Shown: piece after piece, positions 1 through 64,000 of the stretch | Position numbering within the stretch: the stretch's first letter is position 1 | Layout: every line of letters begins with the position of its first letter | Source: a virus | Virus record (IMG/VR): IMGVR_UViG_3300042904_000107 | Coordinates: 33,145-97,144 of that record | Direction: 5' to 3' (one strand) | DNA: 64,000 nt | Notes under the pieces: model-generated | The model's input: the letters and a program-made list of their open reading frames with translations, nothing else | The model's database searches: none | What the model was told of the DNA's origin: nothing | Program-made: the position numbers and the translations under genes

Positions 1-272
1 ACCAGGGAGATCTCTTGATCCCTTCAGCTTATCTTTCAAGGACAGCCAGTAGCGAACGGTCTCAACAACAGTCTTTTCCATTTATAAACTCTTCCATGGG
101 GGGTACCGAGTCCCGATTGTCCACGGTACCCTCACCTCTCCCGGAACTGACGGACTTTACTTCCGGTTATATCCCGCCAGCGTTCAAAAAGGTGCGTGCT
201 AATTTATTGATCGTCTTCCTACACCACGCCAAGATTTACTACTCCGAGTCGGTAGGGCACTTACCGACTGAA

Positions 273-347
273 TGGTACTCCCGCAAGGAGTTGAACCCTG
301 ATCCACGGCTTAGAAGGCCGGTGCCCTGTCCATTGGACGACGGGAGC
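273..347 (-). tRNA. tRNA-Arg(UCU)
   Basis: GCTCCCG..CGGGAGT-ACCA acceptor; anticodon loop CT-TCT-AA; GTTCAAC T-loop. Confidence 0.9.
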
Positions 348-355
348 GTGACTGG

Positions 356-568
356 TTAGAGGTTGTCGCCTAGGTCGCGGGCGTCTTCGGCTTCCGAGAT
401 CAGTTGGCGAGCCGTGTCGAAATCACCATCGTCGATGGCGTCCTTTGCGGCCTCTCCGAGAGCCTCGACCAGATTGTTGATGGCGCTCTGGACCTCTTGT
501 TTGGCGTCCTCGACCGGATTCGAATACGAAGCCGCTGAAGGGAACTGGGTATTTCTGTCGTAACACAT
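356..568 (-). CDS. small acidic hypothetical protein
   Basis: ORF; ATG at 568 preceded by GGAGG. Confidence 0.6.
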   Translation of the reverse strand: MCYDRNTQFPSAASYSNPVEDAKQEVQSAINNLVEALGEAAKDAIDDGDFDTARQLISEAEDARDLGDNL

Positions 569-671
569 GATGTAATTAGCCTCCAGCACCGCCAATAGCG
601 GTGCGCTTGTGGACCCGCAACCTGTGACCCGTGCGGTGGTCTTCTACGCTTCTACAGCGCATCCACAAGAA

Positions 672-765
672 TGGCGGAGAGGCGGGGTCTTGAACCCCGA
701 CGCCCGTTTAGGGCTCACTGTTTTCAAGACAGTAGCCGCTAGGCCGAAACTCGGCTTACCTCCCC
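672..765 (-). tRNA. tRNA-Ser(UGA)
   Basis: GGGGAGG..CCTCTCC-GCCA; ACTGT-CTTGAAA-ACAGT anticodon arm; long variable arm. Confidence 0.85.
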
Positions 766-770
766 GAACT

Positions 771-983
771 TTATTCCTGAATGTCAAAGATGTGGTCCGC
801 TAGGTGCCTACCAGAACTGAGGTCGATTCGTGCTTTTCGACCGCTATTGTAGGTTCCCGAAACCACGGGTGCTGCAAATCCGGACAAAGAGCTTGGCTCG
901 ATAGCTTCAATCGTTAAAACCAGCCCTTCACGAACAACGATTTTGTCACCAACGGCTAACTCAATCGCTTTTTTCTGTATCAT
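771..983 (-). CDS. small hypothetical protein (SH3/KOW-like pattern)
   Basis: ORF behind TTGACA-17-TAGAAT promoter (~996-1024). Confidence 0.55.
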   Translation of the reverse strand: MIQKKAIELAVGDKIVVREGLVLTIEAIEPSSLSGFAAPVVSGTYNSGRKARIDLSSGRHLADHIFDIQE

Positions 984-1025
984 TTCAGTAAACCCATTCT
1001 AACACAACAGTTTTGGCCTGTCAAG

Positions 1026-1271
1026 CTAGACCACTTTCTCTTCTTCCATTACCGCTAAAACCGACGAATTTCTTTCTTTGGCCATTTGAACTATAAATTC
1101 TGCCATCGGTTTTGCGAGGCGCTCCTCTGCACGGAGCGCCTCCACCTGTTCTTCTTCTGGCAGAAATTGCAAAGCGTTAAGACGTCCGTAACGGCATGTA
1201 TTGGTATCTTGATTATGCTTGTTCTTACTGTTTCCAGTGGCGCAAGCTTTGCAGATCTCTTGTTCTGTCAT
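1026..1271 (-). CDS. hypothetical protein (CxxC)
   Basis: ORF between tRNAs. Confidence 0.5.
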   Translation of the reverse strand: MTEQEICKACATGNSKNKHNQDTNTCRYGRLNALQFLPEEEQVEALRAEERLAKPMAEFIVQMAKERNSSVLAVMEEEKVV

Positions 1272-1280
1272 TTGTATTTA

Positions 1281-1369
1281 TGGCGGAAGATGGAGGGATT
1301 GAACCTCCGCGTCCCGTTAGGATGGCCTCAGTTTAGCAAACTGGCACATTACCACTCTGTCAATCTTCC
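1281..1369 (-). tRNA. tRNA-Ser(GCU)
   Basis: GGAAGAT..ATCTTCC-GCCA; CAGT-TTGCTAA-ACTG anticodon arm; long variable arm. Confidence 0.9.
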
Positions 1370-1377
1370 GATCCTAT

Positions 1378-1644
1378 TTAGATGCGAAAAAATGCGCGCG
1401 CTTCCGGAGTGAGTGTAGATTCCGGAACAACGAGAGAACGATCCGGTCTCTGAAGGGTAACACGATGCGTCCAATGCGAACTGGGACGGTAAATCGACAA
1501 GGTTAATGAATGTTGTGGTTGATTAGTCCAACCAACAAGCCTGCTGGTGACCTTCGTTACACGCCCGATCTTCATACCTCGCGTGGATGCATATGCAACG
1601 AACGCACCCAACGTAATCTCTCTTCCTTGTGAATCCTTAAACAT
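1378..1644 (-). CDS. hypothetical phage protein
   Basis: ORF with a D..G..I..G.FVAY start typical of small phage SH3-like proteins. Confidence 0.55.
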   Translation of the reverse strand: MFKDSQGREITLGAFVAYASTRGMKIGRVTKVTSRLVGWTNQPQHSLTLSIYRPSSHWTHRVTLQRPDRSLVVPESTLTPEARAFFRI

Positions 1645-1661
1645 AACCAAATTTCCTTAAG

Positions 1662-2039
1662 TTAGATTCGAACTTCCTTGAGTTCTACGGGAACGACTTT
1701 CTTTTTCTTCCACTCGTCCTTCTCGTCTTCCTCCATCACAACAAGACCACGATCCCAAATGTACCGAGCTAAACCTTTCATATCATGCTTGTCGGACATG
1801 TACTTGTTCGTGTTCAGTAGTCGCGAAAGTGTGTTATAGTCGATATCTTCTTGAATTACCAGAATGACACGACCAGTATTGTCTTTAATCTTCCCGATGT
1901 ATTTTCCGGGTTTATCAGAGACTTCATACGTCCATTTTCTGATATTTCCAACAGTCTGCTCTTTCTTTTTATCCAGAAGAGCCTTAATCTTCTTACGAGC
2001 CATGTTATTATCTATTGCAATACCATCGAACACCGTCAA
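1662..2039 (-). CDS. hypothetical protein
   Basis: ORF; start uncertain. Confidence 0.5.
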   Translation of the reverse strand: MTVFDGIAIDNNMARKKIKALLDKKKEQTVGNIRKWTYEVSDKPGKYIGKIKDNTGRVILVIQEDIDYNTLSRLLNTNKYMSDKHDMKGLARYIWDRGLVVMEEDEKDEWKKKKVVPVELKEVRI

Positions 2040-2230
2040 TGGCTTTCTGGTCCCAATTCAACATCGCCTTTTCCCATTGTTCGCGGGTTAGGTCTTCTTG
2101 GCCGGCGCGGTTGCGTATGTGATTTATACGAATGACGATATCGTCAGTAAGCCATGAAAGGTCCGGCTTCAGCCGTTTCTTTGACATGATATTTTATTAG
2201 TTACTCCAAAGGGCCGAAGCCCTTAGATGG

Positions 2231-3208
2231 TCACTTCTTTTTCTTACCTTCAAGGTAATCGATGGACACGGCCTTGAGAATCAACCGACCGTGCAGGCGG
2301 TCACTGAAGCGCTCGATTACCGGCTTGATGACGACACCTTCTCGGATATGCGCTGCGCCAGGTAACGTGCTTTCCCCGTTCATCAATTTCTCAACCACTT
2401 CGTGACTGTACGGGCCACGATATAGGACAGGCACCAGAAAATCAGACTTGGCACCACCAAGGGCGTCGTCGTAGTTAAGGAAACGACCGTCAGCATAAAC
2501 ATCAAAGGCCCTAAAGCCATAAGGAACCTTCTGGTTGAGTCCGTAGTTATATCCTTTTTGAACAGCACCGAAAATCTCCCCATATAGAATCACATTCGGA
2601 TTGAGTTGGCAGAACACTTTGATCCACGGCACCAGATCGAGAATGCGCCAGAAAACGTTGTCGCCTTCTTTGACCCAGTGATTACGGCTACCGGCGTACA
2701 TCTTTCCGTCTTGATAGGTGAAGCGGCTGTTCATTCCGTGAATCTTCTCGGTAATGACGACCTCTTCTCCTTCTTGAAATACGTTGCGGTATTTCTGCCA
2801 GGACTCGATATCGTAAATCACGCCGCGCATTGGAGGCGGTGACTCGTGATTACCCATTGCGGCATTCACCACACTGGACAGTTCAGGCTCGTAGTGTACG
2901 ATACCGAGTTTCTCGGCTACATCATCACCGATCTCAGCGCCTTCTGGTGCCGGAACCAGCATACCGTAACTCTCAATACCGCGGAGCCTCTTCGCCTTGA
3001 TTTTGACCTTACCTTCTAAGAAGGCGAACTGTTCGGTGTCGGGAACGACCGAGTCAGGCGGAATGTATGCTCCTCGATCTTTGCCTTCCCAATCAGCGGT
3101 ACGGACGCAAACGGTGTAACCATCAAACACCTTAACAACCGAAAGGCTGTCAGCATTGGGATGCTTCTCCAGGCTCACTGGGACCACTTCTACTCTGAAT
3201 GTTGCCAT
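2231..3208 (-). CDS. RNA ligase, DRB0094/Rnl2-like family with N-terminal OB domain
   Basis: HPNADSL N-terminus, TEKIHG motif I, LYGE, REGVVIKP, LKAVS; SD GGAGG before ATG 3208. Confidence 0.85.
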   Translation of the reverse strand: MATFRVEVVPVSLEKHPNADSLSVVKVFDGYTVCVRTADWEGKDRGAYIPPDSVVPDTEQFAFLEGKVKIKAKRLRGIESYGMLVPAPEGAEIGDDVAEKLGIVHYEPELSSVVNAAMGNHESPPPMRGVIYDIESWQKYRNVFQEGEEVVITEKIHGMNSRFTYQDGKMYAGSRNHWVKEGDNVFWRILDLVPWIKVFCQLNPNVILYGEIFGAVQKGYNYGLNQKVPYGFRAFDVYADGRFLNYDDALGGAKSDFLVPVLYRGPYSHEVVEKLMNGESTLPGAAHIREGVVIKPVIERFSDRLHGRLILKAVSIDYLEGKKKK

Positions 3209-3329
3209 TGGTATTCCTCCAGTCCAGATAAGCGCATTCGCACTTATTGGAACAAAATACAGGTTCTGAAGGAAGACCGCACCAAGCACAGAGTCCGGTG
3301 AACCGGGTCACTTCAAGTATTAAACTCAT
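3150..3329 (-). CDS. small Zn-finger-like protein (CAWC..FCSNKC)
   Basis: hand-translated 59-aa ORF overlapping the ligase start. Confidence 0.45.
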   Translation of the reverse strand: MSLILEVTRFTGLCAWCGLPSEPVFCSNKCECAYLDWRNTNGNIQSRSGPSEPGEASQC

Positions 3330-3345
3330 CCTTAGGCTCGGAGCC

Positions 3346-3510
3346 TTATTGGATTCCGAGAACCCATTCGAGGACGCTAATTTTGGTTTTCAGTTCCAAT
3401 ATATGGTCTCGGTCGGCCAAATAGTTACTGTGTGCATACAGCCTCTTTGCTAGTTCCAAGTCAAATCGACAGGTTTCGAGGCGGCGTTGAATTCTCTCTT
3501 CTGTTTTCAT
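3346..3510 (-). CDS. small hypothetical protein (MKTEERIQRRLE...)
   Basis: hand-translated 54-aa ORF with GAGGA SD. Confidence 0.5.
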   Translation of the reverse strand: MKTEERIQRRLETCRFDLELAKRLYAHSNYLADRDHILELKTKISVLEWVLGIQ

Positions 3511-3876
3511 TCCTCTGTCCTTACGACAAGCTCAAAATCGGTGACGTCCTCGGCTTGGTTGCTTTAAATTCACTTGCAATGGGCTACACAGTTATGATAG
3601 CAAATGTCAAGTGGTTTGTCAATCTAGGCCACAATTTTCTTGTGCCAAATTTTGAGGATATCAAATCATATACAGCCAAAAGATTATTTGCTCACTTTTT
3701 GATGTGGATATTAGAGTTTAAGCACTCACACCCCTACTATTAACTAGAGAATGTGGCCTAGTGTCTGGGATCGTCAGGGTTGAGCACTCTACAAATGACA
3801 ACGCCCCACCTTTTGACGGGTGGGGCGTAAATCCGCAGATGCGATCTGCGGAGATGAAATTATATTGTGGCCTAAA

Positions 3877-4116
3877 TTACTCGTTTGGATCGCCGGTTGT
3901 GGCGTTCCAATCTAACATGTTTTGGGCTGTGAAGTTAGCATTAGGGAAAGTACCCCCGTCTGTCCAAACTCCTTGGTCCGCCAGGAAGATCTTATCGTTT
4001 GCTTGATTAACGACAACGAACCCATCGGGTGCGCCGGTCTCGGCACCAAGTGTTCGATCTTTGTTGACGACCCGGTAGCCCGTTCCGTGAATGATATCAA
4101 GTGGCATAACAGCCAC
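3877..4116 (-). CDS. hypothetical protein, possibly late-expressed
   Basis: TAAATA immediately upstream; GC hairpin downstream at ~3800-3828. Confidence 0.5.
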   Translation of the reverse strand: MAVMPLDIIHGTGYRVVNKDRTLGAETGAPDGFVVVNQANDKIFLADQGVWTDGGTFPNANFTAQNMLDWNATTGDPNE

Positions 4117-4122
4117 TATTTA

Positions 4123-4395
4123 TCACTTTACGGAGATCGTAACGTCCACGACACGATAACCGTATATCTGGTCGATGTCGCCCCAATAGTTGTCCAATTT
4201 TGTGAAGGAGGGTAGTTCGATGATCTCGTCGTCGCCCTTGATATACAGCTTCGACTTACCTTTCTGGGTGGGAGATCCGACGAAGAAGACACCGCAAGGA
4301 ATATCATGGGTTCGAAACGATTCGACCGGAACCTGAGTCAAGTCAACGGTCACTTTGGAGGAATTCTTTGTTGCCATAATGTATCTCTTTCTCAC
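4123..4395 (-). CDS. hypothetical protein
   Basis: ORF. Confidence 0.5.
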   Translation of the reverse strand: MRKRYIMATKNSSKVTVDLTQVPVESFRTHDIPCGVFFVGSPTQKGKSKLYIKGDDEIIELPSFTKLDNYWGDIDQIYGYRVVDVTISVK

Positions 4396-4588
4396 GTTTG
4401 AATTGTACTACTCCGAGCGCCCGAAGGCGCTGTATTCTACTTTTTATCCGGTAAGAATGTTGACCGAAACCGCAAACCTTCAACTGCGACGTCGGCGTTG
4501 GACTTTGCGTTCCAGTCATCGGAGCCGGCTCGTATAGTGGTAACGAAGACCAGCTTCCAAAACTCTTTCTCTTCCTCGTTGTTGAATT

Positions 4589-6103
4589 TCATACGTCTCT
4601 AGACCATGAGGCGCCGACCACTCGCTTTCCGTAATCGGTTGTCCCAACTCTTTCTCGGATGTAAGTCAGACTGTACTCGTTGGTCAACACCCCGTCCAGG
4701 AAAACAGTGACGAGGTGGTCGCCAAAATGATTGATGAACGGATCGATGAGCGACGACACAGTGTGGAACTTCTTGTCATTGCCGTTCTGAAAAACGACTT
4801 TGTGGACACCGCGCTTACTGCCCTTACCCTTATCACCGACTGGGTCTTTGTACACATCGTACCAGACGCCGTTGATTCGGATCGCGGAGCACTTGAAGGC
4901 GAACTTCAACGTGTCGCGGTCGACGCCTTGCAGCAACTTACCACCCATCCCGAAACAAGCCATGTTGTCGATTGACCAACCAGCATCAGTGATTGCCCGA
5001 CACAGAGCGCGGATGGTGTGAATGTTCATACCATCACCCTGAAGGAGCCGAACGAACTGCGGTAGCACTTTGTAGCCCTTGCGGTTCGTCTCATAGCCGA
5101 AGCGATCACCGAGGATTTCAAGCAACTTCAAGATGGTTGGGATGATTTCACCGGAGTCGGGGCGAACGACAACCGTACCATTTCGCGATGCGACTTCCGC
5201 TTTCAATTCGCGTCCGAAGATTTCGCTACAGGCATTGAAAATGTCGTAGCTGTCCGAGACAATCGAAACGATGCCCGTCGGATAGCTTTGGAGCATGTTC
5301 GCGTAGGCTTGTGCCTCTCTGTCGCGACCCCATGAGGTGATTGTCGAGTGCTCGGCTGCCGGCACACTGAAACCAGGCATCGAATCGGGACGGTAATACT
5401 TCAGAGCGAGAGACAATCCGACCATTGTGTCGGTACCTCTGAAATTTACCATATGTGCTGCGGCACCGATTGCGGCAGATTCACGAGACGTTGAGCCGCG
5501 TGAACCGAAGTCTTGAAGCATGAAGACCAGTTTGCCTTCGAGAGTTTCGGGATCTCCGCTAAGTTCGAGGTACTCGCGAATGATATCCTTGATCTCAGCG
5601 CTCAATGACGCCACGGTGATTGGATACCACAAGCGCATAAGCATAGTCTCAACATAGTTGACTAGCCAGTAGCACTTCGGATCCGTATTCACTACCGTGA
5701 CCAATGCATTGTGTGTTCCGATTCGCGTGCCTTCCGGAATCGCCTTGATGAGCAACGGAAGGTGCCCACCGTGATGGTCGACAATGTAGCGCCAGCCTTC
5801 TTCGTTGAAGTTTCGCGGATCTCCGCCCATGTGCTCCACGATCATGAGTTTTGCCACGTCGATCATTTCGTGGGTCACGACCGGTCCGGTCAGATACTTC
5901 TTGATGATGTACTGGAGTCCAAACATCACCGTCTTATCGAACTGACCGCCGCGCGATTCGAGGTAGCTGTAGACGTATTCGGTGTCCGGAGGATATTGCA
6001 TCCAGTGGCTCGTTTTGTACGAGTCGCTGTCCAGGATCACGTTGAATAGGAGATCGTCTGGAAGATTCTCTAATTGTTGAAGACTTGTTAATGGGAGCGT
6101 CAT
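4589..6103 (-). CDS. nadV: nicotinamide phosphoribosyltransferase (NAMPT)
   Basis: DSYKTSH, DFGSRG, AAEHS, SDSYD, RPDSG, QGDG, GMGG motifs. Confidence 0.95.
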   Translation of the reverse strand: MTLPLTSLQQLENLPDDLLFNVILDSDSYKTSHWMQYPPDTEYVYSYLESRGGQFDKTVMFGLQYIIKKYLTGPVVTHEMIDVAKLMIVEHMGGDPRNFNEEGWRYIVDHHGGHLPLLIKAIPEGTRIGTHNALVTVVNTDPKCYWLVNYVETMLMRLWYPITVASLSAEIKDIIREYLELSGDPETLEGKLVFMLQDFGSRGSTSRESAAIGAAAHMVNFRGTDTMVGLSLALKYYRPDSMPGFSVPAAEHSTITSWGRDREAQAYANMLQSYPTGIVSIVSDSYDIFNACSEIFGRELKAEVASRNGTVVVRPDSGEIIPTILKLLEILGDRFGYETNRKGYKVLPQFVRLLQGDGMNIHTIRALCRAITDAGWSIDNMACFGMGGKLLQGVDRDTLKFAFKCSAIRINGVWYDVYKDPVGDKGKGSKRGVHKVVFQNGNDKKFHTVSSLIDPFINHFGDHLVTVFLDGVLTNEYSLTYIRERVGTTDYGKRVVGASWSRDV

Positions 6104-7188
6104 AATTTATCCGACCAGGTCCCTTTATCCAGTCCTTCTAGGGACATTTTTGTGTCTGACCAGTTTACGTTTTCAGCCGGAACAGGTCCCGCATAGACCT
6201 TCTTTCCGTCTACATGGTTGAAAGAGAACTTACGGACATCGGTGTACTCGGAAGTCACTTCACCGTGATTCTCATCGCCGCGAAGGCTGTACTTACGGAG
6301 TAATGCGTCAAGCAGCACGTGATGCTCCTTCACGATCATTGCTTCCTCAAGCAGCACCATATCGAACCACTTGACTTCATCCACGTCGTCGCCGGCTCTG
6401 ACGGGTCCGCTCAGATAGTGACCAACATAGAAGATGGTGTAAGCCCCGTCTTTTGTGCCGTTATATCGCCAGTCATCGATGGGAGTGTCATCAACATACT
6501 CCATTTCACCGATGGTGCAACCGGCTTCTTCGGTCACTTCACGCACACCGGCGTGCTTCGCTTTCTCTCCAGGGTTCACGTGTCCCCCGAAAAAGCGCCA
6601 CTGACCTTCGGGATCTTCTTTCTTTCGGCCGAGTAGAACTCGCGCGGCTTTTCTGAAATCGACGACCGCGACGTCCACGCAGAGAGCATGTGATGGATAT
6701 TTGTTTGCCGTGGCATAGATGACACCTCGACGGAAATCTTCCGATGGCCGTACGGTGTGATATGCCTGTTTGCGCGCCAAAGTGGCGTTGATTCCGTGAA
6801 TCTCGTCCAATTCGGCGGTCTGAAACCGACCTGTGTAGTGTGTGATGAAGGAATCGCGGCTGCCGTAGAGCACCACTTTTTCGTGTGGATGTAACAAACG
6901 AATCATTCGGTCGAGATTGTGGGACCAAAGATCGTCGCTCCGAACGTCATTGATTGCCAACACTTCAACACCAGGGTAGGTGTCTTGTAACATCCGATAG
7001 CGCGTGGCGAAATCAAGCGGATTCTTGACAGTCGGAACAACATTCGCAACACCGAGCACGATGGCGAACTTGTTATGTCTTGCCGCGACCGAATCAATCA
7101 ATTCGCGGTGTCCTTCTGTCAGATAGGGTGTCTGGAATCTGGCAACAATAACACCTAAGTCGCCCTCCGGGCCTCTCAAATTGAGCAT
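6100..7188 (-). CDS. bifunctional NMN adenylyltransferase / Nudix ADP-ribose pyrophosphatase (NadM-Nudix, NatV-like)
   Basis: ARFQ..LTEGH, KNPL, YGSRDSF; Nudix box GGHVNPGE..GVREVTEEAG. Confidence 0.9.
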   Translation of the reverse strand: MLNLRGPEGDLGVIVARFQTPYLTEGHRELIDSVAARHNKFAIVLGVANVVPTVKNPLDFATRYRMLQDTYPGVEVLAINDVRSDDLWSHNLDRMIRLLHPHEKVVLYGSRDSFITHYTGRFQTAELDEIHGINATLARKQAYHTVRPSEDFRRGVIYATANKYPSHALCVDVAVVDFRKAARVLLGRKKEDPEGQWRFFGGHVNPGEKAKHAGVREVTEEAGCTIGEMEYVDDTPIDDWRYNGTKDGAYTIFYVGHYLSGPVRAGDDVDEVKWFDMVLLEEAMIVKEHHVLLDALLRKYSLRGDENHGEVTSEYTDVRKFSFNHVDGKKVYAGPVPAENVNWSDTKMSLEGLDKGTWSDKL

Positions 7189-7329
7189 AATAATCCTTAG
7201 AAAGATTCAACTGTTGGCGCACCGTTAAAGGTGACTACCAAACCTGTATGAAGCAGGTAGGTATTGTACGCAGCCAATAAAAGCGTTGTAATCACCAAGA
7301 CGAACAAAACCTTTTGAGTCATTCGATCC

Positions 7330-7533
7330 TCAGAATAAGGCATTTTCGACAGTGAGCACCACCGTCTCTAACTCCTCGTCAACCTCTTCAATCGCTGGTG
7401 TACCCAACGACAATGCGCCGTCCAAGTACTCAATGCGGATCCTGTGTAATTCCGACTTTACAACTCGGAGCGTCTCGCGGAGATTCTCGTTCTCCTGCTC
7501 TAGCTCCAGAACATCTGTCAACTGCCTTGCCAT
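7330..7533 (-). CDS. small coiled-coil hypothetical protein
   Basis: ORF behind TTGACT promoter. Confidence 0.5.
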   Translation of the reverse strand: MARQLTDVLELEQENENLRETLRVVKSELHRIRIEYLDGALSLGTPAIEEVDEELETVVLTVENALF

Positions 7534-7762
7534 GTAATATCTAGTGAAATTCTAATGTAACATATGCGGCCTAGAAAGTCAAGTTAGGCCACAACTTTTT
7601 CTTGGTGCGCTCTGGCAACAAACACAATCACTCCAGAGGTCGTTTCGATAACATGACATGGGTGATTCCATTTTGCCAAAGACCTCGCCTCGTGTAGTGC
7701 CTTCGGAAGGTCAGTGGGATCGCCCTTCTTTTCACCGGTAAGAGTAAAAAAGACTTGATATG

Positions 7763-8413
7763 TCATGCTGTTTTCCATTTATGTGCAGGAATGTAGGTAC
7801 CACTCAGACGTGAAAGCATGTTTTTATTGGTACCGTAAAGATGAAATTCCGGACTACGGGTTAGACGAACAATTTCTTTGTGGCTAAGTTCACGCCGGCG
7901 CTCTTTCGTCTCGGTGTGGTATCGTACCTCACCGACGGGCTCAAACTTACCAGTCTCTTTGTTCCGTTCATGTTGTCGATCACCGACTTGCTTCGTTTCA
8001 ATCCAGTGTTCGTACCAGTCACCGTGTTCGTCTTTGACAAACCAATGTCCGTCTTCAGTGGACACGTAGTTGATCTCGCGCTCCCACGGGCGAGGTTGGT
8101 ACCAACCGCCGTAGCGGGTCGAGTCCTTCTGATATTGGAGAATTCCGTTGGTCGGGTGTACGTAGAGTCCACGCACAGGGTAATCCGCAGCACGACGATA
8201 GGAACGTACTTGGTAGACCTTTCCGTCCTCACCGATATAGCATTCCTTCTCTACGGTCCAATCAATGCGTCTCCGCAATTCGTATCCGTCTTTAGACCGC
8301 AAATCGGCCATGGAACAGAGTTCACTATAAACCTTGTCCCATGGCCGACCGACTTGAGATTCGAGATACCGGCTAAGAGTTGCGCCCCTCAGAAGATCTC
8401 GGATGTTTTTCAT
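7763..8413 (-). CDS. hypothetical protein (LESQVGRPWDKVYSEL type)
   Basis: ORF with GGAG SD. Confidence 0.6.
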   Translation of the reverse strand: MKNIRDLLRGATLSRYLESQVGRPWDKVYSELCSMADLRSKDGYELRRRIDWTVEKECYIGEDGKVYQVRSYRRAADYPVRGLYVHPTNGILQYQKDSTRYGGWYQPRPWEREINYVSTEDGHWFVKDEHGDWYEHWIETKQVGDRQHERNKETGKFEPVGEVRYHTETKERRRELSHKEIVRLTRSPEFHLYGTNKNMLSRLSGTYIPAHKWKTA

Positions 8414-8616
8414 TGTGCTCCGTGGAAATACCGAAGTGTGTTTCGGAGTGATTTTAAATCGTCTTTGGTTTCCGCTTTTCTTGACCGAGCGGCTGTTCTC
8501 AAAACGTTACGCGCGGCAATATGTAATGCGTTGCCGAATTCTAGGCGCGTAGTTTGAAAAATCTTTATTGCTGCTTGAAGGTTCATTCTATCTCGGATTT
8601 ATTAAATTGTCAAGGC

Positions 8617-8841
8617 CTAGATTTTACGCCAACCGGCCTTCGTCACTTCATAAATGGTATCGGACATTTCAATTCGAGCACCGATTCTAGTATCTCGCGT
8701 TTGCAGGAACTCTTGTTCGCGGCGTATCTTAGGATTTTTGAACTTTTCCCAAGGCTTTACATCATTGAGTTCTACTGTTCCTTCAATGGTACTATTTTCT
8801 TCATGCATAATGTTAAACGGTATCCCTGTGGGGTTTTCCAA
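8617..8841 (-). CDS. hypothetical protein
   Basis: ORF overlapping regA end. Confidence 0.45.
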   Translation of the reverse strand: MENPTGIPFNIMHEENSTIEGTVELNDVKPWEKFKNPKIRREQEFLQTRDTRIGARIEMSDTIYEVTKAGWRKI

Positions 8842-9229
8842 TATTGTATTTGGGGATCAACTCCCATTCACCCTTCTCTTTGAATGGTAGGATTTTAATT
8901 TGGTTTATAGGTGCGGTTGGGTATGTGGCCGCTGAGTGCGGGACATTCGCGAGTGTTACTAAACCCCATTCCGCTAGAAGATTTGCAATCGTATTTCGGC
9001 GGGCTCTATCGTCATCTGAAAAGTTAGCCGGCTTACCATCTAAAAGGAACAATTCCTTAAAGTGTACGATATAATATTTCGCCTGCTTATGCAGGATGTG
9101 GCACGACTGGTAAAGCTTCTTTTCTTTTCTTGAGGCAATTCCAATTCTTGTCAGTGTTTCGCGGACTTTCAAAAAGTCATCGTCCGCAGCCAGACGCACC
9201 TCAATCAAATCATTAATGGACAAACTCAT
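8813..9229 (-). CDS. regA: translational repressor RegA
   Basis: DDFLKVRETLTRIGIAS, LYQSCHILHKQ, YYIVHFKELF, W.L.PKYNIG. Confidence 0.97.
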   Translation of the reverse strand: MSLSINDLIEVRLAADDDFLKVRETLTRIGIASRKEKKLYQSCHILHKQAKYYIVHFKELFLLDGKPANFSDDDRARRNTIANLLAEWGLVTLANVPHSAATYPTAPINQIKILPFKEKGEWELIPKYNIGKPHRDTV

Positions 9230-9231
9230 TA

Positions 9232-9654
9232 TCAGGTCTCCTTGTTTTTCTTCTTGGCAAGACCACCTTTACGAAGGCGAGCCTTGATGTATTCTACGTC
9301 TTCAGGAGAAAGTATTTCGAGGGCCGTACGGGCTTTCTTATTCGAATAACCGTAATATTCCTTCACAATCTCCAGGTGCTCAGGATTCTCAGTTTTGATT
9401 CCCTTTCCAAAACGCGACTTCTTCGGTACACCGTGCAAGTAGAATTCATATTGCGGTCTGCCATCAAGCGACGACCGCATATTCATCTCCTGTGCGTAAA
9501 AAACGGTGTCAGGAAAATAACTAAGCACTCTGTTGATTATGTATGTTAGTTTCTTGTAGTCTTTTTCGGACTGCTCCGGATCTATGTCCGGAGACTTCAT
9601 CAGGTTGTTTTTGTTTCGGTTGATGGAATTGAGAAATTCACCAAGTTCCGGCAT
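9232..9654 (-). CDS. clamp loader small subunit (gp62)
   Basis: FLNSIN..K.NLM, IINR.LSYFPDT, VKEYYGYSN.KA; synteny with regA. Confidence 0.92.
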   Translation of the reverse strand: MPELGEFLNSINRNKNNLMKSPDIDPEQSEKDYKKLTYIINRVLSYFPDTVFYAQEMNMRSSLDGRPQYEFYLHGVPKKSRFGKGIKTENPEHLEIVKEYYGYSNKKARTALEILSPEDVEYIKARLRKGGLAKKKNKET

Positions 9655-9804
9655 AATGTATGCGCCTCTCGCGCTTCGTTTCTCACTCGTACTAGTCCGC
9701 AGGTGCAACAGTCGGTATAGTACTGGTCGCAATCTTGCAGATGGGTACGGTACATGTCCAAGGAGTTTGCTGCATTTAAGAGGCGGACCACCGCCTCTCT
9801 TTCT

Positions 9805-10107
9805 TCAGAGGTCATAAATTTCCCGTATAACTTCACGGTTGATTTCCCGTTGAAGTTCCTCAAAGAATATCTCACCGATCTCCTGAGCACTTCGCATCTT
9901 TTCTGGATCGAAAACTTCTATGGAACTTGCCCAAACTGTTTTACCATCTATAGTAACATATCTGTGACCAGCTTGCGGTGGTTTAGTCAGGAAACCTTCA
10001 ATGGAGTAAATTGTGGATCCAATTCCAAGTGTCTCAACAACCGTGACTGATACCTTAATATGTTTTTCAAACCACTCTTGAACTTCTTGGAAGTTGTCAA
10101 AGGTCAT
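9805..10107 (-). CDS. hypothetical protein
   Basis: ORF coupled to gp44 stop. Confidence 0.5.
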   Translation of the reverse strand: MTFDNFQEVQEWFEKHIKVSVTVVETLGIGSTIYSIEGFLTKPPQAGHRYVTIDGKTVWASSIEVFDPEKMRSAQEIGEIFFEELQREINREVIREIYDL

Positions 10108-11051
10108 TTTACCTTAAAATCCTCTTCCGACATTACCTGTGTGAGAAATGCCAGTAATGTGATTTCCTGGTCGAGAGAACGAGAAGCGCGATCCAAGTAG
10201 TCACCGAGAATCAACACGAATTGTGGAATGAACCCGGAGTCGAAATGATCGTACATAACATCAAACAACTGCCGATAGATGCGCGTCGGTTCGTTATCCG
10301 AGTTATTCGCGACCCATTTTCGAACCTCACCGAAGTTTTTGGTCTTCATCGCTTCAAGGAGCGCTTTGATTGGGATTTCATCTAAACTGGATAGAATACC
10401 AGCATCAATCTGACCAACTTGTGCGTACTTCTGAAGATGGTTAAGAATCGCTCGAAAATCAGGAAAGTACTTCGCTACCAACTTCGCAATTACCTTCTCA
10501 TCAAACGGAATTTTCTCCGCCTTTAGGATCGAAACGATACGCTTATGGAAGGTCATTGCCATCGGCTTCTTGTCTTCCTTCGTCGGTTTAAATTCGACAG
10601 TAGGACAACGAGATTCGCGAATAGCCTCGATGATTTGATTAGGATAGTTGCAAGTCAGGATAAACGAACAATTCCCCGCAAATTCTTCAATAAATGGACG
10701 GAGAGCTTGCTGAGTGAGTTTCGTAAGTCCGTCAGCTTCGTCCAAAATAACAACTTTGCGTCCGCCAGTAATGGAGATAGTAGATGCAAAGCCACGAATA
10801 TCTGTACGGAGAGTATCAATATTACCATTTTCAGAGGCATTGATTACCAAGAAGTCTGCGTCCAACTCTTCGCAGAGTGCCTTTGCAATTGTGGTCTTAC
10901 CGATACCTGGCCCACCGGCCAGCGTCATGTTGGGGATAAAACCTTTGTCTCTGTAGGATTCGAAAATCGACTTGAGTTCTGTTGGAAGGATGCAATCTTC
11001 GATCTTGTGCGGGCGGTACTTTTCCACCCAAAGGATGTGTTCACGAACCAT
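10104..11051 (-). CDS. clamp loader large subunit (gp44)
   Basis: LWVEKYRP, GGPGIGKTT, ILDEAD, SRC. Confidence 0.96.
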   Translation of the reverse strand: MVREHILWVEKYRPHKIEDCILPTELKSIFESYRDKGFIPNMTLAGGPGIGKTTIAKALCEELDADFLVINASENGNIDTLRTDIRGFASTISITGGRKVVILDEADGLTKLTQQALRPFIEEFAGNCSFILTCNYPNQIIEAIRESRCPTVEFKPTKEDKKPMAMTFHKRIVSILKAEKIPFDEKVIAKLVAKYFPDFRAILNHLQKYAQVGQIDAGILSSLDEIPIKALLEAMKTKNFGEVRKWVANNSDNEPTRIYRQLFDVMYDHFDSGFIPQFVLILGDYLDRASRSLDQEITLLAFLTQVMSEEDFKVK

Positions 11052-11084
11052 TAATCACCTATTATATCACGAAAGAGGATGGTA

Positions 11085-11366
11085 CTATTGAGAAACTACG
11101 TCTAGGCGGGTGCCGTGGTTTTGACCTTGATAGTATGTCTTACCGAAGCAGACGCTACAAACGCCGCAATAAAAGCGTGGCATTCGAATCATCTGTTTTC
11201 CGCCAATAAGATCTAAGAAGCGCTTGACATTGAAGGGTAGCACAACTGGCTTACCATCTTCAGCTTGCGTTTCGGTGTCGATTGCCAGGAACTGAACCAT
11301 TGTACGCGGTTTCGCGCAATGCTGGCAATGCAACTTGGTATTCTTACGTTTATTGGATGTGGGCAT
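11085..11366 (-). CDS. Zn-ribbon hypothetical protein
   Basis: CQHC and CGVC pairs; no canonical SD seen. Confidence 0.5.
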   Translation of the reverse strand: MPTSNKRKNTKLHCQHCAKPRTMVQFLAIDTETQAEDGKPVVLPFNVKRFLDLIGGKQMIRMPRFYCGVCSVCFGKTYYQGQNHGTRLDVVSQ

Positions 11367-11374
11367 GGAGGAGT

Positions 11375-11450
11375 TGGTAGCCCGTAACGGAGTCGAACCG
11401 ATATCTCGTGGCTGAGAACCACGCCGCCTAAACCATTAGCAGAACGGGCC
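11375..11450 (-). tRNA. tRNA-Glu(CUC)
   Basis: GGCCCGT..ACGGGCT-ACCA; CGTGG-TTCTCAG-CCACG. Confidence 0.9.
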
Positions 11451-11459
11451 TAAAATATG

Positions 11460-11537
11460 TGGTAGGGATGGCGGGGATCGAACCCGCATTTCGGGATTGA
11501 AAGTCCCGCTGCCTGACCAATTAGCGATGACATCCCC
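11460..11537 (-). tRNA. tRNA-Glu(UUC)
   Basis: GGGGATG..CATCCCT-ACCA; CGGGA-CTTTCAA-TCCCG; GTTCGAT. Confidence 0.9.
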
Positions 11538-11543
11538 ACGAGG

Positions 11544-11765
11544 TTAGTCTAACTGTAGCTGGTATGCCTTTTCGAGCGCTTCCTTGTTATCGGCATACTG
11601 ATTCTTCAACACCGACAACTCAGCCGTGCCGTCTGCAAGTTCTTCCTGAAGCCGCTTATTTTCACTGTGGCGCTTAATCGCCACACCACGAAGCCGAAGC
11701 ATTTCGAACATACGCTTGGCAATCTCATCAGCACCAAAGAAAAGGGTGAAAAGCCACTGTCTCAT
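11544..11765 (-). CDS. hypothetical coiled-coil protein
   Basis: ORF with AAGGA SD. Confidence 0.5.
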   Translation of the reverse strand: MRQWLFTLFFGADEIAKRMFEMLRLRGVAIKRHSENKRLQEELADGTAELSVLKNQYADNKEALEKAYQLQLD

Positions 11766-11818
11766 TATATAGTATCCTTTATTTGAGTTAAATACTCCGG
11801 AGGGATTACTCCCTCATT

Positions 11819-12511
11819 TTAGCCGTCGTAGCGCGAACTGTTCGCCTCAAGCAGGACGTGATATGTCAATGGCATATCCTTGTGCTTAAATCGGCTCAAT
11901 CCTTCTTTGCTCACCGCAACGTCATATGTGCCGGCGATAAGCTTCAGGTATTCAATTTTCCAAACGAACGAGAATGTCGCCTCAGGTGCCTCACCGATTG
12001 CGAGACTGGTCGTATTTGTGCTGGAGTTCTTTGTGTCCAGTGTGACAAGGCTCAAAGTCTCACCGTCACTCTCAAGCGCCAACTCAGGTGTTCCAAGAGT
12101 GCGCGCCATGTTAGTGATTGCCTTGAAATTCGCCTCAGTCAGAACAAATTCCACTTCTGTGCTCGGAAGCTCAATCTTACGCTTCGGATCCGGTGTGTAC
12201 GCCAATGAATCATCGCCGTAATGATACTTCACTGCCAATCCACCGGATTCATCGGATAGCTTCACATAAGCATCATCCTCTTCGAAGTTCAGGGTTGGTT
12301 TATCGAATTGCGTCACCACAGCTAGAAACTGGTTCAAGTCGTAGATGGTGAAATTTCGCGGGAACTTCTCCGATACTTCCACATCTGCGTATGTATGCTT
12401 CTTTACGCTTCTGGTAACGAGTGTCTTTCCTCTAGGGAACAATAATGTTTGATTGATGCTGGCGAGATTCTTGAGAACCTCCAGCGTTGCTGGCGTCAGT
12501 AGTAGACTCAT
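11819..12511 (-). CDS. sliding clamp (gp45)
   Basis: TL.VLKN.ASINQ, F.IYDLNQFL, LKLI.G.YDV; synteny. Confidence 0.93.
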   Translation of the reverse strand: MSLLLTPATLEVLKNLASINQTLLFPRGKTLVTRSVKKHTYADVEVSEKFPRNFTIYDLNQFLAVVTQFDKPTLNFEEDDAYVKLSDESGGLAVKYHYGDDSLAYTPDPKRKIELPSTEVEFVLTEANFKAITNMARTLGTPELALESDGETLSLVTLDTKNSSTNTTSLAIGEAPEATFSFVWKIEYLKLIAGTYDVAVSKEGLSRFKHKDMPLTYHVLLEANSSRYDG

Positions 12512-12869
12512 TCTTTTCCTTTTCAAGTTTCACGAAATAACGAAGCTGGAGCGAAGTGTTCAGGGCAGCGTTATAGACTTCGATCAATGCACGTAAAATT
12601 GACTCGATTTCATGCGTCAGAACGCGCTGGCCGCTTCTCTCTTCGATCAATTGACGCACATTGACTAGAACATCTAACGAACCCTTATAAGCTGATTCTA
12701 GCGCATTTGGCTCAAGTTCTCCATTATTACGCAGATGGATATCTGCAATTAAAAACGTTTTAACCTGGGACCTAACCGAATCAGGAAACTGGATCTTTTC
12801 TAGATCTTCTAGAACCAGTTGCCATCCATTCTTTGTTTTCGGTTGGTCACCAATGTCGAACATACCCAT
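12432..12869 (-). CDS. hypothetical protein
   Basis: ORF; 3' end overlaps gp45 start. Confidence 0.5.
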   Translation of the reverse strand: MGMFDIGDQPKTKNGWQLVLEDLEKIQFPDSVRSQVKTFLIADIHLRNNGELEPNALESAYKGSLDVLVNVRQLIEERSGQRVLTHEIESILRALIEVYNAALNTSLQLRYFVKLEKEKNESTTDASNAGGSQESRQHQSNIIVP

Positions 12870-13177
12870 TGGTGCTGCCTCAATTTTTGTGGGGATTGGT
12901 ACTACAGAATTTGTACTATGCTTCTAGTATATCACGGCCACCGCGGTATGTCAAGCTAGACCAAAATAGATTTTGGCTTTCACACGACTGGTATGGCCAA
13001 CGTGCCAGAACCCGCAGAACGGACAAGGATACACATCAAAAGCCTCACCAGGTTTATCCTGCTCTAGTGAGTATGCGGATCTTGTTGCCAGTTTTGGGAC
13101 TGGGTATTGGATCTTACCCACACAAGACTTTTCAAATCCTGAGCGAGTGGCCCAATCCCAGTCCTCATCCCAGTTAA

Positions 13178-14461
13178 TTACCACGGACGAAGTGTTTTTC
13201 CGGAAGCAGTAGCGTGGTGAGGTAGAGTAGGTTTATCCTCATTATCCGGTCCATCTTTTGCGGTCGCGTCAATCTTGGTGTACATTTCCAAGAAGGCGGA
13301 CTGTGTGTTTTCATCGAATCGGGCAATTGCCAGCTTGAGGGCTTTCAAGCGATTACGTCCGAAGATGCTGTAGCCCTTGATAATGTGGATCAAACGGCCG
13401 GTGGTGATAGTCTCATCGACACCGCCGTCCTTATGAGTCAGGCGAATGTTTTCTGCCCACTGGCAGAGCGGCTCGGCGAATTCCGAATCGGCGATCCCAA
13501 ACTGCTTGAGGTTATTGTTGAGGATTCTCACCTCGATGCGCTTTTCAGGATAACTATGTTCGAATGTTGCACCGGTCAGACGCTCTAAAAGAGCGTCATT
13601 CATGACGTTTGTTCCGATGTACTTCCCGTCTTCACTGCCGCGACCCTTGGTGTTCGCTGTGGCAGCAATGTTGAAGCCAGGTCTCGGGTATACCCACCGA
13701 TTCAGCTTCTTAATGAAGATTCCGTTTCCTTCATAGACGGGCTGAAGGCACATGATCTTGTTCGATCCTAGGTCGATTTCATCCAACATAAGAAGGCCGC
13801 CTTCGGGATCTTCCATCGCTTTGATAACCGGACCGTCTTCCCAGACAGTCTCACCGTTGATGAGACGGAAACCACCGATGAGGTCGGATTCGTCAGTCTC
13901 GATGGTGATGTTGACGCGATAGAGATTCCGCTTCAGTTCAGCGCACGCCTGGAGAATACTCTCCGTCTTACCCGACCGGGTCGGTCCCGTTGAAAGAAAC
14001 GGAAAGAACAGGCGGGACTTGATGATATCGTAAATGTCCTCGTAAGAGCCGAACGGAACGAAAGTCGGATTCGGCTTCGGGACCAGCCCGCTATCAGCCG
14101 GAACAATCGTGGGAGTAGTGTTCAGTTGTGGTTTTGCCGGCATCTGAATGACCTTAACGTCGGTATCTTCGTCATCTTCCTCGGTGAAATCGTCTGGGTC
14201 TTCCTCGGGAGCGCCAGGAATCGGCGTTGACAGATCAACGCTCATTTCGGGATAAGGTAGCTTGTACTTACCGCGACCAAAATGGAATTCAGGGTCTTTA
14301 ACCCAGGATTGACGTCCGAGTTTGTACTTCGCTCGGATCGCAAGCATCTCCTGGCGAGTGAAAAATGTTCGGTCGACTCCGTACTCCCTCTTTACCAGTT
14401 CAGTGAAGTGTTTCTGCTTGGCTTCGAGTTTGGAATTAACCTTAAGGGATGCAGTGGCCAT
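13178..14461 (-). CDS. MoxR/CobS-like AAA+ ATPase of T4-like phages
   Basis: GPTRSGKT, RVNITIETDESDLIGGFRL, LLMLDEID, ATANTKGRG; SD GGAG before ATG 14461. Confidence 0.9.
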   Translation of the reverse strand: MATASLKVNSKLEAKQKHFTELVKREYGVDRTFFTRQEMLAIRAKYKLGRQSWVKDPEFHFGRGKYKLPYPEMSVDLSTPIPGAPEEDPDDFTEEDDEDTDVKVIQMPAKPQLNTTPTIVPADSGLVPKPNPTFVPFGSYEDIYDIIKSRLFFPFLSTGPTRSGKTESILQACAELKRNLYRVNITIETDESDLIGGFRLINGETVWEDGPVIKAMEDPEGGLLMLDEIDLGSNKIMCLQPVYEGNGIFIKKLNRWVYPRPGFNIAATANTKGRGSEDGKYIGTNVMNDALLERLTGATFEHSYPEKRIEVRILNNNLKQFGIADSEFAEPLCQWAENIRLTHKDGGVDETITTGRLIHIIKGYSIFGRNRLKALKLAIARFDENTQSAFLEMYTKIDATAKDGPDNEDKPTLPHHATASGKTLRPW

Positions 14462-14499
14462 AAAACTCCTCCAGGAGCCTATGGCCCCTGAGAGTGGCG

Positions 14500-14901
14500 T
14501 TAGTCGCCACTCTCCACACTCCCAACCGTCTCGGCGGTCGGCTCCGGATCTTTCTTCGGCTTGGGAGACTTTTTCTTCGGCGTCTTCGGGACAGTCTTCG
14601 TCTTCGGTGCCTCTTCGGGTTCCTGTTCCGTCGGCCGCACCGGTGCGGCATCTTCCTGGACGAGCGGGAGCTTCGCGAGGACACTCAAATCGTACATACC
14701 GCGCGTCGTCCTGACGGACATATTGCGAGTGATCCACCGAGGCGCCGCCAATGTGCCCAGGAGTTCTCGTGCGGCCTTCTTCAGTTCCGCGCGTTTGACA
14801 TTGTTGTGCGAATCCCCGAACCGCTCGATCAACTGGGTCAGGAAACGCTTCATTTTCGGAGTGAGCGCAGTCGGCTGGTGGGCCGGGTTGCCTTTTTTCA
14901 T
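14500..14901 (-). CDS. hypothetical protein resembling the N-terminal domain of the adjacent ATPase, with K/P/E tail
   Basis: ORF behind TTGACT promoter; visual alignment. Confidence 0.6.
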   Translation of the reverse strand: MKKGNPAHQPTALTPKMKRFLTQLIERFGDSHNNVKRAELKKAARELLGTLAAPRWITRNMSVRTTRGMYDLSVLAKLPLVQEDAAPVRPTEQEPEEAPKTKTVPKTPKKKSPKPKKDPEPTAETVGSVESGD

Positions 14902-14984
14902 TTTAAAACCCCTTTCAATTACTGCTTACAGATACAAGGGTACTAAATTGTGGCCCGAAAGTCAAGCGATTTTAGGCCTTTTTA

Positions 14985-17354
14985 TTAGGAAATTAGCTTG
15001 ATGAACCTGGTCAATAACACCCGCTGTTTACGCTGCCTAAGTCCATGGTTGCTCATTGCGGTGACCAGTTGCGCGTTTGTTACAAGTCCGTTAAGGACTG
15101 AGCCTGAGCCTGCCTGAGTGATACGGAGCTTATTTCCACTAGGAAGGATATAAAATTCATCATACCCCGTTGTGGTAGAAACAACGAAATACTTGGTATC
15201 TAGTTCACTCTTCAACTTATCCTTCTGTGTTTGCAGCACAATATCCTTTGCAGGAAAGAAATTGCTGAAGGATTCCTCTGGATTTTTACCACTAATGAAG
15301 AATCCAACAACTTTCGCTTTCGTCTGTGCTCTCAGGATACGGAGAAACTGGTTAGTAGTTTCGATGTTATTCGAGGTCAACTCATAATCCTCTCGGTTTA
15401 CATCATCCCGGAGGTAGATTTTCTCCGAATCGTAACGCATCATACTTGTACCACCGAATGCGGTCGAACAGTAATGATTGTTAGTAGTCGCCTCTCCGTC
15501 GGTAAGGAACGTAACATTCACGTTCTGAATGCGTTTTCGCATTTCATTTACCAAAGGGATCGCGCATACAATTGCCTCATTCAACGGTGTGCCTCCAAGC
15601 AGGTCTGTGCTGGGCAATTGATATCTCCCTGAGGCCCCCGATGCCATTAAAAGGAGGTTCACACATGCATCGTTGAATTCCTTGACGGTCATCGCACTAG
15701 ACAGAATCTCACGCAAAGTAAATCCTGCGTAGAATGCATAGCTATCCTTCTCATGCTCAAAAGCCGTCATATTACCACTAAAACCCCGATATCTATCATC
15801 AGGTAATTGCGCTCCGAATGTAAATACTCGGAATGCAATCTGAGCCTTTCGTTGAAACATAGCTAGATTGATTAGCTGGTGGATTGTTCCAACGAGGTGC
15901 TCGCTCATCGATCCACTCCAATCGATGAACGTGATATTTCCGTGATTCTTACCACCAGGAACAATAGCGTTCCGGCGCATGATGTCGTCCGTGTAACGGA
16001 ACTCATGCAAACGCTTCAAATCCAGATCTCCGCTACGGGCATAGGTGGTGCGGGCGTACTGGTCGGCGGCCTTGTGCATTTCGAATTCTTTTAGCAGCCA
16101 ATCCACAACTGGTTTGTTTTCGTGTTTGAATGTGTCAAACTCCACTGTATGTTGAGCCACAAGTGTCGTTTTGTTTTCCTTGTCGTACTTCTCGTAAAAG
16201 TCGCGGATCTCTTGATTAACTTGCTTATAACCGACGATGATTTCTGCCAATTTCGGCTTCGGTATCCCAAGATAGCGAATCGGTAGCGCGTCTTTGTCGC
16301 GGAGTTCTTCTTGTTGCTGAGTCCAGGTCTGATCGGTAGTAGACTCTATGGGGCTGTCGTCCGGTTCATCTTGAGTTCCATCACCATCTTCTGAATTTGT
16401 TCCAGTATCAGGCGCTTCATCTTCCCCATCCGGTTCATCTTCGCTTTCTTCGTCACCGGCAGAGCCAGGCTCACCTTCAGAATCTTCAGCGTCCTCGGCT
16501 TCGTCACCGTCACCGGCGGCATCTTTCTCATCACCGGAGTCTTCAGCGTCTTCACCGTCTACTTCAGGAGTACTGTCTCCGTCATCGTCATCTGGCATAC
16601 CTTCAGGCTCAACGTCGGGATCAACTTCCTCATTCTCTTCGTCAGTATCCTCGACTTTCGACGCCACCTTACGGGCACCCTTCTTGTCGTTCTCTCCCTG
16701 CTTCTCGTCCGGATCTTTGTCACCCTCTAGGTCGTCCTGCGCTTGCTGCTCCTGTTTTTTCTTCTCGGCGCGCTCTTTCTTGGCATAGGCGTAAAGGTCA
16801 ACGCAAATATTGACCACCTCATTGAAGGTCATCACCTCATCGATTGCCTTGACGAATTTCATTTCCTCATCAGAGAATTGAACTCCGGCGTCGTGACCGA
16901 CTTTAAAATGGATATTCAATCTATCCACAATACCGAAGTCATTGATATTCTTGCCATGGGTACCGAAGAAGTTTCGTGCCACGAGTTCTTTGTATCCGCG
17001 GACGAACGAAGCCCTGGAACCCGGATAACGTTTCTTTTGCAACTTCTCAATCCTGGCGTCCTCGACAACGTTAATAAACGTCTTCGCAGCGCCAGGATGT
17101 TTAGCGTCAATTTTATTGCAGGCGTCGATGAGCGGCTTGGAGCCTTTGGGAGTGTTTAAAGCGTGCCCTGTTTCGTGGATTACGAGGAGATCGTAAATGT
17201 CGCCCGACATATCTTTCCAGATCGGCAGCGTGAGAATGCGCCGATTCGGATCGAAGGTGGCGGTACGAGTACCGGCGTGAACGACCGTAATGTTCTCTGT
17301 TGCCAGCAACTTGGCTAACTGTTTCTTCGCTTGTACGTTTACGGTTTCGGGCAT
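14985..17354 (-). CDS. HExxH + acidic linker + vWA protein (CobT-like partner of MoxR ATPase)
   Basis: HETGH, NVVEDARIEK, MIDAS DWSGSM, GGTPL, FLTDGE. Confidence 0.88.
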   Translation of the reverse strand: MPETVNVQAKKQLAKLLATENITVVHAGTRTATFDPNRRILTLPIWKDMSGDIYDLLVIHETGHALNTPKGSKPLIDACNKIDAKHPGAAKTFINVVEDARIEKLQKKRYPGSRASFVRGYKELVARNFFGTHGKNINDFGIVDRLNIHFKVGHDAGVQFSDEEMKFVKAIDEVMTFNEVVNICVDLYAYAKKERAEKKKQEQQAQDDLEGDKDPDEKQGENDKKGARKVASKVEDTDEENEEVDPDVEPEGMPDDDDGDSTPEVDGEDAEDSGDEKDAAGDGDEAEDAEDSEGEPGSAGDEESEDEPDGEDEAPDTGTNSEDGDGTQDEPDDSPIESTTDQTWTQQQEELRDKDALPIRYLGIPKPKLAEIIVGYKQVNQEIRDFYEKYDKENKTTLVAQHTVEFDTFKHENKPVVDWLLKEFEMHKAADQYARTTYARSGDLDLKRLHEFRYTDDIMRRNAIVPGGKNHGNITFIDWSGSMSEHLVGTIHQLINLAMFQRKAQIAFRVFTFGAQLPDDRYRGFSGNMTAFEHEKDSYAFYAGFTLREILSSAMTVKEFNDACVNLLLMASGASGRYQLPSTDLLGGTPLNEAIVCAIPLVNEMRKRIQNVNVTFLTDGEATTNNHYCSTAFGGTSMMRYDSEKIYLRDDVNREDYELTSNNIETTNQFLRILRAQTKAKVVGFFISGKNPEESFSNFFPAKDIVLQTQKDKLKSELDTKYFVVSTTTGYDEFYILPSGNKLRITQAGSGSVLNGLVTNAQLVTAMSNHGLRQRKQRVLLTRFIKLIS

Positions 17355-17417
17355 GAAACTACATCATATCATGTTTAGGCCGAATTGTCAAATTTTTGGC
17401 CCTTTATATTGTGTGTA

Positions 17418-18434
17418 TCAGATCGCTCCGTGTGGGAGACTCTCTTGATATCCGTTGGTTGTTATCTGGACAAATTCAGAATTCTCTCGCAGTTCTCGGA
17501 GATTCATAGCTCCACAATAGGAGAATCCAGATTTGACACCTTCTACCAACTGTCGGATGATTGGTTCGGCATGTCCCTTATATCGGACAAGGGTTTCTTC
17601 TCCCTCAACATAGCGGGCATGTCCAACTGCGTCGTATTTCTGACCGTATGAGGCAGATCCTCTGTAGATCTTGTATAGGTTGCCATTGGACTTGATTACG
17701 TTACCTGGAGCTTCAGCCGTTCCTGCAAGAATACTTCCGAGCATTACAGCATCGGCACCTGCGGCCAGAGCCTTCACTATATCACCAGAATTCTTGATAC
17801 CACCATCGGCAATTAAAGTAACATCAGGAATAACTTTACGGATTTGGAAAATACTTTCAAGGGTAGGTAGGCCGCAACCTGTAACAATTCTCGTGGTGCA
17901 TTGACTGCCGCTACCAACACCCACTTTGAATGCTAGATTGTCGTCTCCACCACCTAAAATGTGTAGTAGTCTCCAAATACCTTCAGCCGTAGCATAGTTC
18001 CCAATAATTAGAGGAACAAGACCGAATGTTTTACGAATCTCAACCACAGTATCAATGACCGTTGGTGAATCGGCATGCGCCACATCAATACAGTAACCAG
18101 CTATACAGAACTTAATCTCCTGCAATTCTCGAATACGGTCAATGCCTAATTTTGAGCCTTCAATCGATACCCAGACGGACTCAAATGGGTGTTTGGAGAT
18201 AATCTCTTTCTGCTCCTCAACATCCATCATACGGTGAAGGATACCAAACCCTCCCACCGCACGCATGGACTCCAACATCCTGCTTTCTGTCACTGTTGAC
18301 ATATTGGCAGAAATGAATGGAAGCTTATATTCTTTACCTGAAATTGTGGTAGAGAGATCCACTTCGTCTCTGCTACCACCATAGGTCTGCTGCGGAATCA
18401 AAAGAACATCATCGAATGATAATGCCAAATTCAT
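17418..18434 (-). CDS. GMP reductase / IMP dehydrogenase family protein (no CBS domains)
   Basis: SFDDVLL.P, SANM, DVAH, GVGSGSQCTTR, ADGGI..SGDIVKALAAGADAVMLG, YRGSAS. Confidence 0.9.
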   Translation of the reverse strand: MNLALSFDDVLLIPQQTYGGSRDEVDLSTTISGKEYKLPFISANMSTVTESRMLESMRAVGGFGILHRMMDVEEQKEIISKHPFESVWVSIEGSKLGIDRIRELQEIKFCIAGYCIDVAHADSPTVIDTVVEIRKTFGLVPLIIGNYATAEGIWRLLHILGGGDDNLAFKVGVGSGSQCTTRIVTGCGLPTLESIFQIRKVIPDVTLIADGGIKNSGDIVKALAAGADAVMLGSILAGTAEAPGNVIKSNGNLYKIYRGSASYGQKYDAVGHARYVEGEETLVRYKGHAEPIIRQLVEGVKSGFSYCGAMNLRELRENSEFVQITTNGYQESLPHGAI

Positions 18435-18603
18435 TAATAAATTGCCTTTTCTAGATCTTGGAGTGCCTGTTCTACGGCTTCAGTATGTTCCTTTGGCAAC
18501 TCGTCGTCTTCATCGAGCCCCATGGTTTCTTCACCGGTGTATTGTAATGTGTTCAGGCAATCACCAATACTGTAGATCAAATCGTAAAGTTGGTTGCGTG
18601 TCA

Positions 18604-18990
18604 TTAGTTTATGGAAACATCTCCTTCAATTTCCAAGTAACCATTGGTCTCAGTATTTACAATCTCAACCACAGGTACAACAGAACTATCGTAGCCATAC
18701 CCTGTTGTTAGTGTGGTGAATTCAATTTCCAAGTTTAGCTCTTTTGCAATCTCTCTGGATCTGCGGAGCCATTCATCATACCGCTCTTGAGTACTCATCA
18801 AAATTACCTCAAATTGTCTACTTTGTTGGAAGCAACTATAATGCATGACAAATCCCACCCACTCATCCCATGAGTTTTTGTGGTATTTCATGACCAACTC
18901 TTCGTCTTCCTCTGTAATGTCACGCTCACACCAGGAGCAATAATCATCACAGAGGTGCTTGACGATGAGTTGTGTTACGTGGACGCTCAT
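18604..18990 (-). CDS. hypothetical protein (CSWC..HYSC)
   Basis: ORF coupled to MTase stop. Confidence 0.5.
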   Translation of the reverse strand: MSVHVTQLIVKHLCDDYCSWCERDITEEDEELVMKYHKNSWDEWVGFVMHYSCFQQSRQFEVILMSTQERYDEWLRRSREIAKELNLEIEFTTLTTGYGYDSSVVPVVEIVNTETNGYLEIEGDVSIN

Positions 18991-20696
18991 TTCTTTTTGG
19001 TCTTCTTTGTTGCTGGCTTCTTAAAGACGAAGATAAGTTCAGTCTTGTGCCACTTCCCGTTCACTTTGCAGAAGTTCTTACAAGTTGGTTTACCATCTTC
19101 ACCAACGCGATTAGCACCAGGCATATTTGCTAGAACCATCTTTTCAACACCAACATACTCAGCACCTAGAGACTCTAGAATAGCCCTGCTATCCTGTTCT
19201 AGTGGGTAGTACTGGTCACCGACCTTAATGTCTGCAATGTTCCACAGTAGATAGCGGTCAGGTTTCAGATTATTATACGCATTTTCCAGAGTTGGTCTAA
19301 GGAATCCATCACGCCACTGGTCATAGAAAGGAAACTTCTTAAGGGACTGGGTATCATCTTCGGAATATCCCTCACGATTAAAATACGGAGGACTAGTGAA
19401 TACGAGGTCCAGTTTGTTTTTGTATTGCTGGAAATCAGGGTGCTCACCAATGACCTCGGAACCTTGAGTGAAAACGTGATAGGTATGAGGATCATAGCCA
19501 AACCGCTTAAGTGACTTATTAACAAAGTCAGCCAGATACTCATAGCGAGTACGGCCCAATTCCTCAATAAAATTATCTGTATTTGGATCCGTCCCGATGT
19601 AATGGACATGCCTGTCATCCATGACTGTCATTGCACCGGCAATTCGTCCACCCCATCCGGATGACGGGTCATAAATGTTGATTACGTCTTGGCTCTTGCA
19701 ATGATCCGTGTATTTTTCGTACAGGTACTTAGCAATCATTGGTGGGAAGTTCACCGCTACTTGAATGTAACCGATCTTGAACGCGGTGAAGCCAATCGGG
19801 AAAATACGAGTGTCTTTCTTGAAAAGACGAATATGGTACTGTTCACTGTCGTTTAGGTCTTTGTTCAGAGCACCTTGCCACTCAACGTCAGTTCTTTCAG
19901 GATCAACACCAACCAGATTGGCAGTGTTTTCGGGAGTGATGATTCCTTGCTTTGCGAGATCGAGTATCTCCGCTTTGCTGAGCCACATGAACTTCGATGC
20001 GTCAACCGAAGTATATCCCGTTCCTACTTCACCATCTTCAGGTGGTTCAACGCGACTGAGCCAGAAACCGTAATCCTTAAAGATCGTGGTGCGGTACGTA
20101 TTGAATGCGTCTACCCACTGTCTACCAGTCTCGGCGCTTTCAACCACCGCTAGTTTACTGCGTTCGGGTAATGACCAAGAGTAACGATAGAACGAATCGC
20201 GTTTAAAGTGGCGTCTACAACCTTTGACCATTCGGTTGCGGAACCGTTCGTTAGCAAATAGATCATAAACAGCATATCCATTAAATGTCCCCTCGTCGTC
20301 TACTTTCGTCTGGTAATTTATCTTCGCCTTCATCATGGTCGGGAAGAATTGATTAACACATGCTCCCAGATAACCATTATTGATGATAACGTTCGCCTTG
20401 CCATCCATCTCATCGACGTACGGTTTGGTACCGCCAGATTTTGCTTTGTAGAGTGAGATTGTCTTTCCTGGAGTACCACTCATTTCACGGAACTCCTCAT
20501 TCATCTCGCGTTCATCCATACCAGCGAGGGGAGGAATCCCGTGTATGTCCCAAACTTCTAATACACGGGATCGCATATGGTCGACCCACTTCTCAAACTC
20601 CGCATCGGTCATTACCAATAATTCGGAAAATTTTGCGTTTACGGAAGGGTCATCAATGATTTGGTCGTTGCGCGACCAGTAGAATTTTTCTGACAT
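18987..20696 (-). CDS. DNA amino-methyltransferase (N4-C/N6-A type) with long N-terminal region
   Basis: YDPSSGWGGR (SAM motif I), YIGTDPN, FTSPPYF..E.Y (motif IV). Confidence 0.85.
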   Translation of the reverse strand: MSEKFYWSRNDQIIDDPSVNAKFSELLVMTDAEFEKWVDHMRSRVLEVWDIHGIPPLAGMDEREMNEEFREMSGTPGKTISLYKAKSGGTKPYVDEMDGKANVIINNGYLGACVNQFFPTMMKAKINYQTKVDDEGTFNGYAVYDLFANERFRNRMVKGCRRHFKRDSFYRYSWSLPERSKLAVVESAETGRQWVDAFNTYRTTIFKDYGFWLSRVEPPEDGEVGTGYTSVDASKFMWLSKAEILDLAKQGIITPENTANLVGVDPERTDVEWQGALNKDLNDSEQYHIRLFKKDTRIFPIGFTAFKIGYIQVAVNFPPMIAKYLYEKYTDHCKSQDVINIYDPSSGWGGRIAGAMTVMDDRHVHYIGTDPNTDNFIEELGRTRYEYLADFVNKSLKRFGYDPHTYHVFTQGSEVIGEHPDFQQYKNKLDLVFTSPPYFNREGYSEDDTQSLKKFPFYDQWRDGFLRPTLENAYNNLKPDRYLLWNIADIKVGDQYYPLEQDSRAILESLGAEYVGVEKMVLANMPGANRVGEDGKPTCKNFCKVNGKWHKTELIFVFKKPATKKTKKK

Positions 20697-20700
20697 GCTG

Positions 20701-21240
20701 CTAATATGTAGGAAATTTTAATTGCTTGTCTTCGAAGAGAATTTCTTCTAGGATCTTTCTAGTATCTCTGAAGTTGGTAAACAAGATCGAATAGCCACCA
20801 GCTTCATTCCACTGAAGGCAATTCTGAGCATTATCATCAATGAGAATGTTACTTTGTCCATTGGTGACCGCCCAATGCTTCTTGTGCGACTTGCGCGTAA
20901 CCACGGTAACTTCGTCTTTATCGATATAAAGATTCCGTTCACACCATTCGTACTTCTGTGGTAAACTCTCAACGACCTTGTCGCTCATCGCCGTGAGGAC
21001 TTCCACCTTCTGACCCTTCATCATATGGTCATAGCGAAGATAGTTCCATAACCACTGACCATCCTGAAGCCAAGGTAACGTCGCATAGAACCTAGGCGTC
21101 CTTTTGGTCAAATCCATTTTCTGCTTTTGTGTGAGTTCCTTATACCCACCTTGGAAATCCCAATGTTTTTTGGCTAGGCGATATACTTCACCTTCCCAGT
21201 CAACTAGGACACCATCCATATCAACGTAAATTATACTCAT
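20701..21240 (-). CDS. HAD 5'(3')-deoxyribonucleotidase-like protein
   Basis: IYVDMDGVLVD, LTA, K..W, ILIDDN. Confidence 0.85.
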   Translation of the reverse strand: MSIIYVDMDGVLVDWEGEVYRLAKKHWDFQGGYKELTQKQKMDLTKRTPRFYATLPWLQDGQWLWNYLRYDHMMKGQKVEVLTAMSDKVVESLPQKYEWCERNLYIDKDEVTVVTRKSHKKHWAVTNGQSNILIDDNAQNCLQWNEAGGYSILFTNFRDTRKILEEILFEDKQLKFPTY

Positions 21241-21249
21241 CCAGTGGGC

Positions 21250-21435
21250 TTAAGAGCCCACGTTCCAGAAAAGGAATTTCTTTTTGGGAGTTTCCGGCCG
21301 AATTAATCTAGGAAGCGTCAATGCATCTACTTCCCATCCTTCCCATTTGACAACGACAAACGGAAGATCAATCGAAATAATTGATCCTCTTGCATAGTCT
21401 GTCATCACACGTTGGCCAATTTTAAGCTCCAACAT
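21250..21435 (-). CDS. small SH3-like hypothetical protein
   Basis: ORF coupled to the PLP gene; duplicated C-terminus. Confidence 0.55.
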   Translation of the reverse strand: MLELKIGQRVMTDYARGSIISIDLPFVVVKWEGWEVDALTLPRLIRPETPKKKFLFWNVGS

Positions 21436-22225
21436 TCCAAAATAGGACTTTCTTTTTGGGTTTTGCTCCGATTAGGACGTGTTCCCAGGCTTTTGCGTCG
21501 TAATTGGGAGACGAAGGGAAAGGCGGGCGCTTATCTTTCTTGCATTCTTCCGCAAACTTCTGCGAATGGCGAATAATTGTGGCTCTACCTTGCTCTGCGG
21601 GTGAGAGAACGTGCCCTATACTTACAGCATAACACTTTGCGTCAGGAAAAGCAAGTTGCAAACCACGGTTAAGGACACCCGATCCCGCAACTGACCAAAT
21701 TTCGTCAGGTTCGAAATCTAGAGTCCGCGCAACCTTTACAACAGATCCAATAACTGCCGGATCTCCGCTGAACTCCACGAGTCTTCTGTGTTGAGGGTCT
21801 TCGGCGACATATTTTCTGGCTCTTCCTTGCGTTACAGTCAACATTCCCATATTGACTTCGTGTATGTCAACACCTAATTGTTTAGCCTTCTCAGAGCTAG
21901 GATGCAGTTCCTTACCCTTGGCAATGAAGACTGTGGCCTTCTTACCATACTTCTTACAGACGGCACCAAGGCCTATCTGACCGTAGCCCCATCGAGAACC
22001 ACCGCCATAAACCCACTCCTGTACGGGTTCTTTCTGCACCATGTAATCGTAGATGCGCTCTTTGGTTCCTCCAGTTAGGAGGTCATCGCGCACAACATAG
22101 ATGCCTTCGTGCTTCTCCACAACAGGTGGTGGGTTTGGGTCGGTCCAGTCTTTTACCTTACTCAGATACCACTCAGGAGATCCTGGCTCGCCTTCGTCTA
22201 CTTCAAAGAAATCTTTCCAACTCAT
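21422..22225 (-). CDS. PLP-dependent enzyme, fold type II (TrpB/ACC-deaminase-like)
   Basis: VRDDLLTGGTKER (Schiff-base Lys), SVAGSG phosphate loop, YDAKAW, LFWNVG. Confidence 0.8.
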   Translation of the reverse strand: MSWKDFFEVDEGEPGSPEWYLSKVKDWTDPNPPPVVEKHEGIYVVRDDLLTGGTKERIYDYMVQKEPVQEWVYGGGSRWGYGQIGLGAVCKKYGKKATVFIAKGKELHPSSEKAKQLGVDIHEVNMGMLTVTQGRARKYVAEDPQHRRLVEFSGDPAVIGSVVKVARTLDFEPDEIWSVAGSGVLNRGLQLAFPDAKCYAVSIGHVLSPAEQGRATIIRHSQKFAEECKKDKRPPFPSSPNYDAKAWEHVLIGAKPKKKVLFWNVGA

Positions 22226-22485
22226 CGGATATCCCTTACAATCTGAGCAATCGTTTCTTCAGGAGCTTCCAAATCACCTTCTTCTAGGAAGAAAGTGTAG
22301 AAGCGTCCTTCATGATTGATCTGGAGCGCTAATTGCTCAGACCATCCTTCATCGTCACTACCATATCGGCAGAACGTAATCGCATGATGGCATTTGGGCG
22401 CTGGAGGCATTTCCTCTTCTAACCGCTTCAGGAAATTGAGGAGTTGTTCTCTCATTTCATGAACCTCTCTACCGTGTCGGCACAA
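22222..22485 (-). CDS. hypothetical protein
   Basis: ORF inside the coupled cluster; start uncertain. Confidence 0.5.
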   Translation of the reverse strand: MCRHGREVHEMREQLLNFLKRLEEEMPPAPKCHHAITFCRYGSDDEGWSEQLALQINHEGRFYTFFLEEGDLEAPEETIAQIVRDIR

Positions 22486-22928
22486 TCATAGACGAAGATC
22501 GTCCCTGGGATTGTTCCGTTTGACCAAACAATCTTACCTGCATCCTGAAACCCAACTGCTTTATGCCACTTGATGGACTGCTCGTTGCTGTCATGTACGC
22601 AACCGAACACGCGACCAGGTTTCACATATTCCTCAACAAACTGTCGGAAGAACAGGAACGGTCCAAGCGTATTCTTCTTATTGGTGCTTAGAATCTGGTG
22701 AATATTCCACTCACCGCGCGAGTACTGATACTCACCGACACGACCACCGCGCTTCATCTGTTGAATTACCGCAATGGTATCGTTGCCCATGAATACTTGT
22801 CCCGCTTCGATACTGCGTACCAAGTAATCTTTACGGACATACAAGAACTTTCCTTCTTTCTTGTACAACTTAAAGCCGTCCTGAATCGCTTTCAGGTCGT
22901 CCTGCGTTGCTACGTGTAACTTAGACAA
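22452..22928 (-). CDS. GNAT-fold acyltransferase-like protein
   Basis: C-terminal V...N..S..WH...GF matches GNAT motif B; IHQI strand. Confidence 0.65.
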   Translation of the reverse strand: MSKLHVATQDDLKAIQDGFKLYKKEGKFLYVRKDYLVRSIEAGQVFMGNDTIAVIQQMKRGGRVGEYQYSRGEWNIHQILSTNKKNTLGPFLFFRQFVEEYVKPGRVFGCVHDSNEQSIKWHKAVGFQDAGKIVWSNGTIPGTIFVYDCADTVERFMK

Positions 22929-23943
22929 ATTTCACCTCGTGATATAGTTTAGGACATAGCTTCTCAAATTCTACATCATCAAGGAAACTATCGGGCGTCA
23001 ATCCTGTCAAGAACGTAACAAACGATCCGTTCTTTTCCGTTTTCTGGTAATTGAAATGGAGTGTCCGTGTAAACTTGAAAAGTTCCTGTAAAATTGCGTA
23101 TTCAACCCGGCGGCTAAAGGCTCTGCAACTCAAGCAGAAATGGTGCAAAGACATGTAGTTGTGGAGAGTGGTATTGAACATGTGTTCTCCAGTAATTACC
23201 GCAATGACACCCAAAGGACCGAAGCGATCCTCGTAACTAACCACATAACCAAAGTTATGACCGATCGAAAGCAGATATTCCAGTCGGTTCTTCTCTGTAA
23301 TCCATCCATTCAGATTGAACTGGTTGGTTTTCTTGATTAGTTCCACTGCTCTATCAATGTTGTTTTCATTGATAGCTGAGAAGGTAAGCTTGGCATTCAA
23401 GCTCTGGTAGAATTCCTCAGGATCTTTTGTGCTCAACTCGGAATTGAACCGCACATTCGAGCGAATGCTTTGCATCCGAAGCTTGTCTTCCTGGGTCGCT
23501 TCGCGCTTCGGGAAGAAATAGCGGACGGACTTCACAAAATTCGGGAAATCTTCCTCATTTTTAGGGAATTTGAGAACTTTGATACCTGGATGCGAATCGA
23601 AGACTTCTGCCAATTCAAAATCGGAGTCATCGATAAACAGCACGTCATCCGCAGAAATATTCCATGTTTTCAGAATGCGTGCCACAGATTCCGACTTTGG
23701 ACCCCAATTTGCCTCGACTGGAAAGAAATGATCTAGTCCTATCTTAGGTTTTAGGATTTCAAACGGAACCTTAACGTCTTCATTCTTACTGGCAATAGCA
23801 AGAAGAATTCCTTCAGTTTCCAATTTTAGTAGGAGTGTCTGATACTGTGCGTACATTCCTTGAACTGTTAAGTCCTCTTCCTCGGATTCTAACCAGATTC
23901 CACCCCAAAGTGTTTTGTCTAAATCGGTAATAATACCTTTCAT
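22921..23943 (-). CDS. FkbH-like HAD-IIIC glyceryl-ACP loading enzyme
   Basis: TDLDKTLWGG, GILLAIASKN, NWGPKSES, FIDDSDFE, KTNQFNL, DRFG.LG.I, LSCRAFSRRVE. Confidence 0.9.
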   Translation of the reverse strand: MKGIITDLDKTLWGGIWLESEEEDLTVQGMYAQYQTLLLKLETEGILLAIASKNEDVKVPFEILKPKIGLDHFFPVEANWGPKSESVARILKTWNISADDVLFIDDSDFELAEVFDSHPGIKVLKFPKNEEDFPNFVKSVRYFFPKREATQEDKLRMQSIRSNVRFNSELSTKDPEEFYQSLNAKLTFSAINENNIDRAVELIKKTNQFNLNGWITEKNRLEYLLSIGHNFGYVVSYEDRFGPLGVIAVITGEHMFNTTLHNYMSLHHFCLSCRAFSRRVEYAILQELFKFTRTLHFNYQKTEKNGSFVTFLTGLTPDSFLDDVEFEKLCPKLYHEVKFV

Positions 23944-24173
23944 GCTGCCTCCACTGCTTCAAGGAAGGCATCGAAGGATGTTAGCTCGGCGATCTTCTCT
24001 AGATTGAGTACATTACCGAATTCATTCTCAATGGCTACTACCAATTCAACAACGCGCACAGAATCCCAGTCTCCAAGCGTGTCTTCACTCGCAGAAAGTA
24101 CCGTTTTGTCTGTCAGATTGGGGAATACCTGTTTGAAGCAGGTAATAAGACGTGATTTTGTCGATTTCTTCAT
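23940..24173 (-). CDS. acyl carrier protein
   Basis: 77 aa; GDWDSV (phosphopantetheine Ser), LVVAIENEFG; coupled to FkbH. Confidence 0.88.
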   Translation of the reverse strand: MKKSTKSRLITCFKQVFPNLTDKTVLSASEDTLGDWDSVRVVELVVAIENEFGNVLNLEKIAELTSFDAFLEAVEAA

Positions 24174-24185
24174 ATTCCAAACATA

Positions 24186-24254
24186 TTCCCGCGCTTAAGT
24201 TATTATTTTAGCACAACTTAGCGCGGGAAAGCAACTGTCAATACTACTTAGGCC
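24186..24254 (-). promoter_or_regulatory. promoter of the ACP cluster overlapped by an inverted repeat
   Basis: TTGCTT-18-TAAAAT; arms TTCCCGCGCTTAAGTT / AACTTAGCGCGGGAA. Confidence 0.55.
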
Positions 24255-24407
24255 TCGTTATATTCCCAGGTTCCGTCGGCGCGAAGAGTCAAAAGACCAT
24301 TGAAAAGTTCCAAGTCAAGCCGCAATTGTTCATCCGATTGGGTCAATCTGAAATCCCAACCCTCGGAGACCATAACATTCACAATATTATTAAGTTCTTC
24401 CGGCATT

Positions 24408-24665
24408 TTAGAAAATTCCTCGTCCTTTCAACGCGATTGAAGCATTTGCAATGTGCAAAGCGCTCCGAACTCTAAGAATAGCCTCGTTCCTGTCAGCACT
24501 TGGTGGGCAGGTAACCAAAATTACTTGCGCGAAGTACTTGGCAGCTTCACGAAGCGACTGGTAATTCGCAATTTCTTCAGGTGTTGGAGCATGGTATCTA
24601 AAAACATGATCTAGATCCATCTCTTGTTGTACGGTCAGGTCGTTAATCATAACTAACGGATTCAA
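24408..24665 (-). CDS. Acb2/Tad1-like helical-hairpin protein (candidate signal sponge)
   Basis: FRYHAPTPEE..Y..LRE.AK.FA..I...CP.SADR..AI......ANASIA pattern. Confidence 0.6.
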   Translation of the reverse strand: MNPLVMINDLTVQQEMDLDHVFRYHAPTPEEIANYQSLREAAKYFAQVILVTCPPSADRNEAILRVRSALHIANASIALKGRGIF

Positions 24666-25011
24666 TATCCTCTTCGGTGAATTTCTTTCGATCTCGGGTA
24701 AAATTTTGAAAAGTTTCTAAAAGGATCTTCTTACCGTCTTTTCTACGCAAATAAAACGGTTGAAAATTCTCGGTAAATCCTCGCTCAACAAATCCTAAAT
24801 CGGAAAGAGCGCATTTTGGATCAGTCTTTCGATATTCACTCAGTACTTGGTAAGCAGAATCCATTGCTCTCCAAACGGCTCGCAAATCATTGAGATCAAT
24901 TTCAACAGTCCCGGATAATTTCCGAGTCTCTAACTTTGGCTCAACAAGTTTGGCAACATACTCCAAACTTTCAATTGACTGAATTGTTCTATTCCACGTA
25001 TATGGCATCAT
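24643..25011 (-). CDS. hypothetical protein
   Basis: ORF coupled to gp46 stop. Confidence 0.5.
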   Translation of the reverse strand: MMPYTWNRTIQSIESLEYVAKLVEPKLETRKLSGTVEIDLNDLRAVWRAMDSAYQVLSEYRKTDPKCALSDLGFVERGFTENFQPFYLRRKDGKKILLETFQNFTRDRKKFTEEDIESVSYD

Positions 25012-26723
25012 TGCTCCATAATTGAGAAGCCGCGCTCCTCAACAAATTTGATCGTGTTTTGGAACTTGTCGGTGAATACATCACCCTTCGGTGAAATTAC
25101 AAACATGTTCACGTCTTTGGCAAGCGCATTAATCAGCTTCAGGAAGTCATCGATACCATTATCGTCAAGAGCCGACTCAAAGATTTCATCCATGAGTAGC
25201 AGATTGGTGTTGGCACTATTTCTCAACTTCGCAATTTCTCGCCATGTAAACATCACCGCAAGGTCAATACGAAGCTTCTGTCCTTCTGAAAGTTGGTAGT
25301 AGATGCGCTCTTTGCTACCGCGAATGTGGATTGTCTCTTTGAAGTTCTCGTCCAACGTGAAATTCGCAAAGAAGTCCATTGCGGCAAGGTACTTGTTGAC
25401 GTACTTATTGATAATTGGAAGGTATTGCTTGATAATCTTCGTCTTAATGCCTGTGTCCTTCAGCATTACCGCGACAATATCCAAATAGTGTTTGCGGGAC
25501 GTTAGATCGTCGCGCGTCTTAACCATCTCTCGGAGAGAATCTTCAAGTTTTACCAACTTGCTTTCATGCTCCGCTGAGTCTCCACCGCTGTCTCGGAGAT
25601 CATCAATCTCCCTTTGGACAGTCTTGATATACTTTTCAATTGCGTGGATTGAAGACTTAATCTTGTGGATCTTCTGATTCCGTTCGTCTACAGCTTTAAG
25701 AACGGTATTAATCTCTTCAAGTCTCGATTCCGACGATTTTAGGTCTTCTTGAAGTTTACTGAGAGCAGTTTCGATCTCCACAACCAATTCCTGTTTGCGC
25801 GTAAGCATATCATTCTTAAAGTCTTCTGCAATGCTCTGCTTACACGTAGGACACTCGCTTGTCTCCTCAAAAAAGTGGAGTTCTTTGTTTGCCTTCGATT
25901 TGTTACTCTCTAGCTTATCAGATGCTTGTTCCAGACCTTTTATGCGCTTTTTCACCTTGGCCAGGTCTTTAATGCGATCCTCTAGATCTTGAATTTCATT
26001 TTGGAGATCTAGAATCTCAGCGTCGTATGTGGATCTCTGACCTTCATTGTCTGCGATTGTATCCTTCTTCAACTTGATTGCTGCCGCATTATCCGCTTTC
26101 AGCTTTTTCAGGTAAGCGGTGACAAGCGCAACCTTCTCTTGTTGGAGTTCGATTTGATTCGAAAGTTGGAGATACTCTTCTTTCATCTCCTGAACGCGAG
26201 TCTTGAGAACTTGGTTCATCGAAGAGAAGATTTGGATATCGAGTAAATCCTCAATAATGGTCCGTCGGTCGGCCGGTGGTAGTTGCATGAAGGGCACGAA
26301 CGATGCACTGCCAAGTACAACAATCTGGACAATCGTCTTCTTATTACACTTGAGGATATTTTGTTCCAGATACTTTTGGTAATCGCGGGCGTTCGCATCC
26401 TGGTTGATGATGGAATTATTCTTGAAGATCTCGAAAGTACGCGGGCGCATACCACGGCGAATTTTGTAATTTGTGCGCCCGATTTGAAATTCCACTTCGA
26501 CCATCATCCCTTTATCGTTCGTATCATTAATTAACTGAGGAACAGTTATATTACGGAATGGTTCACCAAAAAGAACATATACCAGCGCATCAAGTAGTGT
26601 TGATTTGCCGGAACCATTTTTCCCCATTATCAAAGTTGTTGGGGATTGATCTAGTTGAATTTCTGTCCACATATCACCGGTCATTAAAAAATTCTGCCAG
26701 CGTATGCGTTTAAAAACAATCAT
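25008..26723 (-). CDS. recombination ATPase gp46 (Rad50/SbcC-like)
   Basis: GKNGSGKST, CPTC hook, LSEGQK, LMDEIFESALD. Confidence 0.96.
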   Translation of the reverse strand: MIVFKRIRWQNFLMTGDMWTEIQLDQSPTTLIMGKNGSGKSTLLDALVYVLFGEPFRNITVPQLINDTNDKGMMVEVEFQIGRTNYKIRRGMRPRTFEIFKNNSIINQDANARDYQKYLEQNILKCNKKTIVQIVVLGSASFVPFMQLPPADRRTIIEDLLDIQIFSSMNQVLKTRVQEMKEEYLQLSNQIELQQEKVALVTAYLKKLKADNAAAIKLKKDTIADNEGQRSTYDAEILDLQNEIQDLEDRIKDLAKVKKRIKGLEQASDKLESNKSKANKELHFFEETSECPTCKQSIAEDFKNDMLTRKQELVVEIETALSKLQEDLKSSESRLEEINTVLKAVDERNQKIHKIKSSIHAIEKYIKTVQREIDDLRDSGGDSAEHESKLVKLEDSLREMVKTRDDLTSRKHYLDIVAVMLKDTGIKTKIIKQYLPIINKYVNKYLAAMDFFANFTLDENFKETIHIRGSKERIYYQLSEGQKLRIDLAVMFTWREIAKLRNSANTNLLLMDEIFESALDDNGIDDFLKLINALAKDVNMFVISPKGDVFTDKFQNTIKFVEERGFSIMEQ

Positions 26724-26730
26724 TTTTACC

Positions 26731-27189
26731 TCAATCCACCCACGTTCGATTATGAACTATAGACCAGATAGTATGTTGCGAAACTTTGTATATTCTAGAT
26801 AATCCTCGTTGCGTGTTTCCCTTAGCGTACATATTTCGAATATCCATAATATCTCGCTCCGTTAATTTCGAATTACCTGCTCGCTCCCGCCGCAAGTGGG
26901 CTTGTCTTCCTTTACTATTTCGGTCAGCAATGTTATCAGCATCCGAACCTAAAAAGAAATGAAAAGGATTAACACAGGAAGGAGTATCACATTTATGGCA
27001 CACCCTTAAATTATTTGGAATTTTACCAAAATGGATTTCCCAAGAAACTCTATGAGCCCGCTGAGATCTTCCTTCAAACCAGAACATCCCGTAACCTTCT
27101 TTACTATCTTTAGCACCGGTCCAAATCCAACATGAATCTGTCTTATCTACTTTGGAAAAGAACCGTTCGAGTAACGGTTCTTTTTTCAT
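26731..27189 (-). CDS. HNH homing endonuclease with C-terminal HTH
   Basis: CWIWTG, AHRVSW, VCHKCDTPSCVNP.H..LG...DN. Confidence 0.9.
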   Translation of the reverse strand: MKKEPLLERFFSKVDKTDSCWIWTGAKDSKEGYGMFWFEGRSQRAHRVSWEIHFGKIPNNLRVCHKCDTPSCVNPFHFFLGSDADNIADRNSKGRQAHLRRERAGNSKLTERDIMDIRNMYAKGNTQRGLSRIYKVSQHTIWSIVHNRTWVD

Positions 27190-27557
27190 TGGCTCTTTTT
27201 CGCGGTGTATCTTTCGATTTCTTCGTTGTTGGAAAGCATAATGGTTTCATCAGGAAACACAATGCTTAGGCGCATCTGCTTACACTTCTTCAATAGCTCC
27301 GATGCTAATTCCAATGCTCCCATTTCAATGTTAACAGGATGCGACGGGAATCTAGGATAATTGATAAACCCGACTATAATTCCAGGTTCTCTACCGCCTC
27401 GATAGATGTACTCTGTCCTTGTGACAGATACACACTGGCTAACTCTATCGACCCAGTCTTGGATAAACGATTCAACTTCCTCAAAAGGCATTACCTCGTC
27501 AGTATAGCCCCGTTTCAATCCGCAGTAGATTGTGGCAGTATAAGTTTCTGCTTTCAT
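27186..27557 (-). CDS. hypothetical phage protein
   Basis: GREPG..VGFINYPRFP; translationally coupled. Confidence 0.65.
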   Translation of the reverse strand: MKAETYTATIYCGLKRGYTDEVMPFEEVESFIQDWVDRVSQCVSVTRTEYIYRGGREPGIIVGFINYPRFPSHPVNIEMGALELASELLKKCKQMRLSIVFPDETIMLSNNEEIERYTAKKSQ

Positions 27558-28156
27558 TTGCCGTTACCAAATTGCATCGACAGCATATCCGCCATATGTA
27601 GGATATTTGCTTCAACTGTTTGTGGTTCTACAGGACTACCCCACTCTAAACGTCCGTGGTGAGAAAGTAGGCAGTGTTCAATGTTTAGTACTTTGTTTTC
27701 AAATTCACCGTTATCTACAGGAAGAGTTTCGGTGAATTTAGCTAGGTTCTTGATGAATTCTGCATGGCTACCAGCAACGTGCCGCACTAAATTGCGATAA
27801 GGTGTTTTACCAAACTTTACAGGGACACCGTTACTATAAACACCAATTCCCTGAACCTCAGGAAGATACTCCTTGATCTTCATGTAATCGTGGTAGATTG
27901 CGGCAACTGTCAAGACTTCTCGATCGGCTGCCCTATAGATGTTAGACAGATGAAACGATGTTTCCAACACTTCTGCTGTGTGGACTATCAGTCCACCTTC
28001 ATAAGCATGGTGCTGCCCCGCAGATCCGTAGGTGGTCAAAAATCGCGGATCGTCAAGCACTTTCAGACATAATTGGTAAAACGGTGAACTAAGTTCTTTT
28101 GCCGTTTCTCTCATCCAAGTTAGATGAGCCTTGATTGTAAATGGTGGTAGGATCAT
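27554..28156 (-). CDS. HD-domain phosphohydrolase (YhaM/Cbf1-like catalytic domain)
   Basis: HHAYEGGL..H, YHDYMK, LSHHG..EWGSP..P...EA.ILH.AD. Confidence 0.85.
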   Translation of the reverse strand: MILPPFTIKAHLTWMRETAKELSSPFYQLCLKVLDDPRFLTTYGSAGQHHAYEGGLIVHTAEVLETSFHLSNIYRAADREVLTVAAIYHDYMKIKEYLPEVQGIGVYSNGVPVKFGKTPYRNLVRHVAGSHAEFIKNLAKFTETLPVDNGEFENKVLNIEHCLLSHHGRLEWGSPVEPQTVEANILHMADMLSMQFGNGK

Positions 28157-28407
28157 TCTTCACAAATATCATGGATGAATCTAAGAGCCATAGCAGCAAT
28201 CTGGACGCACTCCTCGCGCATCTCCGCTTTATTACGCTTGGAACTCTTGAGTCTCACATGCTCCCACAGTTCGTCTACTTCCTCGTAAAGTACTGCCCAA
28301 CCCTCGTGTGCCGAGTTGAATTTACCGTGCTTCTTTGTGGCGCTTATAAATTCATGCTCCACATCGGTGAACGCGGTTTCCATCACTTCTTTGTTGATAT
28401 CTGCCAT
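28153..28407 (-). CDS. MazG-like nucleotide pyrophosphohydrolase
   Basis: FNSAHEG.AVL.EEVDELW, EECVQIAAMALRF. Confidence 0.7.
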   Translation of the reverse strand: MADINKEVMETAFTDVEHEFISATKKHGKFNSAHEGWAVLYEEVDELWEHVRLKSSKRNKAEMREECVQIAAMALRFIHDICEE

Positions 28408-28622
28408 TATTTTTCTTTTTCCCAAGACTTTAAGCCATCTTCGAAAGTTTTAAATGGACCTAACTTCTTGAAGCCTTCAGTTCCTTTAGTCGTACCGTAC
28501 TCTGAACCCAACACAGCCATTCGAACAAAATACCAACCGGTACTATACGCAGATGCATACCAGCTACCATTTCTACGAACACCCGTTTTCAACATTTCCC
28601 ATGTTGCTTTCTTCTTTGGCAT
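28407..28622 (-). CDS. hypothetical protein
   Basis: coupled ORF. Confidence 0.45.
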   Translation of the reverse strand: MPKKKATWEMLKTGVRRNGSWYASAYSTGWYFVRMAVLGSEYGTTKGTEGFKKLGPFKTFEDGLKSWEKEK

Positions 28623-29707
28623 TATCGATCCATATGGCTTGCCTCTACGTACAACAAGCGTAATTCCTCTTTGATTTTCGCTTTGTCCGAGTCAATTTCA
28701 AGACCATCCACATACTTGTTCAGGATCGTTAGTGTATCTTCTGCCATGTCTACCACAACCTCTGTGTCGCTTTCATTAAGACTGAGATCCTCTTCAATCT
28801 TTACATCGGCGGGGTTTAGAGAGAATAGCTTTTCCAGATACTTCTCAAAATAGTATGGGTTGGTCCGGTTTGCAACAATGACTTTGACATATGTACCTGA
28901 ATACTTTTCTGTCAATCGCTTTAGTAGTGTTCCTAGTTCTTTATTCTTATCATCATAAAACAACTTATGGAACATTCTATATGGGTTCTGGATGAACTCG
29001 ACGTTATCTTTACCAGGTTCCCAGACATGAAACCCGCGTGGGTCGTTCACGTCGGCAAAAGTCATCTCATATGGTGCACCAAGATAATGGATGTTACCTT
29101 CGTCTGACTTGTGGTGATAATGTCCTGAACAGACTAGATTGAACTTATTGAATATTTCTGGATCTAGACCATGTTCGGCTTTTTGACCACGCTGCATGAT
29201 GAAGCCTTTTAGCTCCAAGTGACCCATTAAGATTTTGGCGTCAGTATTTTTGATTGCAGCGAGAGATTGCTCCATATTGGCAGTATTCATCCACGGCATC
29301 AGGAGAACTTTGGTTTCATCAAACAAAACCTCTTCAGGTTCTGTTAATACCATAATGTTTTCCATATCAGAGAATAACTCCTGCATGGAGTTTACTTCAT
29401 TGGTATTCTTAAAGAATGTGTCGTGGTTTCCCACTGTGACAATTACTAGTATACCCAACTCCTTCAATCGTGCCATAATTCTAGTGCGGACGATGTTCAG
29501 AGTGTAAAAATTAATATACTTTCGGCGGTCGGTAAAATCTCCAAGATGGATTAGAATTTTGACGTTGTTCTCAATGAGCCAAGGAAACAAAACTTGCTCA
29601 AAGAACCGCAGGAAGTAGTCATGGAATACCATGCTATCGGAGCGAGCACCTAAATGGGTATCTGTGATAATTGCCACTTTACCGTTATTAGTGGTAAAGG
29701 TCCTCAT
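28622..29707 (-). CDS. recombination nuclease gp47 (Mre11/SbcD-like)
   Basis: DTHLG, HLGD..DRRK, GNHD, GHLE, SGHYH. Confidence 0.96.
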   Translation of the reverse strand: MRTFTTNNGKVAIITDTHLGARSDSMVFHDYFLRFFEQVLFPWLIENNVKILIHLGDFTDRRKYINFYTLNIVRTRIMARLKELGILVIVTVGNHDTFFKNTNEVNSMQELFSDMENIMVLTEPEEVLFDETKVLLMPWMNTANMEQSLAAIKNTDAKILMGHLELKGFIMQRGQKAEHGLDPEIFNKFNLVCSGHYHHKSDEGNIHYLGAPYEMTFADVNDPRGFHVWEPGKDNVEFIQNPYRMFHKLFYDDKNKELGTLLKRLTEKYSGTYVKVIVANRTNPYYFEKYLEKLFSLNPADVKIEEDLSLNESDTEVVVDMAEDTLTILNKYVDGLEIDSDKAKIKEELRLLYVEASHMDR

Positions 29708-30351
29708 AGTTCGATTGGTAGGGGATCAACAGGCACCATGAATTTTTCAATGCCTGGATCTTCAATTCTTTTTCGCGTGCGTGTGGACTCTTTCTTTTTG
29801 GCTCTCTTCTTCTCTTCAAAATTCTTGACGATATCACTCTTATTTTCTCGGATGAAGTCGATATATGTGTTCTTATATCCACCATCATCTCCGGTTTGAG
29901 TGGAGAAGAATTCCATGGCGCCTTCCAAAGACTTTTGCCTGATATAGGAGTGCTCTTCCTCTTTCGCAATACGGCGGAGGAAAGCATAACCCATTAGCTG
30001 TGTGAAATATGCAAATGGATTATTGGACTTTTCAGGATCAAAGTTCTCCAAGTACTTAATGGCATTTTCAATCGCATCACCGACCATTTCCTCTCGGAAT
30101 GTGTAGTTGATGAAATTGGGTTTATAGGAAAGATGCTCCGCGATCTTTAGCAGGCATTCTCCAATAAACTCGTAATCTGAAGTACGAGGACGTTCGAACT
30201 TAGGTAGGTCTTCTTTCTTAACCCCTTTGGCAAGAAGCTTTTTACATTCTTTCAGCCATTTTGCTTTGATGGGTAATGCAACTGGAAGGTAGCATTTGAA
30301 AGCCTCTAAGAAAGCTTTGTTGTCCACGTAATGATTGGCTTTACGTGACAT
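29704..30351 (-). CDS. late-transcription sigma factor gp55
   Basis: HYVDNK.F, HLSYKPNFINYTFREEM..DAIEN, NPFAYFTQ...AFLRRI.KE. Confidence 0.96.
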   Translation of the reverse strand: MSRKANHYVDNKAFLEAFKCYLPVALPIKAKWLKECKKLLAKGVKKEDLPKFERPRTSDYEFIGECLLKIAEHLSYKPNFINYTFREEMVGDAIENAIKYLENFDPEKSNNPFAYFTQLMGYAFLRRIAKEEEHSYIRQKSLEGAMEFFSTQTGDDGGYKNTYIDFIRENKSDIVKNFEEKKRAKKKESTRTRKRIEDPGIEKFMVPVDPLPIEL

Positions 30352-30588
30352 GCTCTCCTTGAGTACTAAACACTTTTCACATGATTAAATTATAACACAT
30401 TTGGTGTACCAATGCAAGTTGGTAAATAAAGAGGAAATTTCATCATTCATTGACTTATTTTCTCTTTATTTTCAATGAGATATAAGATTTTTGGTTTACC
30501 CTATTGACAAGGGCCTTGACAAGTGTTATACTGACTGTGTAGCCCTTTGAAGTTGGGTTATTAAAGGTACTAAGACCTTAGAGGACCT

Positions 30589-30771
30589 ATGGGCGGCTTA
30601 TTAGCAATAGTGATTATCGCATACATTCTGTTCCGAACCAGAGGCCATTGGGGCGAATTGTTCGCCATTGGCGGAGCCGTCATAGTGGGATGGTGGATCA
30701 TCAAGCTCACCCTGGGTATCATTCTTGCTATCTTTGGGTTAGGGCTATTGGCCTACCTATTCACGCTTTAA
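30589..30771 (+). CDS. small membrane protein
   Basis: hydrophobic 60 aa; GAGGA SD; TTGACA-17-TATACT promoter at 30504-30532. Confidence 0.6.
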   Translation: MGGLLAIVIIAYILFRTRGHWGELFAIGGAVIVGWWIIKLTLGIILAIFGLGLLAYLFTL

Positions 30772-30818
30772 TAAGCATGGGGCGATTCAAAGGAGGGTCG
30801 CCCTATGTTCTATAATGT

Positions 30819-31286
30819 TCAATTAAGCTGGGAGCGTTTCTTAGAAGCGATTTCAGTGTCCATCCACTCAGGCCATACAAATTCCTTGGCACCAGCCGGG
30901 ATCGAAGATTCATTCTCCTCAATCATCTGCTTCACCACACTCGTTTTAAAAAATGCCATCATATCCGGTGTCACCTTGGAGTAGGAAACAATAGATGACA
31001 TTTGGACCACAGCAGTCTCTTCAGCCGAAAATGTATGCCATTTTAGCAGGACAATCATTGCCGTTCCATCTTCTTGAGGAAGACGCAAAATCTTGCAAGG
31101 TCTCCTAACAACCATAACGGTTGGATTAATGGCCTCTATGATTGTAAGAATGTCTTCTCCATTCGATAGCTTAATGGCTCGAATGTTATGGATTTCACTG
31201 TCAGAAAATAGTGGTTCCGGACCGTAGACTACTTCTGGTTCGGTCTCGACCACCGCCTGTTCAACCGTCGGTTCGTTCTGATCCAT
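30819..31286 (-). CDS. conserved T4-like hypothetical protein
   Basis: IKLSNGEDI motif; position downstream of uvsW. Confidence 0.65.
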   Translation of the reverse strand: MDQNEPTVEQAVVETEPEVVYGPEPLFSDSEIHNIRAIKLSNGEDILTIIEAINPTVMVVRRPCKILRLPQEDGTAMIVLLKWHTFSAEETAVVQMSSIVSYSKVTPDMMAFFKTSVVKQMIEENESSIPAGAKEFVWPEWMDTEIASKKRSQLN

Positions 31287-31518
31287 TCTCTAATCGTTCC
31301 CTTTTATAACAGCGTCTACAATATCGGAAATTAGGTTCGGTTACCCATTCGTGGGGTTGTGGGTCTACATGAAAATCTGGATGCCAAGACAACGTTGAGC
31401 CGCAATCTTCACAAACATCACAAGATTGTGGAGACATACCGCTTTCATAGGCCTCCGATTTACCGCATTTACAACGATGATAGATCATTTCGGTAGTATT
31501 GTTCCGCAATGTGGACAA
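31261..31518 (-). CDS. Cys-rich hypothetical protein
   Basis: several CxxC/CxC motifs. Confidence 0.5.
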   Translation of the reverse strand: MSTLRNNTTEMIYHRCKCGKSEAYESGMSPQSCDVCEDCGSTLSWHPDFHVDPQPHEWVTEPNFRYCRRCYKRERLENGSERTDG

Positions 31519-31727
31519 GTATTGACTTTATACCAATCATCTTCTTCGTAAGAGTCACATTGTTCCGGATCAGGGTCGCCCGTGACTGAAATTCCTAGAC
31601 GTAAAGGATTGGGCCCTACATTCGGATGACTGCATGTATGGTATACTGTTACACCTACACATGTGTTTAGAGGATAGGTTTCTTTACCAAAGTATTTGCA
31701 GCCAGTACATTGATTGTGGTCGCTCAT
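31485..31727 (-). CDS. Cys-rich hypothetical protein
   Basis: CTGC, CPHCG; coupled to uvsW. Confidence 0.5.
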   Translation of the reverse strand: MSDHNQCTGCKYFGKETYPLNTCVGVTVYHTCSHPNVGPNPLRLGISVTGDPDPEQCDSYEEDDWYKVNTCPHCGTILPK

Positions 31728-33247
31728 ATTTTTAATTGGACTTTGAAAATCTTGTAATCGAACTTCTCCGAATTGTAGATCTCCACTCTACCAATGAAAT
31801 GTTTCAATGTGTGGTTTCTGTGGCTCTTATATTGGAGAACATCTGATATGTCATAAAGATTTAGTAGGTCTTTTAATTCACTTTTTCGCAACCCTCTACC
31901 AAGCGATTGAAGGATTCTAATTCGGGATTTTGATGGAGAAGCAAAAATAATATTAGGGAGATTGCGAATATTAATACCTGTAGAGAATGTACCATAAGAC
32001 GCAACAATAATGGCATCTTTTTCGGTTTCAGCAATCTTTCTAATGTGTTCTCTATCCTCTGTAGCTGTTTTTCCAGAGACAAAAAACACTTTGCGCCCTG
32101 GCGCCGCATGGTTTTTAATATCTTCATAAAGTGGTTCACCGTGACGTTTGACTAGCTGAAATAGTATCAGCGTGTTCCCTTTTAATGAAAGTGCAAGGTT
32201 TCTAATGAATCGGTTGCGTTTTTCACAGGATACCAAGAAGTCGATTTCGTCTTGGTATGTGGCACCTTTCATTTTCTTACAGATTTCTTCAGGATAGTGC
32301 AGCATGAGGCAATTAATCTTCATGTCTGCCACGGCGCCGTCGTCCATCAACTTCTTCGTTGTTGTGACAGTGTAGACTTTACCAAAAAGGCCTTCCAAGA
32401 CAAGCTTGTGGGTTTTCGTGCCATCTAGTGTACCAGTTGTCCCGAAACGATAGGGAGCACCGGTGCACTTCTTCATGATAGAGGTTAACGAATTGGCTTT
32501 GAAAGAATGAGCTTCATCACCAACTACCATATCAAACTGGTCAAAATAGTGCTGTCCTAGTTTGTAAATGCTCTGCCAAGTGGAAATAATGATCTGTTTC
32601 TCTGAACCCTTGTCTTGTCCTTCGTATACCATGTGGGCTTCATCGCGCACATCCCATTTGTCAGCATATGAATATTCACCAAAATCAGTGTACATCTGTG
32701 CTACCAGAGAGGTTGTAGGAACAACAATAAGGATTTTCTTGTCCGTAAATTGCTGGTAGTATCTTAGTAACAGGTAGATTATGAGTGACTTACCACTTGC
32801 CGTAGGAGAGAGCAGCATACATCTCTTAGATTGGACTGCATGCCGGAATGCCGCAATCTGGTAGTCATGCGGTGTAATTGGTTTGAATTCTCCTTCATGT
32901 TTTGCGTGGAGATTGAGGGACGCTGCAAAGTCCTGAGCTTCAATGACCGAAAACTCCTCTTCAACGTCGAGGGGTTGGTCAAGCCATTCAATGTCGTACT
33001 CATTTAATTTGGCGTACTCCTTGATATGTGGTAGAAGTCCAGCGTATATTTCATTCGTACGGCGGTCGAAAAGACGGATTTTACCATCCCACAGCTTCAT
33101 TCGGTACTTCGGATTGAACTTGAACCCAGGCACGTAGAAGCTGAAGAAATCCACTAAGGATGAGATGATAGAGTCCACGGCATAAACATTCAGGAATGTT
33201 TCATTCTTTTTGCCAATGTAAAGCGTCTTTTCTTCAAGCCGTGCCAT
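31724..33247 (-). CDS. uvsW: SF2 helicase UvsW
   Basis: WDGKIRLF, SPTASGKS, GDEAH, GTTGT, QSLGRGLR. Confidence 0.96.
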   Translation of the reverse strand: MARLEEKTLYIGKKNETFLNVYAVDSIISSLVDFFSFYVPGFKFNPKYRMKLWDGKIRLFDRRTNEIYAGLLPHIKEYAKLNEYDIEWLDQPLDVEEEFSVIEAQDFAASLNLHAKHEGEFKPITPHDYQIAAFRHAVQSKRCMLLSPTASGKSLIIYLLLRYYQQFTDKKILIVVPTTSLVAQMYTDFGEYSYADKWDVRDEAHMVYEGQDKGSEKQIIISTWQSIYKLGQHYFDQFDMVVGDEAHSFKANSLTSIMKKCTGAPYRFGTTGTLDGTKTHKLVLEGLFGKVYTVTTTKKLMDDGAVADMKINCLMLHYPEEICKKMKGATYQDEIDFLVSCEKRNRFIRNLALSLKGNTLILFQLVKRHGEPLYEDIKNHAAPGRKVFFVSGKTATEDREHIRKIAETEKDAIIVASYGTFSTGINIRNLPNIIFASPSKSRIRILQSLGRGLRKSELKDLLNLYDISDVLQYKSHRNHTLKHFIGRVEIYNSEKFDYKIFKVQLKI

Positions 33248-33249
33248 TA

Positions 33250-33690
33250 TTAGTCGTCCTTAGGAGCACCACCATTTACGAATTTGTAGTATTCGATGGC
33301 GTTGCGTATTAACCACGTGCGTTGTGCCACTTGTTCCAATGTTCGCTTAAGGAAGTCAATAATCTCTTCCTTAGATTCGATTTTGGCACGTAATTCCTGT
33401 AAATCAGGATCGGCAGCTAAGTACAACTTAACATCCGCATCCATGATTTTCTTTAATAGTGGTTTCTTTTCGTATACTTCTGGATCCGCTTTCTTGCGGT
33501 AATATTCCCACTGTTGCAAGTACAGTACATCCCACTCGCGCTCTAACCTCTTTAAGGCGTCGCGTTCTCTGCGGAGCATACAACTGTAGGTGTGGTGTAT
33601 TTCTGGAGTGATAACTGCATCATGATTTAATTGGTCGCCATTGAGTTTCAGGTCACGTTTTACCTGATCTTGCAATTCTGTTAAAGTCAC
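33250..33690 (-). CDS. uvsY: recombination mediator UvsY
   Basis: size, YL.AD, R.W.I.NAIE, synteny. Confidence 0.85.
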   Translation of the reverse strand: MTLTELQDQVKRDLKLNGDQLNHDAVITPEIHHTYSCMLRRERDALKRLEREWDVLYLQQWEYYRKKADPEVYEKKPLLKKIMDADVKLYLAADPDLQELRAKIESKEEIIDFLKRTLEQVAQRTWLIRNAIEYYKFVNGGAPKDD

Positions 33691-33698
33691 ACCATTAC

Positions 33699-34280
33699 TT
33701 ATGGTGTTTGTTCTTTCGAGTATTCCGGCTCATCAACACTCATCAAATCGTACCACGTGTATGCAAATTGTGCGATTGCTACACGTTGGTCGGGATTGTC
33801 TGTATTATTGGTGAATCGGATTTCGCTGAGTGAAATTGGGAACGCATCCCGGAAGAAACAGACAATATTTGGAATAGATTCATTGGTTAAAATCACAAGC
33901 ACGGCATCTGACACGAGGCCACGATTTGGGTCGGAACCAATACCGTTCGCTTTCAAATCACTGTAACCACTGCTATTAACTGGCATAGCCAATTTTCGCA
34001 TCCAATTCACAAGTTCAACGTAGTTGTTTAAATCCTCATCCACAATGAACTCTATTTCCTGAGGTTGATATTCGATATTCAAACCACTGTGAGGAATTGG
34101 ATTCAGATTGGTTTTCTGCCAAGCTACGGGTAATGATGTGGCAGGTATGTTAGCTGAACGACACTTGAAAGACACTTCCGGAAGTTTACGGATTGCAAAG
34201 GTAAATTTGTTCTCTAATAGCTCGTTGACGTTTTTCGGCTGTCTATTATAGACACCAATGTCCTTATAGTCTTCGCTCAT
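33699..34280 (-). CDS. tail tube terminator gp3
   Basis: LP.V.F.C..ANIP, F.VDEDL.NY.E...WM, F.DAFP.SLS. Confidence 0.85.
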   Translation of the reverse strand: MSEDYKDIGVYNRQPKNVNELLENKFTFAIRKLPEVSFKCRSANIPATSLPVAWQKTNLNPIPHSGLNIEYQPQEIEFIVDEDLNNYVELVNWMRKLAMPVNSSGYSDLKANGIGSDPNRGLVSDAVLVILTNESIPNIVCFFRDAFPISLSEIRFTNNTDNPDQRVAIAQFAYTWYDLMSVDEPEYSKEQTP

Positions 34281-34281
34281 C

Positions 34282-34479
34282 TTACATCCTTATAGAAGTT
34301 TTCTTTGCGCCACCTTGTGCCTTCACCCAAGCACCTAGGATAGGCCCCGGAAGTCCGTCTTCAATAATCGCTACAAATACCGCATTATGGTGATTGCAGA
34401 GATTTGCCCACCGTTCACCTGTTTTAGAAAACTGAGGGTGTTTGGCGATAGCATCACATTCTACCCAAGTACAATTCAT
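34282..34479 (-). CDS. small hypothetical protein
   Basis: ORF behind CATAAATA. Confidence 0.45.
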   Translation of the reverse strand: MNCTWVECDAIAKHPQFSKTGERWANLCNHHNAVFVAIIEDGLPGPILGAWVKAQGGAKKTSIRM

Positions 34480-34527
34480 CGGAAGTATTTATGGTCAAAT
34501 AAGGGGTGGCTTAACCACCCCAATTGG

Positions 34528-37077
34528 TTATTTAAATTCTATTCCGGAAACACCCAAACCACTAAATGCAGAAGGTTTACCGATATTTAAAGTAAATTCC
34601 TTAGTATCAGAGGATCCAACGGAATTAGTAACTTGTACCGTAAAAATAAACTGACCACTGGTGGTAGGAGTTCCAGATAAAACTCCCGGTGACGATAGTG
34701 TAATACCCGTGGGTAAAGTTCCGACTGTTACAGTCCACGTAAGCGTCCCGGTCCCAGAGGCAAGCAATATTTTGTTGTATGGAAGCCCCGTCGTACCTGG
34801 ATGCACCGTGGTAGTCGTAATGCTTGGGGGTTCGACCGGTTCGGAGTCATCATACGGAGTAAAGGCGTAGACTAAATCACCGGTTGAGTTTTGTGCTGAG
34901 TATACAGCGCCGGCATGGGCATGAAGCCAGTCCCACGCTTCCTGACCGATCAAATCACCGTCATTTATTCCAGGTAAAAATACAGCACCAGCAATAGCTC
35001 TCGCCACATACCCAACAGGAGTGGTACTGGTAAGTGCGGTTTTATCTGAATCTGATATGAGCGATTTCATCTCACTCCATGTCTGGATAAACGGATTACC
35101 CGTTGCGGTAGTCTTTACCGCAGTATGAAACACGTCAACCAGATACGGGTTATAGTCCGGATCGCGTAATTGGTGCAATAGGTTCTTGATTACGGTCGTA
35201 CGCAATGGTGTAATGCTAGTGAACCCTAGCTTCTCCAACCACCCAAATACGAAGTGGTTATAATTCCACATCCAAGGAGAGCCTACCGTGTAAGCTCCAG
35301 GCTCTAGACCAGCCAAAGATGCGATTACACCGTTGTCTAGAAACTGCAAAGGGTTGGTGGCGTTTGCGCCAATGTAGTACTGCCCCCAACAGTGCTTAGA
35401 GGTTTCTGTGGCCGCGTTGAATGGAGATGACGTACAAGGTTCATAGAAGTTACCATCGAGAATCTTGTGCCGGCCTTCCCGAATCGCGATGTTATTGGCA
35501 AGCTTCTGACCGTAGTAATATTTTTCTGGGTCTGTCTCCGGAGAAACCAGCGATGCCATACCAATTGCCAGCATAGACCATGCCTCACCACGGATCTCTT
35601 CTCCAGATGGCATAAAGCCCCAATCTAAATGCCGCGCGTTGGTGATACCGGAATTCGTCGGAGGTTGCCCTCTAGTAAGACACCACGAAGCCCAGAAATA
35701 CATCTCTTCCAACCAATAGTAATCACCACTCGTGAGGTAGGCAATGTACGTCATCGGGTATAGATGCGCTGTATCTGGATTCCATCCACCCATGGTGCGC
35801 GTGCCAACTGGTGTAACTTTGTCAGCCGCCAACACTGCCCCTTGGTTACGGTTAATTTCCCGTACGGTGGGCCGCGCGTCAATAGAGATAGGTCGTCCGA
35901 AGGCATCGGCGGTATGTAAGCCAGCAGTTACACACTGTTCCGACAATGCACAGAAGGTTCTCCCTGTGAGGCTCTCTCGGTAGTGGATAGGCACATAACC
36001 GCTTACATCTGCGTTCTTACGCCGTAAATCCTCCATACGCGGATCGAACGTGTACAGGTAGCCAGCATCCCAACGCTGTATAGGCGCTTCGGGGTTCATG
36101 CCAGCGAAGCCTTTGAACCAGTCCCCACCATACGACGGGTCAGTTCCCATAATGTCCCCAAGGAAATCATCATGGTTGGCGAAGGAGTTAAGACTAGCGA
36201 GGATATGGGTCTCAGTGAATGTACGTGATGTGTCAAATGGTGGAACCGAGCCGGTCTTTATCATGTAAGGTAAGTTGTAATCGATCTTTACCTCTCCTGG
36301 TTCGGTGCCGTCCCAAAATGTTTTACGCCATCTAGCAAGAGCATGATGGGTAAACGTACTCTTGGTATATACAGGAGAACCAGCCGATGTGTTCAAAGCC
36401 ACGGAATAAGACATATTCTGAAGCTTAGTTGTCCAGCAGTTCTCCAGAATATAATCCATCTTTACTCCTGGCCATCCTGCGTGGAAGGTTGCGATAAACA
36501 TCGGATGAAGAGTCTCATATGCATCCCATCCAAGATCATAGGCTAATGACGATGTACGATCCTCGATAATCACTTGATTTAGGTAAGGACCTTGAATCCA
36601 ATATCGCCACGCACCGGCTGCCATCATCGTACGGGCATCAGCCGTTAGTGTTGTACCGTTAGTAATATTGATACTTGCTTCCCAGGTACCCCCATTATGA
36701 TCCAACATCTGAGTTTGTGTCAAAGATGCCAAATTACACAGAGTTGTATTTGCCAAGTGGCATGGACTGGTATCACTAACGAACGAAACAATATTTGTGG
36801 TGTTTGCTAAAAGAGTGGCCGGAAAACTGATAATTGTATGGGCTGCTGAACCGTCTGGCCACGAAGTTTTGCGGTTTATCTGATAGATTGAGGGTGCAGC
36901 CCCTTGAAAGATCGGCTTGGGAAACAACATAATCTCTCCTTGTTTGAAAACGCGAGAGATTATTATAGGCCTGTCAACCTGATCCGATCCTGTGGTCTCG
37001 GTGATATGCACTTCGCTGGTAACGGCGCCAAATGACGCCGTTGCCAGTAGTAGAATTAGTAACAAAAGTCGTTTCAT
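34528..37077 (-). CDS. 849-aa protein with Sec signal peptide and C-terminal Ig-like domain
   Basis: MKRLLLLILLLATASFG-A; C-terminal GTLPTGITLS..G.LSGTPT.SG.F.FTV. Confidence 0.75.
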   Translation of the reverse strand: MKRLLLLILLLATASFGAVTSEVHITETTGSDQVDRPIIISRVFKQGEIMLFPKPIFQGAAPSIYQINRKTSWPDGSAAHTIISFPATLLANTTNIVSFVSDTSPCHLANTTLCNLASLTQTQMLDHNGGTWEASINITNGTTLTADARTMMAAGAWRYWIQGPYLNQVIIEDRTSSLAYDLGWDAYETLHPMFIATFHAGWPGVKMDYILENCWTTKLQNMSYSVALNTSAGSPVYTKSTFTHHALARWRKTFWDGTEPGEVKIDYNLPYMIKTGSVPPFDTSRTFTETHILASLNSFANHDDFLGDIMGTDPSYGGDWFKGFAGMNPEAPIQRWDAGYLYTFDPRMEDLRRKNADVSGYVPIHYRESLTGRTFCALSEQCVTAGLHTADAFGRPISIDARPTVREINRNQGAVLAADKVTPVGTRTMGGWNPDTAHLYPMTYIAYLTSGDYYWLEEMYFWASWCLTRGQPPTNSGITNARHLDWGFMPSGEEIRGEAWSMLAIGMASLVSPETDPEKYYYGQKLANNIAIREGRHKILDGNFYEPCTSSPFNAATETSKHCWGQYYIGANATNPLQFLDNGVIASLAGLEPGAYTVGSPWMWNYNHFVFGWLEKLGFTSITPLRTTVIKNLLHQLRDPDYNPYLVDVFHTAVKTTATGNPFIQTWSEMKSLISDSDKTALTSTTPVGYVARAIAGAVFLPGINDGDLIGQEAWDWLHAHAGAVYSAQNSTGDLVYAFTPYDDSEPVEPPSITTTTVHPGTTGLPYNKILLASGTGTLTWTVTVGTLPTGITLSSPGVLSGTPTTSGQFIFTVQVTNSVGSSDTKEFTLNIGKPSAFSGLGVSGIEFK

Positions 37078-37968
37078 TTATTGACCTGCTCCCCATCCAT
37101 TGATAGACCCGCCTGTACGAACACCAATTCCTGCAGATCCGGTAGCCGTAACGTCACTGTTTGTTGCGCTAATTTTAACGTCACCGTTCACCGATAATTG
37201 AATACTGCTTCCGACACATGACAGGCGTATCACGTCACCGGCACTCAGAGTCCAAGTAAAGGTGCCGATAGTCGAGGCTCCACCGGTAAGATATCGGCGA
37301 ATCCACAACTGAGTGGCTGTATGGTTGTATCCTCCAAAATAACCATTTACGAGACTGGTTGTACCGGTTCCCCTACAGATTACTTGTACAGACTTATCTG
37401 TCGTGGTTGTAGTTAATTCCACATAGTAATCCGCGCTTGGTGGAGCGTAACTGGAGAAATACACAGCCCCTGTTGTTCCCAGTTCGTTGCTTGCTACGGC
37501 GTTACCCGAACCGTCTAGAGCGATAACCGAGTTCGCTCCCTTGGCAGTCCATGTATGTCCCGAATCGCTGGTGTGTGACGTTAGATTCGTACCGTTTGAT
37601 CCGGTAAATGTATCAGTCGGAGGCAACACCACAGTATATGCGGCACTACCTACAGCGGAATCGGGGTATCCAGGACAACCTATTACTTTAGCCTTAATTG
37701 TTCTCGATGAGGTGACATTGTTTACAGTACTGTTTGTGTCACCGGCATCTGGTGTCGACCCGTCAATCGTGTAGTAGATATATGGATCGCAACCAGATGT
37801 AGCTGTTGAAATGGTTACATTTGTACCGGAAGATACTGTACCGGCGACCGGTGAAAATGTTGGGGTTGACGCCGGTCCGGTGGCTACATTAGTTGTAAAA
37901 AATATTGACGGTGGATTCTGTCCGAAAGCCAAAACCGCAAATATAAAACCTAGTAAAAGGAGTCTCAT
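37078..37968 (-). CDS. signal-peptide protein with FN3-associated/chitobiase C-terminal-like domain
   Basis: MRLLLLGFIFAVLAFG-Q; TPTFSP..GT, IYYTIDGSTP. Confidence 0.75.
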   Translation of the reverse strand: MRLLLLGFIFAVLAFGQNPPSIFFTTNVATGPASTPTFSPVAGTVSSGTNVTISTATSGCDPYIYYTIDGSTPDAGDTNSTVNNVTSSRTIKAKVIGCPGYPDSAVGSAAYTVVLPPTDTFTGSNGTNLTSHTSDSGHTWTAKGANSVIALDGSGNAVASNELGTTGAVYFSSYAPPSADYYVELTTTTTDKSVQVICRGTGTTSLVNGYFGGYNHTATQLWIRRYLTGGASTIGTFTWTLSAGDVIRLSCVGSSIQLSVNGDVKISATNSDVTATGSAGIGVRTGGSINGWGAGQ

Positions 37969-39137
37969 TAGTCAAAATTTCCTCTATAATTCGAAAGGCA
38001 ATACGTCCCCTCATAAAGAATAGCGAGGACATCAACAGATCCGGCAGCCGCCGTGGGGGTCACTGCTCCCGCTCCACCACCACCGACCTTAAAATCGCTG
38101 TTTTGGGTGCAGGCATTAGAAGAAGACGTAGATCCTGTTCCTAATGTTAGTGTGTGCGATCCGCCCGCGCCCTGTGTAACAATCACCGCGTAAAATCCGC
38201 CGGATGACATATTACTAATTGTGAGAACACAACTACCGGTTAAAGTGAGACGACCGATATATTTTCCGGAAGTAATTGCCCAATTTTGCGTTCCATTGCA
38301 ATTTGTGGAAATAGTTTCAGGAGATGAAACGGGCGCCCCGGCCGGTCCGGTAGGACCCGTAGAGTTCAGCGAAACATATCCAGTAGGTGTGTACTTAACG
38401 TAATGTTCATTGGAACCACCACCAACTGTGCTGTCCGCTGCGTCGGTACCATCATTGATTTGAAGTACCTGACCTTGCACCGGAGTACAATAATCAACCG
38501 GCCACGTAGGGTTTAACGCCAGGAGCGCAGCACAACCTGCATTACCAGGAAGTTCATTGATAGTGGTACTATTGACAGTGATTTTCGTTGGTTGTCCGAC
38601 GCCAATGGCAACTTCTCCAAGAACATTGAGTCCATTGTTGTTGTTAGAGCTAACCCCTGGGAAACTATCGTTAGTTTGGGTAACCCAATCATCCGCGACG
38701 GAGCATCCATCACCATTAGCGCAAATATATGTCTGATTGGAAGAAGAAATACAAAATGCTCGATGTGGTCCGGTGGTGTCACCAGGTGAACCCACACACG
38801 GGAATGTGGGACCCTTAAAACCATTTGTTGGGTCAAATTCCATATTACCGATGTTTACTTTACCATCAGCACCAGCATTGATTCGGAGACCGTACACGTT
38901 GGTATCCAAACAGTCATACCATTGATTGGTATCCGTTTTTAAAAACGCTATACCTTTCGAAGAATCACAGGTTGACGGGATAGTTTCTCCCGACGTGAAC
39001 TTTACGGTAGAATTGAAATTTTGATTTATTTTGCTCGGAAGGTCCTTAATCTTTACATTATCTGGAATTGTAACAACTTGACCATATAATGAAAAACAAA
39101 GGATAAGAATAAGAGAAATTTTAGAAAGCATCTGCAC
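37968..39137 (-). CDS. signal-peptide protein, Cys/Gly/Thr-rich, fibre-like C-terminus
   Basis: MLSKISLILILCFSLYG-Q; VIVTQG.GGSHTL. Confidence 0.7.
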   Translation of the reverse strand: MQMLSKISLILILCFSLYGQVVTIPDNVKIKDLPSKINQNFNSTVKFTSGETIPSTCDSSKGIAFLKTDTNQWYDCLDTNVYGLRINAGADGKVNIGNMEFDPTNGFKGPTFPCVGSPGDTTGPHRAFCISSSNQTYICANGDGCSVADDWVTQTNDSFPGVSSNNNNGLNVLGEVAIGVGQPTKITVNSTTINELPGNAGCAALLALNPTWPVDYCTPVQGQVLQINDGTDAADSTVGGGSNEHYVKYTPTGYVSLNSTGPTGPAGAPVSSPETISTNCNGTQNWAITSGKYIGRLTLTGSCVLTISNMSSGGFYAVIVTQGAGGSHTLTLGTGSTSSSNACTQNSDFKVGGGGAGAVTPTAAAGSVDVLAILYEGTYCLSNYRGNFD

Positions 39138-39480
39138 TCCCAGTAATGATGTTTGCGGTAAGTTCGGTCCGATCTACTGTCATATTTATAGTCCTATACA
39201 ATAGCCAATTATTTTCAAATAATAGTCCCACAGTTTCTCCTATTTGGAGATTTTGAGCATTTGCCCTATCAAGTGTTAACCAAGCAGATTCCATACTCGA
39301 TCCTGTATTTGAATCATTTCCGGAAATTGGGTTAACAAAATACGTAAAACTAGGAGGTGTTTTCCAAGTCAAACTAAAAGTATTAGGAAGTTGAGCGGTA
39401 ATGGATAGCCAAATGTCCTGTGGTACCAGATATCCTTCTAAAGTATTTAAATTTAAAATAATGAATCCAGCATTAGGCAT
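39121..39480 (-). CDS. hypothetical protein with a YFVNP..GND.N.G...AW.T motif
   Basis: motif typical of beta-helix N-termini; AATAAATA upstream. Confidence 0.55.
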   Translation of the reverse strand: MPNAGFIILNLNTLEGYLVPQDIWLSITAQLPNTFSLTWKTPPSFTYFVNPISGNDSNTGSSMESAWLTLDRANAQNLQIGETVGLLFENNWLLYRTINMTVDRTELTANIITGSADAF

Positions 39481-39529
39481 ACTTATGACTTCCTTCGTAA
39501 AGTATTTATTTGGTTAATCTTGTGACCAA

Positions 39530-39558
39530 ATAAAAAAAGGGTAGCCGAAGCTACCCTT
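39530..39558 (-). terminator. intrinsic terminator after gp23
   Basis: AGGGTAGC-TTCG-GCTACCCT followed by a T run. Confidence 0.85.
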
Positions 39559-39608
39559 AGTTAATCGCCGCTTCTCAAGCGGTCAGTTTAATTTGTATTC
39601 CGCTCAGA

Positions 39609-40916
39609 TTACAGAAGGTTTGTGACCTTAATCATGCGGTAGTATGGATTGCTGTTTGCGCGCAAGGATGCGTTGCTGTCGCTCCAGAATGGGTTCGGTG
39701 CCACGGCGTAACGTGTCTTGAACGCAATCTTTGGCTGGAACGTGTCAGGATCCTGTGCTCTGAAGAGTTGCAATGGCACATATGGGCAATAGAAGAAACC
39801 AGCATCATATGCGTTGGTTCCCTTATAGCCGACTAGCAAGAACTCTTCGTTTGCGCCAGCATTACCGAAGTAAGGATCAATGTAGACGCGGTAGCGACCG
39901 TTCAGAACTCCAGCAAACGTGTTGCCAGTGTCATCAACTGTCAAGTCTGTGCTTAGGGCAGGTGTGTAGTCAAGCTTACCGGCCATGACGAGAGCCGAAG
40001 CCACGTCGCTGGAGCAGATGATTACGTTACCCTTACCGCGTCTGGTTGCCTTCGCGATTGCGTTAGCATCGCGCTCTACACCAAACAGAAGACCCTTGAA
40101 CTTTTCAACGCTCCAACGACCGTTTGCGTCCACATCAAGGTCGAACACACCAGGAGTTGTTGCATACTGGGCGCCAGGTACTGCCAAGAAGTAGATTGTG
40201 CGGATGATTTCGCGGTTGATTTCGGTCAAAATTTCTGCCGACAGAATGTTTGCCAACTCTGTTTCAGCGTCTAGACCGTGGATTGCCTTTAGGTCCTGTG
40301 CAACTTCAACACTGTACTCGGCCTTCAGAGCGCGGCTCTTTGCCTCGACTGAAATCTTTTCGATGCTGAATGCCATTTGCTGGAAGTCAGGTCCAACACC
40401 ATCACCGAGCGCTTCGCTCTGTGCTGTGCTGAATGGACGACCAGTTGTATAACCGGTTGCTGTTGGCGGGAAGCCAGTTGCTACCGGATCAGTACCAGCA
40501 TGTGCTGTGCCGCTGAAACCGGCTGCTGTTGCACCAGAGAAAGCGGTGTCAGCTTCGTTGAATAGCGCTTCCGTTCCCGTCTTGCTTGTGTAACGTGACT
40601 TCATGGCGAAGATTAGGCCCGTAGGTCCAACCATCGGCTGCACACCGCACACGTCATAAGCAATAAGGTTTGGCATCGCCCGACGAACTAGTGAAATCAG
40701 AATAGGATCAAAATTCGCAATACCGGTGCCTGTGCTCAATGTTGGAGCGGCCTCGGCAAGAATCTGACCGGTCTTCTTGAACTCTTCCTTCTGATTCTCC
40801 ATAACCGTCGCAAGGACGCGGCGCTTATGGCGATTCGTCAGTTTACCAAAACTATCGTCATCGAGAACTTCAGCCCATTTTTCAACTAGCTGGTCTGTAG
40901 TTACTTGTGGATTCAT
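39609..40916 (-). CDS. major capsid protein gp23
   Basis: DPILISLVRRAMPNLIAYDVCGVQPM.GPTGLIFAM, KSRALKAEYS, YCPYVPL. Confidence 0.98.
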   Translation of the reverse strand: MNPQVTTDQLVEKWAEVLDDDSFGKLTNRHKRRVLATVMENQKEEFKKTGQILAEAAPTLSTGTGIANFDPILISLVRRAMPNLIAYDVCGVQPMVGPTGLIFAMKSRYTSKTGTEALFNEADTAFSGATAAGFSGTAHAGTDPVATGFPPTATGYTTGRPFSTAQSEALGDGVGPDFQQMAFSIEKISVEAKSRALKAEYSVEVAQDLKAIHGLDAETELANILSAEILTEINREIIRTIYFLAVPGAQYATTPGVFDLDVDANGRWSVEKFKGLLFGVERDANAIAKATRRGKGNVIICSSDVASALVMAGKLDYTPALSTDLTVDDTGNTFAGVLNGRYRVYIDPYFGNAGANEEFLLVGYKGTNAYDAGFFYCPYVPLQLFRAQDPDTFQPKIAFKTRYAVAPNPFWSDSNASLRANSNPYYRMIKVTNLL

Positions 40917-40972
40917 TTACTGATTCTCCTTGAAACTCTCAGATTCTTTTAAATAACTTTATGTTTCAGAGT

Positions 40973-40980
40973 TATTTATA
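40973..40980 (-). promoter_or_regulatory. T4-type late promoter TATAAATA
   Basis: exact consensus upstream of gp23; gp55 present. Confidence 0.85.
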
Positions 40981-40986
40981 AAATCC

Positions 40987-42291
40987 TTACTTTTTAGCCA
41001 TTCGAGCTAGAACATCCTTCACTGCGCCCATCTCTTTCGAGGCTGTGGCTGCATTCGGATTCTGCTCTAAAGTCTGTTCTGCTAACGTCTTGCCTGACTT
41101 CTGTGTCTTCTGAGTGGCAGGTGCAGTGGTTGCAGTTTCTTTCAGCGTGGTTAACGCTTTCTCGTACTGTTCTGCGGTCTGATACTCAACACCTTCTGCC
41201 ATGTCACGTAGTTTCTCCGCTTGTGTCGCAATCATACCTTTTGACACTCTGGTGAAGATTTCGGTCTTTTCAGCTAGGCGAACTTTGTTCTGTAGCTGGA
41301 CATTAGCTTCGATTTGCTCATTAAGCTTTCCTTCTAGTTCGGTAACTTTGTTTGTCATTTCGACAACAACGTCTACCTTCGTTTCCGGAATCTCAATGTA
41401 GTGTTCCTCGAACAACGACTTCAAGCCACCAATGAATTCTTCCACTAGCTGTGCTCGGATGGCGCTTTCGAGAGCCACTTCATGGGTCTTAACCCAATTC
41501 TCAACAACGAGATCTAGGTGACCGTCTACCTTATGAGATAGCTCCTCGCGGATCTCTTCCACACGCTCGTTCAACTGCTTTGTTAGACGTGTTTTTAGTT
41601 TACCACGATACTCTTTGATGCGGTTAGATAGCGTTTCCTCGAAAATTTGGGAAGTCTTAACTTTCAACGCTTCAGAAATTGTTTCACCGGCAAACAACGC
41701 TTTGGTTGCTTCCTCAACAGCTTTCTTATCGTCTTCGTCGTCTTCCTTCTCTTCGGTCGCTACTGAAGTTGAACTCTTTTCGCCTTCTTCATTGTCGGCT
41801 TCTTCGTTGAACTTCTCCGCTGGTTTTTCACCGGCATGTAAACGGCTATTACCACTCTTACCGTCTTCATCGGATTTAGAATCCGGAAGCGACTGGCCTT
41901 CCTCATCTAACTTTTTCTCGTCCTCATCAGATTCTTTCTTCTTCAAGAAAGGAGGAGTCTTGCCTTCGTCTACCGTCTCATCTTCATCGTCGGTTTCTTC
42001 ACCTAGACCGTAGCCAGGTTTTCCACCGTTCGGAAGATCAGAGTTTGTAGGAAGAGCAGGACCTGTAGGACCAGGATTCGTTTTCAGTGTCTTATCGAGA
42101 CCGGTTGGAATAGGACCTGTGGCGTCGACCTTGACAGTGTTACCAGTGATATCACCATGTGTGACTTCCTGCCCATGTTCTGGATGAACGCGGGTTGGGC
42201 TGTCGGCTTGGTCTTCTGTCAAGACTCCACCGCCTGTCATGCCTTCCTTCGCCAAGATCTTATTCAGCTTTTCCTGAAAAGATTTGCTCAT
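40987..42291 (-). CDS. prohead core scaffold gp22
   Basis: IFE, VVENW, F..GLK.LF.EHYIEIPE.KVDVV; synteny. Confidence 0.9.
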   Translation of the reverse strand: MSKSFQEKLNKILAKEGMTGGGVLTEDQADSPTRVHPEHGQEVTHGDITGNTVKVDATGPIPTGLDKTLKTNPGPTGPALPTNSDLPNGGKPGYGLGEETDDEDETVDEGKTPPFLKKKESDEDEKKLDEEGQSLPDSKSDEDGKSGNSRLHAGEKPAEKFNEEADNEEGEKSSTSVATEEKEDDEDDKKAVEEATKALFAGETISEALKVKTSQIFEETLSNRIKEYRGKLKTRLTKQLNERVEEIREELSHKVDGHLDLVVENWVKTHEVALESAIRAQLVEEFIGGLKSLFEEHYIEIPETKVDVVVEMTNKVTELEGKLNEQIEANVQLQNKVRLAEKTEIFTRVSKGMIATQAEKLRDMAEGVEYQTAEQYEKALTTLKETATTAPATQKTQKSGKTLAEQTLEQNPNAATASKEMGAVKDVLARMAKK

Positions 42292-42332
42292 GAATCTCTC
42301 CTTGTAAAATGGATCGGAACTATTTATTATCC

Positions 42333-43016
42333 TTAGAATTTGAACTTGTTGTCCAAATCTCTCAGGAATTCACCGTAAGTTCTTAGTTCCGTTTCATGTA
42401 AACTCTTTCTGGACGCAGATTTAATGGCATTTTTCCATGCTTCAATCTTGGACTCCAGAATCAAACCATCGGCAAAGATGTACTCTTTACTCTCCATGAT
42501 ACCGCGGACGAAGGCGTCCGGAGCAGATGGATCCATAACGATATCGGCAGCCGTTGCCAGAATGAAATCTGGCTGTACGTAGTCAACACCACCACGACGC
42601 TGTAGCGAACCAACACCACGTGAAGAAACACCGAACTTAACGTCCTCATCGAGGAACGTTCTTACGATCTTTCCAAACGGAGTGTTTAGAATTTTTGCTT
42701 TGCCTAGATAATTGTTGCCATCACGGGTTATCGCCGTGATTTTGTGCGATACTCTTTCCGGATTAATTGTAGGTCCATCCGGATGACCCAGTTCACCGAC
42801 GGCACGCTTTGTTTCGACCATCTCGCGCACGTAACGGTTTACTTCATTTTCCATAACATCTAACGGATAGACGCGACCATTACGATTTTTTACTTGAGAT
42901 TGTAGGAAGACGCCTTCAACGAATTTGTATTCCTTACCGCCGACCGTCTCAGTTAGAAAGCGGTAATCCAAACACTCTTCGATGAGCGGCTGTACTTCGA
43001 TGCCGTTTACGATCAT
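42333..43016 (-). CDS. prohead protease gp21
   Basis: KNRNGRVYP, GELGHP, GVSSRGVGS, ADIV.DPSAPDAFV. Confidence 0.95.
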   Translation of the reverse strand: MIVNGIEVQPLIEECLDYRFLTETVGGKEYKFVEGVFLQSQVKNRNGRVYPLDVMENEVNRYVREMVETKRAVGELGHPDGPTINPERVSHKITAITRDGNNYLGKAKILNTPFGKIVRTFLDEDVKFGVSSRGVGSLQRRGGVDYVQPDFILATAADIVMDPSAPDAFVRGIMESKEYIFADGLILESKIEAWKNAIKSASRKSLHETELRTYGEFLRDLDNKFKF

Positions 43017-43020
43017 GGTT

Positions 43021-43251
43021 TTACTTCACTTTCTTAAGCTTGCCTTTTTCGTCCTTCTTTGCCTTCTTTTTAGAGGCATCGAAAATGGCTTTCTCTTTTC
43101 CCTGTTTCTTTTTATTGAATGTCTTGGCGACTATCTGCTTACGCTTTTCCGTTAAAATTTCGGCAGCCTTTTCGCTCAAGGATTCGTTTAGGGCATCTTG
43201 TGCATCCACAAGTTTACCACTTTCAATTAGCTTAACGATTTCCTTTGACAT
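43021..43251 (-). CDS. prohead core protein, gp67-like
   Basis: size, helical pattern, synteny between gp20 and gp21. Confidence 0.65.
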   Translation of the reverse strand: MSKEIVKLIESGKLVDAQDALNESLSEKAAEILTEKRKQIVAKTFNKKKQGKEKAIFDASKKKAKKDEKGKLKKVK

Positions 43252-43260
43252 ATGGCTCCT

Positions 43261-43806
43261 TTATTTAGCGGCTTGTGAACACCAAGAGACCATTTTGATG
43301 AATCCGCAACGGCTTTCCGTTAGTGTCTCCAGCATTGTTACTTGGTTTTCTTCGTTGAGGTTATCAAACACACTCTTAAGCGCGTTTGCCTGGCTCTCAG
43401 AAATTGAAACGGTCATGTCGCCGTTGTCAAATGCAACCCTACGCATTTCCACAATGGCATTCAGAACATCTACCGCCGTTGCTTCATAGCGCACACGCTT
43501 GCTTACATCCTCATCACCCATAGCTTCGGCATTTTTCAGCTTCTTAGCTCCGGTTTCTTTAGTGCTATCGACAACGATAGTATCCTCAGAAACTTGGTCA
43601 TCAGGGTGTGTCACTTCCTCTTCTACATCCTCTGTAACATCGTAGTCCTCAATCAAAGAGGCACCAATTACCTTCTTACGTGTTTCTACGTGGTTTGTTA
43701 CCTTCTCAGCTAGTGCGAGGTTAACGGATGCTACCAAAGTCTCAGCGTTTTCCGTTTCACATGCCAAAACGATTTTACTTGCTTGGTTCGGTTGGTTCGG
43801 CATCAA
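43261..43806 (-). CDS. prohead core-associated protein
   Basis: synteny; gp67-like N-terminus. Confidence 0.55.
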   Translation of the reverse strand: MMPNQPNQASKIVLACETENAETLVASVNLALAEKVTNHVETRKKVIGASLIEDYDVTEDVEEEVTHPDDQVSEDTIVVDSTKETGAKKLKNAEAMGDEDVSKRVRYEATAVDVLNAIVEMRRVAFDNGDMTVSISESQANALKSVFDNLNEENQVTMLETLTESRCGFIKMVSWCSQAAK

Positions 43807-43919
43807 CGCCCTCCCAAATGATTTTGATAGAGTTAGGTTCTGGTGTGTTAGTTTCGACCTCGATTACTTTCTTAGCAACCGTAGGCCCAATGTACACCTG
43901 ACCATTAGCTCCGTATCTC

Positions 43920-45500
43920 TTACTCACCTTTGCCTCCTTGGTCGAAGAATGCGCCAGTCTCCAACTCTGCTGCGTCTTGCCGCTCTTTTTCGATTGTCGG
44001 AGCTTCTTTATCCATCTCTTTTTGCATTACCTCAATCTGTTCATCGTTAAATTTAAGAATATTCTGTTTCACCCACTGGCGAGAAACGTATGTACCGACG
44101 ATAGGTGTTTCCGGATCGACTTGCTGTAAGAGTGTGAACCGTGAAGTCCACATCTCCTGGTCTTTCATTTCTTGAAATACTGAATCTTTTTGGTAATCGA
44201 AATGAATGTCTTGGCGGAAAATCTCCCATTCATTTAGGAGAATTACACCTTTCAGTAGCAATTGGACACGAATTAACTCTTTGAATAGGTGCTCGAAACG
44301 TTTGCGGAGTTTAGTGATAAAACGACCAAACTTGACCTCATCGCGGGAGATCTCCGCAGTACGGTTCATACCGATACCACCGCCACCCATGTCTTCCATA
44401 CGAGAAATCGGTACATGTAGTGACTTGTACAGCTTCTTTTGGAAGAACTCAATATCTTCGATTTGTCCAAGGTTCTGGCCGGCCGGTAGGGTTGTAACTT
44501 CAGTACCCTTCCCACCCTCTTTACGGGGTAGGAAGAAGTCTTCCTGCATTGAAAGGAATTTCTTGTCGTCGCGGACTTCACCCGTTGCAGAATCGTATAC
44601 CAGCTTGTTGCGGAAGTCCCGCATAATATTCTGGACGTACTGCTCGGCGCGCTGTGTTGGCATGTTACCAACGTCAATATAAAAAACCCTACGTTCTGCC
44701 GCGCGGCTCATGCGGTAGATTACGTGTGCATCTTCCATCGCACGCAACTGGTTAAGTGGTTTGATAGCTTTGTGGAGGTAGCTTACTACGATATTTCGCG
44801 TGCTATCTACTTCACCAGAATGGACATAACAGATCGCATCAGGGGCGATCTTGATACCGACAGTGGTATTATTATCCACATTGACGATACCACGTTCGTT
44901 ATAGATGTAATACTCCAGGATTGCATCCACAATTTCAACGCCAGCATTCTCAGTAGACATTTTCTTCTTGATTTCGCGAATCTTGCGGACTCTGCGCGGA
45001 TCAAGATAACGTACTTCCTGAATACCATCCATAGTATTCTCAGGATCGATAATCAAATGGTAATAAAGACGACCATCAACATACCATCTCTTGAAAATCT
45101 GAGCACCATCTTCATTGAAGTTCAATAAACGGAGAACTTCATCATATGCATCCCGGATTTCATTCTTAATAGAGTCTGGTTGTTCTAATTTGTCAAGATT
45201 AATTTGGACGGCTGGCTCGTTGTCTTCTTGGACAATCGCATCTGTGATAATATCCTCAACGGCTAACTCACACTCCGGTTGCATCGCCATATCACGATAG
45301 CGTGTAATTAATTCGGCTTCGTTCTTGGCAGTACCTTCGAGATCAACGTAGGTACCGTAAATTCCACCGGCAGTAATAGTAGACGCGCCATCCGTGTTTT
45401 GTGGGATAGCAAACGATTTATATTCCTGCTCCGGTGTATCGTTTCCAATTTTGAAGCCAAGTAGTCGGAGAGCTTCGCTCAAAAAATTTGGTTTAGCCAT
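43920..45500 (-). CDS. portal protein gp20
   Basis: WYVDGRL, LHKAIKP.NQLR.MED..VIYR..RA.ERR.FYIDVGN. Confidence 0.97.
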   Translation of the reverse strand: MAKPNFLSEALRLLGFKIGNDTPEQEYKSFAIPQNTDGASTITAGGIYGTYVDLEGTAKNEAELITRYRDMAMQPECELAVEDIITDAIVQEDNEPAVQINLDKLEQPDSIKNEIRDAYDEVLRLLNFNEDGAQIFKRWYVDGRLYYHLIIDPENTMDGIQEVRYLDPRRVRKIREIKKKMSTENAGVEIVDAILEYYIYNERGIVNVDNNTTVGIKIAPDAICYVHSGEVDSTRNIVVSYLHKAIKPLNQLRAMEDAHVIYRMSRAAERRVFYIDVGNMPTQRAEQYVQNIMRDFRNKLVYDSATGEVRDDKKFLSMQEDFFLPRKEGGKGTEVTTLPAGQNLGQIEDIEFFQKKLYKSLHVPISRMEDMGGGGIGMNRTAEISRDEVKFGRFITKLRKRFEHLFKELIRVQLLLKGVILLNEWEIFRQDIHFDYQKDSVFQEMKDQEMWTSRFTLLQQVDPETPIVGTYVSRQWVKQNILKFNDEQIEVMQKEMDKEAPTIEKERQDAAELETGAFFDQGGKGE

Positions 45501-45563
45501 TGTATTCCAATCGAGAAAAGGGGACCAAGAGATTGGCCCCCATGTCTGTAATACTTATGCTGA

Positions 45564-46145
45564 TTAACCAACCAGCGGGATACCCGGACCGTCAGTCGTG
45601 GAACCTTCAGGTCCAACTGATTCCCACCACTGGTAACGTAGAGTGACTTGGAACTTAGCAATCGTGTTATTGGTTCCCCAATCTGTCTCGATTGCACCAA
45701 CCTCAGTTGGGAAAGCTCCTGCCATTCTGTAAATTTTGATCGGAGGAAGATCCAGCTTAGATAGTTGCTGGATTTCCGGATCTGCCGTGTAACCCGGAGG
45801 TGTAGCAGCGGCAAAATCGCGTGTGTTTCCGATATGCTGGTTGAGAGAACTCATCCAGCGTTCGAAAGTATCACGGATTTTGAAGTTCTCATCACACATG
45901 ATGGTTAGAGTCCAAGGATCGAACTCACGATCACCAGGGTAATAGGACTTACGTCCCATATACGGAACTTCAATCTCGCCAAGCTTATCTGCTGGTAAAC
46001 TTGCCGATTCAGCCTGGAAGCTAACAAGTTCACTTGCCTCGCCTCCGCCACCCGCCAGGAGAGGAAATCTCATGACCACACGGAATAAGTTGGGACGAAC
46101 TCCGCTGCCATAAAATTTACCACGAAAGTCTACAATGCTTCTCAT
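45564..46145 (-). CDS. tail tube protein gp19
   Basis: RPNLF.V, GDR.F..WT.T, F.IR..FE.W, GAFPT. Confidence 0.93.
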   Translation of the reverse strand: MRSIVDFRGKFYGSGVRPNLFRVVMRFPLLAGGGGEASELVSFQAESASLPADKLGEIEVPYMGRKSYYPGDREFDPWTLTIMCDENFKIRDTFERWMSSLNQHIGNTRDFAAATPPGYTADPEIQQLSKLDLPPIKIYRMAGAFPTEVGAIETDWGTNNTIAKFQVTLRYQWWESVGPEGSTTDGPGIPLVG

Positions 46146-46157
46146 TCTTGGCTCCTA

Positions 46158-48317
46158 TTAGAATTTACCAACGATTTCTTCAAAGCTTACGCCTGTTCTT
46201 GTGGCGATAAAGTTCAGCTTAATGAAGTTGATGCTACGTGCCGGTTGCACATAAACGTCACCATTGAAACCGTTTGTGTCGATTACTTGCGGCGTGTTAT
46301 TTGAGGCATCGCAGACTACCTTGTAAGCGTAGATACCACGACGTCCCTGAATGTCACGCAGGAATGGATCAACAAGTGAACGGAACTGGGAACGTGTCAC
46401 TTCATCATTGAACTCGAATAGGATATACTTCGCTGCGCGCGAAATAGCCTTACGAAGTACAATGAACAAGCGACGAACGTTGATTCGGTCAAATGCGCTA
46501 GGCTTGGACTGGAGAGTTTTGTCTCCGAAGAGAACAGCACCCTGGCCAGGGAACGACACGATTGGGTTAACTCCCGCTTGATACAGCACATCGCGGTAAG
46601 CTTCCTTCGGGTTCCATGCAAGCTGGCGAACACCCTTGATCTGTCCACGATTCAAACCCGCAGGTGAGAACCACGGATCGCGTGTTTCGTCAGTACGCAC
46701 CATCAAACCAGCCACGTCTCCGTTTGCCGGGATCCAGCGGTACGTATCGTTGTACTTGTCGTATTTCTTGATCCAGTTACCGTCCATGAATGCGTAACTT
46801 GAGTTGGCATTCAATGTGACGTTGCGATAGGTCAAAATATCGGTATGTTCGCTGCCTGGGTTGCTAACAACCGCAGCCTTCGGAGGCGACAGCAAAACAA
46901 CACAATCTTGGCGGGATTCTGCAATGTTGTCAATGCAGTAGCTCACCACTGTTGAACTATGACCGGCTGTGATGATAAGGTTGAAGTCAAACTCTTCAAC
47001 GTTGAAGAGATCGTAACCAGCTTCAATATTACCATCTGTTAATGTGTCGTTACCGTCCACACCGCCAAGAAGCGTATGTTCAACCGGATCTGCCAATGCA
47101 TCAAATGCTACACCAGCAGCTTCGCTTCCCCAATTTGTTCCATCGCTTGTGTGATCCATCCACCAAACGAAGGCAGACTTACGATTGATTACTTCGGCGT
47201 AATAATTTGATTCACCTTGGGCGGTCTTTGCGTCAGATGCCTTCGAAACGAAAGCAAAACGCTCTAGAACATCGCCAGCAGTTCCGGACCAACGACCGGT
47301 TGTGTCAACCACAACCACATGAAGTTCGTCGTCAGATCCACCAAATGCTGTGGCGTAGTCAGACGTACCAGGTGCAGAATCAAATAGTGCTTTGTAATCC
47401 CATGCGGCAAACGAATCAACGTCGGCCATTGAAACTTTCAGTCCGTTACCTAGATCGCCTGCCCACTTGGCAGCCCACTCACCAACAGATGCCTGTCCGG
47501 CAGCGAAGCTGGTTTCATAGTGCGCCTCATTTTTGATTTGAACGCTAGGTGCGTATACCGTTAGAATTGCCGTCGTTGTCGGTGTATCACCACCTGTAGG
47601 TGTTACAGTAATTGTCGGTGCGCTTGTGAATCCTGTTCCACCAGCCGTAATTGTTACGCCGGTGATACCACCACCCACAATGGTTACTGCTCCAGCAGTT
47701 GCTCCGGTTCCACCAGTTCCACCCGTTAGTGTTGCTGTCGGTGCACTTGTGTATCCAGAACCTGGTGTATCAACAACGATTGATGTTACCTCGTCGCCTG
47801 TTAGAACAGCATGTGCTGTTGCACCAGTTCCTGCACCGCCCGAGAACACAACATTAGGTGCCACTGTATAGCCAGAACCGCCAGCGGATACTGCCACGGC
47901 CGTTACTTGACCACCAGTTACCGTTGCTGTTGCTGTTGCACCTGAACCACCGCCGCCTACAAATGCAAGCGTTGGAACATGTACGTATCCAGCACCAGGC
48001 AAAGTGATAGTGATTGTTCCGATTGCATCGCCATCTACGGATGCGTTGCGGGCAGCGCTTGACAGGCAGCGAACAACGTTTAGGTTGTTGCCATATGCCA
48101 AGAAGCTTGCGGCGCTGAAGAAAGTTTCTGCCGTATCATTATCCGGCTTATTGAATCTCTCTACCAACGTCAATTCACTATCAACTAGGGTGCGTTCATA
48201 GGCAGGGCCCCACTGGAAAGGACCAGCAATAACAGCGCCAGTAGTTGCTACACCGGTTACGACCGTGGATAGGTCGATTTCGGCGGATTTAACGCCTGGG
48301 CTCAGTTGAAATCCCAT
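46158..48317 (-). CDS. tail sheath protein gp18 with Gly/Thr repeat insertion
   Basis: SPGV...EIDL, PWFSPAG.NRG, FGDKT...PSAFDRINVRRLF. Confidence 0.96.
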   Translation of the reverse strand: MGFQLSPGVKSAEIDLSTVVTGVATTGAVIAGPFQWGPAYERTLVDSELTLVERFNKPDNDTAETFFSAASFLAYGNNLNVVRCLSSAARNASVDGDAIGTITITLPGAGYVHVPTLAFVGGGGSGATATATVTGGQVTAVAVSAGGSGYTVAPNVVFSGGAGTGATAHAVLTGDEVTSIVVDTPGSGYTSAPTATLTGGTGGTGATAGAVTIVGGGITGVTITAGGTGFTSAPTITVTPTGGDTPTTTAILTVYAPSVQIKNEAHYETSFAAGQASVGEWAAKWAGDLGNGLKVSMADVDSFAAWDYKALFDSAPGTSDYATAFGGSDDELHVVVVDTTGRWSGTAGDVLERFAFVSKASDAKTAQGESNYYAEVINRKSAFVWWMDHTSDGTNWGSEAAGVAFDALADPVEHTLLGGVDGNDTLTDGNIEAGYDLFNVEEFDFNLIITAGHSSTVVSYCIDNIAESRQDCVVLLSPPKAAVVSNPGSEHTDILTYRNVTLNANSSYAFMDGNWIKKYDKYNDTYRWIPANGDVAGLMVRTDETRDPWFSPAGLNRGQIKGVRQLAWNPKEAYRDVLYQAGVNPIVSFPGQGAVLFGDKTLQSKPSAFDRINVRRLFIVLRKAISRAAKYILFEFNDEVTRSQFRSLVDPFLRDIQGRRGIYAYKVVCDASNNTPQVIDTNGFNGDVYVQPARSINFIKLNFIATRTGVSFEEIVGKF

Positions 48318-48376
48318 CTATGTATCTCCTTGTCTCTAAAAATCTTACCGAGAAGGTTTATTCTTTTCAACACAGA

Positions 48377-48384
48377 TATTTATA
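48377..48384 (-). promoter_or_regulatory. T4-type late promoter TATAAATA
   Basis: exact consensus upstream of gp18. Confidence 0.85.
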
Positions 48385-48396
48385 AAAATCCAGGTT

Positions 48397-50205
48397 TTAA
48401 TCCCAGCCATAATGACCATGAAGCCTTTTCAACGCTTCTCGGTCATAATTTCTGGCCGCTCTTTGGAGATCGTCTTCGTATCGTTTCCAGATGGTATCTC
48501 CGGTCCGATGCCAAAGGTCCTTCCCACCATCGATTTCTGGATCTTTTTCTGGTTTATCTTCCTCAATGCCACTTAGTAGATAACCATAAGGTGTTAAATC
48601 GTGCTCAAAATTCGGAGCATAATCAACCTGTAGAGATTGGCGGATTTTTGCTTCCATCAAATCTCGAAAATGTTTCTGTGTTGTCAACCATGAGAAAGTA
48701 ACCAACGTCATTACTAAATCATCGTGGTGACCATCCTCAGCCTCATACTTAGCTGCTGGACCAGTTGCCTCTCCTTTTAGTGAAAAGGTGCTCAACTCGT
48801 CCACAATATCCTTGTCTACAATTACCAGTTTATTAGTTTCAACCAAGACTTTCAAGTTTGTGCATCCTGTTCTACGAACAGGAGTGCTCATCTTGACACC
48901 ACGTTGAACATTTTTACCGGTATTACCAAATCCAGTTGAAAGAATCTGACCAGATCTACCTTTCGTTGCCACCAGCATGATATTTTCATATTCATGGATA
49001 TGGTGCAAATCGTCGGCAATTTGATACCCAGGTCCATCCATCTCGACAAGGATGTAAGCGTTGTTATAACGTTTGGCAATGGGTACAATCGTATCAGCGT
49101 AAACTGTGACTGGAATAGTATTACTTCTATATTTAGCCACAACCTTATACGGAGAATCCGTAACATCAATAACGGTTAGGGCTGAATAGTCTAGTTGCTT
49201 ACCGCGTGCAGTGTCCACACAAATGACGTATACATGAGGAGATCTAATACCGGATTCATCGTCTACGTCTACTTGTGGATCTTCCCACACATCAAAACCA
49301 TTCTGTGTGTGGAGAGTTGCTCGGCAACTCTTCATCATCAATTTAAGGAATTTACCTGAAATCAGTGTGGAGCTTGATCCGAGGAATTCACAACCAAACT
49401 CCTGGTTAAATCTCTCCTCACCCATGACTGCCAACATTTTGTCGGCCCATTCTGGTTTTTCACGGCCAGGAACTTCAGTGTAGTGAACTTCAACCGGTAT
49501 GAAGTAGTTGTATTTCGGATCTGTTAATGGTAGATTGGCGTCTCTCCATAACTCCCAAAAGAGGTTTAATCCTTTTGGTGTCGAAACGATAATCACCTTC
49601 GTAGATGTTCCCGCTGCGTCCGATGCGATTACAGGGAACGTAGAAGTCCAGAATTGGTCCGCCAGTTTATTTTCAATGTGGGCAAATTCATCAAGGAAGA
49701 CAATGTTGTATGTCTTACCACGAACAGATTTTGCGGATGTGGCACTCGCTTCCACAACACAACCATTTTCCAACTCGATGCGAGTTTTGTTCCAAACTTT
49801 CACACCTTGTTGTAACCACATAGGCAACAACTCAAAGGCGAGTTGTAGTCTTGACAATAACTCAATAGCGGTATCTCTTTTGTTAGCCAGGATACCAACC
49901 TTCTTATGCTTATTGAAAAGAATATAATGTAGGAAGTACGCAATCATTGTGGTAGATTTACCACTCTGTCGCGGCATCGTACAGATTGTAAATCGGTTCT
50001 TATGTACGGTATCAATAAGTTTTTGTTGGAAAGCCCACAGAACGAAGTCCGACACACCTTCAGCCAGCGTTACCACTTTAATGTAACGTGTGATAAAGAA
50101 TCCTGGATCATCTTTACATTTTTCCAGGAGTTCTAGTCTTTCTTTAGTCCATTGAATCTTTACGTTTGAATCTTTAAGATTAGGATTTCCAAGATATTGA
50201 GACAT
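48397..50205 (-). CDS. terminase large subunit gp17
   Basis: YLGNPNLK, PRQSGKST, FLDEFA, VSTP.G.N.F, QEFGCEFLGS, HDDLVM. Confidence 0.97.
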   Translation of the reverse strand: MSQYLGNPNLKDSNVKIQWTKERLELLEKCKDDPGFFITRYIKVVTLAEGVSDFVLWAFQQKLIDTVHKNRFTICTMPRQSGKSTTMIAYFLHYILFNKHKKVGILANKRDTAIELLSRLQLAFELLPMWLQQGVKVWNKTRIELENGCVVEASATSAKSVRGKTYNIVFLDEFAHIENKLADQFWTSTFPVIASDAAGTSTKVIIVSTPKGLNLFWELWRDANLPLTDPKYNYFIPVEVHYTEVPGREKPEWADKMLAVMGEERFNQEFGCEFLGSSSTLISGKFLKLMMKSCRATLHTQNGFDVWEDPQVDVDDESGIRSPHVYVICVDTARGKQLDYSALTVIDVTDSPYKVVAKYRSNTIPVTVYADTIVPIAKRYNNAYILVEMDGPGYQIADDLHHIHEYENIMLVATKGRSGQILSTGFGNTGKNVQRGVKMSTPVRRTGCTNLKVLVETNKLVIVDKDIVDELSTFSLKGEATGPAAKYEAEDGHHDDLVMTLVTFSWLTTQKHFRDLMEAKIRQSLQVDYAPNFEHDLTPYGYLLSGIEEDKPEKDPEIDGGKDLWHRTGDTIWKRYEDDLQRAARNYDREALKRLHGHYGWD

Positions 50206-50212
50206 TGTTTAA

Positions 50213-51613
50213 TTACGCACCAAGGGCGTGGAAGTACCAAGCATATGCTGTACCAGCAGTTAAAGCAGATCCGTTTGAGGTAATAACAAACGTTGTTGTG
50301 GTCGTTGATGAAACAAAAGGCTGCACTGTCACCGCAAGGCTGGCAGTTGCTTTATTCGCAGGAACTAAAAGAACCGTAGGCGCGCTACCAAATGCTGTGT
50401 TAAATGTTACTGTAGCAACGATGGCATCCGCCGCAGGTGTTGTACCGGGTGTTAAAGTAATCTTTCCGGCATTATCTAGTCCGGTAATCGCAATTGTAGG
50501 AGTTGTACCCGCACCTGTTCCTTCTAGAATTGTTGGAGCAGAACCACCAATCGTGGCGTGCTCCGGCCAGGTTTCGAGATCCGTTGCGGTATCCGCATTA
50601 CCAATTAGATCAGCAGTAATTTCGTTCGCAGTGAAGTCCCCGTTAGAGTCACGCTTAACGATTGTATCCACCACCAACGATTCTGTGGCTGCGACGGTAT
50701 CATTTACAGACGTGGCAATTGCTGCGGCTGTTTTACCGCCAACGGTTGCTACTGTTGGGTTTGGATACGAACTACCCGTTAAATCACCGCCGGCACTTCC
50801 ACCAGGTGTTCCGCCGTCCTTATTGACAGCAATTGTAGAAATCGCGGTAATACGTCCCTTTACATCTATTGTAATAACCGGAATATTGTCAGCATCACCG
50901 CTTTCACCAGCGGAAAGTCCTGAAAGAGTTGCAAGGACTGGATTTGGTAGGTCACCTGATAGATCTCCGCCAACACCACCGGTCGATGTAATTACCTTTG
51001 CTTTGAAATCGACGTAATCAGTGTCTCCGGAATTTCGAGCTTCGAGTCCTGCCACCACACCTTTAATTCGGTGTGCGCTATTGATTTGAAAGCTACCAGC
51101 ATTTGTCCCAGTATCAGTATTCTGGTCATGTGCTTTCGTTGCGGCGCTTGCTACAGATGCGGCGCTTGCTCCACCAACAGTCGATACAGTTGGATTCGGA
51201 TAAGTTCCACCAAGATCTCCAGCGGCAGATTGTGCTCCTTTAATAACGTTCCCAAGGCTTGCACCTAGAGCCGTTTCAATAGCCTTAATTTCTGCGGCTA
51301 TCTGATTTCTATGCCAGTCAAAAATGTAACCATATCCGGTTACACCTGAACTATGTGATGCCGCAGATCCAATGAACCCGCGTTCGCAATTCTCAATGGT
51401 ATTTCCACTTAAAGGTCCAAGCGCCTTCACTACTTCATTTTCGATGGCAATTAAACACGGAAGGTGGAAAACTGTGGCATCCACAAACGTAATATCTGTG
51501 ACAGATCCGTTTATAGCACCGTTCAAGTTGGAATAGGCATTATCCTTAACAACTAGTAAATCCGCATCTACGGCTACTGCGGTAGGAAATACCGCGGAAT
51601 TTGGATTAGGCAT
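50213..51613 (-). CDS. fibre-like structural protein with GDL.G.YPNP repeats
   Basis: three GDLxGx(Y/L)PNP repeats; A/G/T-rich. Confidence 0.65.
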   Translation of the reverse strand: MPNPNSAVFPTAVAVDADLLVVKDNAYSNLNGAINGSVTDITFVDATVFHLPCLIAIENEVVKALGPLSGNTIENCERGFIGSAASHSSGVTGYGYIFDWHRNQIAAEIKAIETALGASLGNVIKGAQSAAGDLGGTYPNPTVSTVGGASAASVASAATKAHDQNTDTGTNAGSFQINSAHRIKGVVAGLEARNSGDTDYVDFKAKVITSTGGVGGDLSGDLPNPVLATLSGLSAGESGDADNIPVITIDVKGRITAISTIAVNKDGGTPGGSAGGDLTGSSYPNPTVATVGGKTAAAIATSVNDTVAATESLVVDTIVKRDSNGDFTANEITADLIGNADTATDLETWPEHATIGGSAPTILEGTGAGTTPTIAITGLDNAGKITLTPGTTPAADAIVATVTFNTAFGSAPTVLLVPANKATASLAVTVQPFVSSTTTTTFVITSNGSALTAGTAYAWYFHALGA

Positions 51614-52144
51614 TTATTGTCCCTCTTGTTCTCGTTTCTTTTTTCTAGATGCCTCAATCGCCTCTAGGATTTCCATTGTGGTTCCTTCAAGAATGACATT
51701 GTTCACCTGGTCGGCATGTTCTATTGATACCGGCGTATTTTTATCACCATCAGAAGCTATCTTCTTTTGGAGAAGATTCATATCTTTCTGGAGTTGCATC
51801 AACTGACCAGTACCCTCAATTAAGACCTTCAAAACACCGCCGGCGACTTCATATGTTCGCGGCGATTCTCCTTCTTTGGCTAATTCGGTGATACCTTCAA
51901 GTACCTCGTTACCTTTCATTAGCAAATTGTGGAGATTAGTGCGGGCAAAGTCATAATCATCCTGTGCGTCTTGGGAAATGATTGGAGCAGGCGGCGCAAC
52001 AACAATGGGTGGTAAAACTTCCGGTACGAGAGCTTTTTGGATCTCAATCGGAAGTTTTGCGTCAATCTCTTGCTGTGCGGCACCGAGCGCATCCTCAATT
52101 CTTGTTGAAAGCGGTTGCTTCTTTGGTCTGCCTCTAGTAGCCAT
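51614..52144 (-). CDS. terminase small subunit gp16
   Basis: DYDFARTNL, ESPRTYEVAG. Confidence 0.9.
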   Translation of the reverse strand: MATRGRPKKQPLSTRIEDALGAAQQEIDAKLPIEIQKALVPEVLPPIVVAPPAPIISQDAQDDYDFARTNLHNLLMKGNEVLEGITELAKEGESPRTYEVAGGVLKVLIEGTGQLMQLQKDMNLLQKKIASDGDKNTPVSIEHADQVNNVILEGTTMEILEAIEASRKKKREQEGQ

Positions 52145-52153
52145 AAACTATAT

Positions 52154-52885
52154 TTATGATTCCACAACCTCAAATGGGCCACTCTGAAGTGCATCAGAAG
52201 GATCAGGTTCAACGTGGATAAGTGTATCATCGACGTTAACGTCGATTTCTGTAATAACCTTTTTCGTTTTCACTGGTGGATAAAGTTCACCACGTCCTTC
52301 GAAATTAAATTCCCACTCAAGCGTGCGTTTGTCTAAGAAATTCCCTTCAAATGAATCCGATTGGCTATTACCAGTCAAACTGAACACAATATCTCTCCGC
52401 AAATTAATTTGCGGAATCGTCATGATTGGAACAGAAAAATCAGGCTGAAAAAACGGTAAAAACTGTTCTATAATCGCATAACCGTCTTCTAGAGTCCTGG
52501 TGGCAATATGTAGTGAAAAATCAAACAGGAACGGAACAGGGTTCAATTGGCGCTTCACTGTCGCATTCGTTGACTCTAATCCTACACGATATAGTATTGG
52601 AGATAGCTTACGTCTTGAATCGTATCGGAAACCATTCAACATGTATGCCATGCGCGGTAGAACAATTTGGACGTGCTTTTGTTCCGCTACGTTACCGGCA
52701 TTCGGATCACTGATATACCGCTGGGCCCATTTCTCTTTTGTGGATTGTTCGATCGGAACTTTGATCGTCTTCACCACATTTGTATTAGGGTCTTTGCGTT
52801 CGATTGAAATGTCCTGAAAGATCCAACCAAAAGTATTGGTGTACTTTTCAATCGTTTTGTAGTTATAAGGTGAATTACCTAGCAT
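52154..52885 (-). CDS. tail sheath stabilizer gp15
   Basis: FG..F.DI, KVPI...KEK, LPRM, IEQ.LPFFQP. Confidence 0.92.
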   Translation of the reverse strand: MLGNSPYNYKTIEKYTNTFGWIFQDISIERKDPNTNVVKTIKVPIEQSTKEKWAQRYISDPNAGNVAEQKHVQIVLPRMAYMLNGFRYDSRRKLSPILYRVGLESTNATVKRQLNPVPFLFDFSLHIATRTLEDGYAIIEQFLPFFQPDFSVPIMTIPQINLRRDIVFSLTGNSQSDSFEGNFLDKRTLEWEFNFEGRGELYPPVKTKKVITEIDVNVDDTLIHVEPDPSDALQSGPFEVVES

Positions 52886-52888
52886 CGT

Positions 52889-53500
52889 TTACTCCGTGAA
52901 TGGGTTTCTCTGGTTGGGGTCAAGGAATGTTTCAATGCGTGTCTTAATCTCTTCATTGTCTGCTAGAGGGTCGGGTGCATCCTCTAACTCTGATACAATC
53001 GAGTCGATGTCGGTATTACCAGTATCAACCTCTTCATGACTGTAACGGAACTTCTCACATGTGATTTTCCAGACGTAAATTTTACCAAGTTGATAAAAGA
53101 CCTCTTCGTGGTCCGCAAACGTTACTTCCAAAATGTCCTTCGTTATTGGGAGATATATCAAGTCTCCTTCTTGCGGTCGAGGTAGGTCGGGAATAGTTTC
53201 ATCGAAGCGTTTCTTGGAAACATTGAAAACCGCCTGCTTATCAATGTTAAGACCAAACTTATTCAGGAAGTTTTTATCGCCCAGGAATCCTTCGACATTT
53301 TCCATATAAGCTTCAATGGTAAAGGACTGTAGAAACGCTCGTTGTGCGTCCTCACCAAAGATCTTGTCAAAGTCTACCAATGTCTTGGGAACGTAGACGA
53401 TATCCATTCCGTAAATTTTAATAGCCTCAATAATAAGGCCTTCCAATGTATTCTGCTCATTTGTGGCAGTGAACTTGACGAAGTATGGATTCGTAGGCAT
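52889..53500 (-). CDS. neck protein gp14
   Basis: E.IKIYG.D..Y.P, FGED, KFGL, P.EGDLIY.P, FYQLGK. Confidence 0.93.
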   Translation of the reverse strand: MPTNPYFVKFTATNEQNTLEGLIIEAIKIYGMDIVYVPKTLVDFDKIFGEDAQRAFLQSFTIEAYMENVEGFLGDKNFLNKFGLNIDKQAVFNVSKKRFDETIPDLPRPQEGDLIYLPITKDILEVTFADHEEVFYQLGKIYVWKITCEKFRYSHEEVDTGNTDIDSIVSELEDAPDPLADNEEIKTRIETFLDPNQRNPFTE

Positions 53501-53573
53501 AAATTTCTGTCCTATTTAGGGGAAATGGTCTAGCTTGACAAACCATTTTGGCCTTGATATAATGGCCTAGAAA

Positions 53574-53726
53574 ATGAGCGAAGCGAAGAAAACGAAGAGT
53601 GCCGGTGGCACTAAGAAGCCGAAGAAGACAAAAACAGAAGATCTCGGCTACACTCGTATCGACATGAGCACCATGGAACCGGTCAGCGGTCGACCGATAG
53701 TCCTATTTCGAAGGATCCACGGATGA
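53574..53726 (+). CDS. small Lys-rich protein
   Basis: hand-translated 50 aa directly behind TTGACA-17-TATAAT (53535-53563). Confidence 0.45.
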   Translation: MSEAKKTKSAGGTKKPKKTKTEDLGYTRIDMSTMEPVSGRPIVLFRRIHG

Positions 53727-54070
53727 GCAACGTACTAGAACACAAAGCCGAAATCATTCGAGATTACCGAGAAGGTGTTCTCAATTTCGAGACCATTCGG
53801 GCAAAGTATAACGCGCGCCGAGAAGATATGGTCGAAATGCTGCGGTCAGAGGATGTTCCTCTTCGGGGACCTCTGAAGCGTTCACCGACAAAGAGTGGCA
53901 CGAAAGTTGCTACCGTCGGGACGAAAATCCTTTACCTTTCCGATAACCTGACAGTCGGTACTATTTACGAGAGTCCGGACTACGGGAAAGGTGAAGTGCT
54001 CGAAAAGTATCCAATTGGCAAGTCAGTTTCAGAATATCGAATCAAATTTGGTGGTCAGTTAGTAAACTGA
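53723..54070 (+). CDS. hypothetical protein (possible HTH N-terminus)
   Basis: coupled ORF. Confidence 0.55.
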   Translation: MSNVLEHKAEIIRDYREGVLNFETIRAKYNARREDMVEMLRSEDVPLRGPLKRSPTKSGTKVATVGTKILYLSDNLTVGTIYESPDYGKGEVLEKYPIGKSVSEYRIKFGGQLVN

Positions 54071-54265
54071 CCACCATCGAGGGCCCTAGTATGTACCTGG
54101 TATCCGTAACGCCAGAGCATTATTTAATGGCGACACATTTCAACTCAATTGACACGACAGCTAAAGAGGAGCAGGCTTTGAAAGTAGAGAAGGATGATGT
54201 AAAAAGTACGATTGCCGCTTTGCGTCGTCTAGGTTACGAACCTCTTCTTGTGAAAATCACCTAAT

Positions 54266-54577
54266 ATGAAATGGCCTTGGACAAAAGAACCTCCACCTCC
54301 ACCGAAACTTAAGCCTCCCCGACAACCACAAACCTTCGGGGAATACAAGGATCTGGTGAGACAATATCTCCTTGATTGGCATCGAGACACACAGATCGAG
54401 GAGTCAGGTGATCTGGATTGGATGATGCGTCCAGAAATCTGCGACCAATATCTTGCCGGTTGGTTCCATGACGGCTTCACACCAGCAGTGGCCGCCGATG
54501 CATGGTATGCCGAGTCCAACGACCCTTACGCCTTCGATCAGACACGCGACCCGATAGGGTTTACAAAATCCTCTTGA
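54266..54577 (+). CDS. hypothetical protein
   Basis: ORF. Confidence 0.55.
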   Translation: MKWPWTKEPPPPPKLKPPRQPQTFGEYKDLVRQYLLDWHRDTQIEESGDLDWMMRPEICDQYLAGWFHDGFTPAVAADAWYAESNDPYAFDQTRDPIGFTKSS

Positions 54578-54617
54578 CATCCTCGACTTGCGCGAGTATG
54601 TTATAATTGGGACCGAT

Positions 54618-54908
54618 ATGAAACACACGCTGGATGCCGATCAGGAGAAACAGAAACAGGCATTAATCCGCAGCGCCAAGCAGGCTTTCTCCGGAGATCC
54701 GAAATTACTTGACGAATACACCAACGAGGATTGGCGGTTGGCGCGTGTCGATGCGAACGTGAAGACTCTTATGGAAGGAGATATCACGATTGCGCGCAAG
54801 TCTGAACGCCCAGAGACTATCATTCCCAGGGTCTACGCCTATTGCTGGAGGACGAAGACCCAAATCACCCTTCATACCACAGATCCGATCGAATTCTTAG
54901 AAGATTAA
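54618..54908 (+). CDS. hypothetical protein
   Basis: ATG 10 nt after TATAAT. Confidence 0.55.
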   Translation: MKHTLDADQEKQKQALIRSAKQAFSGDPKLLDEYTNEDWRLARVDANVKTLMEGDITIARKSERPETIIPRVYAYCWRTKTQITLHTTDPIEFLED

Positions 54909-54951
54909 AACGCCATTTGACAATGGCCCGTTTTCGTGTTATCTTTTAATT

Positions 54952-55077
54952 GTTGTTGCGATAGAGTAATCGGGAAACGTCTTCGTCTGTCTCGCTAACT
55001 AACCTTGCGTTTCCCGATCCTTCTTTCTCGCGTCTCGCTGCGGCGGGCTGGAATCTCTCATCAGCCCGCCGCTTTTC
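54952..55077 (+). ncRNA. candidate small regulatory RNA
   Basis: TTGACA-17-TATCTT promoter (54917-54945), no ORF, 11-bp stem 54969-54979/55008-55018, terminator 55040-55076. Confidence 0.7.
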
Positions 55078-55090
55078 TCACCGAGACTGG

Positions 55091-55492
55091 ATGATTACAT
55101 TATCTTCTCAACTCATCGAACGCCTACTTCCTAATGCACCTTTTCGTGCCTTATTCCGTAGGGATCCGTCTCAAGGGTGGGTTGGTCTGGTGGAGTATTC
55201 GTTCAGCATGGACTGGAGTCCAGATCGAGCTTTGATCTTATGGTCTGGTAAATATTTTAGTAATATTGGAACAACCGGCGAGATTGATGCGGTAGAGGAC
55301 GGAAACCAAATATACCAGACATATCGCAAACAATACCCAAATGATTTGCTACTCCTTGTGGACCCGACAACACCGGATTGCCCTTTTGAGATCAACTGGG
55401 AAGCTTGGTTGAATGCCACAAATAAATTCAACAAGCGCAACGCTCCGTTTAAAGCTGTTGACCGGAACAACGCCGTTCCGATAAAAATATAG
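55091..55492 (+). CDS. hypothetical protein
   Basis: ORF. Confidence 0.55.
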   Translation: MITLSSQLIERLLPNAPFRALFRRDPSQGWVGLVEYSFSMDWSPDRALILWSGKYFSNIGTTGEIDAVEDGNQIYQTYRKQYPNDLLLLVDPTTPDCPFEINWEAWLNATNKFNKRNAPFKAVDRNNAVPIKI

Positions 55493-55540
55493 GCCAAATC
55501 TATTGACTTCCTTGGTCTAGATGTAGTACCCTGTAATTGT

Positions 55541-55861
55541 ATGAAATACGCACTACTGACCTTCAATCTTTTTCCCGGCATCACCGGGACACTTGTGGTC
55601 GATGCCCTCAGCGCCGCTGAACTGATTGCCGATTCCGTCGTGAACGGAGAGACGGTGACTGTGACAGGTATCACCGTCCTTGAGGCCGCCGCATTGGCAC
55701 CGGAACTGTTTTCTGATCCGGTTTTTGTCCAAGACTGGGTGAACGCCACATGGACACAACTCAACAACTTCCTCGCAGCGGAAGCCGGCTACGAGAACCC
55801 GAACACCGAACTCGCCCAGGATTACGAGTACGGAGCCGCCGCACCAAATGGCCTCTGGTAA
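55541..55861 (+). CDS. acidic hypothetical protein
   Basis: ORF directly behind TTGACT promoter; hairpin after stop. Confidence 0.6.
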   Translation: MKYALLTFNLFPGITGTLVVDALSAAELIADSVVNGETVTVTGITVLEAAALAPELFSDPVFVQDWVNATWTQLNNFLAAEAGYENPNTELAQDYEYGAAAPNGLW

Positions 55862-56074
55862 CAAACACCTCCGAAGTACAAAAACGCAGTAGTGCCAACC
55901 CACCTCACCAACGGGCCTATCGGTTACCCCAACCGATAGGCCCGTTCGTCTTTCTCTACAAATATTATTAGACCCCTGTTGACTTTCGTTAATAACCGTT
56001 GCATCATACTCATATGAGGGGCGCGACAAACGCTTCCTCGATCCAAACATTAACTCTAGAGGAGAAGTACAACG

Positions 56075-56401
56075 ATGCAACCGCAGGGAAATATTCCCAC
56101 TTTCGAGATCGACCTCGGCAACACGTCGGACTCAAACTCACCGCGCGTCAAGTTGCTCAACTGGAACACGGTGAACTATGCCGACATTTACGCCGACCAA
56201 ACCGGAGAGAAATCGAAGATCACCAGAATCACTCTCCACTACAACAACGGCACCCAGCAGGAGCTCCAAGGCCACATCGCCTGCGAGAACTTCCTCTCGC
56301 AGTTCCAGTCCCAAATGGGCCAGTCCTTCCAGACGTTTCTGAGCACGGCCATTCCGACCGTCTCCAGCGCCGGCAGCGGAGGTCTGCGATCCCGCACCTA
56401 G
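56075..56401 (+). CDS. hypothetical protein
   Basis: AGGAG SD. Confidence 0.6.
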   Translation: MQPQGNIPTFEIDLGNTSDSNSPRVKLLNWNTVNYADIYADQTGEKSKITRITLHYNNGTQQELQGHIACENFLSQFQSQMGQSFQTFLSTAIPTVSSAGSGGLRSRT

Positions 56402-56561
56402 CGGCCACAAGTTCGCTCCGTTTGAGAGCGAAGTAGGGACAAGCCCACGGTGGTTCCCGCGAAGACTTTTCACGAAGTGGCCCCACCACTTCCGAAAAAG
56501 GAGCTTCCCACCGTGGGCCCTACAATTTCCGTCCAATTCCCACAGAGACCAAGAGGACCAA

Positions 56562-56951
56562 ATGCGCGACAGTCAGATTATCCTTGTGGTCGAGGACGAA
56601 ATATCCATTCAAAAGCTCCTCAAAGCCACGCTACAGAGCCAAACAAAGAACTACGATCTCCTCATCGCCGACTCCGGAGAAGAAGGGCTCCGATTCTATC
56701 GCGAATTCCGCGCCCGCATTGCAGTGGCACTCATCGACTACTCACTCCCTGGCATGAAAGGCTCCACGCTGATTAGACGCCTCAAAGAAATCACACCGAA
56801 CGTGAAATGCATCCTGATGACCGGACATCGGACAGTAGACGACATTGACGAGGCGACCATACCGGTGCTCAATAAGCCGTTCACAATCCAGAATCTCATG
56901 AAAGTTCTAGGGGAAGCCATTCCAATAGAAAGTAAGCAAGAAAACAAATAA
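56562..56951 (+). CDS. single-domain response regulator receiver (CheY-like)
   Basis: ILVVEDE, LIDYSLPGMKG (phospho-Asp), ILMTG, LNKPF. Confidence 0.9.
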   Translation: MRDSQIILVVEDEISIQKLLKATLQSQTKNYDLLIADSGEEGLRFYREFRARIAVALIDYSLPGMKGSTLIRRLKEITPNVKCILMTGHRTVDDIDEATIPVLNKPFTIQNLMKVLGEAIPIESKQENK

Positions 56952-57264
56952 CCTTCATTTCCTTTTCCCCTTTGGGTCGGCCGGTTCGGGGCCGACCCTT
57001 CTTTTTTGTCAGCCCTCGACTTGGCAGAATTCAGTGGATACCAGCGAAAATTTTTTTGGATAGAAAATCCTAGAAACAATTTTTATGGCCGTTCTGGTGG
57101 CTGGGTCTACGGTGCCCGCGAAAATTTTTTTATTTCAAAAATCTTGCGTCCGCATACAAACTTCTTGCCTCTTGAAGTTTCAGATTGTAGCTAGACACTC
57201 TCTGGAGAGCGTATTTCAGATAAAAAGATCTTAAATCACTTTGAGATACAAAGTAGTAAGTCAC

Positions 57265-57310
57265 AAAAAAGCGCGACTAACAGCGTTACGTATTCGCTAT
57301 CAGTCGCGCT
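57265..57310 (-). terminator. intrinsic terminator of the GG/CC-free unit
   Basis: AGCGCGACTGATAGCG..CGCTGTTAGTCGCGCT followed by a T run. Confidence 0.8.
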
Positions 57311-57319
57311 AACTCTCAC

Positions 57320-57550
57320 TTACATGCTGTCGTCTGTCTCAACTGCAAGAGCGTATGTGTGAAACTGCTCGTGATTCGCGTCGAATGTCAAACGCGCGAC
57401 ATCAAATTCTGTTACTTCGACTTTCTCTGTTGCTTCTGTGTTCTCGAAGAAGACAAACTGTGTAGCGAAGTAAGCTAACACAGTGTCATCTAAGCGAGTG
57501 TCAGTGTCTTCAATCGAGTTGAGTTGTTCTTTCAGTTGTCTATACGTCAT
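57320..57550 (-). CDS. acidic 76-aa protein with no Gly/Pro/Trp
   Basis: leader CGAAAGAGAGAACA-ATG identical to the upstream gene. Confidence 0.75.
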   Translation of the reverse strand: MTYRQLKEQLNSIEDTDTRLDDTVLAYFATQFVFFENTEATEKVEVTEFDVARLTFDANHEQFHTYALAVETDDSM

Positions 57551-57605
57551 TGTTCTCTCTTTCGTTGTTGTGCGCGCTAGTCACGTTCTAGCGCGCTCGT
57601 GTCTG

Positions 57606-58193
57606 CTAACTAAGTAACTGAAGCGCTTGCTCGTTCTGTGCTTCAGTCAATTGCTGTTCGTCGCGTTTCGCGTTCTGAGCGTCGATAGCGCGATCTGTTG
57701 CGCTCTGCTTCGCTTCGCGCTTCGCTTTCGTTTCGCGCTTCGCTTTCGTCGCTTCGTTCGTCGCTTTCGTCACAAGCGCTTTGCTGTCGCTTTGCTTCGC
57801 GTCGCTCGTTGCGCTTGCAAGCTTGCAACGCTTCAGATCGTACAGATGTGATGCTGTCTGAAGCGCTTTGTTCTTCGTCACGTAGTACACAGCGCAGCGT
57901 CGCTCACTATCGACGCTCACAGATGCGTGATAGATCTCAGAGCGCTTATACATGCGCTTTGCATAGCGCTGTTTCGCGTCGTCGCTCACGTTGAGTGCTT
58001 CGTCTTCTTTGATGTCGCGCACAGCGCAATAGCGCTTGAGAGCGTCTTTATCGACGTTGCGCGCAACGAGCGCATCGAAAAACGCGATGATGAGTTGAAT
58101 CATCGCGAATTGCTTCGCGTTGAACTTCGTAAGCGTGATGAGCACGCTATACGCTTCGTTCGTTTCTTTGTTAATCGCTTTTTGAATCGACAT
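57606..58193 (-). CDS. 195-aa protein with no Gly/Pro/Trp and Ala/Lys-rich helical C-terminus
   Basis: leader CGAAAGAGAGAACA-ATG; long ORF. Confidence 0.75.
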   Translation of the reverse strand: MSIQKAINKETNEAYSVLITLTKFNAKQFAMIQLIIAFFDALVARNVDKDALKRYCAVRDIKEDEALNVSDDAKQRYAKRMYKRSEIYHASVSVDSERRCAVYYVTKNKALQTASHLYDLKRCKLASATSDAKQSDSKALVTKATNEATKAKRETKAKREAKQSATDRAIDAQNAKRDEQQLTEAQNEQALQLLS

Positions 58194-58429
58194 TGTTCTC
58201 TCTTTCGTCTCGCAAGTTAGTTTGTGTTGTGCGTCTAGCGTGCTATGAAATCAGCATGTACTAGCGCGTTTAGTGCGTTTCAGTTGTCAAAGAGCAAGTT
58301 ACTAACACTACATTCAGTTGTTGCACTCGCGAAACATACGTGAGCTTGTCTAGCAAGCTTTAGACTCGAATCTAACAGACATGAGCACGAGCGCTGTTAG
58401 CGTTTCGCTTACTTCGTTCTGACATAATC

Positions 58430-58458
58430 AGAATAGCAGAAGCGAAAATGGGGAGCAA
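58430..58458 (-). promoter_or_regulatory. sigma70-type promoter of the GG/CC-free unit
   Basis: TTGCTC-17 bp-TATTCT with TG extended -10. Confidence 0.65.
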
Positions 58459-58794
58459 GTCGCGCAACTTCAATCATTGCTATAGTTTACAGACGTGTGC
58501 AACAAAAGTGTTTAATATCTGAATATCTGAAATAGCTGTATGTGTATGATTCGATTGACTTTATATGACAAAGCAGTGGTGCTCGAAACGACCGCAGCTT
58601 AAATTAGTAGAATCGCAAAAATAATCATTAAAAAACCTTAATCATTTAATTCTTGACAAACACACTCTAGGCCATTTGTCAAGGCGCGCCAGAATTAAAA
58701 AAATTTAATCTCACTTTGCGCCACAAAGTGTTGCATAAGCGAAGCTTCCTCATGCAAACTAGAGCCAGCTCGAAAGAGCGAAGCGAGACAGAAC

Positions 58795-59163
58795 ATGCCA
58801 TACGTGAACTACCGACGACTGACGACGATAACACTCGACCAAGTCTCCCACATGCTGGCGACGGATGACGACTGGCTGGAGCGTGCGATTGTGAAGCTCC
58901 ACGACCGCCAGACTGATTTAGAGCGCCAAGCACGCGAGACACTTGCCATCAAGAATGAAATCGGCCTCCAGCGCGCCGATGCGCTCCTGTTTAGCAAGTA
59001 TGCCGAGCAACTGAAACGGGGGACCCACCTCTCCGACGCCCAGAAGCGCACCGCGCGTCGCCCGTGGAATCGCCCCAAGACCCCGATCCCGACCATTTGC
59101 AAGTATCGCCGGCAAGTGCTCGAAATGATCGAAAACGCCGCACGGAGACAGAGGGGGCTCTAG
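58795..59163 (+). CDS. hypothetical protein, paralog A
   Basis: closely similar to 61330-61692. Confidence 0.8.
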   Translation: MPYVNYRRLTTITLDQVSHMLATDDDWLERAIVKLHDRQTDLERQARETLAIKNEIGLQRADALLFSKYAEQLKRGTHLSDAQKRTARRPWNRPKTPIPTICKYRRQVLEMIENAARRQRGL

Positions 59164-59186
59164 CCCCCCTCTCCAAGGAGAACGAC

Positions 59187-59312
59187 ATGCCCGAATTCAC
59201 GGAGACTCTGACCTCGATTCGCGACCTGGCGACCAACCTAGTCGCGATACCCTTCATTGCCTGCCTCTGTCTGGCAGTGTACGGTCTGCTCCTTCGCCGC
59301 TCAGCCCGCTAA
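59187..59312 (+). CDS. small membrane peptide
   Basis: AAGGAG SD; hydrophobic C-terminus; hairpin after. Confidence 0.5.
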   Translation: MPEFTETLTSIRDLATNLVAIPFIACLCLAVYGLLLRRSAR

Positions 59313-59390
59313 CCGACGAGCCCCACCCCGCCAAGGTGGGGCTTTGCCAGGTCTCCACTGACCTTGGAAGGTCCGCTTACCATAAGTGGT

Positions 59391-59490
59391 CTATCCACAC
59401 CACTTCTCCATATGGAGCTATCCACACCGCTCTCCATACGGAGACATCCACACCTGTCTCCGTACGCTTATAATAAACAGAATATCCACA
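59391..59490. repeat. tandem ~26-bp repeats containing ATCCACAC
   Basis: units start at 59391, 59418, 59444; partial unit at 59482. Confidence 0.75.
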
Positions 59491-59624
59491 TCTCCATACT
59501 CCATAACTGCCATATCTCCACGTCCATTCTCCTCCTTCCAGCGGAGGGTGGTGGAGGGGTACTTGGGGGAGAAGCGCCCTTGCTTCCAGGCGGCTATGGT
59601 GCTATCCACAACCTCCGGTTGGAG

Positions 59625-59813
59625 CTAGTAGTAATATCCGTCGCGGCTCGTCACATACTGGATAGCCATGCGGCAAGCGGCGGTCAGTTCGTCGCCGTAC
59701 ACGTTGCTGTCAATGAGGAGACTGAACAATGTCTTGGCCTCCGGATTCGGGTCGGAGATGAGCAACGCCTGTAAGTTGGAGATATCCGACGCTTTCACTT
59801 GAATATCGGGCAT
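59625..59813 (-). CDS. small hypothetical protein (leaderless)
   Basis: ATG 6 nt after -10 TAGGCT. Confidence 0.55.
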   Translation of the reverse strand: MPDIQVKASDISNLQALLISDPNPEAKTLFSLLIDSNVYGDELTAACRMAIQYVTSRDGYYY

Positions 59814-60190
59814 GGACCAAGCCTAACACAGGAGAAACCCTAAAACAAGCGGAAAATGGTGTGGATATTGGGTTAGGCCGTCTGTAACCATCAACCATGA
59901 ATGGCCGATTGAATGGTGAAGATGCCAATAGGGTAGGATAGTATATTGGTAAGACGGTCTATTAGCACCTTAGATCCTGGGAAGGTGCTAATTAGAGTAA
60001 GTGGACCATCCGGACTATTAGCACCTAATAAAAAAAGGGGAGCCCGAAGGCTCCCCGAAGGTTTGGTGCTTGCGAGAGAGAACAACTTCACGGACAAAAC
60101 TTAGAACGGTGCCGTGTCCATTGACGCCCAGAGGACGATTACAAGGATGACGAACAGCACCGTGAGGATGTTGCCGATGAGCCGCATGGG

Positions 60191-60403
60191 TTACGCCGGC
60201 ACCTCCTCGGTCTTCTTGGTGCGCGGCTTGCGGACGGCCTTGGGCTTCTCGGCGGTCGCTTCCTTCTTGGCGCGCGGCTTGCGCGCCGTCTTCATCGGCG
60301 CCGGCTCGGCGACCCGAATCACGTGTCCAAACTTGAATTCTTTATTGGCGCTGATTCGCTGGTTGCATCCGCAACCGCACAGCTTGCTACCGTTCACGTT
60401 CAT
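60191..60403 (-). CDS. CGCGC motif protein with histone-like K/A/P tail
   Basis: AAGGAG SD; LCGCGC...F..GH. Confidence 0.65.
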   Translation of the reverse strand: MNVNGSKLCGCGCNQRISANKEFKFGHVIRVAEPAPMKTARKPRAKKEATAEKPKAVRKPRTKKTEEVPA

Positions 60404-60626
60404 TGTCTAGCTCCTTGGTGCGAGCCCCTGTCATCCGTTGACTATGATCCACCGGCACGGTTCCGACCGGTCAGCGGCCCGCGTTTCATATCTCAGCTAC
60501 AACTACAGTGTAACATCGGAGGGGTATAGAACGCAATAGGAATCTGGCCGGAGGTTTAACTGCGGGTAGTAGGTCGAATGGAGACCGCGGAAGGCCCGCT
60601 TAGAGTAAACGGGCCTTCCGAGGCGG

Positions 60627-60872
60627 TTAAACCGCCTTCACTCCCGAGCGCCAGAAGCGCGGCACCGCTTCACAAAGGAAGTCACCGTTGGTGCACACGA
60701 GATTGGAGAGCCACACGGGCTGTCCGATTTCCAAAGCCACCTCGGCGATAAACGTGGTGAAGTACGATTGGGCGTGGTGTTGGCTTTGAAAGCCCTTCGC
60801 CTTCATCTCCTTCACCACGGCGTTGTCGAAGGTGCGGAAGGTCGCGGTCGTAACCGTATCTTCGTATCTCAT
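60627..60872 (-). CDS. small hypothetical protein (leaderless)
   Basis: ATG 6 nt after TAGGAT. Confidence 0.6.
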   Translation of the reverse strand: MRYEDTVTTATFRTFDNAVVKEMKAKGFQSQHHAQSYFTTFIAEVALEIGQPVWLSNLVCTNGDFLCEAVPRFWRSGVKAV

Positions 60873-60991
60873 GGTCCAATCCTAACACAGGAGGTCTGTA
60901 GGGTACAAGAGGAGTTTTGGTCGCCACGGAAGGCGCGCTTATAATAAACGGGCCTTCCCGTGGAAGGCCGCCACCTGGCGGCCTCGGCGGA

Positions 60992-61111
60992 CTACTTGCC
61001 GGTGCGCAGGTGGCGCATGGCGTGGAGGAGAATCTCCATGCCCTTGGCAGATGTTGCAATCGAGTAGCACTTGTGGAGAATGGTGAATGTCGCTTCGTTG
61101 TTGTCTCTCAT
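60992..61111 (-). CDS. 39-aa peptide (leaderless)
   Basis: TTGACT-18-CATACT-6-ATG. Confidence 0.5.
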   Translation of the reverse strand: MRDNNEATFTILHKCYSIATSAKGMEILLHAMRHLRTGK

Positions 61112-61329
61112 GGTGATAGTATGAATCAGGATATTACCGGAAGTCAACAGGAATCTGGCCGGCCGGTCGGGTTAAACCCAGGGTAGTATGTCGAATGGAG
61201 ACCCGTAGAATGCGTTTTAAGCTACGGAAGATTGTCTAGACGTGTCTGAGTACGTGTAAATGATCTTCCGTAGCTTAGAAAGCGTTTAATGCGCGGGGTG
61301 AGCACGTGTACAGCGTGGAGAGACGTGCT

Positions 61330-61692
61330 CTACTGAGCACGTCTCGCTTTCGCTTCGATGATGTCCAGAATCTGCTTGCGATACTTGCAGATCGTTGGAA
61401 TGGGAGTCTTGGGCCGATTCCACGGACGACGCGCTTGCCGCTTCTCTGTCTCGCTCAGATGTTTGCCGCTCTTGATCTTTTCCGCAAGCTTGCTGAAGAG
61501 GAGCGAATCAGCGCGTTGGAGGCCGATCTCGTTCTTGATTGCCAGCGTCTCTCTCGCTTGACGTTCAAGTTCCGTTTGCCGATCGTGCAGCGCTACGATT
61601 GCACGTTCCAACCACGTGTCGTCCGTGGCAAGCATGAATGCAATCTGTTCCGTGGTGAATGTTGTCTTTCGCTTGTAGTTGACGTATGGCAT
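61330..61692 (-). CDS. hypothetical protein, paralog B
   Basis: closely similar to 58795-59163. Confidence 0.8.
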   Translation of the reverse strand: MPYVNYKRKTTFTTEQIAFMLATDDTWLERAIVALHDRQTELERQARETLAIKNEIGLQRADSLLFSKLAEKIKSGKHLSETEKRQARRPWNRPKTPIPTICKYRKQILDIIEAKARRAQ

Positions 61693-61798
61693 AAGTGTCT
61701 CGCTCTATTCTTAGTATACGTCAGGAAGGACCAGTTATTCAAGTGGAATTTGGCCGGAACATTTGCTTGTAATAAGCTGACCTTCCGAGGGAAACTCC

Positions 61799-61993
61799 TT
61801 ACTGGAGTTTCCCTCTCTTGAAAACTTCTGTGATTTCGCCCTGCGGCCCCGGAAGGCCAAGGAAGTATCGCAACGATCCACTTCCCTTCGACACTGTAAC
61901 GGAGGCGTGGACAAGTGTGCGAATCATCTCCGCCTTCTTGTAAGACTTTCCGAGATACATCGGAACTTCGTTGAAGTAAACGTATCGTTTCAT
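61799..61993 (-). CDS. small hypothetical protein (leaderless)
   Basis: TTGATC-18-TACACT-6-ATG. Confidence 0.55.
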   Translation of the reverse strand: MKRYVYFNEVPMYLGKSYKKAEMIRTLVHASVTVSKGSGSLRYFLGLPGPQGEITEVFKRGKLQ

Positions 61994-62089
61994 ATGTTTA
62001 GTGTAACGCTGGAGTGGATTGGAGATCAAGAGGAATTTAATAACCACGGAAGGCGCGCTTATAATAAGCTGGCCTTCCGAAAGGAGGGC

Positions 62090-62332
62090 TTATGCCCTCC
62101 GCTCCCACGGCCTCTTGCCGTTCACCATGTATGTGCGGACGGGAGGCGGTGCCGTCACACGGAGTGTGGGACGCTCGTCGCGGACAATGATGTGCATGCC
62201 GGTCGCCGGAGCATCGCTGTAGAACTCGCGGCAACCCATGATCTGCCGTTCTTGAAGGTCTTGGATGTGCATCTCATCCACACCGTGAATGAGGTCATCC
62301 GTGATCGTCTCTCGCAGGAGTACGTTGTTCAT
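62090..62332 (-). CDS. small hypothetical protein (leaderless)
   Basis: TTGACT-18-TATACT-6-ATG. Confidence 0.6.
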   Translation of the reverse strand: MNNVLLRETITDDLIHGVDEMHIQDLQERQIMGCREFYSDAPATGMHIIVRDERPTLRVTAPPPVRTYMVNGKRPWERRA

Positions 62333-62486
62333 GGTCCTAGTATAGAGCCGGAGCGGCTAGGAAGTCAACAGGAATCTGGCCCACCACGGAACAGTCGCTT
62401 ATAATAAGCAGGCCTTCCGCAGGAAAGCCGCCGTTGCGGGTCGGCGGCTTTCCGTTGGTGAAGGGGAGGGGCTTGTGCCCCTCCGC

Positions 62487-62963
62487 TTACTCGATGGCGG
62501 CGGCCGGTTCGGCGACCGTCTCGTTCATCGTCTCGCCGGCGGCGACGGGCTCGGCGGGCGTCTTCTTCCCCTTCTTCGGCTTGGCGGCTTCCTTCTTCGG
62601 AGCGGCGCCCTTCTTGGCTTTCGCCGCTTTCTTCTTGGGCGCCGGCGTCTCCGTCGCATCGTCGGCCGCCGGCGGGTGCTTCGCCGCGTGATCGATGAAC
62701 TTCTGGAGGTTGTACAGCGAGGAGCCTTCCTTCTTGCTCGCCTTCGCCATCGTGTTCTTGGTGATGAAGTACGGGCAGGAGGTGTGGTTGCGGAGCTTCT
62801 CGTGCGCCTCGCGCAACTCGACGCGGCGGAGAAGGCCCTTCGCGTAGCGGTCGTGCTCCTCCTGGGTGACGCCATTCTCGCCGATCGGCTTGGCGGTGAA
62901 GTACTTGATGATCTCCGAGCACAGGGCGACCTGCGTGGCGGAGAGTGCGATGCGGTTAATCAT
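62487..62963 (-). CDS. hypothetical protein with histone H1-like K/A/P tail
   Basis: PKKKAAKAKKGAAPKKEAAKPKKGKK. Confidence 0.7.
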   Translation of the reverse strand: MINRIALSATQVALCSEIIKYFTAKPIGENGVTQEEHDRYAKGLLRRVELREAHEKLRNHTSCPYFITKNTMAKASKKEGSSLYNLQKFIDHAAKHPPAADDATETPAPKKKAAKAKKGAAPKKEAAKPKKGKKTPAEPVAAGETMNETVAEPAAAIE

Positions 62964-63206
62964 TTGTCTGTTCTCGCTTTCGGGAGCGGGTTGCGCTCTA
63001 ACAATTACAGAATAACATAGGAGACCACGAGGTTCAAATGGATTCGGGATGGAGAATCATTAAAATTCATTAATGAGGTTGATGGAGGGAACGGACTATT
63101 AGAACCTCCGGAGGAGACGAACCACGGAAGGCGGTCTTACAATAAGCACAATCCGCCTTGACTTCCATTCACACCTCTTTTATGATCGTAGTATGAGCGA
63201 GACAGT

Positions 63207-63455
63207 ATGACCACAACGGAACTTGCACAATCAATCGGAAAGCCAGTGCTCCACGTCTCCGGCAACCTGAAGTTCATGTGTGTAGTGGCAGACGCGCGCA
63301 TCTCCTTCGGTAAGCCCCAGTTCCTCATCCGGCCCATTGCGGGCTACGGTGAACGTTGGGTGGAGTTCTCCTCCATCGAACCGTATCAGGACATGGCACA
63401 CCTCAAGCGGGCCGCCTCCTCCGTGAACCAGTTGGTGTTGAGGATGGGGCCATAG
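63207..63455 (+). CDS. small hypothetical protein
   Basis: TTGACT..TATGAT promoter at ~63158-63186. Confidence 0.6.
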   Translation: MTTTELAQSIGKPVLHVSGNLKFMCVVADARISFGKPQFLIRPIAGYGERWVEFSSIEPYQDMAHLKRAASSVNQLVLRMGP

Positions 63456-63514
63456 GGCCCAGCCTCGGAAGGCCAGCTTATTATAAGCGTGCCTTCCCCG
63501 CCGAAGCGGGGCTC

Positions 63515-63838
63515 CTAGTAGAGGATCACGTTTTGGGACATACCACACCGCTCACAATGACCGCTCATGGTGCCGCTGTCCGGTCCGGCCGTGGAGGTAT
63601 CCACCCAATAGGGGCCGTGGGAGCAGCCACGGAGTCGCCAGAAGGCCCGCCGGATGTCAGCAAACAATTCCGCCATGTAGAAGAAGTTCTCGTCCATGGG
63701 ACGCCCGTATTCTCCCTCAGGCCCCCCGTTCCGGGTGATCTTTACCCAGCCGGCCTCTTGAGCCGCCGACTCCATGCGCCGGCGGTTGTCAGCCACCAAC
63801 GTCTTCAGAATCCGAATCAGCTTCATTTCTTTCCCCAT
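63515..63838 (-). CDS. hypothetical protein with C-terminal CxxC
   Basis: ORF. Confidence 0.5.
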   Translation of the reverse strand: MGKEMKLIRILKTLVADNRRRMESAAQEAGWVKITRNGGPEGEYGRPMDENFFYMAELFADIRRAFWRLRGCSHGPYWVDTSTAGPDSGTMSGHCERCGMSQNVILY

Positions 63839-64000
63839 TTCGCCATCAGGCCGTCCAACTTGACGGGTTTCGGTTGCGGTTTGGCCGGCACCGCCGCCGG
63901 CAGATCATGTGTGTACTTCGGAAGGTTCTTCAGAGTCACCGGGTCGATGCCATCGGCCTCATATGCCTTCCAGTTGTCCAGTCTCTCTTGGAGATCCGCG

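Follow-up and report, generated by a model that had tools for sequence, protein, structure and literature searches.

A possible composite nucleic-acid modification locus in an uncultured T4-like phage, with an acyl carrier protein–FkbH pair beside a GNAT–methyltransferase-fold module

Introduction

Phage DNA hypermodifications block both restriction and CRISPR nucleases, and have been a source of DNA-chemistry enzymes. To our knowledge, the characterised hypermodification pathways all begin from 5-hydroxymethylpyrimidines or 7-deazaguanines. In phage Mu, the GNAT-fold enzyme Mom, which is thought to act on a base amine in DNA, gives rise to N6-carbamoylmethyl-adenine. For RNA, precedents exist for moving the amino-acid end of SAM onto a base (Tyw2, Tsr3, and TapT) and for acylation of a base-linked amine by a GNAT (the cytidine N4-acetyltransferases TmcA/NAT10). 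Among the systems closest to the locus presented here is the thymidine hypermodification of phages M6, ViI, and PaMx11, in which M6 gp52 and ViI gp226 decarboxylate amino-acid:nucleobase conjugates in DNA while PaMx11 gp48, a GNAT, acetylates an unmasked primary amine on DNA (PMC8989533, where the NAT10 precedent is also cited). In polyketide and tetronate pathways, formation of glyceryl-ACP by FkbH and a stand-alone acyl carrier protein (ACP) is established chemistry (PMC7489565).

Here we describe a gene run in a 64,000-nt window (the whole stretch of DNA analysed) of an uncultured T4-like phage contig from IMG/VR. This contig measures 97 kb and is 53% complete, which sets the scope of the contig-wide negative results below. 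A sequence-only reading had proposed the run as a candidate for carrier-protein-based DNA hypermodification. The entire run is not one co-conserved pathway. The ACP, FkbH, NT5C, and GMPR genes were missing from all 160 related viral loci. Instead, the locus is made of three layers: a core pair, a frequent accessory, and a rare add-on.

Results

The named genes are tightly packed on the minus strand, with junctions that either overlap by 1–34 nt or leave gaps of 4–9 nt; from the ACP through the PLP gene, the junctions overlap. Neighbouring genes encode gp46/gp47-like nuclease subunits, an HNH endonuclease, a gp45-like clamp, a helicase, and a late sigma factor. Every gene called previously (ACP, FkbH, GNAT, PLP fold-II enzyme, NT5C, methyltransferase-like protein, and GMPR) was recovered, all on the minus strand:

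24174..24247 (-), intergenic leader upstream of the ACP gene, 74 nt, with a TTGACA hexamer and a 13-bp hairpin (CCCGCGCTAAGTT / AACTTAAGCGCGGG)
23940..24173 (-), stand-alone acyl carrier protein, 77 aa, predicted phosphopantetheine site Ser38 in DWDSV
22921..23943 (-), short-form FkbH, 340 aa, HAD-IIIC phosphatase domain and C-terminal Cys domain
22452..22928 (-), GNAT-fold acyltransferase, 158 aa, TTG start, GAGGTGA ribosome-binding site
22222..22455 (-), small ORF, 77 aa from an ATG overlapping the GNAT stop or 87 aa from an upstream TTG
21422..22225 (-), fold-type II PLP enzyme, 267 aa, phrog_7093, homologue of M6 gp52 / ViI gp226
21250..21435 (-), 61-aa ORF, last 11 codons duplicating the 3' end of the PLP gene
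20701..21240 (-), NT5C-type 5'(3')-deoxyribonucleotidase, PF06941 at 25.5 bits (cut-off 24.8), phrog_2643
18987..20696 (-), SAM-dependent methyltransferase-fold protein, 569 aa, motif I DPSSGWGGR, motif IV TSPPY, N-terminal extension of ~240 aa
17418..18990 (-), orf128, orf56, and GMP reductase, co-oriented neighbours
17418..18434 (-), GMPR (the GMP reductase), PF00478 at 282 bits

On reading its sequence, a consensus -10 hexamer at proper spacing was not found in the leader, and no minus-strand terminator was found before the end of GMPR, save one weak site; transcription of the unit may begin at this leader. Elsewhere in the window, a 1,246-nt stretch contains neither GG nor CC; under the full chemistry proposed below, it might be a region kept clear of the target motif.

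The core of the module, as judged from gene order and domain fusions, is the pair formed by the GNAT and the methyltransferase-like protein, for which no published description was found. Most of 152 viral contigs keep the two genes side by side, and proteins fusing both, in either domain order, occur in at least four protein clusters (P0344, P0292, P0356, and P0307), with methyltransferase parts that share 27–55% identity with the window protein. Of 55 viral loci that are not truncated, 33 have the methyltransferase-like gene immediately downstream of the GNAT, and 10 have a methyltransferase core immediately upstream. The window methyltransferase-like protein scores 25.6 bits against PF01555, below the gathering score of 26.7 and with the match confined to the motif IV half of the profile; its DPSSGWGGR and TSPPY motifs are nearly invariant to invariant across 19 sequences. 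Judging by the SPPY motif, the acceptor amine may be N4 of cytosine or N6 of adenine. The structural model matches class I methyltransferases, i.e., it displays a class I SAM fold, and its nearest solved folds are the tRNA m2G enzymes Trm11 and TrmN, so that RNA has to be kept as a candidate target.

The AlphaFold model of the GNAT (pLDDT 84) matches many GNAT structures in Foldseek (E ~1e-6 to 1e-5, TM 0.6–0.75), with the protein N-terminal acetyltransferases RimI and Ard1 among the best. The window protein has no Pfam match; its remote relatives match Acetyltransf_1/10 and FR47 weakly. The canonical CoA-pyrophosphate motif Q/R-x-x-G-x-G/A is absent, loop 83–90 reading NKKNTLGP, and the family occurs in no cultured phage of the collection searched.

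The third enzyme, the PLP enzyme, is a frequent accessory of this pair, to judge from its gene neighbourhoods. It reaches 22.5 bits against PF00291, under the cut-off, and matches phrog_7093, the family that also holds M6 gp52, with an E-value of 3e-34. In hhalign, it aligns with M6 gp52 over the full length (98.5% probability, E 3.5e-15), placing Lys55, invariant in 19 sequences, on Lys36 of gp52. Relatives are encoded by 566 IMG/VR contigs, and in 29 of 35 loci free of truncation, the PLP gene has a methyltransferase-like gene downstream of it. In Microcystis phage Mae-JY30, the PLP gene adjoins a methyltransferase, and in gp1 of Erythrobacter phage R6L, a PLP domain is fused between methyltransferase domains, in a protein that also carries a ParB-like DNA-binding domain and a second DNA methylase. 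The earlier suggestion of a PLP-generated amine as acceptor is reasonable because the enzyme is homologous to proven DNA-side-chain decarboxylases. Fusions and conserved adjacency over hundreds of viral contigs argue for the GNAT, PLP enzyme, and methyltransferase-like protein working as one functional system, as had been proposed.

One rival explanation would be that the methyltransferase-like protein is an ordinary N4-cytosine or N6-adenine DNA methylase, with the GNAT, PLP enzyme, and ACP–FkbH pair in separate metabolic roles and no common product. Its SAM and amino-methyltransferase motifs are intact and a PLP partner is lacking for many family members: the 80 GNAT-seeded loci include no PLP enzyme, hence the methyltransferase-like enzyme may simply methylate. 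However, GNAT–methyltransferase fusions in both orders, the existence of a PLP–methyltransferase fusion, and overlapping gene junctions kept across hundreds of contigs all speak against unconnected roles, and we regard this explanation as quite improbable.

The three-enzyme system could also modify RNA (e.g., tRNA or rRNA) or a protein belonging to the translation machinery rather than DNA. Several observations lean this way: Trm11 and TrmN are the best structural matches of the methyltransferase model, RimI and Ard1 are among those of the GNAT, the cupin fused to GNAT relatives in other phages (see below) is of the Asp/Asn hydroxylase type, and a peptide deformylase is encoded nearby in 50 loci. 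(D/N/S)PPY motifs, moreover, are not confined to DNA enzymes, being found in glutamine and RNA amino-methyltransferases as well. Conversely, the sequence families matched are DNA methylase models (PF01555, phrog_498, and phrog_67), the only characterised relatives of the PLP enzyme act on DNA, and R6L gp1 joins PLP and methyltransferase-like domains to the ParB-like domain and second DNA methylase. Bacterial homologues, for their part, are found on mobile elements, next to DNA methylases, integrases, and DUF3102 proteins. On this evidence, an RNA or protein target appears unlikely.

In other phages, the module often includes a hydroxylase. An ORF of 365–399 aa is present in 65 of 80 PLP-bearing loci, in most of which it ends at the PLP gene start; its C-terminal half belongs to PF05118 (cupin, Asp/Asn hydroxylase type), and its N-terminal domain is homologous to the GNAT family (hhalign 94%, E 1.4e-7). 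The cupin hydroxylase is fused or adjacent to a GNAT in these phages. No hydroxylase was found in the 97-kb contig (53% complete), and it is in this hydroxylase-less contig that ACP–FkbH lies directly upstream of the GNAT.

The ACP and FkbH form a genuine glyceryl-ACP-type pair, as initially read. FkbH scores 205.9 bits against TIGR01686 (cut-off 146.65), covering profile positions 4–315 of 323, with the HAD nucleophile motif DxDxT present as DLDKT at its N-terminus (residues 7–11) and Cys273, within LSCRAFSRR, invariant in nine sequences. The ACP scores 18.4 bits against PF00550, under the gathering score of 20.8, and far under the cut-offs of the NCBIfam ACP models; its weak PDB sequence matches are all acyl carrier proteins (35/35), W36 and S38 are invariant in 19 sequences, and homologues (30–48% identity) adjoin FkbH in 74 of 80 metagenome loci. 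By analogy with characterised enzymes, FkbH is predicted to charge the ACP with a glyceryl unit taken from 1,3-bisphosphoglycerate. As noted previously, no phosphopantetheinyl transferase (PPTase) is apparent, PF01648 having no match in the 97-kb contig (53% complete), and a host PPTase would possibly have to activate the ACP.

Since ACP–FkbH occurs in none of the 160 related viral loci, the link from ACP to GNAT rests on one lineage. The bacterial glycan clusters that hold the closest ACP–FkbH pairs also contain GT4 glycosyltransferases, hexapeptide acyltransferases, and epimerases. As part of our overall best explanation, for which we would put the chance at somewhat below even, the pair would be a lineage-specific add-on captured from such clusters.

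The sequence-only reading had also made the ACP a partner of the GNAT, and a modelled complex favours this docking. The ACP–GNAT model scored 0.67 (best of three controls, 0.00); of 80 solved complexes, 58 came up to that mark, as did 2 of 110 mismatched pairs, counts that are only rough for this model because our own alignments were used. Contacts agreed between runs to at least 92%, with partner pLDDT of at least 89. ACP residues 37–46, including Ser38, contact GNAT residues 87–95 and 117–126, which we take to be the beta4–alpha3 loop and alpha4, i.e., the region that holds the CoA pyrophosphate in GNATs. The model thus supports docking of Ser38 on the GNAT cofactor site, and the pass could also reflect likeness to solved carrier-protein complexes.

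Alternatively, ACP–FkbH, with or without the GNAT, may be an independent cassette that glyceroylates a host surface glycan, lipid, polyamine, or protein, and a chance neighbour of the methyltransferase/PLP module. The bacterial polysaccharide clusters holding the closest pairs would fit such a role, as would other viral FkbH loci, where WcbI-like and capsule-like genes occur but PLP and methyltransferase genes do not, and the unrelated auxiliary genes held by the same slot in other phages. However, the GNAT beside FkbH belongs to the family fused or adjacent to the methyltransferase-like protein and is not a glycan-cluster acyltransferase, its start is overlapped by the FkbH stop (by 8 nt), its predicted docking with the ACP is favoured, and the window ORFs scanned showed no glycosyltransferase or sugar-nucleotide gene. 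We consider an independent cassette to be a minority possibility.

The remaining genes are interchangeable neighbours in a variable genome slot, which other phages fill with peptide deformylase, dCMP deaminase, or PfkB kinase genes, and not pathway members. The NT5C position is occupied by dCMP deaminase in 28 other loci, and orf128, orf56, and GMPR were not found in related loci. The small ORF at 22222..22455, placed only tentatively among these neighbours, showed no family match, no likeness to the hydroxylase fusion, and nothing informative in Atlas. The 61-aa ORF, without homologues in related loci, is probably a recombination scar: its 3' end and that of the PLP gene share a ~35-nt near-identical stretch.

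Discussion

Our preferred explanation, held tentatively and at a little less than even chances, is a composite nucleic-acid modification locus, acting most likely on DNA bases, whose three layers build a glyceroyl-capped, SAM-derived side chain. The methyltransferase-like enzyme would flip out a base and transfer the 3-amino-3-carboxypropyl end of SAM, instead of its methyl group, to an exocyclic amine. The PLP enzyme would then decarboxylate the aminocarboxypropyl group on the DNA, leaving an aminopropyl chain whose free amine the GNAT would cap. In most phages, an acyl-CoA would serve the GNAT as donor, with the product hydroxylated by the fused or adjacent cupin enzyme. In the phage under study, where the hydroxylase is absent, the GNAT would take an already hydroxylated glyceroyl group from the ACP, activated by a host PPTase and charged as glyceryl-S-ACP by FkbH from 1,3-bisphosphoglycerate. 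NT5C, GMPR, and the small ORFs would stand outside the pathway. The complete chemical outcome, i.e., virion DNA bearing a glyceroyl-capped aminoalkyl group on a cytosine or adenine exocyclic amine through aminocarboxypropyl transfer, PLP decarboxylation, and acylation from glyceryl-S-ACP, is a long shot in this exact form.

The initial interpretation is thus partly supported: the GNAT/PLP/methyltransferase system and the ACP–FkbH pair find support, whereas a single co-conserved pathway and any link to Mom beyond the fold do not. The methyltransferase-like/GNAT/PLP set is widespread in phages and probably decorates DNA bases. Since this module is centred on a methyltransferase-fold enzyme and comes without machinery for 5-hydroxymethylpyrimidines or 7-deazaguanines, it points to a different entry route into hypermodification, and one that would be common among the uncultured T4-like phages of aquatic and soil habitats. 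If the proposed chemistry is right, it would represent the first DNA modification to depend on a carrier protein, and also the first case of aminocarboxypropyl transfer to DNA. The ACP–FkbH variant would further mean that phages can plug bacterial glycan or polyketide carrier-protein chemistry into DNA tailoring, widening the range of side chains to be expected.

Among known systems, Tyw2, Tsr3, TapT, and TmcA/NAT10 act on RNA and serve here as precedents, the aminocarboxypropyl step itself being purely inferred. With Mom, the window GNAT shares only the fold, no sequence relation being found, and Mom has no methyltransferase-like, PLP, or ACP partner. The FkbH of FK520 biosynthesis and Mad7/Mad8 (PMC7489565) resemble the window pair in the HAD motif, the conserved Cys, and the small dedicated ACP. 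Unlike these polyketide and tetronate modules, the window includes no PKS, FabH-like enzyme, or glyceryl-ACP dehydrogenases, its FkbH is a short form without the N-terminal domain, the nearest relatives of the pair lie in bacterial glycan rather than polyketide clusters, and the downstream partner is a GNAT from a phage family putatively devoted to nucleic-acid modification.

With the thymidine hypermodification of M6, ViI, and PaMx11 (PMC8989533), the window shares a PLP enzyme homologous to M6 gp52 over the full length, a GNAT (compare PaMx11 gp48), and, as proposed here, post-replicative tailoring in which a DNA-borne side chain derives from an amino acid; gene sets are combinatorial across metagenomes in both cases. 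A dUMP/dCMP hydroxymethylase, 5-hmdU DNA kinase, and aGPT-Pplase were not found in the 97-kb contig (53% complete), which was searched with PF00303 and with M6 gp51 and gp54 as single-sequence queries, yielding no matches. Unlike in these phages, the side chain would be put onto an exocyclic amine by a SAM-dependent protein with a methyltransferase fold, and the proposed acyl donor would be a carrier protein rather than CoA.

Gene content and genomic setting

The window (bases 33145–97144) belongs to a 97-kb linear IMG/VR virus record with an estimated completeness of 53%. Its T4-type genes code for the major head protein, portal, sheath, terminase, gp46/gp47-like nuclease, late sigma factor, helicase, and clamp. 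Its nearest cultured capsid relatives, i.e., Methylophilales and Pelagibacter myoviruses, cyanophages, and Sinorhizobium and Stenotrophomonas phages, are only ~60% identical, and megablast returned no nucleotide match of the region among cultured phages. Scans with single proteins also came up empty, as did the A2 scans for close relatives in viral and metagenome contigs. In this region, the following gene calls, all taken from the sequence-only reading, held on re-examination:

23940–24173, minus strand: ACP
22921–23943, minus strand: FkbH, predicted glyceryl loader of the ACP
22452–22928, minus strand: GNAT
21422–22225, minus strand: PLP enzyme
20701–21240, minus strand: NT5C
18987–20696, minus strand: methyltransferase-like protein, SAM-dependent, 569 aa
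17418–18434, minus strand: GMPR

Gene junctions are overlapping or a few bases apart, and the ACP gene is preceded by a 74-nt leader with a hairpin; no T4 late-promoter motif was found in the module region. The identity of FkbH is unambiguous (TIGR01686, 205.9 bits; cut-off 146.65), and the protein carries the HAD motif DLDKT and a Cys within LSCRAFSRR. In the PDB, it matched only the HAD part of 3slr. The 77-aa ACP scores under the Pfam ACP threshold, and its weak PDB matches are all ACPs (35/35). The 158-aa GNAT, which starts at a TTG codon behind a GAGGTGA site, has no Pfam match and a confident GNAT fold (pLDDT 84; Foldseek E ~1e-6). The methyltransferase-like protein retains SAM motif I (DPSSGWGGR) and the amino-methyltransferase motif TSPPY, and is modeled with a class I methyltransferase fold. 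Atlas searches with its N-terminus and with orf87, a small ORF between the GNAT and PLP genes, yielded nothing informative. NT5C and GMPR are ordinary members of their families.

Several features lie in or around the module. Immediately upstream of the ACP unit, an 85-aa ORF (24408–24665, minus strand) scores above the cut-off for the Acb2/Tad1 hairpin domain (PF24729, 37.3 bits), and is likely an anti-CBASS/Thoeris nucleotide sponge. The window also encodes a nicotinamide phosphoribosyltransferase (4589–6103) and a CobS-like AAA ATPase with a CobT-like 789-aa partner (13178–17354), the latter pair keeping synteny with the modification module across most related contigs. A 61-aa ORF and the PLP gene have near-identical 3′ ends (21250–21300 and 21422–21470, respectively) over ~35 nt encoding PKKK(F/V)LFWNVG, a repeat that looks like a recombination scar left by cassette insertion. 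Farther away, 1246 nt at 57205–58450 (47.5% G+C) are devoid of any GG or CC dinucleotide, the next-longest such stretches in the window being 126 nt, directly adjoining, and 65 nt; this is a possible sign that a modification or restriction motif is avoided.

Conservation of the module across related loci

An exhaustive profile search placed the GNAT in a family of 140 representative clusters, absent from cultured phages in the collection examined. Four of these protein clusters (P0344, P0292, P0356, and P0307) are fused to the same methyltransferase family, in both domain orders, with methyltransferase parts 27–55% identical to the window protein; further clusters are fused to a cupin hydroxylase or to a DruA-like domain. 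No similarity of orf87 to the GNAT–hydroxylase fusion was detected. A GNAT-seeded scan yielded 152 viral contigs. Of the loci, 55 were untruncated; in 33 of these the methyltransferase-like gene lies directly downstream of the GNAT, and in 10 a methyltransferase core lies directly upstream. PLP, FkbH, and ACP genes were found in 0 of 80 GNAT-seeded loci.

Relatives of the PLP enzyme are encoded by 566 IMG/VR contigs. In the best 80 of these loci, the gene order is gp46, a variable stretch, PLP, a 0–3.4 kb interval, methyltransferase-like, CobT-like, and CobS-like; the variable stretches encode peptide deformylase, dCMP deaminase, 2OG oxygenases, or PfkB kinase, and ACP, FkbH, NT5C, and GMPR occur in none of the 80. 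A 365–399-aa ORF is present in 65 of them, in most cases with its end meeting the PLP gene start. Its C-terminal half is an Asp/Asn-hydroxylase-type cupin, and its first 150 residues share homology with the family of the window GNAT (hhalign 94%, E 1.4e-7). The window GNAT stands without this accompanying hydroxylase, and no cupin hydroxylase was found elsewhere in the contig.

Judged by these conservation patterns, the core of the module is the GNAT and the methyltransferase-like protein, with the PLP enzyme and the hydroxylase as frequent accessories, ACP–FkbH as a rare add-on, and NT5C, GMPR, and, presumably, the small ORFs as bystanders. Specifically, NT5C and GMPR were rejected as pathway steps because neither shows co-conservation with another part.

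Full-length homologues of the methyltransferase-like protein also occur in bacterial contigs from Devosia (L259:4923–7491), Limnohabitans (L261:4952–7539), and an alphaproteobacterial MAG (L256:4967–7623). In all three, an overlapping ~345-aa ORF (DUF3102 in Devosia) precedes the homologue and an integrase or another DNA methylase lies nearby, with GNAT and PLP genes absent.

Probable origin of ACP–FkbH and its possible link to the GNAT

In 74 of 80 metagenome loci, an ACP homologue (30–48% identity) adjoins the FkbH homologue; Trp36 and Ser38 of the ACP are invariant. These closest homologues of FkbH (37–44% identity), mostly bacterial proteins of 579 aa, are followed by an ACP of the same family, and their neighbors include GT4 glycosyltransferases, hexapeptide acyltransferases, a glyoxalase-fold protein, polysaccharide deacetylase, asparagine synthase, and sugar epimerases. 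The ACP–FkbH cassette was probably acquired from a glycan cluster, in which it would supply an N-acyltransferase. One 2.2-kb metagenome contig (L141) has the gene order of the phage (gp46 end, ACP, FkbH), and other viral FkbH loci include capsule-type genes and lack PLP and methyltransferase genes. Another viral contig (L004:33–3837) has, beside tail genes, a carrier-protein cassette of a different kind, encoding FkbH, a WDS-type ACP, a MaoC-dehydratase/SDR fusion, and a WcbI-like protein. No PPTase gene was found in the 97-kb, 53% complete contig.

The FkbH stop overlaps the GNAT start, and modeling of a GNAT–ACP complex supports binding of the ACP by the GNAT, with a score of 0.67 compared to 0.00 for the best control. 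Of 80 solved complexes, 58 attained a score of 0.67, as did 2 of 110 mismatched pairs; these counts apply only approximately here since custom alignments were used, and likeness to solved carrier-protein complexes could add to the model score. At least 92% of contacts were common to the runs, with partner pLDDT of at least 89. These contacts join ACP residues 37–46, including Ser38, to GNAT residues 87–95 and 117–126, which we take from the fold to be the CoA-pyrophosphate-binding site of GNATs.

Proposed pathway and comparison with known systems

The PLP enzyme keeps an invariant lysine and belongs, with Pseudomonas phage M6 gp52, to phrog_7093. Profile comparison aligned the two over their full length (98.5% probability; Lys55 with gp52 Lys36), and both share a C-terminal FWN(V/I)G end; the PLP family had no match in a PDB profile search. 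As purified enzymes, both gp52 and ViI gp226 act within DNA to decarboxylate amino-acid:nucleobase conjugates (PMC8989533). Because such homologues need a base-tethered free alpha-amino acid, and the SAM enzyme is the only conserved candidate to provide it, we propose the methyltransferase-like enzyme as an aminocarboxypropyl installer. It would move the aminocarboxypropyl moiety of SAM onto an exocyclic amine, after which CO2 would be removed by the PLP enzyme and the amine capped by the GNAT. The acyl group would be glyceroyl from the ACP in the window phage, and elsewhere would come from acyl-CoA and then be hydroxylated by the cupin. In PLP-less loci, the undecarboxylated group may be acylated, or the enzyme there may simply methylate.

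The nearest solved folds of the methyltransferase model are Trm11 and TrmN, and the target may be RNA or protein. The DNA-methylase sequence families and a ParB fusion favor DNA, as do bacterial homologues that neighbor DNA methylases, integrases, and DUF3102 proteins in mobile elements, and we consider RNA or protein less likely than DNA as the target.

Our literature search found no published description of the module, of FkbH in a phage, or of aminocarboxypropyl DNA modification. Distinctive of the window are its stand-alone GNAT, which replaces the hydroxylase fusion, the probable descent of ACP–FkbH from a bacterial glycan cluster, and the docking of ACP on the GNAT in the model. No thymidylate-synthase-like gene, 5-hmdU kinase, or aGPT-Pplase was found in the 53% complete contig, and the known thymidine hypermodification route is therefore apparently not the entry point. 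A characterized GNAT, PaMx11 gp48, acetylates the unmasked amine (PMC8989533). Cultured phages provide further links between the PLP domain and methyltransferases: in Microcystis phage Mae-JY30, the PLP gene follows a methylase gene, and Erythrobacter phage vB_EliS_R6L gp1 (L008; record 65666..2423; ~810 aa) combines ParB-like, N6/N4 methylase, gp52-type PLP, and second methyltransferase-like (phrog_12517) domains. Its PLP domain lies between the ParB–methylase part and a domain of the same phrog as the window methyltransferase-like protein, and its C-terminus shows no similarity to the GNAT profile. Coming from a cultured phage, R6L gp1 provides a testable model for the module.

Follow-up and report, generated by a model that had tools for sequence, protein, structure and literature searches.

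The window analysed here, a stretch of 64,000 nt, makes up the final 64 kb of a 97,144-bp IMG/VR viral contig with a CheckV completeness estimate of 53%. The tail sheath is ~54% identical to the sheaths of Stenotrophomonas phage DLP_6 and the Sinorhizobium phiM12 group, and the phage is therefore a distant T4-like myovirus. Structural and replication genes occupy the minus strand up to ~53.5 kb, and from there to the contig end small genes stand behind sigma-70-type promoters; this part is the early, hyperplastic region. Ribosome-binding sites elsewhere in the phage are the ordinary AAGGAG/GGAG, and GAGA/GAGG-type sites are used by many of its other genes. Most early promoters have a GGCCTA/GGTCTAGC element just upstream of the -35, and many early genes begin 6-12 nt past the -10 hexamer, which would leave their mRNAs leaderless or nearly so. 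The coordinates of the features discussed below are collected in Table 1.

Within the early region, the stretch at 54917-55078 had been described in an earlier note, made from the letters alone, as a promoter-stem-terminator unit without an ORF. By prediction this anatomy is present (promoter, hairpin, terminator, no ORF), and all the sequences quoted in the note were found where it had placed them. The promoter has a perfect -35, a 17-nt spacer, and an extended -10; it is a consensus match, and the start site at ~54952-54954 is predicted. The neighbouring early promoters at 53535 and 54574 have the identical perfect -35 and 17-nt spacer, and the promoter at 54917 is without the GGCCTA/GGTCTAGC element. 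No ORF of at least 30 aa was found on the plus strand of 54953-55090. The ~126-nt RNA folds at -52 kcal/mol (z = -6.0), and none of 200 shuffled sequences folded as well. When the window was scanned with the Rfam 15 covariance models, no match reached the gathering threshold except 4 tRNAs, and the best permissive hit for the unit had 24 bits versus a threshold of 54.

Two segments of the RNA, called seed 1 and seed 2 here, are predicted to be largely unpaired, and both contain CUCGCU. Seed 2 was quoted in the note as TTCTTTCTCGCGTCTCGC (55021-55038); its 3' half (GUCUCGCU) is ~0.8-0.9 unpaired, and its 5' half is able to pair with the 5' end of the RNA. The predicted terminator is absent from the consensus terminator scan because its loop has 11 nt and it is followed by only 4 consecutive U, and it would be one-directional because the minus strand has no T-run. 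The short U tract suggests partial read-through. From this layout we infer that the RNA is made and that most of it ends at 55040-55079.

Table 1 Predicted features of the unit, its proposed targets, and related elements, in window coordinates
Feature	Position	Strand	Evidence or value
Sigma-70-type promoter, TTGACA-17-TATCTT, TG before -10	54917-54945	+	Consensus match 10/12
Predicted terminated RNA, ~126 nt (candidate sRNA and leader of 55091)	54953-55078	+	Fold, no ORF
Hairpin, 12-bp stem 54969-54980/55006-55017, 25-nt loop	54969-55017	+	-17 kcal/mol alone
Seed 1, GTCTGTCTCGCT, in hairpin loop, complement of AGCGAGACAGAC	54985-54996	+	Mean unpaired probability 0.68
Seed 2, TTCTTTCTCGCGTCTCGCT, linker between hairpin and terminator	55021-55039	+	Mean unpaired probability 0.52
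Predicted intrinsic terminator, 11-bp G+C-rich stem, 11-nt loop, then UUUUCUC	55040-55079	+	-25.2 kcal/mol alone
Downstream gene, 133 aa	55091-55492	+	Homologues P0002, P0003
Predicted seed 2 target, GCGAGACGAAAGAGAGAA, 2 nt before ATG 58193 (-20 to -3)	58196-58213	-	Hybridisation -26.1, net -13.4 kcal/mol
Predicted seed 1 target, AGCGAGACAGA, 2 nt before ATG 58795	58782-58792	+	Net -15.0 kcal/mol
Predicted seed 1 target, AGCGAGACA, 3 nt before ATG 61692	61696-61704	-	Net -12.2 kcal/mol
Predicted seed 1 target, AGCGAGAACAGAC, one bulged A, 2 nt before ATG 62963	62966-62978	-	Net -14.2 kcal/mol
Predicted seed 1 target, AGCGAGACAG, 1 nt before ATG 63207	63196-63205	+	Net -12.4 kcal/mol
Extra sense copy of AGCGAGACAGA in coding sequence 61330-61692	61446-61456	-	15/16 nt complementary to seed-1 region (our reading)
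RegA homologue (PF01818)	8837-9208	-	E = 8e-43
Near-leaderless early starts	53563-53574, 55533-55541 (+ order); 62339-62332, 17363-17354, 1000-983 (-)	+ and -	

The unit as leader of gene 55091

Gene 55091, whose two homologues have 72-76% identity to its protein and the same N-terminus, is on sequence a genuine gene. The U tract ends 12 nt ahead of its ATG, and a consensus scan gave no promoter match between 54946 and 55091; the next gene, 55541, has its own promoter. Because the unit lies 12 nt from ATG 55091 without an intervening promoter, it is also the leader of that gene, and expression of the promoterless 55091 must depend on transcripts that pass the terminator. The unit is thus not free-standing.

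The layout is that of an attenuator or leader: a promoter, a structured leader, a terminator, and then a promoterless gene. A cis leader or partial terminator that meters read-through into 55091 as a delayed-early gene would, with a purely cis role, account for the anatomy of the unit. Under such an account, the start-region motif described below would be a weak Shine-Dalgarno (SD) module inherited by gene duplication and cassette shuffling in the hyperplastic early region, and the complementarity to the unit would be functionless, a by-product of G/A/C-rich composition. We consider this possible and on balance unlikely. No mutually exclusive antiterminator helix was predicted in nascent RNA folds up to 55052 or 55061, where the 5' half of the terminator lies in a weak local hairpin only, and hence there is no obvious switch; the Rfam scan likewise gave no riboswitch or leader family match for the unit. 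Sequestration of the 55091 start region in cis by the seeds was also considered and is disfavoured in the read-through fold (net -1.3).

Homologues of the unit were sought in several ways. Scans of viral, metagenome, and genome contigs with the 55091 protein or its alignment gave no homologue of the unit, IMG/VR searches with a stem pattern and a two-seed pattern gave chance matches only, and blastn and tblastn searches against GenBank phages gave nothing useful.

Start regions of five early genes and their shared motif

Five early genes have the motif AGCGAGAC(AG) directly ahead of their ATG, with 1-3 nt between the end of the motif and the start codon (2-4 nt when counted from the shared AGCGAGAC core). 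Homologues start at these same positions of the proteins, which makes the five start codons credible. The note had claimed complementarity of seed 1 to the sequences before ATGs 58795, 63207, 61692, and 62963, and this is present; the pairing of seed 2 with the site before ATG 58193 is likewise 16 of 18 nt with one G-U, in two 8-bp blocks that flank an internal loop of 2 nt. Each seed suits one variant of the motif, with the GACAG sites matching seed 1 and the GACGAAAGAGAGAA site matching seed 2. All five predicted duplexes span -21 to -2, and one extends to +8. The claim that none of the five leaders has GGAG was confirmed across 80 nt upstream.

The targets belong to about three families rather than being five independent hits. 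Genes 58795 and 61692 (minus strand) are 77%-identical paralogues of family phrog_21015, genes 58193 and 62963 (both minus strand), whose products have Lys/Ala-rich tails, are weak paralogues (23% identity, E = 0.017), and gene 63207, which encodes an 82-aa protein, represents the third family. All five sites are complementary as the note had it, and because two paralogue pairs are among the targets the five are not independent. Such a reduced number of independent targets favours the cis-leader account, in which the motif would have been inherited by duplication.

The distance of the motif from the predicted promoters is variable (~+2 for 61692 and 63207, ~+27 for 62963, and >+200 for 58193), and its distance from the ATG is constant. 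The predicted leaders of the targets range from ~14 nt to >200 nt; those of 61692 (TATACT at 61713-61718) and 63207 (promoter TTGACT-17-TATGAT at 63158-63186) have only ~14 nt. The 10-12-nt motif is the sole conserved island in otherwise unalignable upstream regions. A motif that is fixed to the ATG, varies in its distance to the promoter, and forms an isolated island points to a role at the mRNA level. The absence of any extended shared cassette around it argues against cassette shuffling as proposed in the cis-leader account. At 63193-63210, in the leader of gene 63207, most of a 5-codon ORF (ATG AGC GAG ACA GTA TGA) consists of the motif; this ORF would start at the predicted transcription start of 63207, and its stop overlaps the ATG of the gene (ATGA); leaderless uORF coupling is possible at this gene.

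The GAG core of the motif lies 5-9 nt before each ATG, which is normal SD spacing, so the label "SD-less" given to these genes was overstated and "weak SD" is fairer. The same core would be expected if the motif were simply a weak-SD module, and the common GAGA/GAGG-type sites of this phage also agree with the cis-leader account.

The AGCGAGAC 8-mer occurs in 8 copies in 97 kb on both strands, where ~3 are expected by our estimate. Three copies are at starts, two are antisense in the unit 43 nt apart, two are in the 61330-61692 coding sequence in sense, and one is elsewhere. Because AGCGAGAC occurs twice in sense inside the coding sequence of one target, local composition favours such words; the copy at 61446-61456 may offer the RNA a second place to pair or may be a coincidence of composition. 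Both antisense copies lie within mostly unpaired stretches of the unit, and the chance that any two same-strand copies lie so close is ~0.01 genome-wide, as estimated from the 8 copies. This improbability counts against functionless complementarity.

Relatives were found by scanning metagenomes with an alignment of phrog_21015-family homologues, which gave six contigs (L016 to L021); the same scans of viral and genome contigs were empty. L016, from another metagenome, encodes a 59%-identical homologue with AGCGAGACAGCGAGACAGAC abutting the ATG, and the last 12 nt of this sequence are a perfect 12/12 complement of seed 1, which beats every target in the window. The motif is older than this phage because a homologue so distant carries the seed-1 complement before its ATG. 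The homologues on L017/L018, L019, and L021 have a canonical GGAGG or GAGGAG at the place of the motif, which is in favour of the cis-leader account. L020, which is syntenic with the window, has the start regions GAAAGGGGATAGAC and GAAAGTGAGTTAACGAC, and one of its genes is leaderless; these differing starts count against the sRNA reading. On these sequences the motif occupies the SD position and is exchangeable for an ordinary SD.

The motif may instead be a protein-binding site, either for a translational repressor such as the RegA homologue encoded by this phage or for a DNA-binding regulator, with the copies in the unit as further sites for the protein. In T4, the start regions of many early mRNAs are sites of repression by RegA (PMC3014915), and a DNA site would explain the occurrence of the motif on both strands. 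Known RegA operators, however, are A+U-rich and unstructured (PMC3014915), whereas the motif is G/C/A-rich. It is also absent from the regA start region here, which is an ordinary AAGGAGA; the specificity of this RegA may differ from that of T4. RegA is autoregulated in T4. A DNA operator would be expected at a fixed distance from the promoter, whereas here the distance to the ATG is the fixed one, and an RNA-binding protein would not bind the antisense copies. We therefore regard a protein site as very unlikely. A search for RegB (PF10715) gave no match on this half-genome, and the control genomes were likewise without a match, so this negative carries no weight.

About 8 copies of a ~35-nt palindromic element lie at 59360-63500 between single-gene early cassettes. 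The element has a stem GGAAGGC.., a loop region CTTATAATAAG, and contains TATAAT. Promoter/stem-loop (PeSL) cassettes are known in T4-like phages (PMC2839356, PMC4122927), and the palindromic elements at 59.3-63.5 kb resemble them. The published PeSL repeat includes the SD and start codon (PMC4122927), and repeats reaching that far could spread the start-region motif among cassettes, as the cis-leader account would have it. Such spread is insufficient because the antisense copies sit in a separate unit.

The gene at 57606-58193 (minus strand) is the first gene of a GG/CC-free unit. In the stretch at 57205-58449 neither dinucleotide occurs, and from one to the next (57204 to 58450) the distance is 1,246 nt. 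Beyond a single GGGG another 126 nt are GG/CC-free, whereas no other gap in the window exceeds 65 nt. The first 1,837 nt of L020, also from another metagenome, are without GG or CC at 43% G+C; this stretch holds a minus-strand gene of the same family and adjoins a phrog_21015-family gene. Because the syntenic L020 shares it, the absence of GG and CC is conserved and not an accident. The two genes of the GG/CC-free unit have an identical sequence up to the start codon, ACGAAAGAGAGAACAATG (at 57551-57568 and 58194-58211, both minus strand), which looks like a reused GG-free ribosome-binding module. The proteins of 62487-62963 and 57606-58193 (both minus strand) have Lys/Ala(/Pro)-rich C-terminal tails that are histone H1-like, and the latter, the GG/CC-free copy, has zero Gly, Pro, and Trp.

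A run search found the phage sequence in two soil metagenome studies, both DNA runs, and no RNA run was among the matches. The contigs of the two DNA runs have zero variants in the unit or in the motifs, and covariation is therefore unreadable from them. The unit and the 58193 and 58795 targets are on one contig from an independent assembler, and the second soil study links 58193, 58795, and 61692. One contig from the probable source run passes directly from 61235 to 63466 and omits the 2,230 nt between them (61236-63465), a block that holds three of the five predicted targets and was assembled separately at greater depth (21 vs 13.5). The skipped block looks like a presence/absence polymorphism of cassettes or a related co-occurring phage.

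Strength of the complementarity

Net energy was taken as duplex energy together with the cost of opening the two RNAs. Sliding sub-windows were used, also in the random-window control, because a single minimum-energy duplex for all 126 nt settles on the stems and misses the sites. In an accessibility-corrected ranking in the manner of IntaRNA, the five targets claimed by the note came out as the top five (ranks 1-5) among the ~157 start regions of the 97-kb contig, with net energies of -14.1 to -10.5 kcal/mol (mean of all start regions +1.0, sd 5.5). Neighbouring non-targets were unfavourable (57550 at net +9.3 and 55091 at net -1.3). These ranks argue against the complementarity being a by-product of composition.

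For the control, 66 random genomic windows were treated in the same way, in a blind version of the procedure. At least 6 start regions at -10 kcal/mol or better, no fewer than for the unit, were found in 1 of the 66 windows and at least 5 in 4 of the 66; the observed third-best net energy was reached by none, and the fourth-best was tied by one. The net-energy control thus gives p ~0.02-0.06. By raw duplex energy the unit is within the top 3-8% of 508 random windows (p 0.03-0.08), a measure that does not single out the sites because bulged G+C-rich duplexes elsewhere score alike. Counts of start regions sharing a 9- or 10-mer complement are uninformative, since windows containing an anti-SD match many canonical sites. 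Similar energies therefore arise in random windows a few percent of the time, which leaves some room for the cis-leader account, and the complementarity signal is real but moderate.

The view of the unit as a trans-acting multi-target sRNA accordingly keeps part of its ground in silico, with the anatomy, the unpaired seeds, and the top-five ranking on its side, and loses part of it to the leader role, the paralogous targets, and the modest statistics.

Proposed action of the RNA and known systems

The reading we tentatively prefer is a terminated, leader-derived antisense sRNA that pairs with five early start regions and blocks initiation, with read-through expressing 55091. Most transcription from the early sigma-70 promoter at 54917 would end at the hairpin-plus-U4 terminator, which would free a structured ~126-nt RNA, and the read-through fraction would be the mRNA of 55091. 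The freed RNA would expose seed 1 within the hairpin loop of 25 nt and seed 2 in the linker that precedes the terminator, and the CUCGCU of both would complement the AGCGAG(AC) motif at the SD position of a set of early mRNAs. Pairing over -21 to -2 of the five starts, at a predicted net of ~-10 to -15 kcal/mol, would exclude the 30S subunit in the cell, and translation of a small regulon would fall as the RNA accumulates. The regulon would consist of the two phrog_21015 paralogues, the two members of the family with Lys/Ala-rich tails, and the 82-aa protein; genes with GGAG-type sites would be unaffected.

The RNA may also pair with the same sites and activate or protect its targets, for instance by shielding the starts from an endonuclease or by opening inhibitory structure in the ~220-nt leader of the GG/CC-free unit. 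The pairing evidence is identical for both directions of effect, and a T-even phage is reported to shield one of its transcripts from RNase E by means of a host sRNA (bioRxiv 10.64898/2026.06.19.733364). All five duplexes are nevertheless within the 30S binding window, and two of the targets have leaders of ~14 nt, in which there is nothing to open. Activation is thus improbable. RBS-occluding sRNAs in known cases repress translation.

A bolder reading, which we hold to be doubtful, is that the motif is a private initiation signal, a GG-avoiding SD substitute for a pioneer or early regulon, and that a dedicated RNA, an "anti-SD mimic", times its shut-off. AAG-C-GAG or AAG-A-GAG would replace AAGGAG in the 1.25-kb GG/CC-free operon and its sister cassettes, and the CUCGCU seeds would out-compete the ribosome at these sites alone, as an RNA counterpart of T4 RegA/RegB.

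The known base-pairing RNAs encoded by phages come mainly from temperate phages and prophages and have immunity genes or host genes as targets. The c4 RNA of P1/P7 is an antisense phage RNA with two short complementary segments, and one of its target segments covers the RBS (PMC12197685). The candidate is like c4 in being phage-encoded and, as proposed, in acting in trans on phage mRNA through two exposed segments and in blocking translation. In contrast, c4 is cut out of the very operon transcript under its control and has its role in the lysogenic immunity of a temperate phage, whereas the candidate has a predicted promoter and terminator of its own, is 3-8 kb away from its predicted targets in five transcription units, and belongs to a T4-like lytic genome; it has no sequence or Rfam similarity to c4. 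Multi-target RBS-occluding sRNAs of bacteria and prophages, such as DicF of prophage Qin, GcvB, and RyhB, have, as predicted for the candidate, their own promoter, an exposed seed, and an intrinsic terminator, and one conserved seed serves several start regions. They act mostly on host genes and depend on Hfq, whereas all predicted targets of the candidate are phage early genes with one motif replacing a strong SD, and its 3' U tract is short. In terminated leader RNAs with a trans action, such as the riboswitch-terminated transcripts SreA/SreB of Listeria, as proposed for the candidate, a promoter-proximal terminator releases a trans-pairing RNA and read-through makes the downstream mRNA; the candidate differs in having no recognisable ligand-binding or switch structure.

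T4 RegA/RegB offer a functional likeness, namely shut-off of early-mRNA translation through a short element at the SD position (PMC3014915). They are proteins, and RegA recognises A+U-rich sites and RegB cuts GGAG, whereas the candidate would act by RNA-RNA pairing at AGCGAGAC. PeSL elements are comparable in that the region of the target genes is made up of early cassettes of one gene each, with ~8 TATAAT-containing stem-loops between them; the AGCGAGAC motif, however, is separate from the palindromic element, and PeSLs leave the antisense copies in the unit unexplained. The candidate matched no described RNA family and, by analogy, resembles c4 and the RBS-occluding sRNAs in mechanism and appears parallel to RegA/RegB in function.

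A 2010 review states that T4 was still without any characterised regulatory RNA that acts in trans (PMC3014915). A literature search found no later trans-acting regulatory RNA of T4-type phages, and a recent report is limited to a host sRNA co-opted by T2 (bioRxiv 10.64898/2026.06.19.733364). If real, the RNA would be an RNA-based switch-off of a defined early gene set, tied to an unusual shared start-region motif and to the adjacent GG/CC-free operon. A confirmed case would be notable, given the lack of characterised examples from T4-type phages at the time of that review (PMC3014915). Were the private-signal reading true, no T4-like virus before this one would have had a trans-acting regulatory RNA with a regulon of phage genes.

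What the first reader, a model, noticed from the sequence alone, without database searches (positions are those of the whole stretch)
57206..58449. 1.24-kb transcription unit with no GG or CC dinucleotide
Seen: reading line by line, I found no GG and no CC between 57206 and 58449, although G+C is moderate (many CG/GC). Well over 100 would be expected by chance (rough estimate). The void covers one whole unit: promoter (the GGGG bounding it sits in the spacer), ~230-nt leader, two CDSs and terminator. Both proteins lack Gly (GGN), Pro (CCN) and Trp (TGG). Both RBSs are CGAAAGAGAGAACA rather than GGAGG, and hairpins are built from GCGC. Loss of both GG and CC, including in non-coding parts, points to selection on double-stranded DNA rather than on protein. 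Inference: it avoids either the phage's own GG/CC modification or a host system needing GG/CC (NGG or CC PAMs, GGCC/CC-type restriction or phosphorothioate systems, G-modifying toxins). The two proteins are then strong candidates for first-expressed anti-defence or takeover factors; the acidic 76-aa protein is DNA-mimic-like.
Basis: partly seen in the sequence, partly recalled or inferred. Interest (0 to 1): 0.95.

Follow-up and report, generated by a model that had tools for sequence, protein, structure and literature searches.

The report
GG/CC-free early cassette, T4-like phage
A soil T4-like phage keeps one 1.4-kb two-gene unit free of the DNA steps GG and CC, so its proteins lack glycine, proline and tryptophan, while restriction-site patterns in the rest of the genome suggest that GG/CC steps carry a protective chemical mark, which would make this unit the one stretch of unmarked DNA.

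Summary
There is no GG or CC from 57206 to 58449, where about 140 are expected. After a single GGGG the void runs on to 58578. The next longest gap in the 97-kb contig is 65 bp. Avoidance shows at every level: amino acids, synonymous codons, codon junctions and non-coding DNA. Two soil metagenome runs hold the same sequence.

The trait is selected and recurrent. Of 64 retrieved homologs of the 195-aa protein, 16 have no Gly, Pro or Trp. In the void-type set, Met is never followed by a residue whose codon starts with G (0 of 60). An unrelated GG/CC-free island sits at the same genomic slot in another metagenome contig, and a 330-bp depleted stretch sits there in a relative.

New here: in this genome and two relatives, purged restriction-type palindromes survive almost only where a GG/CC step overlaps their end (36 of 37, 28 of 28, 21 of 24). 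This points to a protective mark on GG/CC, possibly made by a conserved SPPY methyltransferase-like enzyme. The island also holds none of the purged words (11 expected).

Best reading: a mark-free cassette. Why it must stay unmarked is unresolved.

This scan has reported GG/CC-free cassettes before, on other phage DNA.

The parts
57206..58449 (.). Core GG/CC-free stretch (1244 bp)
   Evidence: 0 GG/CC where about 140 are expected. It is the longest such gap in the contig by a factor of 10.
58450..58453 (.). Single exception, GGGG (CCCC on the minus strand), at the junction of the -35 hexamer and the spacer of the putative promoter
58454..58578 (.). Upstream extension of the void (125 bp without GG/CC)
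   Evidence: Second longest gap in the contig
58430..58458 (-). Putative promoter TTGCTC-17-TATTCT (weak, 7 of 12)
   Evidence: Read. No site reaches 8 of 12. The same -10 word TATTCT recurs before the normal paralog and before the anchor gene of L016.
58194..58423 (-). About 230-nt leader with no special fold and no Rfam match
57606..58193 (-). Gene for a 195-aa basic protein (pI 9.45) without Gly, Pro or Trp. It has a confident N-terminal domain (residues 1-130) with no fold match in PDB or BFVD, and a K/A/E-rich tail.
57572..57597 (-). GCGC-rich intercistronic hairpin with no T run after it
57320..57550 (-). Gene for a 76-aa acidic protein (pI 4.12) without Gly, Pro or Trp. No homologs were found.
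57264..57310 (-). Intrinsic terminator (16-nt arms followed by a T run)
   Evidence: repeat I6
57212..57235 (.). Left arm of an imperfect inverted repeat that brackets the island. The partner is at 58511-58534 (24 nt, 83% complementary, 11-nt perfect core).
   Evidence: repeat I2. A perfect 11-mer pair is expected about once by chance in this region, so this is only a lead.
62487..62963 (-). Normal-type paralog of the 195-aa family in the same genome (158 aa, with Gly and Pro)
58795..59163 (+). Anchor gene (phrog_21015). Its homologs flank the GG/CC-free or depleted stretch in L016 and G002.
18987..20696 (-). 569-aa methyltransferase-like protein with a TSPPY motif (N4-cytosine type). It is the candidate writer of the inferred GG/CC mark and lies beside NT5C, PLP-enzyme and HAD/FkbH-like genes.

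Best explanation
The phage probably marks its own DNA at GG/CC steps. This 1.4-kb cassette is written without that step, so no mark can be placed on it.

Shown:
- The void is complete and selected.
- It recurs in homologs and at the same genomic slot in other phages.
- The genome purges certain restriction-type palindromes, except copies whose end base lies in a GG/CC step.
- The island contains none of the purged words.

Inferred:
- GG/CC steps carry a covalent modification that blocks restriction enzymes.
- The conserved SPPY (N4-cytosine-type) methyltransferase-like protein writes it. In this phage, accessory genes (NT5C, PLP enzyme, HAD/FkbH-like) that are missing from the void-less relative may elaborate the mark into a bulkier group.

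Most likely purpose (inference): the two products, a basic nucleic-acid-binding-like protein and a small acidic protein, must be made from DNA that neither the mark nor anything that binds, cuts or excises marked DNA can obstruct. I favour escape from a mark-dependent host defence, because the cassette is optional among relatives, its content varies, and the genome also holds an ordinary paralog. The alternative, that the mark itself hinders early transcription by host RNA polymerase, comes second.
For: (1) Void statistics and avoidance at every level.

(2) Conservation.
- Of 64 retrieved homologs, 16 have 0 Gly/Pro/Trp and 6 have one. The rest hold about 2-14%.
- In the void-type set (16 homologs plus the two island proteins), 0 of 60 Met residues precede V, A, D, E or G, where 34% is expected. 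In normal-type homologs the figure is 36 of 137.
- The near-void members P0017 and P0026 keep only the conserved Pro of the SPYF motif.
- Void and normal states interleave on the family tree.

(3) Same slot.
- L016:1-1030 is GG/CC-free except for two GGAA. It is unrelated in sequence, has the same CG/GC excess, and lies directly upstream of the anchor-gene homolog.
- The most depleted 300-bp window in the whole G002 genome (5 seen, 26 expected, p 5e-7) lies at the same place.

(4) Mark on GG/CC.
- In G000, 36 of 37 copies of GACGTC, GAGCTC, GCATGC, GCTAGC, GTCGAC and GTGCAC are flanked so that GG/CC overlaps their end (40% expected, P 1e-13). These six words were chosen post hoc in G000.
- The same six words replicate in G001 (28 of 28) and G002 (21 of 24).
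- CGATCG is flanked 8 of 8 times.
- The control words GAATTC, GATATC and CAATTG are flanked 38-46% of the time.
- An unbiased split by depletion gives Fisher p 1.2e-6 in G000.
- A/T-ended words cannot be flanked in this way, and they are simply absent (ACGCGT 0, TGATCA 0, TGCGCA 2).

(5) The island holds 0 of the 14 purged words, against 11.1 expected from its own composition. None of 3000 simulations gave 0. This is what unmarked DNA would require.

(6) Candidate writer. The TSPPY methyltransferase-like gene is present in G000, G001 and G002 at 72% identity. The accessory genes are found only in G000, which has the full void. They are absent from G001 (no void) and mostly absent from G002 (mini-void).
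Against: - No direct evidence of any modification exists. The sparing rule is indirect, and the six-word set was chosen post hoc in G000, although it replicates in G001 and G002.
- The unbiased test is weak in G002 (p 0.09).
- G001 shows the sparing rule but has no void, so a mark alone does not require a naked cassette.
- The link between void and accessory genes rests on three genomes.
- Other early genes with strong sigma-70 promoters contain GG/CC, and many of those promoters themselves carry GGCC. The mark therefore cannot block host RNA polymerase in general.
- The functions of both proteins are unknown.
- The time of expression is unknown.
Confidence: 0.5

Rival explanations
1. A host factor that reads unmodified GG/CC selects against the step only in this cassette, because its products must be made before or despite that attack. 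Candidates are CC or NGG PAM-dependent CRISPR effectors, or a CC/GG-specific nicking, ADP-ribosylating or deaminating enzyme.
For: - The strand-symmetric, complete loss of a 2-bp word fits a PAM-like reader.
- T5 gives a precedent for local vulnerability: only spacers against the pre-early region interfere (PMC5389539).
- Genome-wide CC depletion has been reported for phages targeted by type I-F CRISPR systems (PMC12174588).
- The cassette is optional and its content varies, as with anti-defence loci.
Against: - The rest of the genome has GG/CC at normal frequency (o/e 0.97), so a cleaving reader would still kill the phage.
- This is a T4-type phage (gp17, gp20, gp23). T4 itself packages by the headful and has no fixed first-injected end (general knowledge, not tested here).
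- If GG/CC steps are marked, as searches suggest, such readers would already be hindered genome-wide.
Confidence: 0.22
2. The constraint acts on the RNA: the transcript must lack GG and CC. Possible reasons are escape from an RNase or RNA-modifying toxin, from CsrA-type GGA binders, or from anti-SD pairing.
For: - The void covers a whole transcription unit.
- RNA-level dinucleotide readers exist (the CmdT preprint, listed, was not read here).
- The start regions lack GGAG.
Against: - Both GG and CC are lost, which would need two separate RNA constraints.
- The void extends 55 bp beyond the terminator and about 125 bp upstream of the -35 hexamer.
- The L016 island spans genes on both strands and their promoters.
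- The island also lacks the purged DNA palindromes.
Confidence: 0.08
3. Self-avoidance: a product of the cassette itself binds or attacks GG/CC-containing nucleic acid, so its own gene must lack the target.
For: The 195-aa protein is basic with a lysine-rich tail, as in nucleic-acid binders. The genome also holds a normal paralog.
Against: - Most family members are encoded by ordinary GG/CC-containing genes.
- The L016 island holds unrelated genes, while its family member lies outside the island and is of normal type.
- The depleted stretch in G002 has no clear gene.
Confidence: 0.06
4. Chance, an assembly artefact, or unselected hypermutation (CC-specific deamination).
For: None beyond the general possibility.
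Against: - The chance probability is about e^-140.
- Two separately assembled runs hold identical sequence.
- G+C is kept at 47.5% with an excess of CG and GC, where decay would give an excess of TC and CT.
- The conserved reading frame is intact and has 61 homologs at E<=0.001.
Confidence: 0.01

Closest known systems
Motif-free first-step-transfer (pre-early) DNA of phage T5
   Same: In both, a small early block is the locally vulnerable part of the genome and is kept free of target words. In T5, only spacers against the pre-early region interfere with infection (PMC5389539). The absence of EcoRI sites from T5 first-step-transfer DNA is recalled from memory and was not checked here.
   Different: Here the banned word is a dinucleotide, which costs three amino acids. 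The phage is T4-like, with no evidence of two-step or fixed-end DNA entry. The cassette is optional among relatives.
Genome-wide restriction-site avoidance and CRISPR PAM depletion
   Same: Both involve selection against short DNA words. This genome has no ACGCGT, TGATCA, CTCGAG or CCCGGG. CC-PAM depletion in Pseudomonas phages is reported in PMC12174588.
   Different: Those effects are genome-wide and, for PAMs, statistical. Here the loss is complete but confined to 1.4 kb, while GG/CC is normal elsewhere (o/e 0.97).
Sequence-specific or global phage DNA modification with dedicated counter-defence proteins (T4 glucosyl-hmC with Arn and IPI*; Mu Mom). This comparison is from established knowledge and was not tested here.
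   Same: A phage-made DNA mark that blocks restriction enzymes, together with small early proteins that deal with mark-dependent defences.
   Different: The mark inferred here is tied to a dinucleotide. No known system keeps a mark-free gene cassette. No homology to Arn, IPI* or Mom was found.
PeSL (promoter-early stem-loop) cassettes of T4-type phages (Arbiol et al. 2010, cited in earlier scan note e1-5899974; paper not read here)
   Same: Small early genes lie between early promoters and stem-loops in a plastic region, and the content is shuffled between relatives.
   Different: As far as I know, PeSL cassettes are not described as dinucleotide-free. The promoter here is weak.

Membership tests
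Local target-word avoidance in an early phage cassette (T5 FST type) | Complete absence of a target word from a defined block while the rest of the genome has it | tested here: met
   0 GG/CC in 1244 bp; genome-wide o/e is 0.97
Local target-word avoidance in an early phage cassette (T5 FST type) | The block enters the cell first or is expressed first | not testable with these tools
   No RNA run is listed. The phage has T4-type packaging genes and the contig is incomplete. Only a weak promoter was found.
Sequence-specific phage DNA modification that blocks restriction | Restriction words survive only where they overlap the modified motif | tested here: met
   36 of 37, 28 of 28 and 21 of 24 copies are flanked, against 40% expected. 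Control words sit at 38-46%.
Sequence-specific phage DNA modification that blocks restriction | Chemical detection of a modified base at the motif | not testable with these tools
   Only assembled contigs are available.
N4-cytosine / N6-adenine amino-methyltransferases (PF01555), for the 569-aa protein | Catalytic motif IV (SPPY for N4-C, D/NPPY for N6-A) and a match to the family profile | tested here: inconclusive
   A TSPPY motif is present. The Pfam match is below the curated cut-off (25.6 bits against 26.7) and covers only the C-terminal part.
DNA-mimic anti-restriction proteins (Ocr, Arn, ArdA), for the 76-aa protein | An acidic surface that imitates the DNA backbone, plus homology or fold similarity to a known mimic | tested here: inconclusive
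   pI 4.12 with 17 acidic residues of 76. No homologs. The Atlas model has pLDDT 0.45 and the AF2 model 52.5.
Known protein families, for the 195-aa protein | A significant match in Pfam, PHROGs, PDB or BFVD | tested here: not met
   The VIA wide search aligned almost only the C-terminal helix, so the N-domain is barely tested there.

The most novel reading that the evidence does not exclude
T4-like soil phages write a covalent, possibly bulky, mark on every GG/CC step of their DNA. They keep optional 'naked' gene cassettes, recoded at the cost of three amino acids, whose products work from unmarked DNA. This would be a previously undescribed design principle (modification-free genes inside a modified genome) and a previously undescribed dinucleotide-specific DNA modification.
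Probability: 0.4. Interest if true: 0.9.

Novelty: new variant of a known kind. Interest (0 to 1): 0.82.

Why it matters
If the reading holds, it does three things. It reveals a dinucleotide-directed DNA mark in an uncultured phage group. It names a candidate enzyme for that mark. And it shows that selection on DNA chemistry can remove three amino acids from proteins for as long as it takes homologs to diverge to 27-58% identity.

The GG/CC-free state can be recognised from protein sequence alone: no Gly, Pro or Trp, and no Met followed by V, A, D, E or G. That gives a simple screen for such cassettes, and for the still unknown factor behind them, across metagenomes. Their products are natural candidates for proteins that handle mark-dependent host defences.

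Tried and rejected
DNA for the 16 void-type homologs could not be fetched, so their voids are inferred from protein composition only.
- The search for related loci with the family alignments found nothing in viral, metagenome or genome contigs, apart from G001, G002 and three metagenome contigs.
- tblastn against GenBank phages gave no match.
- Pfam and PHROGs gave no significant family for the 195-aa or 76-aa proteins, for normal-type members, or for the L016 ORF.
- Fold searches of the 195-aa model gave nothing: PDB Foldseek E >= 1, BFVD E >= 0.8, and VIA wide matched only the C-terminal helix. The profile search against PDB sequences also found nothing.
- The 76-aa protein has no homologs, Atlas hits only to unnamed viral clusters, and an AF2 model at pLDDT 52.5 that was not searched further.
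- The L016 123-aa ORF matched only itself.
- No RNA holder is listed among sequencing runs.
- The leader has no significant fold and no Rfam match.
- Cumulative GC skew did not locate an origin.
- General restriction avoidance as the cause of the void is rejected, because the island is rich in GCGC (28) and CGCG (22).
- A tRNA or codon-level cause is rejected, because junctions and non-coding DNA are void.
- I first argued that G001 shares the modification genes and so speaks against a role for the phage's own mark. I withdrew this after one search showed that G001 shares only the methyltransferase-like gene and GMPR.
- Three literature searches found no description of dinucleotide-free cassettes.
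Full report
**1. The observation**

The window is the last 64 kb of a 97,144-bp IMG/VR virus contig (CheckV completeness 53%). Between 57204 and 58450 there is no GG and no CC. Base composition predicts 72 CC and 68 GG. After one GGGG (58450-58453) another 126 bp are free, so the void runs from 57206 to 58578 with a single interruption. The next longest gap in the contig is 65 bp, and no other dinucleotide class has a comparable void. G+C stays at 47.5% because CG and GC are about 1.7-fold over-represented. Logan contigs of two soil metagenome runs from two studies carry the stretch unchanged. They may be the source samples, but they rule out an error peculiar to one assembly.

**2. Anatomy**

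The unit lies on the minus strand. In order it contains:
- a weak promoter candidate, TTGCTC-17-TATTCT (58458-58430), with the CCCC at the junction of the -35 hexamer and the spacer;
- a leader of about 230 nt with no special fold and no Rfam match;
- a 195-aa gene (58193-57606);
- a GCGC-rich hairpin;
- a 76-aa gene (57550-57320);
- an intrinsic terminator (57310-57264).

No sigma-70 match of 8 of 12 or better exists for this strand. The same -10 word precedes the normal paralog and the anchor gene of L016.

The two start regions share a 21-nt repeat. Its core is a variant of a motif, GAAAG[AC]GAGA[AC]CA, that neighbouring GG/CC-containing early genes also use. It is therefore not an adaptation peculiar to the island.

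Avoidance is seen at every level:
- no Gly, Pro or Trp, against 12.5% in reference proteins;
- no GCC, ACC, TCC, CGG or AGG codon among 93 Ala, Thr, Ser and Arg codons;
- no NNG|GNN junction in 97 cases (18.7% in reference genes);
- no NNC|CNN junction in 52 cases (25.5% in reference genes).

**3. The phage**

It is a T4-type myovirus. It has the major head protein, portal, sheath and large terminase, and TATAAATA late promoters. Long genes fill the minus strand up to window position ~51600. Beyond lies a plastic region of small genes with strong TTGACA-N17-TATAAT promoters, many of them carrying GGCC. Two complete relatives exist in IMG/VR: G001 (176.8 kb) and G002 (179.7 kb). G001 is syntenic with this contig at 63-73% nucleotide identity in core genes.

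**4. The trait is selected and recurrent**

A profile search found 61 homologs of the 195-aa protein at E <= 0.001. Together with cluster members, 64 related sequences were examined. None belongs to a named family. Their Gly+Pro+Trp content is bimodal: 16 have none, 6 have one, and the rest hold about 2-14%.

In the void-type set (the 16 homologs plus the two island proteins), none of 60 Met residues is followed by V, A, D, E or G, whose codons start with G. The expectation is 34%. In normal-type proteins the figure is 36 of 137. This shows, from protein sequence alone, that the encoding DNA of these distant homologs (27-58% identity) also avoids GG at codon junctions.

The near-void members P0017 and P0026 retain only the conserved Pro of the SPYF motif, which full-void members replace. 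On the family tree the two states interleave. At least two changes are forced by well-supported branches. Composition bias may affect that tree.

The genome itself holds three family members: the void copy, an ordinary paralog at 62487-62963, and a core-genome member at 14500-14901.

**5. The void belongs to a locus, not to a gene family**

In metagenome contig L016, positions 1-1030 (cut by the contig end) hold only two CC, both as GGAA on the other strand. This stretch has no sequence similarity to our island but the same CG/GC excess. It ends exactly at the GGAG of a homolog of window gene 58795-59163, which likewise lies to the right of our island, about 215 bp beyond its edge at 58578. 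The L016 island holds a different minus-strand gene (123 aa, one Gly, one Trp), a small plus-strand ORF and two promoters. L016's member of the 195-aa family lies outside the island and is of normal type.

In G002 the most GG/CC-depleted 300-bp window of the whole 180-kb genome (5 seen, 26 expected, p 5e-7) is again directly upstream of the anchor gene. G001 has no void at all (longest gap 112 bp) and no depletion at the slot.

**6. A mark on GG/CC**

Prompted by an earlier scan note on another T4-like phage (e1-5763487), I tested whether restriction-type words are spared next to GG/CC.

The genome lacks ACGCGT, TGATCA, CTCGAG and CCCGGG altogether, and is poor in TGCGCA, CAGCTG, CTGCAG and others. 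For palindromes that begin with G and end with C, the surviving copies are almost all preceded by G or followed by C:
- G000: GACGTC 8 of 9, GAGCTC 4 of 4, GCATGC 4 of 4, GCTAGC 3 of 3, GTCGAC 10 of 10, GTGCAC 7 of 7. Together that is 36 of 37, against 40% expected (P 1e-13).
- G001, same six words: 28 of 28.
- G002, same six words: 21 of 24.
- Words that are not depleted (GAATTC, GATATC, CAATTG, CATATG) sit at 38-47%.
- CGATCG is flanked by C or G in 8 of 8 (G000) and 4 of 4 (G001) copies.

A split made only by depletion (o/e below 0.7 against the rest) gives 48:8 against 130:122 in G000 (Fisher p 1.2e-6). It gives p 0.017 in G001 and p 0.09 in G002.

The simplest reading is that GG/CC steps carry something that blocks restriction enzymes, that is, a DNA modification.

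The island cannot be so protected, and it contains none of 14 purged or depleted words. Its own first-order composition predicts 11.1, and none of 3000 simulations gave zero.

A candidate writer is the 569-aa protein at 18987-20696. It has a TSPPY motif and a sub-threshold PF01555 match, and is conserved at 72% identity in G001 and G002. In G000 it is followed by NT5C, PLP-enzyme and HAD/FkbH-like genes. G001 lacks these genes and G002 mostly lacks them. This parallels full void, no void and mini-void, but with only three genomes.

**7. Mechanism**

Best reading (about 0.5): the cassette is the one stretch of the genome that cannot be marked. What is shown and what is inferred is set out under Best explanation.

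Why it must stay unmarked is open. I favour escape from host functions that recognise the mark (type IV-like nucleases or glycosylases). The cassette is optional, its content differs between phages, and the genome keeps an ordinary paralog as well. A lesion-type or binding-type attack would make a purely local absence of targets useful.

The 'pioneer operon' idea of note e1-6058759 holds that the mark blocks host RNA polymerase. It is weakened by the many GG/CC-containing early promoters and genes and by G001. It is not excluded if the mark in G000 is bulkier.

The rivals are a host reader of unmodified GG/CC such as a PAM-dependent effector (0.22), an RNA-level constraint (0.08), self-avoidance by a cassette product (0.06), and artefact (0.01). 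Evidence for and against each is listed under Rival explanations.

**8. The proteins**

The 195-aa protein is basic (pI 9.45). Its N-terminal domain (residues 1-130) is confidently modelled (whole-model mean pLDDT 84.6) but finds no match in PDB or BFVD. Its tail is lysine- and alanine-rich. A nucleic-acid-binding role is a guess.

The 76-aa protein is acidic (pI 4.12), has no homologs and has no usable model. The DNA-mimic idea remains untested.

**9. Novelty**

Three literature searches found no description of dinucleotide-free gene cassettes. The nearest published phenomena are the locally vulnerable pre-early DNA of T5 (PMC5389539) and statistical CC-PAM depletion (PMC12174588).

This scan has already reported GG/CC-free cassettes in other phages, including T4-like ones. 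Those notes are unchecked AI leads, and the present case is not the first sighting.
- the protein-only Met-junction test across a family;
- a second island at the same slot;
- the co-existence of void and normal paralogs in one genome;
- the finding that the same genome and its relatives obey the GG/CC sparing rule while the island avoids the purged words outright.

Noticed in passing
whole contig (window 1-64000 and the 33 kb before it): The six-base palindromes ACGCGT, TGATCA, CTCGAG and CCCGGG are absent from all 97 kb, and TGCGCA occurs twice (17 expected). This is classical restriction avoidance, so the DNA is exposed to type II enzymes.
   Followed up: yes
window 53535, 54917, 12954(-), 1024(-), 3622(-), 17391(-) and others: Strong early promoters share a consensus that extends beyond TTGACA-N17-TATAAT. 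GGTCTAGC or GGCCTA lies just upstream of the -35 hexamer, and often a GGCC lies in the spacer or after the -10. If GG/CC is marked, these promoters are marked.
   Followed up: partly
window 58795-59163 (+) and 61330-61692 (-): There are two copies (76% identical) of a phrog_21015 gene in inverted orientation. Homologs of this gene flank the GG/CC-free or depleted stretches in L016 and G002.
   Followed up: partly
window 14500-14901 (-): A third, core-genome member of the 195-aa family (133 aa, Pro/Lys-rich tail) lies between a 427-519-aa ORF (13178-14461; not searched against family libraries here) and the phrog_459 gene. It is conserved in G001 and G002.
   Followed up: partly
window 57551-57567, 58194-58210, 62964-62990, 61693-61715, 58765-58794: The early genes of this region share a start-region motif, GAAAG[AC]GAGA[AC]CA, in place of the GGAG used by late genes.
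   Followed up: partly
window 57212-57235 and 58511-58534: An imperfect inverted repeat (24 nt, 83% complementary, 11-nt perfect core) sits at both edges of the island. It may mark the boundaries of a cassette, or it may be chance.
   Followed up: no
L016:1-60 and L016:676-750 / 958-1030: Three and a half tandem copies of an 18-nt unit lie at the contig end. A ~70-nt promoter-bearing element is duplicated inside the GG/CC-free island.
   Followed up: partly
window 20701-25011 compared with G001 and G002: The NT5C, PLP-enzyme and HAD/FkbH-like genes, together with the orf158 and orf122 ORFs, lie between the methyltransferase-like gene and gp46. All are absent from G001. All but one are absent from G002.
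   Followed up: partly
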